From Pelomyxa schiedti (taxonomy: Eukaryota; Protista; Evosea): 48,727 bases of DNA. The notes beneath the pieces were generated by a model, which did not search any database, was not told the DNA's origin, and saw only the letters and a list, made by a program, of their open reading frames with translations. Of the stretch, positions 1-48,727 are shown one piece after another. Both the position numbers and the translations under genes were made by a program. The first letter of the stretch is position 1. Each line of letters begins with the position of its first letter. The stretch spans positions 1 to 48,727 of the forward strand of contig JAHLWZ010000915.1 in assembly GCA_020536535.1 (NCBI GenBank). Reading direction: 5' to 3'.

Positions 1-1836
1 CCCGACCCGCCGCCTCCCTCTTTCCCTGGCTCCCCCACGTTCCCGCAATCGTTGCGCCCGGAGCTGCCCCCGGCGCCGCGGGCCGCCCCCGGGTCTGCCG
101 GGCCGGCGCAGTTCTCGCCGCATACTCCATCCTCGCAGCACCCACCATATCCACCAACGGTCACCTTTAGTGATGACCCGGACACCAGGGCGATGATTCC
201 CTGCACAAATCCTCCTCCTCCACCGCGTGCGCCGCGAGCACGTTTGGATTCATCTTCGGGGCTGCCACTCCCACCTCCAGCCCCCCACATCTTGACCATC
301 ACTCTCTTGATATCTCTGGTTTTCACACCCTTTGGCACACTCAAGGGTGACACACCATCGTTTGTCACTGCACAGACTCTGATATCGTATTCCGTTCCTT
401 CCTTAAGTCCTTCAATAGTGCCATTGCACACTGGACCAACGATTCTGTGAATTGCTGGAGCAGATGATGTTGGCATCGTTGTCGTGGCTGTTGGTGTCTG
501 CTGGTGCTGCACCCCTTGTGTCTCGGAGATATGAATTTCATAGCCTGAAATAGGTATCCCTCTCTCAATTGCGGCCTTCCACTTCACTGTGACCGTTGTA
601 GTTGTAACTGAAACAATATCAAGTTCAACAACTTCCAATGGAGGCCCTGTTGGTATTTCCCTTTGTAAGTTTGTTTGTCTGTGAGGTTAAAGTTACCAAT
701 GAGTGAAATACTTCCAATATCTTCAACAAATGCAGCACTTGATTGGGCATCTGGAAGTTTCACATATAATTTGAAAGGTTCCCACTTTGTAATATGGTCA
801 ATGGGCAACATCTAAAAATTCCACTTAGCACACACTTTTCCAAGCAACTGCTAGTATTTCGTACTAACCTTCACCAGAAGTCGGCAATCCTTGACTGAAT
901 TGACCAAAACAGTGCAATTAATTGGACTTGCTTCCGCCACTTGTGTGAACCTCTGTTCCATCAAATCAAACTGCTGCAGGGCCTTCTCCAAGTGTGTTGC
1001 TCGTTCAAGAATCTTCATATCTTTTAATTCTTAGAGAAGGGCTTTCAAAAACTCACAACAAACCGCAAGAAGCCTTCAATTTGGCACTGGACTCAAGAAG
1101 TGCAGCTTTTTTCTTTTCTAGTTCTTCTTGAATTTTCGTGAGCTGGGCTATTACTTCTTGATCGAAGTTGGAAATTGTCTGGACACGTGTAACCATCGGT
1201 TGATTCAATCAAGAAGCTGACACACTTGAGAGATGGATCTCGATTCACAACCAAGTTCGTCCTGAAGGGATCGTAGAACCTTGGATCTTGCTTTGAGTTC
1301 CTGAATCCCAATCGAGAGGTCCTTCTGGTCGCCCAACTCACTCATTGGGACAACATCATGCCCCTCACTGCTACATGTCGCAGGTGCATAACCTTCTAAG
1401 GTACAGACAGAATTGTCAGTACTTCCCGCAAGTATTGTTCTGTGTATATGAATAATAATAAGATAACACAACCCCAGCCAACATAATTAGTACTTATTGA
1501 AAGACTGCCTTGTTTAAACTCGTTAACTCCCAGCAGAAGACGCTCGTTCACAGCAAGAGCCTCCCTCGTGCCGTACCCAGCAGGCACCTCGGTGGTTGCT
1601 CCACAAAGTGGGCACCCGATGGCAGGAGTGGCAGCAGCGCAAGAAGGAGAAGGAGACAGGAGGGCGCGGAGGGAGCGAGTGTTGTCGGCGCAGGGGAGGC
1701 ACACGGCGTGGCCGCAGGAGGCGAGGGTCACGGGGGGCCGGGCGTCCGCGTCGTACACCCGCCCGCACGCGCCGCAGCAGGAACTGCTGTCTGCGGTTGC
1801 TCTAGGGGACGTTGTGGGTGATGGCGGTTGGTGCAT
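1..1836 (-). CDS. TRIM-like protein: RING finger, degenerate B-box, coiled coil, FN3, glycine-rich domain (spliced; 3' end outside window)
   Basis: ATG at 1836. RING motif CGACGRVY...LASCGHAVCLPC...CPLC. Coiled-coil exons at about 900-1300. Manual translation of about 660-1 gives IPTGPPLEVVELDIVSVTTTTVTVKW...IEGLKEGTEYDIRVCAVTNDGVSPLS (FN3), then VMVKMWGAGGGSG...GGGGGFVQG...LKVTVGGYGG (Gly-rich domain). No stop before position 1. Confidence 0.75.
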
Positions 1837-2093
1837 CAATCGAACCAACTTTTTGTGAGGAAAAGTGTGGTATGGTTGAGTGTTCTGGTGAGGGGGGGTG
1901 AGGAACAGGTCAGAGAGAAAAAACGGGATCCCTGAACAGAAGTCTTAGCAGTCAAGTTGGGCTCTCCCATTAGGAAGAAAAGCCGCGGCTATTTTCGCCC
2001 TTTCCTCTGCTTTTAATGGCACGAACCAATATTTTTCACTTCACAAAAACAGACACCACAAGCAGACACAACACAACAAAAAAATAATAATAA

Positions 2094-3301
<1,208 letters not shown>

Positions 3302-3800
3302 ACACAGCACTCGCAAACACTTCAGACAACAACCCGGAAGAGACAGACCACGGAGCTTCATGAAGGACAGAATGCGGGAAGTGCCAGGAGTCTTGTTGAA
3401 CGTGGTAAGCACAAGGGGGCTCTATCCCCCCTCCCCTCCTCTCGTTTCGTGTTGTGCCACTGGTTTGGCCAACGTGGGACCAGATCGAGTTGGGGGGAAA
3501 AGGAAACCCTTTTTACCTGCCGAGACACACTCCTTTCCGTGTCCTTTGGGGCTTTGGCTGTTTCTTGGTTGTTGGCACAGAAAAAATAATAAATCATGTT
3601 CTTTTGTTTATAAGTTCTCTTTGTTTGGCTGTTCTTTTGTAACCTTTTCTCCTGTTTATTAAGATTTCCAATCAAGATTTTTTCTTCAGGAACAGGTTGA
3701 GGGTGGAGCTGCTCCAGAGGGTACTTGTTCACCTTTCCAAAGTGCTTATCCCTGGAACAATCATTCTCGACGTTTCGGAGCCATCACTTCGCGAAAGGGA

Positions 3801-5523
3801 ATGGAATTGGCGGCATTGTGGGCCTTGGCCTGTGCGCTCGCCGTGTCACGGGCAACGGCGACTGTTTTGGGCCCTCCCACAATTGAGGCAGCAAGTACAA
3901 GCAGCCCATGTGTATCGAGCGACGGGGGCCAAATCTGCCCACCAGTTGTGTGGGTGCCTGGGTTTGGTGGCAGTGTGCTGGATTTCCACGTTGACGACGA
4001 CTCAACGGACGTGCCTGAGGATTGCCCCCACGGTGACCTCACTTATCCGTATTTTGTCACAACGCCTGAGTGCGAATATTACATGTAAGCTCTCAAATTG
4101 AATCTCATTGTTCCGCCACGGCAGATGTAAATTGCAGGATGGGGATTTTTCTTTTTTTTTAACGTTTTTTTTTTTTTTCTTTTTTCAAAGAACCAGGCTT
4201 GTGAAGTCTGTAAGTGGTGATACATTCTATAATAGTGCTGGTGTATCTGCTACACTTCCGTGGTTTGGCTTCTGGAATAGTACAACATATTCCCTCACCA
4301 TGAAACGTACTTTGTTGGTCTGTTGTTGTTCTTTCTTTCCCCAAATAGTCTAAGCTCCTCACAGAGCTGGGGATATACTGAAGGGAAAGACATGTTTGCT
4401 GTTGGCTACGATTGGCGCCATTCACCAAACACACTGGCAGTTGATGAGGCCTGGATGGATGCTTTCACAAATTTAATTGAGCAATCCTACTCCATAAATT
4501 CAATGCCAATAAGCATTATCTCGTATGTTTCACACGGTTGATTTTACTTTCTCAATTGTTCCAAATTCACCAGACATTCCAATGGACCACCAACCGTTCT
4601 TGCTTTCTTGAATGCCAAATCAGAGTCTTGGAGATCCAAGTTTTCACCCCCTTGTGCATTTTAGCTTTGCTGAAGGATTTCTTAGATTCATTGCTTCGTT
4701 TATCATACTGAGTGGAAACTTCATTGGTCAAAGCAATTGCGTTGAAGCCGTCACCTTCTCTGGGAATAGTTGGGAGACCCTGAAAATGCAATCGTGGGAG
4801 GCATGGGCCTGGTCAATGCCATCTCCAAAAATGCATTCTTTCTTTTATGTGGTCGATATTTAATCATCAATCTAGATATCAGAGTCGTCCCTACATCTCT
4901 ATCCCAGGTGCAGTATTCACTGTTGACCAGTCCTTGGATTTCTTCCGCTAGTAAGGATGTACACCTGATCCTTCCAGTAACTGAACTTTCTCCAGTAATG
5001 CCTGTGGTTCATCGGCGTCGGATTTGAGTGCCTTTGCTGACACGTGGGCTCTTTTCGTTGATACACCCCGACTGACCTATCCCACCCGTAGGCCACCTTT
5101 TTTCCCCAATCATTTATCATAAAGGACACAACAGTTGACATGTACTGCTTCTATGGAACACAGCTGCAGATTGACAATTTCTGGGAGTTTGCCAGCTGTG
5201 ATGTGACTCTTGAACCGTCTAGTATTTACTTATTATCGCTATTTCATTAGCTTACCACTATCGCAGCCGTTGGGCATGACACCAACAGTGATGGCGATCA
5301 GGATGCCATGGACAACGCAAGTTGCAGAATGTGGGCAGATGATGCCACACAAACAGGCCACCACTTTGAATACCAAGAATTCCCAGGTGTCTCGCATGGC
5401 GAAGAGCCCGAGTGTGTCTTCCTCCCTTGCACTTGTTCTTTACCTAATTCTCTCACCTCAAGTAATCCCGATGTTCTTGCAGCCATTTCCAAGGCTCTAT
5501 CAAATTATTCACCCCAGTTGTAA
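3801..5523 (+). CDS. Secreted/lysosomal LCAT-family (phospholipase A2 group XV-like) acyltransferase/lipase, multi-exon
   Basis: Signal peptide MELAALWALACALAV. PPVVWVPGFGGS oxyanion motif; AVGYDWRHSP; spliced nucleophile motif IISHSNG; DGD (about 5290) and FPGVSH triad motifs; stop at 5521-5523. Confidence 0.85.
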
Positions 5524-5619
5524 CACAAGGCGTCTTGCTTTTTTTTTTTTTTCGATTGGCGTCGGTTCAACTAACGAACCGGTTTGCCGAGAATCCACGA
5601 AACTCGAGACACGCCGGCG

Positions 5620-8600
5620 ATGGTGACGCGGAGACGAGCGGTGGTGTACACGTGGGGGGACGGGTCGTTCGGCCAGCTCGGGCACAACGCCCCGCCCACG
5701 GGCAGGTCCCCGGCGCCCTCGCTGGTGGTGCCCGTGTCGTCGCGGCGCGTCGCCTGCCGCCGCGTGCAGTGCGGGGCCACGTTCACGGTCGCTGCCGTGG
5801 CGGCGGCCCCTCGGCCGGGGGCAGAAGACGCCTGTGAAGAGGACTGCTGCTGCGGCGAGGGGGAGTGGGAGGGGGAGGCGGGGGCAGGGGCAGGGACCCC
5901 CGGGGGCTGGGAGGCGTGGCAGTGGGGAGGGGACAAGGCCGTGAGCAGGGCGGTGAACTTGGCCGAGGTGGGCGGGGGTGCCTACAAGGGCCCACCGTGC
6001 CCGGTCCCGGCTCCTGTCTCTGGGTATGCATGTGGTATTGAAATTATGGGTAGTAGTGATATTTTTTTTTTTTTTTTTTTTTTAGGAGACTGCCATAGCG
6101 TAAAATGAATGAATTTCTAACTAACATACACACAAAACAAAGATTGAAAGTGAGAGTGCAAAAAGTATCATGTGGGGCAACACATGTCTTGGCCATAGAG
6201 GCAAGGAATCATACAGTATGGACTTGGGGTGAAATAGAAGGAAGGCCTATTCGTCCAACGCAGATTGAAATCCCTACCGCTGTTTCTAATGTGCCCAAGT
6301 TGATTCATCCACCTTTCTATGTTACTGATAGATGAGGTTTCAAGGTTGCTGCGGGGTCAGGTTTCTCTTTTGTATGCTGTGAAGATGGGACTGCATTTTC
6401 CTGGGGCAGCAATTCGCATGGTCAATTAGGGCTAGGTGACTTGAAGGTTTTCCCCCTTTCTTTGGTATTGGTAGTTCATACTGATCTAACTAAATAGGAT
6501 CGCACAATCCCTCAGAAAATCAATATCGCATCAAAAGTGCTACAAATTGTTTGTGGTGGGCAGCATGTTATGCTTCTTACTGACAAAGGGGACCTTCTGT
6601 CATGTGGATGGAACAAGTACCTGAGTGGAAACAATTATTTCTTTTAATGTGACTGCAGGTACGGTCAACTGGGAAATGGTGGAACTGCTGACCAACTGAC
6701 CCCTGCCCCGGTCCTCCTTGGGTCTACAGAGGCTTCCCTGGATGCAACAGGTCCCAAATTCGCTTTAGTGGCATGTGGAGATTGTCATACAATAGCATCC
6801 TCCCCTGCTACGCACCCCAATTTGCAAACAAAGGTTCTGAGAAACTTTATTTTCTACACTTAATTACACAACAAAAGGTTTGGGTCTGGGGAAAAAAAGA
6901 TTTCATTGGTCTTTCCAGCCCCAGTAACCTTCTTTGTCCTACGTATGTATTGTAAAAAAAAAAAAAAAAGTGTAATGAACTGCAGTAACATAATCTTAGA
7001 GAAATGACTGATTTCAATTTGGAGATCAATTCGAACAATGTTTTCGATAACAATTTCTCTTGTATTACCTAAGCGCTCCTATAGGAGCATGTTGTCTTAT
7101 TATCAGCAAATGGTGCATCTGAAGGCTCTCACAGTGCTATTGTAACCAACTTGGGCAACTTGTAGGTTGGTAATACTCCCTTCTACAAATCATCATGTTA
7201 GGTACATGTTTGGCTCTAATTCACATGGTCAGTGCGGCCAAATGTCTCCCGAAGTAATTGCAAAGCCCACGAAAGTCTCTTCGCTATTTATCACTGAAGT
7301 ATTCCTGCTGTTACTCTGTTCTTACATTAATGCATTTAATATTGTAAGGTATCCTGTGGTTGGTACCATACAGCGGCAATTGCTATGCAGACGTCTATTG
7401 GTCCCATTCCATTAACTACCAAGGGAGCATTTAGGCCTCTTTCCAGTAACACTATAATGTATATTTTCAGTTTCTGTGATTGGAAGGTACCACCCATGAT
7501 TCATGGCACCCTTACAATACAGTATTTTATTCGCAGACACTTATTAAGCTTGGGCTGCTCAACCGCACATTCCGTGAACTTTCTTGCTCAAATTCTATCT
7601 GGCAAGAATTATTCCAGCGGTTCAAATAACATCCTAGCGCATCTTTTCTGACAATATTGCAGGAGTAAATTTACCTGGACTGATCAGCCATGGGAGGATG
7701 CCGAACTATCAGCGCCGTCGAGAGCAATATATCAAATAACAAAGATAAACACTCAAGCCAAACCAACACATGGGTTAGTCCTCCGTTATTTCAGAGTGGT
7801 TGTGTAAGAATTTCCAGAATTTTTGGGTCTCCCTCATTAAAAGGTACAATAAGCTGGAAGCTGAGGTATTTGATGACAAACCCTCAAACTCGTCAATTTC
7901 TCTCCAGGTTTCCAGAAATTCTCACGTATCTTCCTAACAAATAAAAAGTCTTGCCGCAGCAGACAACGAAAAAGAGCGCAACAAAACAGGCTTTCTTTCC
8001 TTTGCCTCTTCCTTATTCCCTTCACGACCCAGGGAAGCAAAAGTTCTAATGACTGGTGTTTACAGTGGTAATCTCATCTAATCTCATTTAACAAGCGTGT
8101 AGGTCTGAACTCCGTGGGAAAAACGACTTATTTCTACAAGGTTCCGACCACCTTCACACTATTTATCTGTTCTTGGGGACATATTTTCACAATTACACAG
8201 TTAAAACTCGGTGAAATCACAACTGCACACAACATGTGCTTTTTTGTTGATACACTCACATACAAGAACATAACATTCCATTACACAGTACTCAGTGGGC
8301 AGTAAGTTTACTCTAGTGACTATTGTATTCACTCAGAAGCTAATGAGATTCACTCAAATGTAGGGAGAGAATTAGGCCTTTGTGGAGACATTATTACGCG
8401 GATCCCTGGTCAAGCCTCATATGGATGGTAGACGCACATGCTAGAGAGAGATTCGGGGAATCAAAAGATGTTCTTTGGGAGGTATCAGTTTCTTTCCATT
8501 TGCTTCATGGTAAATTAAGACTGCATGTATGTAGGAACTCTCTGAGCCAAGCCTCGCTAAACTACCTCTCCTTGTCATTGCCAACAAGGTGCGTGATTCT

Positions 8601-8802
8601 CCAATAGTACGAGATTCCCTAAAATTCGTATTATACTGCATTCCAGCAAGACCTACCTAATGCTGCTAATGCTGCTGAGATACAAAGAGCTCTTGACCTT
8701 CAGAAATTATCTCCTTATCGCCTGTGGACTGTCATCGAAATGGATAATCTTTCAAATACAGGACTGTATGAGACTCTGGATTGGCTCTACAGCCACATAT
8801 AG
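5620..8802 (+). CDS. RCC1-repeat, F-box, Arf-like GTPase fusion protein, multi-exon
   Basis: RCC1 blades: VYTWGDGSFGQLG, VSCGATH, FSWGSNSHGQLGLG, VACGDCH, VSCGWYHT. F-box LSSNTIMYIFSFCDWK|TLIKLGLLNRTFRELSCSNSIWQELF begins in the same exon as the last blade. In-frame GT-AG introns at 7620-7662, 7774-7817 and 7908-8032 join it to EAKVLMTG|LNSVGKTT...QERIRPLWRHYY...IANK|QDLPNA...LDWLYSHI* (TAG 8800-8802). The domains are confident; the single-gene join is inferred from the splicing. Confidence 0.65.
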
Positions 8803-8840
8803 AATGTACTCAAATAGTTAATTTCATTTAAAAACCGGGA

Positions 8841-9803
8841 TTACAGATGGTCTAAACCAGACAACGTGTTAGTTCCCCTTGCAAGTTTCGCTATCTCACT
8901 GGTGTTTCTCTTAGATGGTGTGGGTGCTGTTGTACTAGGCTTCACTTGTTCAGTCTTCTGTTCTTTTGCCGAGTCTTGTTGTGCCATGGTGTAAGTCACA
9001 CAAGAAAATACGCAGGACCACATTGCATTCATGCACAACTGCTTGACTTGCACTGGGCGGTGTAGTAGTAACTGAGGCAAAGCCCCTGCTGCCAACCCTC
9101 CCACGGCTGCATAAGCAACACTGCGTTTTCCAGTTACTTGCTCCAAGGCAGTGCGAGCTCCTGCCTCTATAGCCATTGAAATAGAGTTTTCCAGTGTACT
9201 GCGTGCGTGGTCAGCAAGAAGGGACTTCAATTCTGCCACCCTACTTGTCGAAGGTGGTGTAATTTCACTTGGTGATTCAATGCTCGAAGGAATAGGTGCT
9301 ACGGGGGTATGAATGCTTTCTGTGGTGTCTTGAGATATAGGCGGTGGTGTTGCAGCGTCAATGTCATCTAGGCGTTCAATATTGGGCCGAAGTCGCTGGG
9401 GCAACAACCTCGTAACTTTCGAACGTAGAGAAATGTTCTTGAGGGCCTCGCCTTCTGGCGTAGTAGCAGGATCCTGAATCAACTGTCGCCTCCGCAACTT
9501 ACTCAGAGGCTTGAATCTCGCCACGGCATTGCGCAGTGCACGAGCCGGTGATGGAAAGGGTATCAAAGAAAGCGGGATGAACGAAGCGCTGACCACACCC
9601 AGAGCCATCCCGCTGGTGAACGCACTAACTGCTTGCATGGCCCACATCGGCAAACTTAGGCGAGGTGGTCCTCGACGTCGACGCCTCCACACCGCTACCT
9701 TCCCCTTCTCAACAGTTTTCGTTGGTTGGTCCTCGTGTACCTTCTCTATCTTCTCCGCCGGCGCCTTGCCCCCTTGCCCACGTGACTCGCCGTCCGCGTT
9801 CAT
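8841..9803 (-). CDS. Intronless 320-aa membrane protein, possibly Tim17/Tim22/Tim23 (PRAT) family
   Basis: Long ORF with an A-rich leader. Hydrophobic GxxxG segment AVSAFTSGMALGVVSASF. C-terminal ...AGARTALEQVTGKRSVAYAAVGGLAAGAL...AMWSCVFSCVTY resembles the Tim17-family TM2-TM4 pattern. The gene is likely real; the family call is tentative. Confidence 0.5.
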   Translation of the reverse strand: MNADGESRGQGGKAPAEKIEKVHEDQPTKTVEKGKVAVWRRRRRGPPRLSLPMWAMQAVSAFTSGMALGVVSASFIPLSLIPFPSPARALRNAVARFKPLSKLRRRQLIQDPATTPEGEALKNISLRSKVTRLLPQRLRPNIERLDDIDAATPPPISQDTTESIHTPVAPIPSSIESPSEITPPSTSRVAELKSLLADHARSTLENSISMAIEAGARTALEQVTGKRSVAYAAVGGLAAGALPQLLLHRPVQVKQLCMNAMWSCVFSCVTYTMAQQDSAKEQKTEQVKPSTTAPTPSKRNTSEIAKLARGTNTLSGLDHL

Positions 9804-9955
9804 GTTTGTTTAAATTAATGACTTAAAAAGGCACCCGAATGAGAAACGGAAGGTGCAGGGAAATGCAGTTACAGGGTCACACCTGCCAAACGAAAAATCA
9901 GCGAGTGTTCCTTAAAGACTGACAACACACACAACATGTCAACATTTTTTTTTAT

Positions 9956-11752
9956 TTATTCTACTTCCCGTACAAAGTTAGAAGGGAACCAGCCGGCTCT
10001 GCCATAGTTAAAACCAATCCACCAGCCAGTGTTTGGATCTTTATCCAGTAGTTCAAACTTCTCTCCAGCAAAGAAGTCTAGTTCGTCAGATTCCGTTCCT
10101 ATGTAATCGTATAGGGCTTGTACAACCCTCTGCTGTTTTGTGTGTGTTGTTGGCAATGAAACAGGGAAGAACGGGAATACATTTTGACTTTGTGCAGGTG
10201 GTGTTTGTCCTATAGTTGCCAGATCTCCAGATCTACTCCTTGACACCTGCAATATAAGTTCAAGAGTTACCTTAGGTACACACACAGGATATTGTTATTG
10301 TTACCTTCGGTGTGAAAGTGGGTGGCTGCGGTGGTGAAGAGCCTGTCTTGTTTATGTCGACCCATTCAGTAATATCCTTTTCTTTGCTAATAGAGGATGC
10401 AGCTTTTGACAGCTTGTCATGTGCTTCCTTTTCTCTACTTATCGTTTGCTTAAGTGATAATGAGTGTACGGATGAGTTTGAGTCAGACCTACCTGTAGTG
10501 CAGATGAAAATAAATTGGTCTGCTGTTGTATGAAGTCCATTCTCTGTACTTCTTGCTCTTGCATTAACTTAAGGGAATACTACGTGAATATGGCTCACGA
10601 GGGGAGCAAAAACACACATTCATAAACGTTTTAAGAGCATTCACGTAAGTAGGTTGGAAATCATTTAGGGCAGTGATTGCATCTTTGTATTCTTTTTCTA
10701 AATCGATTTCCTTGGCAGTGGTCTTCTGAAGTTTGGCAGCAATCTGCGGGAGTATAAAAGAGTTCCTTTTGTATATGTAGAAAGGAAACACACCTTTTGT
10801 ATTTCCGATGCTGGCCTTTTTTGTTTCTTTAACGTTTCAAGGTTGTTGTTTATTGAATCTGATTTTGCAACGCACTCACTGTGTCTTGCCTTAGCCTTGA
10901 GAGTACAAAAAAAGCCACAAATCAAAGAAACAAAGCACCACCAAATAACACGAGCTTAAAAAATGAGCCAGGATAGGATTATTCAAGTTATCAAATTACT
11001 TGCATGTGACATACAATTATGAGTACGTTGTAATGCGCTGGTAATATTTTCGGATTTGCGTTTCATTTACTGTTTATTATAATAGTTGTGGGGTCCCTAC
11101 CCGCTTAACAACAAGATCACGAGAACTTCGATCACGTATAACAGTGGCAGCATCCTCCAGACACTAAGAGCCTTAAGAGAACGTACAAAAATCCAACAAG
11201 GGGGATACTTGTCTTCGCGATTGCCTCTGATCTTTAGCAAACTCCCTTGTAGAATTGAGGATTTTGGTGATGCTTGCCTGCATATCCTTATGGGCAGCCA
11301 CACGGATTTCATGCTCTTCCTTAACAGCAGCCCAGACTCCTCTCACGCTCCTGCAGTTCCGTTCAGAAAGAGAAGCAGGAATCCTGAAAGGAACAAACTT
11401 GAACTCCTCAGTCTCCACCACGGTTAGAAGACCCATTTTATGTGTAGTTGGATCCGTGAGTCTTTTCAAAGACTTACAATACACGTCCTCAATTTCTGCT
11501 CTTTCCTACAATACAAAATCCATCACAACAGGTTCAAAAACTCCCCCCCACAAAAGAAAATGGCAAACCACTCACGCTTAAATATGTACTGAACTGCTGA
11601 AAAACTTCAAAGGAATTTTCAGCGGCCTTCTCTAACACAGTAAACCCCTCATCACCCTATATTCAATTGGTTTGCACGAAATAGTTCGCCAACACAGCGA
11701 GGTTGCACCAAAAAAACGACGTTTGCCGTACCCACAGATTATCGCGGAACAT
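9956..11752 (-). CDS. F-BAR (FCH) + SH3 protein (PSTPIP/PACSIN/Hof1-like), multi-exon
   Basis: Spliced start MFRDNLW|GDEGFTVLEK and ERAEIEDVYCKSLKRL (FCH). C-terminal SH3 ALYDYIGTESDELDF...GWWIG...GWFPSNFV. Confidence 0.88.
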
Positions 11753-11869
11753 TTTTAATATATTTTCTCTTTTGAGCCAGAAATAGACCCTGGAGGGTCA
11801 AGATCGTTCCGATGCAAATCACAGTTGCAGTCGCAATTTAATTAAATCGTGGTCGTGGTGAGACACGAA

Positions 11870-14800
11870 ATGCCTGCTGCCTCCGACAAGAATAAAGCTG
11901 CGACAAGCACGAAGAATAAACCCAACCAAAAGCAACCACGCAGAGATCCCGTCTCCGTAAGTGCTAAGAAATCGGTCGATGCAACAGCTACAGCGACAGC
12001 AAAAGCAAACCCAAACACGACTTCACGACGTACTGTCCCAGTTAAAAGCGATCCGATTGACATGGGCGATGCGCCGCTCCCTTCTGTAACAGCGAAACAA
12101 CCGCCTCGACCTTTTGTGAAAAAGGTCGTCGCAAATCCACATCTCTCACGAGAACGGGAAGCCGAGGCCCTGAAGAAAGTACAAACACATGCCACCAAAG
12201 AGCGTAAGACAACCAGACCCCGCGCTGAAGGAATGGATTCCACAGTGCACACTCCAGTGGATTTATGCTCCCATAAGTGGTTAGTTACTTCTTCTTTCGG
12301 AGGAAACAGATTACGGGCACCACCAATTTACTCTGGGGACGGCAAGTAATGTCTTCGCTCTAGTTCCTTCTTTTTACTTACGAGGTGAAAAAAACAGATT
12401 TTTGCTGGTGCCAGAATCTGAAAACATTTTAGTTTACAGTGTAACAACTGGTTTTTGTGTGCAGAGACTCGTCGGCCATAAGTCTTTAGTTACTGCCATT
12501 GTACTACACCCTACAAATCCCTCACAAATTTTTTCATCTGCACTGGATGGGACTGTATACCTCTGGGACTTCCCGAAAGGCGCAGTCATTGACGTAATAC
12601 CACATTAGCGCTGATCAATCTTTTTAATTGATTCACTAGACACACCGCTTCTCAGAAGGAGGGGTGCATTCTCTGTTTACAAGAAAACATCCCGAAACCG
12701 CGCTTCTTGCTCTTGTCGGTAACCTGCACGACTCAGTCTCTTTTGTTTTTGAATTTCCTTCTGGAAATCTTCAAGCACAGCCCAAATTGGTGGTAGGTGG
12801 CATCCATATACATCATTTAACTGGCACCCTTAGCAACGGCTTGAGTGCGGACTTCCTTGCAGGGCTGCTTTCCGTCCTGACGGAGCTCTTTTAGCTGGCA
12901 TAAGTGGAATCTCCCTTTGGCTACACAACTTGGTGTCACACACATCACTCAAGTAGCACCTCGTTCAATTATCTCTGCTTAATTTTGCACAATAAGGTTT
13001 ACCCACATATCACAGCTCACAGCATTGCATTTTGTAGGAAAATACTTGGCGGTTGGTGACTGGACAGGAAAAATTCTTTTGATAAGTGCCTGGCCTGAAA
13101 CACCATCATCCACACAGACCAAAATTGCATCTCTAAATCCAGTACTTTTACTCTGGCATAGTTTTAAGGTAGATGAAGTTTATGTTAAAACTTAGGTCTT
13201 TAATTAAATACTTAAGGTTACCACATTGGCAAGTGATGGAGTAGACTTGTTGTCTGGGGGTCTAGAGGTAAAAATGAAGGATCTTGCTCACATCTAACTG
13301 TATGAAGCCCGTGGTAGTAAGATGGAATCTTGTGACACACCTGTCCTCTTTCACATCAAAGCTTGGACATGGCAATGAGTTGGAGCATATCGTTGTATCA
13401 CCAACTCAAGCACATCATGCACTTGTATTTTCCTCGAATGAAATTCACATCTTAAATGCAGCTGCACAAACTCTATTAGTAACAATTTCGGAACTCAATC
13501 TCGGTAAAACTCTGACTAGCATCATGTCTCTTATCGTCAGGGTATAGGGTGGTCAGCCTCTGACGCAGGCTTGGTCAGATTGTCAGATACTCACGTGTAT
13601 GCCTTACCCTCGAAACGAGGCTATCTACAAGGGGTAGACGTCACAAAGCGACAGTACTTACCTTACATACCCTTTTAATTATTCATACCAGTAAATAGGA
13701 GAATTTTCCATATTCCTGTTGCTCCTCCTACCCAAGAAAGTACAGCACTGGAAAAAATCAGCCATGTCTGTTTTTGCGATACCAGAGAAGCATGTTACCT
13801 AGTCACTGTGTGTTACACCACGTCACAGTTATCTTTAATATCACATAGATCGACGAGCGTATGTCGAGACTCACCAACATAACCGAGGTGTATATGAAAT
13901 TCTGGTCTGTTGTAAACCTCATCGAGTTTGTTTCCCACTCGTCTTTCAACAGATTAGAATGCAATTTCAATATTATGTTTCTTACACTTTTTTTCCAAAC
14001 AGCTTTAAGCTTATTACACGGGTGGACCAACCTCATAAAAATACCGTGACATCCCTCGTCTCACATCCCTCTGAAGACATTGTAATCACAACATCCAAAG
14101 ATACAAGGTTTAAAGTGTGGAGCACTTTTGTTGTAAAGAAGCCACGCTTAGTAACAGAAAGTGTGCCTGACTTCAAAAAAAAAAAGTCTGACATTACAAA
14201 AGGAGGAACTGTTGAAGAGGCCAAAGAAGTGGTGCGCTGGAGATGTGTGGGAGAATATTTTTACAAAAACTACCCTGTGAATGGGTGCTCTTTTTCGGAA
14301 GATGGGTCTATACTTGCATGCATAATGCAAGAGGCATTTTCCCCCAGTTTCTTCTCCTCTCACACTTTCAAAGATTGTCACCCTATGGGACCTAAAAACA
14401 AAGACCATTCTTACAACCCTCTCTCTGGGATCCAATGATATCAATTAAGTATTGAAGAGCGGGTTCTGAATATATTAACCCACTGTGCAGGTGGGCTTTT
14501 TTCCTTCCATCCACGAGTTTCTTGTTGGTTTCCACATCCACACAAGCCTCGCTCCTTGATTGGTTATCCCTGACACCAGTCCGCCATTACAAGTATCCAT
14601 AAATTAGTCTTTTCTGCGAACTCTAATGCTCTCAGAATGCCCATCTCGTTCTGTGCAGTCGATCGCTACCAGCCACTGTTTGCTTTAGCCACATCATATA
14701 ATATCTCCCCAACATTGAGCGAAATCATCTCAGAAGAATTCCAGTGGAATCAGCGAGAATCAGACAGCTGGCGTTCGCTGAGTATCAGTGCTTCTGGTAA

Positions 14801-15623
14801 TGGAGAAATTTAAGAATACGAAATTAGAACGCACCTTAACTTCCCTTGAACAGAGAGAGCTCACGTGTTTGATTCCAAGAAATATGCCGAACTATTGTCC
14901 AGCACGCTAATGGTATTTGATGCCAGAAAACCAGAAGCAGAGGCAGTACTTACAGTTTGCCCGTCAATTACGGGGTTATCTTTTGATTCTTCAAAAGAGT
15001 ATGCCATACAACCTCATAATTGGTGTTTTTTTTAAAGTTTTTTTTTATAGCTCTCTATCAGCAAGTCGGCTTATAATTGCTACTCGGGAACCAGAGTTGA
15101 TCACATTAGAAAGGAGTGCGATACAACCTTCCTCGGCAGCGAAAGAAATGGAGGACACACTCTCAGACAAACCTAAAACAAGTGACGAATCGAGCATGGA
15201 GGCCGAACGAGCGGCAGAAGTGCAGGCCAAAATTCGCTTCTCGCAGTTGTTCGGCGCAATTTCCAAAGTGCGATCGAACTCAGAAGCAGCAGAACGGGAG
15301 ACTCCCCTCGAACAACCCACTGTCCTTGTTGCCAAACAGTGTGATACATGCCCTTTTCTTCCGTCTTATTCATTCAACTTAGGGCCTGTGCGGACTACCT
15401 CACCATGCCCACTCACGCACTACCCCCAGCACACACAGCCTACGCCGCCATTATGGACAAACTACTTAGACCTACATCAACTACAAACACCACAAGCAGC
15501 ACTACCCCCACCAACCCAACCGAGCAGAATTACACAGAACCAACATCTACCTCAAAGCCAGACAAGGCCACTTACACGGTCAACCCTGCCGACTTCACAG
15601 ACTTCTTTGCAACCTTGTTCTGA
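11870..15623 (+). CDS. WDR75: WD40 protein WDR75/Utp17 (t-UTP/UtpA, SSU processome), multi-exon
   Basis: GGNRLRAPPIYSGDGK...VYSVTTG...LVGHKSLVTAIVLHPTNPSQIFSSALDGTVYLWD; ITRVDQPHKN...TSKDTRFKVW...FSEDGSILA; C-terminal PTHALPP...MDKLL. These match the WDR75/Utp17 layout as I recall it. Confidence 0.8.
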
Positions 15624-15714
15624 TGCCGAGGTTGCCAAGACAAAAGGAAAAATATGCTCTGATTCCCTTGACTTTTCTTTTTCGTTGGGGAAAACTAAAG
15701 TTATTCCTCTGTTA

Positions 15715-18700
15715 TTAAGTGCTTTGCTGAGCACTGGTTCTAGCAGGAGAGTCTTCTGTACTAGTGTCAGGGGGGGATACTTGTTCTGGTGGCGGAGGAG
15801 GAAGAGCTTCTGTGTTGATTTTTATGCCCACCTCCTTTGGGCGTGCTTTGGCCCTGGCCCACTTCTCTGGGGGTGTTCCGTGGGCAAATATGACCAAGTC
15901 GCCATCGCGTGCGTTGAGGGGGTAGCCCTTGATGTTCTCCTCGTTCGCGGCGAACCAATCAAGCTCGTAGAGTGCTTGAATGTCAGTGGTGCTGTGCCTG
16001 GTTTTTTCGGGTATGGTGATATTAGATTAGATTAGATGAGATGAGAATAGTCAATGGTTTTGGTTTGGGTTGCGATTTAATATTGGGTGGGTTGGGCTTA
16101 CATGACGGTCTTGGCAACCCACACTGTCCCTGGTGAAGGTGCCAAGGTAGGGAAGCAGGAAGAAATCATCACTTTGAGTTCCATAACCTTGGCAGTGACA
16201 GGAAGATATACATCCCCTTTTCATTGGGTGGGTTTGAAGAATTAAGATGTGTAAAAAAAAACCCACCTTTGGCACCAAGAGTCCCCGCCTCGGGGTCAAA
16301 ATATCTTACTTCCAGCAACATGTCACCGTCCTTGCAAATGGCCTGCTGTGGGTCTTCCATCACCTGGAAAAGTGAGTTCACAGTTATTCCGCCCATAAGC
16401 TTACCTGTACGGCTAAATCTACAGAGTCACGGATGTGTGGCAGAACATCACGCAGAGCCTTGTTTTCGCGTAGACTACTACCAGCTTTGGGTAAAGTGAG
16501 TATGGAACTGGGAGAAACAGTGCAATTCACCAAAGTTCCCCGCCTTAGTTCGGATTCGTATGTGACTCGCTTCGCAGCTTAAAAAGGGAGCGGCACAAGA
16601 GCGGATTTCACTCAACACACTCAAGTCCCCAAGATTTACTTCACCAATTAACCTGAACATGTCACTTTCTGCTTGGAAGTTGTACGAAAAAAATCTCACC
16701 TGAATGAAGTATTTCTTAGGGGATATTGCAAGAAAAAATAACAACCTTGACTTGACCTTCTTGTGCAGGCAACCCAAGCTCCACGAATAGGTTTATTCCA
16801 TTGAATACGCTACTCTCAATGAGAGTTTTGGAGTGTGCAGTATACTCCCGAGGGTTGAGGGAACTCTGGCACAACCGAAACTTATCATGTGGTACATTAA
16901 TCTTTTGTGCAATTTCCGCTTTGAGTTCTTTAATTGTTCGCCTTTGATCAAAGGTTATCTTCTTTGGGTTAGTTTGGGTTTAGGGGTTCAAGTCATTACT
17001 TCTTGGTCTGACAGTGTCGAGCCAGGTAAGTTGAAAAAGAGTTCGATAGTATTCTGTTCTTTATCAAACTTTTCTTTCAGTCTCGAAGGCACATGATCGT
17101 CTGCCTGTTCCACATACAATACAACTTCCCCTAAACCAGTCAGAAGCTGTTGAACTATCCGAGTGTCTTGTCTTGGTAACTCAGATATTTTTGTATGGCC
17201 ATCAACTAATTGGATGTGGACAACTCTTTAAAAAGTCAGACAATAAAAAACAATTGGTGTTTCCAGTGCAGTACCGCATAGATTCCAGAGGTATTCCTAC
17301 CGCAGAACTGATCATCCTTTGCATATCAGACTGCACAAGCTTAGCTTCAACAACAGTTTCATAAGGATCAGCAAATTCACCGTTTTCTTTGAGGACAAAC
17401 ACTTTCAACTTGTAGTATTTAGAGTTACACAGAGATCAAATGTGTAAAGGAAGGCACACCACAATAGAGGAATTTAGGGTCTCTACTGGCGGAAAGTCAG
17501 CGCCGGGTTCCTTTGTCTCAAGAGCAACTGCCATATTGGAGTGAAAGCCAAGTTGCATTAAAGAATTGCTGTCCTTTCCAACATAGGCGGCACCTAAACT
17601 GGAGTTAAAACAACGGGAAGCTACTTTTCCCCCAGTTTCTTCCAGGGCCGAACAACCTAATGTCCTATTGCTTAAATTGAATCCTCTCAACCGCACACAT
17701 TCAAGGGGATAGCCAAAGGAAGGTACATGAATTCTCATAGTTTCGTATGCAATTTGCTGAAGAAAATATTGGCATAGAAATAAGGCAGGCAAAAACTTAC
17801 TGTTGCTTCAGCAAGAGTCTTACGTTTATGTACATGCAGGGGGCGTACTTCCCCACCACACATTAGACGCATATTAAGAGTGTCACGCCTGATTTGATAG
17901 GCTTCTTTTTCAGCGAGAAACTCTTTGTTTTCTCTCATGACGTCTTCACTGCCAGTATTGGTTAGAAGGTGTTAAGATGGAAAACAGGACAATTCAGCGT
18001 TTTCCTTACATTACATTGGAGGGGATTATGCTCTCAGGAATGTTGAAGTCCGAGCAGCTGGATACCTTGCGATAAAACAACATATAGGCACTTAAACCAG
18101 ACTTCCTTGGAAACTTAGAAATTTACAGTTGGGACGAATGTGCACACTTCGATTTGGTGGCATCTCCTTCTGAAGTGTCATCCATCGGGTTACCTTTCAG
18201 TTGTAAGAATAACTACTGTTGGCTATTTTCTTACCATAGCCATCAGCCAGATCTTCCAAAGATATGGCTGTCACTTGGGCATCGTTAAAGCGTATCCACA
18301 TATTCTTTTCGAAGTCTTTTGCGTATGCCATATAATGCCCTGGTTCCACTGAGTACGGAAATTGCAAGATTTTGAACAAACCACCAAATGCGCCTCCACT
18401 GTGCAAAAGAATGGAATACAAGTCGTAGAGAGTTGTGTTGCAAGTAACACCTTCATCAAGATATGGAGCCATGTCAAGGCGGGTAGGGAACGTGACCTGA
18501 GTTTTTACGGTTGGTGCGTTTTCTCTATGACTACAGTGAGAGGGCTTACTCTGTTATTTAATTTAAATCGTCTCCATGTGCGTGGGTCATATTGAAAGCG
18601 TTTCAACTGTATAGTCAGTATTTCTGGCAGTTGTTTGAACCTTTTTTTATGGTTGTTCACTCTTGTTTTCTTTGCGTAGGGAGATACTTGAAAGACTTGG

Positions 18701-19863
18701 CACTTGTAGTGTTCTTATCACACTGAGGGCAATATATGCCGTTGTCACCCTGCATAATCTCTGGAGTGATAAACTGTGAAAGGGAAGCTTCTAAGGATGG
18801 ACTAGCTTCTATCACAAGTGACACATCCATAAAAGGGTCTGACCGAGCCCTTGGTCAACAGTTAACCATGAACATTTCTAATACACCTACTTGACATTCC
18901 CACAGACGAGACAACAACTGGCGTCTGCAAGCACGCCAGTGAACAGTGCAGTCACAGGTGCAGATAAGTTGTTACTTCCCTCCATTGCCGCAGTTGCATA
19001 AATACTATCAAGGGCTTCAAAAAGTACCTAACCTCCTTTAACAAAAAACACAGAAAGAAGGGATTACCCTTAACAATTCTTGCACGTCTTGTTGCACAAA
19101 CTGTGATGACCATCAAATTAAAGGCATTTGTTTTTTTCAAAAAGGAAAAGGGAGGATACTGCTTCAGTGTCAGTCCATCCAAAACTTGTAATAAGTGCCT
19201 TGGTATCAACAGAGGGCCACAAACCCAACTGCATGCGAGCAAATAGCAGTTGCATCTCCTTTGTAATGTGGTGCTTTGATCCCCATCTTTGTGTGTGTTG
19301 GTCCCGTTTAACAAACTTCTTCAATAAACATAATCCAGTTTGAATACACAACTGATATACAAATCTCCTGAATTCAGGTGTCAAATACAGTGTCTGCAGA
19401 ACTGAATTCATGTAACAAGTGGCCCCTGAAGAAAAAAAAAAAAGAAAGGAAAAAAAAAAAAATTCTCAGTTTGAAACTGGCGACTCAACAATTCGGCCTC
19501 CAAAAACAACACAATGTCATATATCTACTATCTACTATCTACACTCTCCAGCACGAGGGCTCCCTCCCAACACTTGGACCCCACGAAGCCAAAACTCGGG
19601 CGACGCAACGCACCCAAGTTGTCCAGGCCACACCCCATGGCGGACCTCTCGTCGTAGCTCCTCCTCACGCAGGCGGCGGCCGCCACGGCGGACGCCAGGC
19701 CCGTCTGCCTCAGCCTCCCCGCGCCCCCGCCCGAAGCCAGGCTCGCGTCCAGCGACGCCTGCGTCCCCACTGCCTTCCCTCCTACTCCTCCTCCGCCTCT
19801 CCCCCCTCCTCGTCCTTTGGCTGCCGGTGGTGGCGGGGGCGGTGGCGGGGCGCCTGATGACAT
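15715..19863 (-). CDS. Ubiquitin-specific protease (C19; USP47/USP40/USP7-like) with C-terminal ubiquitin-like region, multi-exon
   Basis: Spliced Cys box GLDNLG|ATCYMNSVLQTLYLTPEFR; LTIQLKRFQYD; His box YDLYSILLHSGGAFGG|..GHYMAYAK...WIRFNDAQV; C-terminal LDW...YPLNARDGDLVIF...PKEVGIKI. Confidence 0.9.
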
Positions 19864-20061
19864 TGCTTGGGTTTTTTTTTTTTTTGGTATTTGTCGGTTA
19901 GCTGCTAGCCCGAGTTTTATCTGGTACAGGAGCAAGGGTTTTTGGTGTGGAGAAAAATAGAACGGGAAGGACCGCGGAACAATTACCGGTGATAGAATTC
20001 TCTTGGTTTTTTTTATGGCTTTGGGTATAGGGGTTTTTTTTTTTTGTTTGGGAACATAGTG

Positions 20062-21234
20062 TTATAGTGGGCACCTGCCACAAATGATTTGAGTGCCCTT
20101 CATTCTGTACTTGCCCTCCGGTGGTTTGTGGCAAACAGAGCAAACGAAGCAAGCAGCGTGGTACTGCTGGCTTCCCGCTTTTACAAACGAGCCACTGATC
20201 GGGCGTTGGCACCTGGTAGCGGGAACGTAAGGACTTGCTTGTAAAAGATAAGGGGTAATACATTGCGCATTTCTCGCAGAATTGATTTGTGAAACAAGTT
20301 CCGCAGTATGGAAGTCCGCCTTGTGCTTGGAATCCACCAGAGAGCGATCCCTTGCAGCCAGTGCAAACGAAGCAGCTCATGTGCCACAATCTGTCCAGGG
20401 CACGAACACCTAGAGGTAGGAAGTAAATTTACAGGAAATCTTGTTATATTGTACGCTACCGGATACAACAGGCAGATTGCAAACTCCGCAAATATTTTCA
20501 GCTGTACAGAGTTAAAGAAACTTCAAGGAAAAGTAAAATAACCTGGCCTTGGAGGGGCACCCGTGGCTGGTTGAGCGGGAGGCGGTACGTTTGCCGGGGA
20601 AGCTGGAGGAGCAGCTCCTAGGCCTAAAAATGTGTAATGTCAAAGGTTGTTTGTAAACTCCTATGCCCTTTTTCATACCTGGAACAGCTGCACCGCATCC
20701 AAAACAGAACTTGGAGCCCGGCACCAACTTGACACCACAACCTCCACAAAACGCAGGACTTCCGGTCGATGCCGCTGAGGTTGGGGTAACTGGGGTGGGT
20801 GAAGCAGGCGTCTTCACTGGAGTCACAACAGGGGTTGGTGTGACAACAGGCTTGGGTGGTTCGACTCTGACTGGGGCAATCACTTCAAACCTTACGAACT
20901 TGGCACCCGAAGTAATGCAGTCCTGAACAGCTGTGTTCAAATGGGCATCCTTGAAAGAAAAAAAAAGTTGAATGTGGCCTTTAGTAAAAAGCAAAAAATA
21001 CCCAATGCACTTCATACCTCCTTCAAAGTGATAACGTTTCCATCCCTTTTCTTGTATGTCAAGCCGACTGGGTGACCGAACTTGGCCTCCAACTTGGCGT
21101 TGACATCACTGAAAGTCGCGCCACGCGGAACTTCGACTTCCTTGAGTTGCTGACCCGCAAACGCTTTAATCTTGAACTACGCAGTACGTAAGTACAAACG
21201 CAAAAAAAGACGACAATGTCGCTTGTGGTACCAT
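20062..21234 (-). CDS. PB1, zinc ribbon and 2xLIM adaptor protein, multi-exon
   Basis: ATG|intron|FKIKAFAGQQLKEVEV...GLTYKKRDGNVITLKE|DAHL (PB1-like); FCGGCGVKLVPGSKFCFGCG (zinc ribbon); two LIM domains CGVC...WHMSCFVCTGC...YCGTC and C..CQRP...YHAACFVCSVC...ICGRC. Confidence 0.8.
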
Positions 21235-21432
21235 GGTGCCTGTTGTTCGGTTTTTTTTTGTTTTTTTTTTGTTCGAGCGAGATCTTTTTTTTCTTTTAGC
21301 TGAACTTTTGGTTTTCTGCCCTCTCGGGAACGGCCGGGTTTTGACAAAAAGACCAGGGATAATTTTTGTTGCCTTGATAACGCAGTTGCTGATGCTGCGG
21401 TTCTAAACCTAATCTATTTCACAGAGCCTAAC

Positions 21433-24226
21433 TCAGGATTGTTTTTGCCGAAGGCGTTTGTAGTCAGCCATAGAAAGTCCCGACGAAACTGGCGCAGCAG
21501 GCGCCGCTGGAGTTGCTGATGACGTGGAATTACCGAGGATTCTGGGGGGAGTTGTTCTGTTCGTAGTGCTAGTCGTCGTAGTCGCTGCTGTTGTGGAAGA
21601 CTCCACCTTGGAAACATCAATGTCCAGTTCAAAGTCGTGAGCTTTCATCATTGATTCTGCGTAGTCTTCCTGCGGAGGAAGTTGTATCAGTGGTTTTGGT
21701 GGCGTAGTTGGAGTTGCCGGAGAAGCTGAGGCCGGTGTGGGTGCAGGAGCAGAAGCCGGTGCCTGTGATTGGGACTGGGGTTGTGCTGGTGTAGTAGTGG
21801 TAGTTGGTTTGGGTGCTTCAGAGGCCGCCGCTGAAGTGGGTGTAGTGGTTGAACTTGTGGGTGTGGCCGCATGGCCTTTGGAACCAGTGGCGGCTTTCTG
21901 CTGCTACGGGGTTTTAGTTCGTTTTTTGGTTCGAGCAGGTTCAGTGACATACCCTGGATTTGGAGCTTGGTGGAACAAAGACTTCAGGAACTGTCTTGCG
22001 CCTTTGACAGGGGTTCAAAGCTCCAGATGATGCGGATCCATCATTTTCAGCAACCTTGCCCATCGTTAGTGCACCAGGATCCCTAATGGTAACACACCAC
22101 AAGGCGCGAGGGCTTCTTTGGATAAAGAATTGCCTCATTCTTCCCTTCTGTTTCTCGTAAATTGGCCAGTTCCATTTGTAGTTGAGTCACCCTGGTTGTA
22201 GTTGATTTCCTTCCTAACTCATTCAAAGTCTAACCTGTTATGGTCCTCGTCCATCTGAGCTTCCTCCAGTTGTGATTGGATGATGGCTGCTTTCTTTATT
22301 GGTTTTGCCTTTTCTTTAGCACGTATTTCCTTGAGACGATAGTCATCCTGGAAAAGGTGTTATGTAGGACACAACACAGAGAAACTTACTTCTGAGTACT
22401 TGTAGGCCTTTGCCCACTGGAGGTTGTCTCTAACATCGCTGAACACTTGTTGGGATAAATATGTAGATTGTACTCTCCTTTCAATAGCATGCCGAGTGAA
22501 AAAATCGTATTCGGTCTGTTTACATTTTAAAGTCGTGTTTGTTGAGCTGTGCCCTTACAGCAGTAAAAGGCTGCTCAGAAATTGAACTAAGTGGAAAAGT
22601 TTTGGATGAGTCACTTTGGCTTGTTTGTAAGACAAGGTGAATATTTGTTTCATAAGTTGGGCCTCGTTTGGATGGATCAAGAGAATATGTTTTGCCCTTG
22701 TGCAATCCTTCATGACAATAAATTCAAATGGCAATAGAAGGTATACCAATAACAACTGCAATACGATAAACTTTTTTATCAAGGTGTATACCCAGAGATA
22801 CCCGAACAAAAGCCTTCTTCACAGCCTTCTCAAAGAAGGGTTCATTTACCCATTTGATGAGAAGGGATCTCCTAGAAAATACATCACAATGGTGCTGTTT
22901 TCATAGAAGTTGTATTTGCTTTATGTTTGAGATATCCATAAGTGTGTGTGCTTGTGTTTGAATATAGCCACTCCATACGGGAGTTGAATTTCTTGCATTT
23001 GTGCCAGAGTCATTATCTGTAAAGTATAAGGCTGGTACATTACTTTCAACTATAAGATCGTACGTCAGGGTCGGTCACTGAGGTAGAAGTCTCGTTGTGA
23101 GGAGGTGACGGCGGGCTGGGAGGTACAATTTCTAACGAAGGTGAGCCAGATTGGTGTGGCGAACTTTGGGGTTCTTTCTGTGAAGTGTAAGATCGAGAAA
23201 TGAACAAGGACTAGTGACTTCTTCAGTATCGCTGCCAACAGTGGTTGTGGTAGTCGTGGAAGTGGAAGTAGTAGAGGAAGAGGAAGAAGTGGAAGAAGAC
23301 TGAGTCGCGGGGTGCTTCTCACTTGAGGAAGTTGCAGTCGATTCAAGTTTTGCTCTTTTTTGTTTAATTGCCTTGAGGGCTGCATCAAAGCTAGCCTCTT
23401 TCCGGGTACGGTCACGCAACTGCCTCTCTGTGTGAAGGTTGGAAAAAGATGTCGAGGGGCTGCTGGGAGTGACCTGTGGCTTTGCTCGGAGTTTTTGGTT
23501 CCACTTTACTTTTGTTAGGTTGGGTGGTTCCACGTCGTTCTGCTCTTATACGTTGCCTTTCCATATTCCGTTTTCTTTGTTCATAGCGTTCTGCCAAAAC
23601 CTGTTCTCTCTTTATCTCAGATAATGAATCCAGGCTACAATAAAGTAAGCAATGGCTAGGGGAAAGTTTGAACAAAGCCGCACTATTTTCTATCCTCTGC
23701 ATCACCCTTTAAGTCATCATCCCACTCATCATGGTAGTCGCCATCACTTTCTGCAGGGTCGTTTTCTTGAGGGGAGCTCGTTCCAGTGCCAGCAGTAGCA
23801 CTGAAGAACAACAAGGGTGAGTGTGCAGGAAGAAAAGTAATGGGCGATTACAGTTTCCGTTTTTTCGTTTTCCTATCGTCCAGAATTTCCCCCTTTGCAA
23901 TATCAACCACAAACCCCCGGGAAAAAGAAAAAAAAGAAAAAAGAAAAAAAAACCCCGAACCTCTTCCACATCACTCGAGGCCTTCTGGCATTCAATAAGA
24001 TTAATAAGTTATGAGAGGACACCATTATACCTTGCTTGGTTCCTCCGGTTTGTCGTGGTGGTGATGGTGATGGTGCCGGTGGTGGTGATGGTGCTTGTCC
24101 GCTGTGTGTGCGGAGAAAAGTGCGTTAGTCTCACGTTTCTTGGGTTGTGTTTGTTTAAGAAGGAAAATAACCCCCGGCGTCTTTCTTCCTGTCCGTAGCG
24201 TCGTTCGGCTTGTTTGTATCAGACAT
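21433..24226 (-). CDS. RTF1: RTF1 (Paf1 complex, Plus-3 domain), multi-exon
   Basis: LSEIKREQVLAERYE (N-terminal conserved motif); Plus-3 LLIKWVNEPFFEKAVKKAFVRVSLG...VYRIA; C-terminal HDFELDID and LSMADYKR. Confidence 0.9.
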
Positions 24227-24627
24227 TTTTTTGCTTTTGTTTCCCAAAATCCAATCACTAGAAGAACTTGGAACGGCCGGCCTCGGGCCCAGGCTTTTTC
24301 CGAGACGAACCCTTGGTGGTGTTTGCGTGGCGTGCAAAGTGAGAGGATTGGGATTCGGTTGCAAGTCATTTGGGGGATTTCTGGTTGATCTATCCCTGTC
24401 CTATTGGGTTGAAGATTTGTGAAATAACCTGAGGGAGTGTAACATCAACGCCGACCGCGATGTAAGCAACAGCGAAAAAATGAAAAACGGACCTCGGAGG
24501 GGATTTCTTGCAGTCAATTTTGAACATTGGTTACCCGAAAATAACATCAAGTACTCGAACCTACAGCTTTGGAAGGGCAGCTTTCCTTTCTTTTTTGCAA
24601 AGATCGCAAAGAAAAGGGAGGACGGGA

Positions 24628-27600
24628 ATGGTGTTGGTTGGGTTGCGTTTGGGCACTTGGGTCTTGTTGGGTTGTTTAGTAGCTGGCTTCCACGGTAATC
24701 TGACCACCCCAAGTTTTTTTCCCCCGTTCTTCAATGCCTTTCACTGTTGGGGGCCTCATACCTATCGATAGCTGCGTCGTCCAGACAGCTGCACTCACGG
24801 ACTACTGTCACTTCGTATGAAGGCGGCGCCGCTTCATATTTCTCGATGGCGTGCACTTCCTCTTGGCCTCTTTCGCGGAATTGCACCCAGTTGGAGGACT
24901 ATGACGGGAACAGACCTTGTGGCGCCATCACACTCGTTTCGCGAGTGGCTATAATTGGGTGGGGAAATGACTCCTCGTGGGGGGAGTCTGCTCAAAATGT
25001 ATTATGGGGGCTGGGTGCTTTCGTGCCTTGCTTCGTGCAATCTGGCCTCAAAGATGAAGTGGACTCTTTCGCCATTATATCCAAATTGATGGAGTCTTCT
25101 CCCCAGGTTGAGACTTACAAGTGTTCTTTGTGTGATTGGTAACAATGGAATTCCAGGTTGTCTTATTATATGGTGCGAGTACAAGTACGATTGCTTCTTT
25201 TCTTGCAGTCTTCTATTCCAAGTGTGTTTGTATTTGGTCAACTGTTATTATCTCATTCTTTTGTAGCTATGTTGGGGTATATACGGAGCTCGGTCCACTC
25301 TATTTTATAGTTTGGTCACAGGCTATGGATTCTATCTTTGCTTGCCTTTCTGTTCTCTTTTCTCCTTTTCCCATCCCAGAGGATTTGCTAGTATATTCCA
25401 TCAATCCCCTAAACACGTCAGCCTTATCTTCAAGCTCTGCCCTTGAAGTTGATCAATGTGATAATGCCAAGGTTGCTTATAAGTGAAAAAACTTATTTTG
25501 TTGATAACATATGTAAAAAAGATCTTGCAACTGCACTTTCTTGACCGTGATTCAGGATTATTCGTTCCCCAGACCGGGTTTGCTGATCAGTTTGTTTCGT
25601 TTATTCAACTTTAGTGTTGACTTTTCTATTAGAGTTGATGCAACCCAGTTAGAAGGTATCCAGATATCTGGATACCCTTTTCTCTTTTGTACCATCGGTG
25701 ACATCTTCAGTATTCTCAATAAGGACGTTGCTACAGCAGTTTTCGCTGGAGTCCAAACTGCTTTTAGGCGGATAAATGCAGAAGGAGGAATTGATGGGAA
25801 AATATTGAGCCTTTTGCTCCTTGGAGATTCTTATTCGGCTGCAAAGACAACCACATGGGCAGCAAGGGTGTGTACATAAAACTAGCATAAACTAGGAATT
25901 CACCTACTTCAGGCTCTCGTCGAGTATCCACAGCTCAGTGGCTTTGTGGGTTCCTTTGGTACCGCTCCTAGTGAGGCTTTAGCTTCGTATTTGAGTACAG
26001 AAGGTCTTGATATACCACTGATTGAACCAATTACTGGAAATGTGAACCTCTACAGACCCCCACTTAACAGGTTTTTGCGCCAACCCCTTTCCAAACCGGA
26101 GTTGAGTCTTCAAAAAGGGTCATCCGCACAGCAAGGACTTGCTACCAACATGAAGCAGCAGCGTGGTCTGCACACTATGCGCGAACAAGATCCAATTCTT
26201 CTCGTTTTGCAGTTTTACGATGGGATAATGCGTTCGGGCAGCAGTTTGAAGAGATGCTTTCCGTCCACTTAGCTGCTGAAGGACTTTCGATCAACACCAT
26301 GGTAAAGTTCCCCCCAGGTATTTGAGAGTACTCTCGGAAAAAAACCATGCTAAACTCTTTAGGCACTACAAACATATACCCATACATTACTTCTCTGATA
26401 AGAGCGGAGCCAAATTATGTTGGTATTATAGCTACCGGCACTGACTGTGCCCTTGTAAGTTTTTTCTATTCCTTACTTTTTTCCCCAACAACCCAAAGGT
26501 AGCAGGTGTACTTGTAAGTTTTTTGTCTTATCCTTTAAATACAAACAAAGCCGCAGGATTCTTTCAAGAAAAATATCACCTACTACATTTCGTCAGGTTT
26601 TCTTCAGTTTACATCCAAATTTACCTAACTGTTTTGTGACCAGTTGTTGGTCAAGTTCTTCCTGACATGTTGCACAAGCTAGATGTACGAGCTTCGTTTG
26701 GTCTAGTCCTCACTCTCTTGTGACATAACGTAACCTTCTATAGTTTTTTCGTCACATGTAATTCCACCAGAAGGGGAGATGCCAGTATCGTTCACTTCAG
26801 CCTTAATGGCAGACTTCGCTGAATTTGCACCTTATGTAATATCAATTGAGTCCAGCCTTAGAGAAGGCTATATAGCTGGCCGGATAATTGCTAGCTCTCT
26901 GTTATATGCAGCAGACAATGGTTTGGGCAGTTATTTATGTATTGTGTAACTCAAATAGGTAAGTTATCTGGATCCTTGCTGCGGGACCTCATTGATGACT
27001 GTGGTGTCTTTAATATCTCTGGATTTTCAATCGGCCCTTTTTCTACTAATTTGAGTGGCTTACGTGATGTTTGGATGACTGGAGTAGATATTCCAAATTC
27101 GAAATATGCGGTTCAACTCCTATCCAGCCTTCTTCTCTTATTTTAAGATTCAAATTAGTCAACTGCGGTGGCCATTGTACATGGCAATGGATCTTGCCCT
27201 CTTATCAGTGTAACCGAGGAATCTCAACCTGCTTCTAAAACACTACTCATTTCTCTTGCTGTTGTTCTTCCAATATGTCTTATTGCACTGGTAGTAACTT
27301 CGGTAGCACTCTTCTGGCTCTGGAGAAGGTTAATTAGTTGTCGCCTTGTAGTTTTCCTTACAATGACAGTAGAGAAAAGTGTCCCGAGCAGGGGATACCA
27401 CGACAACAGCTTTCAGCTTTTATTCAGAAGAATAGATTAGCCTTATCAAGGGTTGTGGCTTGTATTGTTGCAATAGTTGGTATCCTTATTGTTGTGCTGG
27501 TTCGTATTTTTTTATATTTTACCTTTTGCCTTATCAACTCCAAGTTATTCTTTGGTATTTCTCTGAGCACCACAAAAAAAGGTAATATTGAAATGGTAGT

Positions 27601-30575
27601 CCTCAGATTAATTCTCCTAGGTGTTACATCAACCATACCCCTGCTATTCAATCAGACGACCTTTAGGTACTTGCCTTTTTTTGCAATTGAAAATAAAACG
27701 TTTTAGAGTGCGCGACTTCATGGACATGTCCCTGAACAAACCACAAATGGCTACAGTGCAAATTGCTCAGTCAGTAGAAAGTTTCAATATTTCTCTTGGA
27801 AAGAACACCTGGACAGATTGGGCACTGTTCCTTTCTAATCAGATTTCAGTTCTAGGAAATTCAACACAAATGTATTTCTCCTTATATGCCAGAAGATTGG
27901 TCACTAAGGTGAGTAGGATATACTTTGGATTGAACTCTGGGGAATTGGTCGGTGCTACTAAAGGAGGAATGATTTCTTCCTGTGTTTATGGGGTATGCTA
28001 CTGGCCAATACAAGAGGATATTGTAAGTAAGCCTTGGGTTTTTCTCCTCCCTGAGAACTTGTGAGGTCATTGGATATCCAGCCCCAAGTGCAATCCTTTT
28101 AAATGACTCTTCCTATGACTGTCGGTGGAAATCTTGGTGGCTTCTGGCCAGTTTATCGGGTATTCCAACTTGGTCTGGAGGTGATTCAGTTTCGTTGACT
28201 GTGAGCTTTGCCACCCCTGTTGTTGATGAGTCCACGAGTTCCACTTACGCAGTTTTTGGGGTTGAGTGAGTGTTCCCCTTTTTCCTTCCTCTTTCACTTG
28301 CAACAAGAATTTCACTCGGAATTATGCAAAATCTTCTTTCTGAATTGCCACTCACAGAAAGAACCATAGTGCTAATAACAGAAGAAGATGGATCTATGTT
28401 GATATCAAATAAAGCAGAGAGCAGTGGGGACACGGTTAAAGCAAACATTCTTCTAAGTAGTGATTCGACAATTGCCTGTGTTGCTGAGAATTTCAATCTT
28501 CAGCTTCAACAAAACCCCTCAAAGGTACACCTTCAATCAAAATTTTTTCCCAACCTCCTTTCTTTCACAGGCGTTTGTTACCAATTCGACTGAGCCAATT
28601 ATAGCTACCTTTACCTGCCATGGGGAAACAATTCTAGCCAGTTTATACAATTGGGTGGATTCCTTCAATTATGTGTTTGTAATTATCATAGCTACCCCAG
28701 GTCTTTTTTTTTTTTTTTTTGGTGTGTTTACTGAAATCTATTCATTAAAAACACAGAGAAAGATTTTACGGAGGAATACACACACTCTTTGAAAGTTTTG
28801 CTTGGTACCGCTTTGACTGTATTATTTGCTGTTGCTCTTCTCACTGTGGGCGCCTTGCTGCTATTCACCAGAGTGTATGGACGTATAGCTGTTCAGGACT
28901 CTAATGTCAACGACCAGGCAAATGTGGACTCAGGTTTGCTTCCTAATAACTACGTGAGGAATAACACTGGACAGGGCTACAACAGGTTATTAAGCAACTT
29001 CGAAGTGTGAAGGAAGGAATAAAAGACCATAATTTATCATCGACTTTGGATGCCGTTATAGAAAAACTCACTGAGACAAAAAGGTTCACTGTTTGGGTTA
29101 AAGGGACTCCCCTTACTGTGTAAATAGTCTATATCTTCCCGACCTTCACAACATCTCCAATGATAAAGAGACAAATGCTTGGATTAATGAAGAATTTATT
29201 ACAAAGGAGGCCCATCCTGTACAAAGGTATCGCGATATATTAGAATCTAGTCGTTTGACAGTCTTGTTAGGGGTATTTCACCATGGAATCGGAACTCACC
29301 CCGTACCGTTGAGCGGTCTGATAGTCTTTTACGTCGAACAGATCAGTGGAATTTTAATGTTAACCTGTTGTCTAACTGTTCCAACCTGATGCTCCTAAGG
29401 TTTTTGAACTTGGCGCCAAGACGGACCACACTCTTGTGGACTGTTTCTTTTCAATTTTGAAAGCAAGAAACATTTTGCAGGCTGTACACCTGGAACCCCA
29501 AAGCCTTGAGTACTGTTTCTCCATTGTAAGTCTTTTTCCTTAATTCCCTCAGAAATTTGTTGGTGCAACTTGAGGCGCTCTATATTAAGACGCCATATCA
29601 CAATGTGTTTCATGCCACTGATGTACGTTTGGACATTTATTAATCGTTAATCTAAGGTTCACCAGGTTTTGCAGTGTATGCACTATTTCTTGTCTTCCTC
29701 ACTTGTGGAAAAACTCAATCTCACACCTTTGGAAGTAATTTCCTTCAACTTTCTTTTATTGTGTTAAATAGTGCAAGCAACTTGCAATTTTCATTGCCGC
29801 AGCAGCTCATGATGTGGGTCATGACGGCAGAAATAATGCCTTTCATGTGGCAACATGCAGTGAGCGGGCTCTCCGTTTCAATTTTGTATCCGTGCAGGAA
29901 AACTATCACGCGAACACGACACTCAAACTGGCTTTTGACCTCTTCCTATTTAAGAAGCTAACAGCAGAGGAAGCACACAGCTTACGAACAATTATAGTTG
30001 ATCTGGTAAACTGCTCAATTCCTTTTTTTTTTTTTTTATAAGCACTGAGTTTGACACAAGATATTAGCAACTGACATGACCCAACACTTTTCGTTTCTTG
30101 GAAAATTCTCCACTCGACTGGAAAGTAACAACTTTGCACCACAAGATTCAGATAAACTACTTATCCTTCAAATGCTATTAAAGGCTGCGGATATATCCAA
30201 CGCCTCCAGGTAGTCATAACTTTATCTTCACACAGTTAATTCAGAACAGACCATTCGAAATTATGGCAAAATGGAGCACCAAAGTTATTGAAGAGTTTTT
30301 CTTACAAGGGGATGAAGAAAGGTCACTGTCTTTGCCCATTTCTCCCTTTATGGACAGAGAAAATTCCAATCCAATTAAAAGCCAACAGGTAACAACTGCA
30401 GCTTGTTCTCGAAAATACATTCACTCACATACAATAGGGCTTTATCTCGTTCATTGTAAAACCCCTCTATGAAGCCATTGCCAAATTTGCCCCTGAAGTA
30501 GTGGCTCTTCCACTCAAACATCTAGAAGATAACCTGAAGTTCTGGAAAGAGACCACAACTTGGCCCAGCGTTTGA
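24628..30575 (+). CDS. Multi-pass receptor-like class I cyclic-nucleotide phosphodiesterase (signal peptide, PBP1/Venus flytrap, TM, TM, dCache, TM, PDEase_I), multi-exon
   Basis: PBP1: AGVQTAFRRINAEGGIDGKILSLLLLGDSY, FVGSFGT, PLIEPITG, TCYQHEA, DNAFG. TMs at about 27240-27330, 27445-27510 and 28790-28870. Cache: IYFG..SGELVG, YDCRWKSWW..A...PTWS...TVSFATPV...VFGVE|ISL. PDE: TPYHNVFHATDV, AAHDVGHDGRNNAF, SVQENYH, LATDM, KAADISN, EEFFLQGDEE, KSQ|GFI. Confidence 0.8.
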
Positions 30576-30739
30576 TCACTCTTCACTGACTTGCTTGATT
30601 GTTGTTCTGAGATTCCCTATGTATCTATTTCTTGTCAGATAATAAGAAAAGCCTTTCGGCAGGGCTTTCTATGTAACCTCCATGATCTCATTGATTTCTT
30701 GTAAATTGCCGTCCCCAAACCAACGGTGGGGGCAACATC

Positions 30740-32859
30740 ATGGCCGTGATACCTATTTCGGTTCCCATAGTTTGTTGTGGTGCAGTGTTGTTCTGTGGGT
30801 ACTGGGCGTACGGCGGGCTGTCTTGGTACATCGTGATGTCAATGAGGCCTTTTTTCCCATCCAAGGGCGAAGTGGAGCGTGTAACTCCGGCAAAAAAATT
30901 CTCGGACGGAATGGACTTTGTACCTGCAAGGCTTCCGTTGTTAATGGCTCAACATTTCTCCACGGTTTTTTTTTTTCCCCCTCCGTCTTATTTTTTTCAA
31001 AATGAAGACTGATTAAAATCATTACATTTCTAGATTGCTGCTGCTGGCCCGATTTTGGGTCCCACTCTTGCTGCTATCTATTTTGGTTGGGTTAGTTCGT
31101 TTCCTCCTGAATAGGCATCAAAATGACTAACTTCTTTTAGCTCCCTACTCTCTTGTGGTTGATATTCGGCTCTATTTTTATTGGTGGAGTGCACGACTTC
31201 ATTGCTTTGGTTGCGTCAGTGAGATATGACGCAAAGTCCATTGCCCATGTTGCCGGGTATCAACCCCATCTCTGGCACTAGTTTCTTATCATTCATATGT
31301 GATAAAGTATTATCTAATTCCAGGGAAATACAGTGAGTGTATGAGCAAAAGAGCCAGAATACTTGTTCTACTCTATACTGAAATATCCTTAGTCTATGTA
31401 ATTATAGCTTTTGCGGATGTGACAGCTGGAGCCTTTGTGCAGGTTGGTACTGAGCTTGATCCAGGTACCAAATTGTTTTCTTTAAGTGTCGTCTTAAACC
31501 TTTTTCAATTCAGATGATCAGGTGGGAGCTAAGGCTGGTAGCTCTTCCTGTATGTACCTTGCAGTAGGACTTGCAATGGGCATTGTGATGAAACTACTTC
31601 CAAAGGCTAAACTTTGGATGCTCACTCCTCCTTTTTTGATCCTTGTGATTGGAACTATTGTTGCTGGTGAGTATGCACCCCTACCATTAAACCAGCGTAC
31701 ATGGGACATGTTGCTGCTGTCATATTGCTGGTTTGCAGCTATTGCTCCAGCTTGGTTGTTATTACAACCAAGAGGTTACCTTGGTGGATTTTTTTTGTAT
31801 ACCACTCTTGTTGGCATATGCCTGGGAATAACTGTATCACTCTTCACCAGCGATGTTGGCTTTCCGATTGAGTTCCCCGCATGGCGAGGCTATGGTGAAC
31901 CGCCTATGCAGTTATTCCCAGTGCTCTTTATCACTGTGGCATGTGGCGCCTGCTCTGGATTTCATGCGGTAGTTTCTTCTGGGACCACAGCAAAACAGCT
32001 TTCAAGAGAAAGAGATGCACTACCGGTTTCTTATGGAGCTATGTTGCTGGAGAGCTTTGTGGCTGTCTTGAGCTGCTCTACAATAATGATTATGAGCGAA
32101 GACGATCCCCTTATACAGAAAGCTGACGCACAGGCATGCTATGCCAGAGGAGTATCTTCCTACTTATATGTAATTGGAAAACCGCTACACATCCCCTTGA
32201 GTTTGTTGTATAACTTTGCCATGATGGCGTTTGCCACGTTTGTTTGTGATACTCTTGATGTAGCCACTCGGCTGGGAAGAATTGTACTACAGGAACTTAT
32301 ACCTTGGAAACCAAAAACGCGAGTTACACAAGCTATTTGGCACCTCTGTTGCACCACATCAGTATTAGTTCTACCATTTCTCATACTGGGATTTTCACCG
32401 ACAATGGTGGACCCCAAAACCGGCGCCATTATCCCACTGTGGAGAAGTATGTGGGGGCTCTTTGGATCCTGCAATCAACTATTTGCTGCATTGGTACTAC
32501 TGATAGGCTCAGCCTGGCTTGCCAGCAAGGGGAAAAAGTGGGCTTTATCTGGAATACCCATGCTTATAATGTTCACAGTGGCCACTGTGGCTTTGATCGA
32601 AACAAGTGTATCCTGGATTCAAGGATTTTCCACAGCCGGAGCGGCTGGTCACTTGGTTGGTGTGTGCAGCACACTTATGCTTATACTGTGTGCATTTTTC
32701 GTGTTTGAGGCTTGTGCTTCTTTGGGCACCTATGTACTCCCCTCATATGTTCTGAGAAAGCTATCTTCATTCCGCGATTCTATGCTTGCCAAATTCCACA
32801 AACTCAAGGAAGACCCAGAAGATGTCATTGGTGCCCCAATGGACCAACTCTCCTCCTGA
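30740..32859 (+). CDS. cstA: Carbon starvation protein A (CstA)-family peptide/pyruvate transporter with 4 spliceosomal introns
   Basis: [14 protein letters not shown]...AQHFST|[10 protein letters not shown]...FGW|[20 protein letters not shown]; LLQPRGYL; [18 protein letters not shown]; [11 protein letters not shown]; [11 protein letters not shown]; [10 protein letters not shown]. Introns at about 30965-31033, 31091-31140, 31258-31333 and 31465-31514. Confidence 0.92.
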
Positions 32860-32999
32860 GGAAAGAGGAGAAAAGAAAACCGACAACAGGTGAATACCTG
32901 GTCCCACACTTTTTTTTTCCCTCCTTTCAACATCACCCTTCCTCATGAACCTTTGAATATTACCAAAAAAATATCCTCGGGAGTTGGTGAGTAGAGTAA

Positions 33000-33195
33000 T
33001 GCGGGGGTTTACCCCTCCGACTCCGGTCTGATTCCGATGTGGAGAGGCAGGCGCGTCCCCGCGTGATAGGCGAAGCAGCGCCAAGGATTGATGATTTCGA
33101 GGAGCTGAAACTTTTCAGGTTTCAATCCCTCAATGCTGCATGATAGTTATTCGAAGAACCGCATTCACATTGGAGCACCATTGGCACCCCTGGAG
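33000..33195. ncRNA. Candidate structured RNA or cis-element (family unassigned)
   Basis: GC-rich island in an otherwise AT-rich convergent intergenic gap. It has several short stems: GGGG-TTTA-CCCC 33004-33015, CGCG-TCCC-CGCG 33052-33063, GGATTGA/TCAATCC 33085/33122, and GCAGCG/TGCTGC 33075/33134. No known RNA family is fully matched. Confidence 0.25.
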
Positions 33196-33273
33196 GACGA
33201 AATGTTCCTTAAGTTTTCCTTAAAACCAATGGATTTGTTTTGTGCTCTGTATTATGGGTTGTTTTTGGTTTTT

Positions 33274-34415
33274 TTATGGTGCAAAGACATAGAAATCCCA
33301 GTTGGAAGAAGGTACAAACCCCACCTTTTGGTAAATGCCATTTGAGGTGGGATTGTTCACATCAGCATATAGTGACACGAATGCCTTGCCACCATCCAGT
33401 AGCTTCTTGGTAAGGGTGTAGGTAAGGGCTGCTGCATATCCATTTCTTCTGTGGTTTGGGGGTGTGTATACATTCCCAATCGCAATTCCATTGGGCGTTT
33501 CTCTTGTGAAGCCGGCCATTGCTACTGGTAAGTTCTGCCCATCGGCACTTGTTACTATCCACATAAACTGCTGTCCTTTCGGAACTTTGTTTTTAGCATC
33601 ACTGACAGCCTCCTGTGCTCTCTCTGCCGGTTCGTGTGGTAATGATTCCTGCATGAATTCCGTCATCCATTGCCCCACAAGAGCAGTGTGATGTGGCTGA
33701 CAAACTTCCATGTGGCCGGATGGCATCGGGTTGGGTTGATTCACAGCCGTAGTGTAGTAAAGTGTTTCTTTCATCGTTACTGCTCCTGAGCCCCCCTGCA
33801 AGTTGCACCACACAGGTGCGAAAGCACTAATACATTCCTTCGTACCAAGAATGCCAGGTACATGGATTCCGAGCTTAAACACATTCTCTGCTGCGAAACT
33901 CATCACATCCTACACAGCTCAGATATTACATTGCAAGTAGGTTATATTATGAGTTGCCGGGCAAGCCCAAGCCCACAAATAGCAAACAAACAAAAAAGAA
34001 AGAGAAAGAGTGTATAGCTACGTAATTATGAAGGACAAACCTGAACGGTGCTTCCCTTAGTACATGTCAGTATCAGGTGCCACGGCGGAGTCATCACCAG
34101 CACAGACAACACAGAACCACCCCCAGGCACCCTGATAGCAGCAAACAACGGCTTCCTCCTACTACTCTCACTGGCACTGGCACCGACACTAGTAGTATCA
34201 CTGGCACATGCATTAGCAGCCCTCTGGGACGAGTTCTGCAGGGCCGCAATGATTCGGAGCAACACGCCGTGGGGCAGGCTGCATTCGACTTCGGCCTCGA
34301 GGTGGTGTGTTTGCTGGGGCGTGCGGTCGTGGGGCGATGGGGGCGTGTCGAGGGGCGAGCCCCAGCCTGTGGTTGCTAGCAGATCCGCGGGGCTGGTGAA
34401 GACAACAAACTCCAT
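33274..34415 (-). CDS. Bacterial-type GNAT acetyltransferase (COG3393-like), one intron
   Basis: PVAMAGFTRETPNGIAIGNVYTPPNHRRNGYAAAL...LLDGG...LYADVNNPTSNGIYQKVGF, with the acetyl-CoA motif R-R-x-G-x-A. N-terminal LEAEVECSLPHGVL and VLVMTPPWHLIL. Intron at about 33950-34050. Confidence 0.88.
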
Positions 34416-34698
34416 GGGACACGACATGCGAATTCTTAAGAATAGTTTCGAAATAAGTTATTATGAAAGTGGAATGAATGTGAGAAAGGCAAGGTGGCGT
34501 TCTATCAAAGCACCGAGATTCTCAATCACGAAAACCTACAAACTAATCAACCTATGCCTCAACAAGTACTTCCTTCCTCATTCCACTAGAAACAACATGA
34601 CTCCCACAATGGCCCCCCTTGTCCCCTCCTCCCTGCTGAGCCAACTTGGGTAATGATTGCCTCGGGCTTCTCATCTCAGGAAAACTAACCGACTGTCT

Positions 34699-36118
34699 AT
34701 GGCCGCCCACACGCCTAACCACGACGACGTTGTAGTCGGGGGGCACGGAGATGGGGAGATAATGGAGGTAATTCCAGAGGGCGTTCTCGGTTCTCCGGCT
34801 GTGACTGGATCTCTTCCCCTGTCACCAGTCGACCGCGCCGTGGGTGTAATTATGACTTCGATGATAGGTTGTTGCCATGTCCCTTCAATTTTTTTTTTTT
34901 TTGTTTGTTTGGCTTCTGTCTCGGATACTCGTCCCTCTAACCTCGCACCAGGGGATTGTCTGGGAGCAACCGTCGAGGGATGGGGCGCCGACCAGATCCA
35001 CGAGAGATACCCAAGTGGGCTCCGCAACTTCTACTACGCCGCGCACATGGGCGTGTACAACCTCGGGCTCAGGCGCGGCGTCTACACGGACGACACCCAG
35101 AGCGCGCTGGCGCTGGCCTGGAGCATGGTCCAGAAGGGCGGACTGGATCCGGGGCATTGTGCCAGGGCATACGCCGAGTTCTACCGCCACGTGCCAAAGA
35201 GGGGATATCCGGCTTCGGCTATTTCTGTCCTGAGGGCCGTGGAGGCTGGAGAGGACTGGCACAACACTGGGCGGAAAGTGTGAGTCCGCGAGTTGGAACT
35301 TTTTTTTTTTTTTTTTGCCCAAACACTTTTGCAGGTTTGCTGATGGTTCCTTTGCAAATGGAGGGGCAATGAGGATAGCACCTGTGGGAGTTGCATTCCG
35401 GAATGCCTCTGACACTCAGCTGTATGAAGCTGTGCGATATGCTATCATGAGTTCACATGTTCACCCCCAGGCTGTTGTAAGTTCCCACACAAAAAATGGA
35501 TAATTCAAACGTTTACCTAAACTTTGCTCAAGGATGGTGCATTCATCACAGCTAAGGCTATTACCGTCCTTCAACGGACTACTGCAGCAGAAGTTAACGT
35601 CAGTGCACTGCTCAATGAACTCAAGGGTCTATGCCGTACTGATGAAATGCGGAATAATATCCAAACCGTGATTGAGAATCTCGATAAGGGGAGTTCATTC
35701 TCTTTCAAGGAGGAAATTCGATTCGTTGAGAAACTTGGTGGCGATTTTCAGGTTTCAACTATCCATCTGGATAGATAGAAATTCACTATTTTCCAGATTG
35801 CTGCTGTTGAAGCAGTAGCAGTAGTTCTCTGGGGGTTCGCTCGGTATTACAAAGACCCAGAAAATTGCCTAATTAAGGTACCACTCACAATTTAGCCCTA
35901 CATCAACACTTAAATTCACAAAGGTTGTTGGATTTGGAGGTGACACAGACACCACCGCTTGCATTTGTGGTGGGCTTCTTGGTGCCCTGCACGGGACATC
36001 ATGGATTCCTCAGAGGTGGTGGCAGTGGCTCCGGAATGATGAGTGGGGCAGAGACTGGGCTGTGGACTTGGCACAAAAATTGGTTCTGTTGGACCTGACA
36101 GAACCACTTTCAACTTGA
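34699..36118 (+). CDS. ADP-ribosylglycohydrolase (ARH3/DraG family), multi-exon
   Basis: IG|DCLGATVEG; GVYTDDTQ (Mg ligands); [12 protein letters not shown]; SSHVHP; [20 protein letters not shown]. Confidence 0.92.
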
Positions 36119-36180
36119 ACAGTAAAGACGAAAAAGTAGTGGTTGTTTGGGGATGTTTTTTGTTTTGTTCTTCTTTTAAG

Positions 36181-37476
36181 TTAGGATGATGAGCGTGCTG
36201 GTCTGCTGAGAAATTCACGGGAAAATTGCACGAGGACTGAAAGGGATGGCAGGTCTGGGTGCTCAACAAACGGATTGGATCCGGATTCCTCACAGGCACA
36301 CAGTACGGGGTCAATTGGAATTTTGCCAATGAATGGAATGTGGCACTCCTCAGAAAGAAGGCGCCCACCCTCGGACGAAAATATGTTGGTTGTGGTCTGT
36401 GCAAGACCGTGAGAATGCGTGAAAGATAAGAAGAAAAGGAACTCATTACCGAGCAATGCGGGCAGACATACCCGCTCATGTTTTCTACTAGTCCTAGGAT
36501 TGGAAGGCCGATTTTGTTGCAGAATGAAATTTCTTTTCTTACATCATTCACAGAGACAATCTGTGATGTGGAAGGTAGAAGTAATTTACTAAGGCAGAAA
36601 GTTATGGGATGAGGGAAGTACCTGTGGCGTAGTTACTAAAACGGCACCGTCTGGGTGGTACTCATGCAGAAATTCGCAAATGGAAATGTGTTCATCAGAA
36701 GTGCCTGGTGGTGTATCTATAATCATGACATCCAGTGGGCCCCAGCAGACATCCTCCAAAAATGACTTTATTGCCGCTACAAGTAAGTGTTACTATGGCT
36801 CAACTCTAATCCAAATATATTCTTACAACAGTGTAAAAAAGCAGGTTTTGTGCACGAAAAAGGAGAGGAATAGACATACCGTTTTTGCGGGGTCCTCTCC
36901 ATATTACAGGGGCATTAGCTTCCTCAGTCAAGAACGCCATCGACACAACAGATAGCATGTGCTCGTCATCAGCAAACACCGGCACCCACCTGCATGCAGT
37001 CTTAGTCAAAAAAGTCGAAATGATTCCCAAACAGAGGAGTGACGATCAATGAATGTTAAGGTGTCAAGTGCCAAAGAAAGTGTCGAAAGTGCAGAAATTC
37101 CAAGTGTCACAATTTCATTCAATGATTTTGATAGCATGACATACCCCTTTGAGGACGTAAGGACTGACTTGTCGGCAACACCCATAATTCTGGGCACACT
37201 AGGGCCGCATAGATCGATGTCCAGCACGCCTACCCTGGCGCCGGCCTTGCGGAAGCAAAAAGCTAACTGACAAGCTATCGTGCTTTTGCCCACGCCACCC
37301 TTGCCTGACAGCACCAGCACGATGTGCTTCACTTTGGAAATTCCGCACTCGGAAAGCTGCACGGAGGCAGCGGTTTCGGTGCCGGGGGCCGGAGGTGCGA
37401 CGGGATTGTGGGACGCCTCGGTGGATGCGGGCGTGGACGTGGGGGGTTGTTGGTCGGACATTACGGCGTCAGTCAT
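36181..37476 (-). CDS. NUBP2: Cytosolic Fe-S cluster assembly P-loop NTPase Cfd1/NUBP2, multi-exon
   Basis: [14 protein letters not shown]; DIDLCGPS; VIWRGPRK; [12 protein letters not shown]; VTTPQ; [14 protein letters not shown]. It lacks the N-terminal 4-Cys motif of Nbp35/NUBP1. Confidence 0.88.
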
Positions 37477-37592
37477 CGATGTATTGCTTACTAGAAGAGA
37501 GCGTGGTTCTAACTTTCTCGGCCATTTCTAATCAGGGACTCTCCATCACATTGGCCAGAGTGGATGTGGCACTAAGGTGCAATTGGTGATGG

Positions 37593-37630
37593 CCGATCTT
37601 GGGGTTGACAGCGAATTTCGCCAAGATCGG
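37593..37630. repeat. Perfect 10-bp inverted repeat in a divergent promoter
   Basis: CCGATCTTGG (37593-37602) and CCAAGATCGG (37621-37630) with an 18-nt spacer. Confidence 0.6.
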
Positions 37631-37678
37631 GGGCGAATCAACTCGGAAAAAAGGAACAATAAAAAAATTCACGAAGTA

Positions 37679-38978
37679 ATGGACACAGCATATCGCCCGT
37701 CATCGGTGTGTATCAACTAACGCTCCCATAATCGAAATTGATTAACTTATGTGGTAGACATTTGATCCCGTCCCGCGTCCCTCAAATGACCTGGAAGCAG
37801 TATGCTTTACAATTTATATCATATTTCAAACCAAATGCACCAAAAAAAAAACCCTTACAAATTGTTGGCATAGTGGAAGGCTTCATTGGGAGAAAGATTT
37901 TCTGGAGTAGAGAAAAGGTTGATTGCTATGGAAAGGAGCGTTCAAATGATCTCATTGGCAGTGCAATCACTCCCACCACCGTATTTCCCTACTTCGAGAA
38001 TTTGAATTTGTAGTAGTATTTAATATTAAAATAACTTAGTTTTTGACTGGCACTAATGGTTTCACTTTCGAATAAGACCAACCTACCAACAACAACAGTT
38101 ATCAGCTCAGGTAGCAACCTCAGCTGTACAACCTCCTGGTCCTCAGTCCACACAGCCAGGACCAAGGCAGTACCCAAGCATACTGCCTCCAAGCTTTGAA
38201 AAACTGTCAACCCCCTCACCAGATACTTCCCAGGACGCGGTAAAATGGCACCTGCCTTTCATGTTGATAATTAATTACCTACTAGACTCTTGCCAAAGCA
38301 CTACAGGAAGAAGAAAATCGGAAGCCCCGCTCTTCCAAGTCTTCCAACCACTCAAAATCTAGTCGTACGTCAAAATCATCACATAGACATGCTGCTCCAT
38401 CAGCCCAAGTTGTAAACAATCAGGAATTGGTAGCACTTCACCTAAGAGTCCAAAGATTTCTTATCTTTATTTTGCAGCTATGCGGCATGTGTGGGGCAAA
38501 ATGCACTGCTGCAAACATTCAACAGCACATGGCAATTCACACCAGAAATCCCAATACCCTTGTAAAAGTATATGCAAAACCTGAAGGTAAATTGCCAAAC
38601 AAGTATCACTCTAATACCGTTTAGATGCCGTACCTCGGCCAGCTCCTGGATTTTATGCTTCCTTCTTCGGAGGTAACTATTTCAGTTTCTCAAACCATGA
38701 ATACAAAATTACTAAATTCTCCAAAAGGAGCCGCAGACAGCCAAGTGTTTTCGCAACCAATTCAACCGCCACAACCACTACCACAACAACCCCAACAACC
38801 CCTCTCCCAATCACAACCACCTGTTCAAATCCAACTCCCCAGTACTACATATCCTCCTTCCATGTACCCCCCTCTCTACACTCTGTATGTACCTTCTTCC
38901 CATAATCCTTTACTCACACTCTGTCGCAGACCACCTTATACACCAGCCCCACCTCCGGCCTACACTCAGCACCCTTGA
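37679..38978 (+). CDS. Low-complexity adaptor protein with UIM-like motif, CxxC-x11-H-x3-H zinc finger and PPxY motifs, multi-exon
   Basis: In-frame splicing gives MDTAYRPSS|TFDPVPRPSNDLEA|WKASLGERFSGVEKRLIAMERSV...SQDA|TLAKALQEEEN...EL|LCGMCGAKCTAANIQQHMAIH...PPPAYTQHP*. Confidence 0.55.
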
Positions 38979-39189
38979 GTCTGTCACCGAAACTGTAAAA
39001 TTCTGATAGGGACATTCTCGGAACCACAAAAATGATCAGATCTGAAAGGATTGATGGCCTTGAGGAAAACCGAAAAAATACAACACGCCCGAAGCAAACG
39101 GGAAAAACACAACCGAAAACAACACAAGAAGAAAATACAAACAACAAGAAAGGGGAAAAAAATTTTGGGGGTTGTTGGGGGAGTTGGAA

Positions 39190-42100
39190 ATGTTGTGGAC
39201 ATCAAGCGCGGGCGGAAACACAACAACAAACAGCCAATGGACCAATTGGAAACAAACCCCCCAGCCTCAGCGCCCTGCAGCCAACGGCTCCCATAATCCG
39301 ATCCACGACGCCATCAACCCTCACAACTACTTCACCGCACGCACCATCGAAGATCCCTCAAATACCAACAGTACTACCAACACCACCACCAACAACAATA
39401 TTAATAGAGGGGTTGATGTGGCCGAGTTTGTGCCTAGGCGAAATTCTGCGCCCCCGGCGCCGATCTTCTTGGAACAACACGCGGCCTTCAATCCATTGAG
39501 CCCGGCATTCCACTGTGTGAGGGAGTGTAACGGAAACAATGGAACCGGTGATGCATTTGACCACGAAAAACAGGCTCAGAATGAGCAGCTGCAAGCACAG
39601 CAGTCGCAGTCGCAGTCACAGTTGCAAGCTGCTCTCATGTTGATAAATTCCCATAAGCAACAACAACCTGGAGCGGTATCTCCGCCGTTGGATTCTGCAA
39701 AAAATTCTGCACTTACTGGGTCGGCTCAATACCAGTTTGTTCCGCGAACAAGGAACACTCACAGCTATGTACAACCATTTTTGACACCAACACATACCTC
39801 TTCGTTTCCACAAGCGGACTCTGATGCGGATGCTGACGATGATGCAAATGCCACAAGCAACACAATTTCACCTTCTCCGCCTCTGCATAGATGGCATCCT
39901 CTTCCGCACAATTCTGTCCCTTTGCAACGTGTTCGTTCCGTTTCCCTTTCTCCTGCTTGCTCCTTTTTGAGCCCTCTATCAAATGGTTCACATCCTGGTG
40001 CCTTTATGCACCCCGCACTCTCAACACCAAATATATCCACTACACCTCCAACTATCTCCCCTTTACTACACACCAGTAGTTCCCCTAATGGTTTGCATTC
40101 CCCAGGCTCTCCCAAGTCCGCTCACGCTTCTCGTTCGAATTCTCCTACTATTACTCCCCTTACACCTCTTACGCCTCCCTTTAATCCTTTGCAGCTGAGA
40201 TCTACGGCCTCCCCCCCACTTTCCCCACACAGCAATGGGGCCTCTTCGCCAACTTCTCCCACTTCACCACATCATTCTCGACGCCTGTCAGGGTTGTCTT
40301 CATCTATTCCCAACTTGTTGACACTACCGGAGCTAATCAATTTTGCCTCAACCATGCCTTCGGAAAAACTTTGTGCATTGCACTTGTCCCCGCCACCCCC
40401 TCCTCCTGATAAGAGTCCACAAAGTGGACTGTGCGAAACGCCAATAAATAGCCTTCCGCAGCCAACAGGTGCTAGTCAATCAGAACAACCATCACCCAGT
40501 ACAAGCCAGTCAACTTCTGAAAGATCAACTACATCATGGTTGCCGAAGACAACTTCTCATTTAGCACATCTTCAATCCCCTATGGGTGCCTCACTCGCTC
40601 CCGCCGTTCACAGTCTGCTGGGTAAATACAGAAATCCTGCAATGACCGCTGTAGCACAACCTGAGGCACCATCTCTGCCCATTACCCGTAAGGAAGAAAC
40701 AGCACTAGAGGCACTGCCGCCAACGCTACCGGCGAATGCTCCATTGCCTCCTGGTTCTCTCCAGAGGTCAGTGCCACTAACTCCATTTCCACCACCTCTA
40801 CCCCAGGCGGGAACCACTCCACCAGGTCTTCATACTGGCTCACCCCCACCAGAATCTCTTTTAGCCAATGTTCTATCCCAAGTCCCACCCCCCCTGTCTG
40901 AGTCTGTTTCCCCACCGAGTGACCACGTTCATACAGAGTAATTTCATCCCAAAATTGAGATTATGGGGCTGACTTTATCTCCTTCCCCCCTTTTTTGTAT
41001 GCTCTTCGCAATAAGCAGGAATTCATATGTTTGTACTCTTACAGTTAAAATATTTTGGAGTATTTACTTCCTCTTAGGATCGGTCTCCAATGGAGCAATT
41101 CTTGTTAGGTTCTCCCACACACCTCGTTTTCAAAGCTTTACGTTTGTTTTTTTTTTCCCCCAGAGAGCAATAACAAACCAACGGAAGTCGATAATAAAAT
41201 TGCCGAAGTATCTTCACTTCTTGAGTCAAATCTTACCCTTAACACTGGTAATTTTATTCTTTTTGTTGCCAAATTTGGAACGTTCTTAATTAGGATGTGA
41301 GTTTACACCTTTTCCAGTTCCTAGTGATCCCCCATCAGCATCAAATTCCCCATTAATTCCGCCAAAGCTACCGCAATCTTTCATCTCCCGCAACTCACCA
41401 GACTTAGAAGACAACCCACAACGCACCAGAAGCCTATCGCTGTGTTCTTCCGATTCCTCTCTATTTCTTCATCCATATCAGTTTTCCAATGTCAATCCCG
41501 CCCTTGAAGTAGCGCTCCAACAACTTCCAATCCCTATGCCTACACCCGGAATCAGTCAGTCCGACATGCAACAAGCGTCTCCCCATCGATTAACACAGAG
41601 AACAGTATCCGTTCCCTCTAGACTGTATGCCATGCAGGTTTGTGAAATTTCCTCTCTCAATAAATTGTTAACATGGGACTCCAGACAGAAAAAGTGCAAT
41701 TTACTCCAGGGTACCTGCAAACCTCAGTGTACTCACCTGATGCACCTGAATACACCATCCCAACAGAGCCCAATGTACTTCGGGTTTTGGCAAATTCAAA
41801 TTTCACTTGTGAATACAGGGTGATCCGTTAGGATACATACCATGTTCTTCTCCGAACTATTTGCAAGACTACAGGCACATTCGCCCAATGGCATGCAGTT
41901 TCCTTTTGTTTTGTTGCATAACCTGCTTGCAGTGTACCCAATTTCCTGTGGATGTTGACACTTTAATGGCCAGACAGCGGTTCGCCATACACATTGATGA
42001 TGAAGAGCACACCAATGACTCTAGAACAACCCTTATGATCAAGAATATCCCTAATAAATACTCCCAAAGGATGCTACTTGATGAAATTGATGCAGGCCAT

Positions 42101-42508
42101 GCCGGTTCCTACGACTTCTTCTATCTTCCTATAGATTTCAAGGTTCTATCTACTTTCATTTTAAACAAGCTGCACTTACCTGGAATTTACGTTTTTTTTT
42201 TCCTCCAGAATAAATGTAATGTTGGCTATGCATTTATCAATATGATCAGCACAGACAGAATCCCAGCATTCTACTGGGACTTCAACAACAAGCGCTGGTC
42301 ACGCTTCAACTCTGAAAAGATATGCGAGATAACCTATGCCCGCATTCAGGGACTTGTTCAACTTGTGGATCACTTCAAGAGTTCCAGTCTCTTGGCTGAA
42401 GAGGAAAAAGTTCGACCCGTTATGTTGCTCAACAATGAACTTCAACCATTCCCTGTTGGAGTCTCCTTGAGAGTTATGAGGGGTCATAGGGATGTCATTG
42501 TAACGTGA
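39190..42508 (+). CDS. Mei2-like RNA-binding protein: long disordered N-terminus and C-terminal RRM_2 (Mei2 RRM3), multi-exon
   Basis: RTTLMIKNIPNKYSQRMLLDEID...YDFFYLPIDFK|NKCNVGYAFINM...FNSEKICEITYARIQG. First exon of about 580 aa is S/P/T/Q-rich. Confidence 0.85.
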
Positions 42509-42692
42509 GTTTCCCCTTTCCAACTAAGTCTCGAATACTTTTCTAACAGTAAACACAGAAGCAAATTGCCATACTTAGTGTAAGTAAGGGGTGGTGTGAA
42601 ATTTTGTTTTTTGGAATTATTCACCCACTCAAAGTAATACTAAATAAAATCTGTTTTTGTGTTTGATCTTTTCAATCTGTCACCACAATAAG

Positions 42693-44029
42693 TTATTGCA
42701 GAAGTGGCAATAAGTAGAGCTCGAAAGCAGTCCTATTGTGTAGCCAGCCTGAATGGGTTACACCATCCACTGCGGTTCTGCTGAGTCTGCCAGCAAGGTC
42801 CATGGTTTGAAGACCAAATGTATCGGCTGTGTAGTACTTCTGGACTGTCATAGATTCGCGGTTCTCGTCTTCATCAAAGAAATCAAAGAGGCTTGTGTAC
42901 CATGGCACAATGTATCCGTCTGGAAATTGATAAGGAAACTGAGTTTGCTTAATGGGAACGCACCTGCAGAGGAACCAAATAAATTAAGGTGGTTCACCTT
43001 AATGAAATTTGTCTTGTACGCTAGCAAATCAGAAACTGGTAGTTAATAGAACTTTCTACCTTCAGTATAGTTGTCAGCACGCTCGTTGTTAAGATAAGGT
43101 AGAAATTCATTGTTTGCCATGTAACGGGAGTAGTTTGGAGTCCTCCAAGAATTTGCAATACTATTTTGCGAACAATGAGCAAGGACTCGAATACTTTCGA
43201 GGGGAAACAACCTGTAGTCATCTTGCATGATGGCTGTATACAATAAATCAGTAACAATTTCGTCAGTAACGTTCTCATATTCCCAATCAGCAAGTCCATA
43301 ACTTTGAGGGGTCAGTGGTGAAAACGCAAAAGGAAAGACTCACAGTCCTCCCTAATTGGAATAAGGAACAAGAGGAATAGCTAGAAATAAAAAGGCAAAC
43401 CTGTAAACCGGCAAGACTCAGGTATTGATCGACATGGAGGTCACTCATTAGCTCCAAAATACACCTTGTTAGCAAGCCCCCTGTGCAAATGAGTTCCAAG
43501 CTTATCTGTTCCTTTTAAACTACCTTGGGAGTGACCTACCAAGTGATAACCTTGCTCAAATGCACTATCACTGGCAATTGTCTGTTCAATTATAGCCGCC
43601 AAGTCGTCGACTTGTGTCCAGAGTGGCTAAATGGAAATCAACCCAAAAGAGAAGGTGGTACACACGAACTTACTTTTCCCGATTCGACAGAATTGTCTAC
43701 GTTGAGTGGAACTACAATCTGGCCTGGCACAATTAAATAAGTATAACTAAATTGATCCGCGACAAGAACTCCACGCACGAGCAGGCAGGGCAATTACAAT
43801 GCCAAACAAAAAAAAAATGTCAAACGGCCGAGAGAGAAAGAGACATGGGGAATCTAGACTCACCAGGGTGATCTTCAGCGAGCCAGGAAACCCAGTCGTT
43901 CCAATCTGTGTAACTGCCTTTCCCTGGTTTCATCGAGTAGCCGTGCATCATCATGACGGGCTTGTATCCCGCTGCACACCATCCCATAATAACAACGGTC
44001 GCGACCACAACCGCCAGCCTTGCCGCCAT
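42693..44029 (-). CDS. Palmitoyl-protein thioesterase (PPT2-like lysosomal thioesterase), multi-exon
   Basis: Signal peptide; YKPVMMMHG; spliced GHSQG|GLLTR nucleophile motif; FLPYLNNE; YTADTFGLQTMD...VDGVTHSGW. Confidence 0.9.
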
Positions 44030-44278
44030 CGACCGCGTGAAATGTAGTTGATTTTATTTTGCGGTGGTACTGGGCGGCCGGTTTCTTATTGGGACGAGAA
44101 GATAGAGAGTCCAACAAAGACTTCGGTGTCAAATGCAAATCCTTGATATTGTGCAAAGCACGCCCATCCGGCACATCGCTGATTTCTGAGTCTCTGATCT
44201 CTGATAAGAAATGGAGTTTAGAACCGATCTGTTAGCTGCACAAAGCCATCGGAGAACCTGATCGTCGACATTGGGACA

Positions 44279-45673
44279 ATGACGGGGGAGCCAGAACCAC
44301 TGAGAAATGTGAGAGTGTATTACACCAATTGCCGGCATTGCGACTAAGGGAAATAAATAAAGATATGTCAGTTGTGCAACACAGCGGGCACAGGGGACAC
44401 AGTCACGTGTGAACTTTGCACCAAGATCTACCATTGGTCTTGCCTAGATCCTCCGCTTACGTCAAAGCCAGACCATTTCTCCTGCCCCTACCACGTTACT
44501 GCGGAAAATGTGTGCCAAGTAACCCCCCTTTTCCCTGCTTACATTTCTTATCTAATGAGGGATTGTCAAAGGAATCCGTGTCAGAGAGGGGGGCGAAGAG
44601 GCCAAGATTTTGTGACCAGCAGACGGCATTTCCCTCTTTCCTCCCCCTTGCCTTTTTAACGCCGATAATTGAAGGCCTCGTTGCGATGGTTTCGAGATGA
44701 AAACGTCCCAATTCAACAAAGTACATTAATATCCATGTCCAGCATCTTCAACCAATTTGTTTCCTGGCAAGAACTTAATCAAGTTGCGAAATGAATGTCT
44801 GACACTCTACTCACGGTCATTCACTTAAAGGCAAACTCTATAATGACTCAGATACGACCCAGCCTATCCCCACAGCAAAGAAGAGCAGTTCTTAAATCAC
44901 AGAAAGCTCATGCAGCAGAATCCCTTCAAGAGACAAGTTCGCACCCTTTTGTGAAATCACACCTAATACCTCTTCAGTTCCCACGGCATATTCCGCCATG
45001 ACAATAGAACAAATTGTTTTGTCCAATGAACGAAGAGCAGCGCGGAAAAAAGCTGGCCTTTCCAAAAGGCGAAAGTAACGTCTGTATTATGGCTTAATCT
45101 CAATAACACAACTGTAGTGCTCACCCTGGATTACCGCCTCAAAAAGGTGAAATAATTCCCTCAACCAAATGTGAACAATAACACCATTTTATTTAGATAC
45201 AACAGAATCTTGGCCCCAGTTTGTACTCATGGGTAAATAGTTATTTGTTCAGATTACCGTTGACGCAGGAAACAGATGGAACATCACTTTTCTTAAGGAA
45301 AATGCCTGTGATATTAGGCCGCTCTGACAAGAACAATCAACCTGATGTAGATTTTGGAGCTTTGGCCCGCAAGACCCCGGGAGCACGACCTAATTTAGTC
45401 AGCCACCACCATGCTACATTGACACAAACTTCCCTTCTTGGGAGTGACGGCAGTGTCAGTGAAACAGCCCCACCTGTCACTACTGTTATCAAAGAGGGGG
45501 ATCCATTTGTGTTAGCTGTTCATGGCCGAAACGGTGCCTCTCTGAATGGCGAGAAGCTGAGACCAGGAGAAGCCGCAGTGCAGATGAGAAGTGGTGACAT
45601 TTTGAACATAGGAGGCGTTTCGGTTACGTTTATAGTGCCTTCAATAATACACCAAGCACCCAAATTGCCATAA
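44279..45673 (+). CDS. PHD finger + FHA domain protein, multi-exon
   Basis: N|ICQLCNTAG...TCELCTKIYHWSCLDPPL...FSCPYH (PHD). ILGRSD...VSHHHA...GRNGASLNG...MRSGDILNIGG (FHA with GR, SxxH and NG motifs). The middle exons are uncertain. Confidence 0.7.
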
Positions 45674-45719
45674 CATAAGCCAAAAAAAAATTTGCAAGGA
45701 AAAAGCCTTTTCTTTGTTT

Positions 45720-47017
45720 TCAAATAATGAAATGGATGTGATTCTGGGCACTTAGCTCAGAGTAGTCCATAAACAGTGCTGGACAATGCGATATGTCAAC
45801 TTCTGTCAATTCAGGGCAGCCTCTGAGAACTGCTTGAACAGCTTCGTCATCAACACCAGTGCCACCCAAGTCAAGGTGCTCAAGGTGTGGGAAACTGAAG
45901 TTCCAGTGTTTAAGGCCAGGGTGACTGGTTGGTGTGTAAGAAAATCAATTGATGAATGAATCAAGTGAGGGGACTCACTCTCGCAAGCTCAATACTTGCA
46001 GAGACGGGCAGGAATTTTGCAGTGAGTTGAGCTGCCGGTATAAAATGCGTGGCTGAAGGCCCCGGAAACGCAGATGTACAAGAGAAGGACAAGTGATTAC
46101 GGGGTTGAAAGTTTCACTTGGGGCACCGATATCCAAGTATGTGAGAGTGGAACTGCAAATTGTGGGACGCATGAGGTGTGATCCGTTGAGAAGAGTGAGC
46201 TGTGTAAAAGAGTGGCTGGAATTAACTCGACTACTTGGTTGTTCCTCACTGTCCTGTTCAGAGAATATAAAATAGAGGGATGAGCGAGAAGAATGGCAAT
46301 GAATGGTATAGGGGCACACGTAGTGAGAAGACCTCGAATGCCTTTTTTTTGGTGCGTTGGCAGTCTGCGAACGCCTCGGGGTAGTGGTCATCCCTCCACA
46401 AAGCAAGCGGTTCACGTCTGAGTCATACAGCCAGTGCACAGATGCATAGCAACTCATGCATAGGTGCTCAATGCACCCTGAGGCCAGCAAAGAATTCACT
46501 GCACTCGAACTGAGAGTATTCTGCCTATTTTATTATGTCTGTGTGACACCTTATAATAAGTGTTTGTGAAAAAAATGCACACAGAATCAATCGCAACCCA
46601 ACATTTTAACAACAAAATAGAGCCTCCCCCAATAAATTACAAGAACAAGTACGAAAAAAAAAGACCCACCAACCTGTCCATCTCCAGGAGCAACTCCTGC
46701 ACCAAGTTGGCCGGCAGTGACCTCCACGACCTCCTGAAGTCCGACGCGAAGCCCCTCGCCAACGTGGTCAGGCACATGCCCGCCAATGTAGGTATCTCCG
46801 TCGTCGTACACCCGTCCGACAACAGCGCTGGGCCGCCGCCGCCCCTCCGCCCCTTCTTCCGCCTGGCGCTGCCGCAGGCATTATTATTGGCAGTAGATGC
46901 GCGGCGTGGCGGCGGTGTTTCTTGTTCTTCTTCGTCTTGTTCTGTGTCCAAGTCGGCCAACGCGGCCAGGATCGCCTCGTCGTCTAGGTCGTCGTTTAAC
47001 TCCTCCCTACCCTTCAT
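45720..47017 (-). CDS. BC-box/cullin-box leucine-rich-repeat protein (Elongin BC substrate-receptor-like), multi-exon
   Basis: IPTLAGMCLTTLA (BC-box pattern) followed by SLPANLVQELL. AMN1/FBXL-type LRRs CPSLQVLSL, FPHLEHLDLGGTGVDDEAV, CPELTEVDISHC. Confidence 0.65.
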
Positions 47018-47321
47018 CTTGTTTTCGCGTTTAGCCTAAAAAATGATGGAGTGGCTTGTCTGAAACATTGACAGGCCTTGCATCTAGATGGATCTTCAGG
47101 TTTTTTTTGTTTTGTTTTCTCATCTCTGTTTCCACCCAAAACCGTACAGCATGGTAGTCATTTGTTGGCTTGTGGAAGGGGGGCTCAAATATTTGAGAAC
47201 TTCTATCCCAGTTCCAACAAGTCTTCCCTTCTCATTTTGAACGAGGAACTGTTATTGACATTCCAGTGTTCTTCTGTGCTTGGGTATGTGTCTTTAAAAA
47301 GCACCAAGACAGTAACAAGTT

Positions 47322-48495
47322 TCAATCAAAGTAGTGATGCCACATTGATAATACATGGTGCTTTAATCCTCTGAGGGGTGCTTCCACAATCCGGGCTTGG
47401 AATGGTGCCTTCCCATATAACACAGCATGATCTTTTGTCCAGTTAAACAGACACGAGTCTGTGGTTGGCAGCCAGGGATTCAATTCTGGTTGTATGTCTG
47501 TAAGTTACACAAAATTCCAACTGGTGGAATGTTGTGGAGGTGGGTACCAATTATGAGAACTTCAGTCCAGTCAGGTGCGACAGCGAAGTCTATTATGTAA
47601 TTCTCAAGTGGAATACGGTGTTTAAGCTGAAAAAGTGGGAACCTTGTGAGAAAGAACAGAAAAACATACTTTGGTATCAAAAAATGTCTGGATAGTGAGA
47701 ACAATTTTTTCTTTGTTTATGGCGACATCCTGGAAGTAACAAGTATCGAAGTACTGTGAAAGTGCAACAAGGGTTTTGCCATGAACAAAACCACGCCACT
47801 CACAGGAAACAGAAAACCTCTTCCATTCACGGAGAACGATATTCATAGGTGCCTCATTTGGGTGCTCCAGAGACATCTAACGTTTTTGGTGGTGTTAAAA
47901 ATGGTTCTAATCCATGATGGTAAAAGGACACACTTGCAAGTCTTCAAGTACACGCCCACTGCATGTCATTATCATTATAGCTTCCCTGCCAGATGTCACA
48001 CACATTGATTCCATAAGGGATTGAAAGAGAATCTTAAGTTTCTCGTTGTCAATTTCTGTGGGTGTCAGAGACGCCGTAGTCATGTATATTCGAGGAAGCC
48101 GAGATTCCACTAATTGGTTCATTTTCTGGCTTGTAATGGCGGCATCTTTGGGGCTTCTGGAAGATAGCTTGCACATCGCAGCGTGGGCAGGAAATGAAGC
48201 AATAATCGAATCAATTTTATCAGATATAGATTGAAGAGCATCCGGCACTTGAGGTGGTGATGGCTTTATGAGTTAGTTATAAAAGAGTGGGTACGACTAC
48301 AGTAGTGTTATCAGAAGAATGGATGTTTCTGTTGCATAGCTCTACAATTATCTGCTTCTGTTCCTGGTGTTTCACAGATTTAAGGGAAAAAAACCCTCGA
48401 TGTAGTTGCTTATATTATAATTTGATAGAAACACTCGTACTCGCGTCATCTCTATAAACTCTGTACGAAAAGTAAAATCCTGCACTGTGGAGTAC
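47322..48495 (-). CDS. Cdc123/D123-like (R2K clade) ATP-grasp protein, multi-exon; 5' end outside window
   Basis: YSTVQDFTFRTEFIEM; CKLSSRSPKDA; IVLREW...CEWRGFVHGKTLVALSQY; ELNPWLPTTDSCLFNW...PFQARI; stop at 47322-47324. Confidence 0.75.
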
Positions 48496-48601
48496 CTGCC
48501 CAGATTCAGTAAAATAAAAGTGACATTTTAGCATCTGTTGTGTGTGCCACATGGAAACGCACACCATGACAGACACCGTGACACCGTAACACCAACAGCT
48601 A

Positions 48602-48727
48602 ACACACACACACACACACAACACAACACAACACAACACAACACAACACAACACAACACAACACAACACAACACAACACAACACAACACAACACAACACA
48701 ACACAACACAACACAACACACAACACA
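48602..48727. repeat. Compound microsatellite: (CA)n followed by about 21 copies of (ACACA), running to the window end
   Basis: Read directly from the sequence. It lies in an intron of the minus-strand Cdc123-like gene. Confidence 0.97.

Follow-up and report, generated by a model that had tools for sequence, protein, structure and literature searches.

On contig JAHLWZ010000915.1 of Pelomyxa schiedti (the whole stretch analysed, 48,727 nucleotides, is called the window) we built by hand a model of one gene with 33 exons, which opens at ATG 24628 and encodes a product of 1477 aa. The introns in this model are 38-96 nt long, with a median of 44.5 nt. The same gene has a GenBank entry, KAH3744526.1 (P0001), that is labelled merely "3'5'-cyclic nucleotide phosphodiesterase". 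In order, the product comprises a predicted signal peptide, an N-terminal domain, a PBP1 domain, a first transmembrane helix (TM1), a basic loop, TM2, a double Cache domain and TM3, and it ends with a helical linker and a class I phosphodiesterase (PDE):

24628..24694, forward strand: exon 1, with the start codon and a predicted signal peptide (MVLVGLRLGTWVLLGCLVAGFH); hydropathy peak 2.03, residues 1-19
24772..25642, forward strand: N-terminal ectodomain, fold not assigned; residues 124-193 conserved with Mastigella
25643..27221, forward strand: PBP1 (Venus-flytrap) ectodomain of the Peripla_BP_6 type, 9 exons; Pfam, PDB and Foldseek
27234..27314, forward strand: TM1 (TLLISLAVVLPICLIALVV...); hydropathy peak 2.95
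27315..27451, forward strand: short, predicted cytoplasmic loop, including intron 27329-27369, which unites the PBP half with the Cache-PDE half
27452..27565, forward strand: TM2 (VVACIVAIVGILIVVLLFF), split by the in-frame intron 27500-27544; hydropathy peak 3.47
27566..28788, forward strand: ectodomain resembling a double Cache, with 7 exons coding for about 300 aa; PDB profile search, Foldseek and sub-threshold Pfam
28798..28866, forward strand: TM3 (ALTVLFAVALLTVGALLLF); hydropathy peak 2.64
28867..29556, forward strand: predicted cytoplasmic helical linker, about 160 aa; conserved with Mastigella
29557..30575, forward strand: catalytic domain of the class I cyclic-nucleotide phosphodiesterase, with the stop codon; PDEase_I

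The earlier note, made from the letters of this DNA, had listed a signal peptide, PBP1 motifs, three TMs, a dCache-like domain and class I PDE motifs, and all of these were found where it had placed them when the short introns were removed.

Three Trinity transcript ORFs of Mastigella eilhardi, a member of the same order (P0006, P0151 and P0007), align end to end with the P. schiedti protein, with an identity of 35%. All three are colinear with the P. schiedti gene and cross the TM1/TM2 junction, and to judge from this cDNA of a relative the PBP, Cache and PDE parts are on one messenger. P0151 has an 18-aa insert exactly where P. schiedti has intron 30006-30060. No signal peptide was seen in the three Mastigella ORFs, which are probably 5'-truncated. 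In a tree of PDE domains the PBP-bearing proteins formed one clade (SH-aLRT 100), and according to this tree the PBP-Cache-PDE proteins have a single origin.

The splice 27329-27369, located at the TM1/TM2 junction, is common to the GenBank model and the hand-built model. When this intron is left unspliced, frame 0 runs into a stop at 27438 and there is no ATG before TM2. As judged from the sequence, the PBP, Cache and PDE parts are a single gene, because an unspliced frame is closed by the stop and leaves the Cache-PDE half lacking a start codon. The continuous transcript that the earlier note had wanted confirmed was substantiated in part, namely by cDNA from a relative and by a splice shared between two models.

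P. schiedti is an anaerobic amoeba, and its GenBank models were produced with Augustus plus PASA/EVM using transcript data (PMC8887013). Exon 1 is absent from the GenBank model, which looks truncated at its 5' end. ATG 24628 is followed by a hydrophobic run of 22 residues on the Kyte-Doolittle scale, and a GT-AG intron (24695-24771) links exon 1 in frame with exon 2. Exon 1 and the greater part of exon 2 were placed by splice logic alone. Exon 1 had no homolog support, and for the opening 100 residues of exon 2 neither the open frame (p=0.075) nor the alignment to P0007 (p=0.69) gave support. Exons 1 and 2 of the hand-built model are weakly supported predictions. The N-terminal ectodomain comprises exons 24772-25106, 25157-25221, 25267-25471 and 25522-25589 and the first bases of 25633-25867. 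Residues 124-193 of the model are 32% identical to residues 27-97 of P0007 (E 1e-7), and the same domain is 46% identical to P0006 over 41 aa. A second, more diverged PBP-like region had been suggested at 24770-25450; the conservation of 25157-25471 with Mastigella shows that part of this region, at the least, is coding, but its match to PBP was not significant (hhalign E 0.2).

The PBP1 domain that had been recognised from its motifs was confirmed by profile search. The motifs RINAEGGIDG, VGSFGT and DNAFG are found in exons 25633-25867, 25913-26070 and 26118-26317, and Peripla_BP_6 (PF13458) matched the full P0001 at E 4.9e-17 (63 bits vs a cut-off of 31.7). The same family matched P0006 (E 9.5e-29, profile positions 16-338 of 343) and P0007 (E 8.8e-20), and no ANF_receptor match was found in the Pfam scan. 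In a comparison of the PBP1 region with PDB sequences, all 15 matches were bacterial type I binding proteins of the HAAT type, with 3lop as the best (4.2e-9). The AlphaFold model of this region has low confidence (pLDDT 44.8); its strand-helix alternation fits the PBP1 fold, and the best 50 Foldseek matches were all PBP1 folds, with TM-scores of about 0.2.

The second ectodomain, which is flanked by TM2 and TM3, had been called dCache-like. The PDB profile matches were in agreement with this, whereas dCache_1 (PF02743) stayed under the Pfam cut-off of 45, with 25.3 bits (E 1.3e-5) for P0001 and 27.8 bits (E 2.3e-6) for P0007. With a profile made from four sequences, the ten best PDB matches were all dCache (2.4e-6 to 0.018), the best being 3c8c, one of the bacterial dCache chemoreceptor domains. 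A bacterial dCache kinase was matched at 3.2e-5 among 5.8 billion sequences. Foldseek with a low-confidence model (pLDDT 50) returned almost solely dCache, with Mlp24, PscC and PctA/B as the best matches (E about 1e-5). The structural matches that the earlier note had asked for were obtained for both PBP1 and Cache folds, from low-confidence AlphaFold models and with low TM-scores. Taken at the level of the Cache superfamily, the profile and fold matches assign the second ectodomain to the double Cache domains.

In the PDE domain, PDEase_I (PF00233) matched at E 1.6e-74 (251 bits vs a cut-off of 24.8) over profile positions 1-234 of 238, colinearly across four exons. The catalytic domain proper covers 29557-30572, and its motifs YHNVFHATDV, HDVGHDG, ILATDM, KAADISN and KSQQGF align with PDE4. 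PDE4D was matched with an E value of 1e-51, and the alignment brings the residues for metal binding and the glutamine switch into register. The metal-binding His/Asp residues (in YHNxxHAxDV and HDxxHxG, plus one Asp each from LATDM and ADISN) and the Gln that recognises the purine are identical to those of the PDE4-type structures 6ezu and 1oyn, and the catalytic residues are invariant across four archamoebal sequences. By these matches the domain is a class I PDE with an intact catalytic site, predicted to act on cAMP or cGMP, as the earlier note had read it, every catalytic motif being present. The linker profile also matched upstream of the PDE domain in the archamoebal PDEs P0008, P0003, P0124 and P0013.

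The topology was derived from hydropathy, which marks three helices, and from the positive-inside rule, applied to a loop of strongly positive charge. The TM1-TM2 loop has 7 K+R vs 2 D+E in 32 residues, and R497, P506, F513, K516, L519 and R523 are invariant between P. schiedti and Mastigella. The Mastigella homologs carry a TM at the alignment position of TM1, the spliced TM2 has the same length as in Mastigella, and a conserved LFTRxYxRIAxQ directly follows TM3. The regions placed outside contain 13 N-x-S/T sites, and the four invariant Cys of the Cache domain also count in favour of this topology. Hydropathy and charge fit an arrangement with the sensors out and the enzyme in, with the signal-peptide exon being predicted and the Mastigella ORFs having no signal peptide. 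Based on this, we infer that PBP1 and dCache are outward-facing and that the PDE lies on the cytoplasmic side. The comparison with a receptor cyclase, as its mirror image, is fair for the architecture, because both sensors are predicted to be outside and the intact PDE inside.

With moderate confidence we consider the protein as a whole to be a three-pass receptor PDE, in which the PBP would capture the ligand and dCache would relay the signal to the PDE. It would be a chemoreceptor whose output is the breakdown of cyclic nucleotide. The PBP would close on its ligand and then dock onto dCache, in the manner of Vibrio LuxP and LuxQ, and we prefer this mechanism because the TM hairpin between the sensors looks like a fusion scar, where a membrane-anchored binding protein may have been joined to a TM-Cache-TM-PDE receptor. 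The change in the ectodomains would reach the PDE, which is probably a dimer, by way of TM3 and the helical linker. Rhodopsin-PDE and receptor cyclases are thought to signal via such a TM/linker relay. Gumerov et al. 2022 reportedly defined a dCache_1AA motif in which Tyr/Arg/Trp and Tyr/Tyr/Asp hold the carboxyl and amino groups of an amino acid. Three of these six positions were read from the sequence and a single HMMER alignment to Mlp24. The Trp is retained, the Tyr of APY aligns to WS, and in place of the Arg of RPWY the three species have Lys, Thr or Ala. As the Arg and Tyr positions read are not kept, dCache would be a relay and not an independent second ligand site, and it may serve as the docking partner for the PBP.

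The earlier note had proposed that the enzyme responds to two extracellular ligands. A receptor with two inputs, in which PBP1 and dCache bind different extracellular small molecules and the PDE integrates them, would be in line with both domain families binding small molecules in most characterised cases, and with the closest solved relatives being ligand-binding chemoreceptor domains for dCache and amino-acid and aromatic-acid binding proteins for the PBP. However, the two ligands are not established: dCache is without the Arg and Tyr of the amino-acid motif at the positions read, and the TM hairpin suggests that two once-separate membrane proteins were fused, and fused partners usually interact. 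We regard two inputs as rather unlikely. Less probable still is that the ectodomains are non-regulatory and anchor, target or cluster a constitutively active PDE, perhaps where the cell feeds or adheres, or are decayed relics. Compared with Mastigella, P. schiedti has a shorter N-terminal domain, which looks degenerate, and the sensor of rhodopsin-PDEs reportedly exerts low control over its enzyme (PMC12004702). Against this, selection on the ectodomains is suggested by the full-length conservation of PBP, dCache, TMs and linker across two genera at ~35% identity, with many invariant residues including four Cys within the Cache domain.

An annotation artefact, in which a gene for a membrane-anchored PBP and a TM-Cache-TM-PDE gene lying head to tail were misjoined, is largely refuted and highly improbable. 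The donor of the junction intron (GTTAAT) is weak-looking, and PBP-less TM-Cache-TM-PDE genes occur in Mastigamoeba. However, 12 of the 31 donors of this gene are GTT, so that they are common here, and one of them belongs to the WNFN|VFEL junction of the PDE, which is proven by homology; moreover, the downstream half has no ATG, TM1 and TM2 are separated by about 120 nt, and the same junction is crossed by the Mastigella transcripts.

In the literature searched, no design with PBP1 and dCache sensors outside and a PDE was described, and the only kind of receptor-PDE or sensor-PDE fusion found was the light-gated rhodopsin-phosphodiesterase (Rh-PDE) of choanoflagellates. Rh-PDE likewise unites in a single polypeptide an N-terminal membrane-embedded sensor, a helical linker and, at the C-terminus, a cytoplasmic class I PDE, but its sensor is a light-driven multi-pass rhodopsin, whereas the Pelomyxa protein has extracellular PBP1 and dCache domains and three TMs; no homology between the two was seen outside the PDE domain. 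Vibrio LuxP-LuxQ, the autoinducer-2 sensor, combines a type I binding protein with a membrane-bound tandem PAS/Cache-like domain that relays via a TM. These are two bacterial polypeptides with histidine-kinase output, whereas the Pelomyxa protein is one chain with a TM hairpin tether and a eukaryotic PDE, in which docking would be by analogy. Receptor cyclases of the animal ANP receptor type and of trypanosomatids (for the trypanosome receptor adenylate cyclases see PMC6027212) also couple a PBP1 ectodomain across the membrane to a cyclic-nucleotide enzyme. They make the messenger, have a single TM and no Cache, in contrast to the PDE, three TMs and Cache of the Pelomyxa protein, whose PBP scores as the bacterial Peripla_BP_6 type, unlike their ectodomains. 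Extracytoplasmic sensors also drive messenger-degrading or signalling enzymes in bacterial Cache- or PBP-linked c-di-GMP phosphodiesterases and in BvgS-type tandem Venus-flytrap kinases (reviewed in PMC8846402). These systems are prokaryotic with EAL, HD-GYP or histidine kinase outputs, whereas the Pelomyxa output is a class I cAMP/cGMP PDE.

If the proposed receptor function is true, a surface receptor could lower cyclic nucleotide directly, completing the symmetry with receptor cyclases, and this would hint at how free-living anaerobic amoebae sense dissolved nutrients. Textbook class I PDEs are controlled intracellularly via GAF, PAS, UCR, calmodulin or receiver domains. The protein is also a possible template for chemically or ligand-gated PDE tools beside the optogenetic ones. 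More tentatively, we propose a Rosetta-stone fusion of LuxP/LuxQ-like partners, a membrane-anchored solute-binding protein and its cognate dCache receptor, in the ancestor that Pelomyxa shares with Mastigella. It may have given the first described eukaryotic chemoreceptor that directly destroys cAMP/cGMP, which would be the counterpart that receptor cyclases have so far been missing. The conserved TM hairpin would be a testable case of two signalling partners in one chain.

Mastigamoeba balamuthi P0124 has a TM, a weak dCache, a TM and a PDE, with no PBP, which corresponds to the proposed parent form. Archamoebal TM-dCache-TM-PDE proteins of this type resemble the back half of the Pelomyxa protein, with a short basic N-tail or loop, a TM, a Cache-like ectodomain, a TM, the conserved linker and the PDE, but are without the module of signal peptide, N-terminal domain, PBP1 and TM1. 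Their PDE domains sit outside the PBP-bearing clade in the PDE-domain tree.

When the PDE exon 29772-30005 was searched against 1.84 billion representative proteins, the gene at 24628-30575 was found to correspond to P0001, a protein of 1297 aa (99% identity). In GenBank P0001 carries the accession KAH3744526.1 and the name '3'5'-cyclic nucleotide phosphodiesterase [Pelomyxa schiedti]'; it is encoded on this same contig, JAHLWZ010000915.1 of GCA_020536535.1. Given the GenBank record and the predicted gene set of the genome paper, the gene is thus already annotated, under a generic name only. The P. schiedti gene set comes from Augustus predictions that were improved by PASA/EVM with single-cell transcriptomes, and it has 7.4 introns per gene (PMC8887013). 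Read straight through, the region contains no long open frame, and instead shows short exons and GT-AG introns of about 40-50 nt. The gene and its neighbours are arranged as follows:

21433-24226, minus strand: Plus-3-domain gene, the upstream neighbour, divergent to the PDE gene
24628-30575, plus strand: the PDE gene
31341-32859, plus strand: CstA transporter gene with introns, the downstream neighbour, already spotted as CstA in the earlier note

The receptor phosphodiesterase proposed in that note combined a PBP1 domain, a dCache-like domain and an intact PDE, and these three domains were recovered by Pfam on the full protein and by sequence matches in the PDB. In P0001, the Pfam scan gave E 1.6e-74 for PDEase_I, E 4.9e-17 for Peripla_BP_6, whose 63 bits exceed the cut-off of 31.7, and E 1.3e-5 for dCache_1, whose 25 bits fall short of the cut-off of 45; on single exons the PBP signal was too weak and the Cache search blank. 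For the PDE part, matches to structures of the PDE4 type had E-values of 1e-52 to 1e-54, and in this alignment the motifs YHN..H, HD..H, ATDM, ADISN and KSQ were all present. Among solved structures the PBP part matched bacterial HAAT-type binding proteins only (best 3lop, 4.2e-9). With A3, a four-sequence profile of the dCache-like ectodomain, the best ten PDB matches were all double-Cache sensor domains (2.4e-6 to 0.018); matches included Mlp24/Mlp37, a dCache diguanylate cyclase, CtaA and PctA. In a search of 5.8 billion sequences, a wider profile (A2) also picked up a dCache histidine kinase from bacteria (3.2e-5). AlphaFold models of both ectodomains were of low confidence (pLDDT 50 for dCache and 45 for PBP), because the alignments held only 3-4 sequences. 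A structural match to PBP1 and Cache folds had been suggested earlier as a check, and with these models Foldseek returned essentially only dCache domains for the former ectodomain and only PBP1/Venus-flytrap folds for the latter, at E-values of about 1e-5 to 1e-7 and with low TM-scores. The modelled folds agree with the sequence-based domain calls but are not independent proof of them.

Whether the PBP and the Cache-PDE parts belong to one gene depends on the decisive intron at 27329-27369 (41 nt), which separates TM1 from TM2. Without this splice the reading frame runs into a stop at 27438, and no start codon stands ahead of TM2 for the Cache-PDE half. The donor of this intron, GTTAAT, looks weak, but 12 of 31 introns inspected in the gene open with GTT in place of GTA or GTG, among them a GTTAAC intron whose removal restores the PDE hallmark WNFN|VFEL. 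The strongest evidence for a single gene came from ORFs in Trinity transcripts of Mastigella eilhardi (EukProt EP01105), namely P0006 (1452 aa), its isoform P0151, and P0007 (1491 aa). The alignment of all three to the Pelomyxa protein (35% identity) extends from N-domain to C-terminus and is continuous across TM1, the basic loop and TM2. These three ORFs, reading through the TM1/TM2 junction, support the proposal that PBP, Cache and PDE are carried in one transcript. P0008, a fourth ORF from Mastigella, is 5'-truncated within the Cache domain. P0151 has an 18-residue in-frame insert, starting with V and ending with Q, that coincides exactly in position with the P. schiedti intron 30006-30060; the best reading of this insert is a retained intron, the position of which would then be conserved between the genera.

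The gene model was built by hand curation and then compared with P0001 and the Mastigella proteins. It comprises 33 exons and 1477 aa starting at ATG 24628, and the GenBank protein maps exactly onto 31 exons at 25145-30575. At about seven junctions the GenBank model was better than our first hand model, and the Mastigella sequences agree with GenBank there; these include intron 26071-26117 and three introns (27500-27544, 27582-27620 and 27872-27916) that are easily mistaken for coding sequence since they are in frame and stop-free. Introns of the 1477-aa model measure 38-96 nt (median 44.5), with 30 of the 32 at 38-56 nt. Gene models made by dynamic programming retained intron sequence or missed real exons, as codon bias in the gene is too weak, and were dropped.

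At the 5' end, the GenBank model looks wrong on comparison with Mastigella. It removes 25184-25381 as an intron, and this segment encodes a stretch conserved in Mastigella (46% over 41 aa with P0006 and 32% over 71 aa with P0007). Its ATG at 25145 falls inside a predicted intron, 25107-25156, and 24227-25144, the 918 bp upstream of that start, holds no annotated gene. Translation quite probably starts at 24628. In the 1477-aa model, exons 1 and 2 are the least secure. The support for exon 2 consists of an S-x-P-Q-V-V junction match (S-S-P-Q|V-V-L-L-Y vs S-L-P-Q-V-V-V-L-F in Mastigella) and the requirement for a signal peptide; its open frame of 147 codons was equalled in 7.5% of dinucleotide shuffles, which is not significant, and neither is its similarity to the N-terminus of P0007 (p=0.69). 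The second PBP-like region suspected at about 24770-25450 was not established (hhalign probability 0.3%, E 0.2); the likeness of the N-terminal domain to a PBP consists of two motif-level resemblances, PQVVLLYGASTSTIASFLAVFY vs YPQLSGFVGSFGTAPSEALASYL, and a P0007 match at i-E 0.034.

By hydropathy, the N-terminus resembles a signal peptide, and three TM segments stand out as strong peaks. The TM1-TM2 loop of 32 residues contains 7 K+R vs 2 D+E, and TRVYGR follows after TM3. Under the positive-inside rule, PBP and dCache are predicted to lie outside and the PDE inside. There are 13 N-x-S/T sites in the regions predicted to be outside, and four Cys of the dCache are invariant. No signal peptide was seen in the Mastigella ORFs, which are probably incomplete at the 5' end.

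In a tree of PDE domains, the PBP-bearing Pelomyxa and Mastigella proteins formed one clade with an SH-aLRT of 100. The tree held 78 sequences; 2 of the 80 domains found were not entered, and P0151, P0152, P0153 and P0155 had been set aside earlier because they were isoforms, fragments or members of clusters. Pelobiontida includes both genera, and the architecture, being common to both, is older than their split. Of the 150 nearest PDE sequences, 14 were scanned with Pfam and Peripla_BP_6 was found in Pelomyxa and Mastigella proteins only; our own PBP profile had no other matches among the 150. A metagenome scan with the PBP alignment gave PBP relatives only (22-37% identity), for which no adjoining Cache, linker or PDE similarity was found; the single locus examined has a 386-aa ORF followed by two ORFs of similar size. 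Apart from the protein itself, word searches matched a single dCache kinase, from bacteria, and nothing else. P0124, from Mastigamoeba balamuthi, consists of a basic tail, a TM at 13-31, a weak dCache_1, a TM at 360-378 and a PDE, without a PBP, and its layout is likely to be the parent architecture. Its basic N-terminus, like that of P0003, another M. balamuthi protein, resembles the loop preceding TM2 in the Pelomyxa gene. As this PBP-less TM-dCache-TM-PDE form exists, the TM hairpin can be read as the mark of a fusion, and the Pelomyxa gene looks like a P0124-like receptor that gained a membrane-anchored binding protein at its N-terminus.

From this architecture and its conservation we infer how the protein may work. 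A conformational change in the ectodomains would reach the PDE by way of TM3 and the conserved helical linker, by analogy with rhodopsin-PDEs and receptor cyclases. The linker profile finds matches in other archamoebal PDEs as well, upstream of their PDE domains. Proteins that have become fused were often partners beforehand, and we therefore favour a tethered arrangement resembling LuxP/LuxQ, in which the closed, liganded PBP would dock onto the dCache. The alternative, put forward earlier as two extracellular ligands, is that PBP and dCache are independent and each binds its own. The Arg and Tyr of the amino-acid-sensor motif are not kept in the dCache (one alignment, with 3 of 6 positions checked), which agrees with docking of the PBP.

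In a literature search for receptor-type or transmembrane phosphodiesterases, the papers listed all dealt with rhodopsin-PDEs, and none of them used those names. Searches for work pairing Cache or periplasmic binding proteins with a cyclic-nucleotide PDE yielded bacterial c-di-GMP studies and trypanosome receptor cyclases only. By class, the gene belongs among the modular receptor enzymes.

Additionally, the M. balamuthi gene model P0018 (1250 aa), which looks odd in topology and may be wrong, shows a signal-peptide-like start and NMT1/THI5-like domains followed by PDEase_I. We take the NMT1/THI5-like domains to be a type II solute-binding fold, and P0018 would be a further archamoebal case in which a solute-binding-like domain is combined with a PDE.
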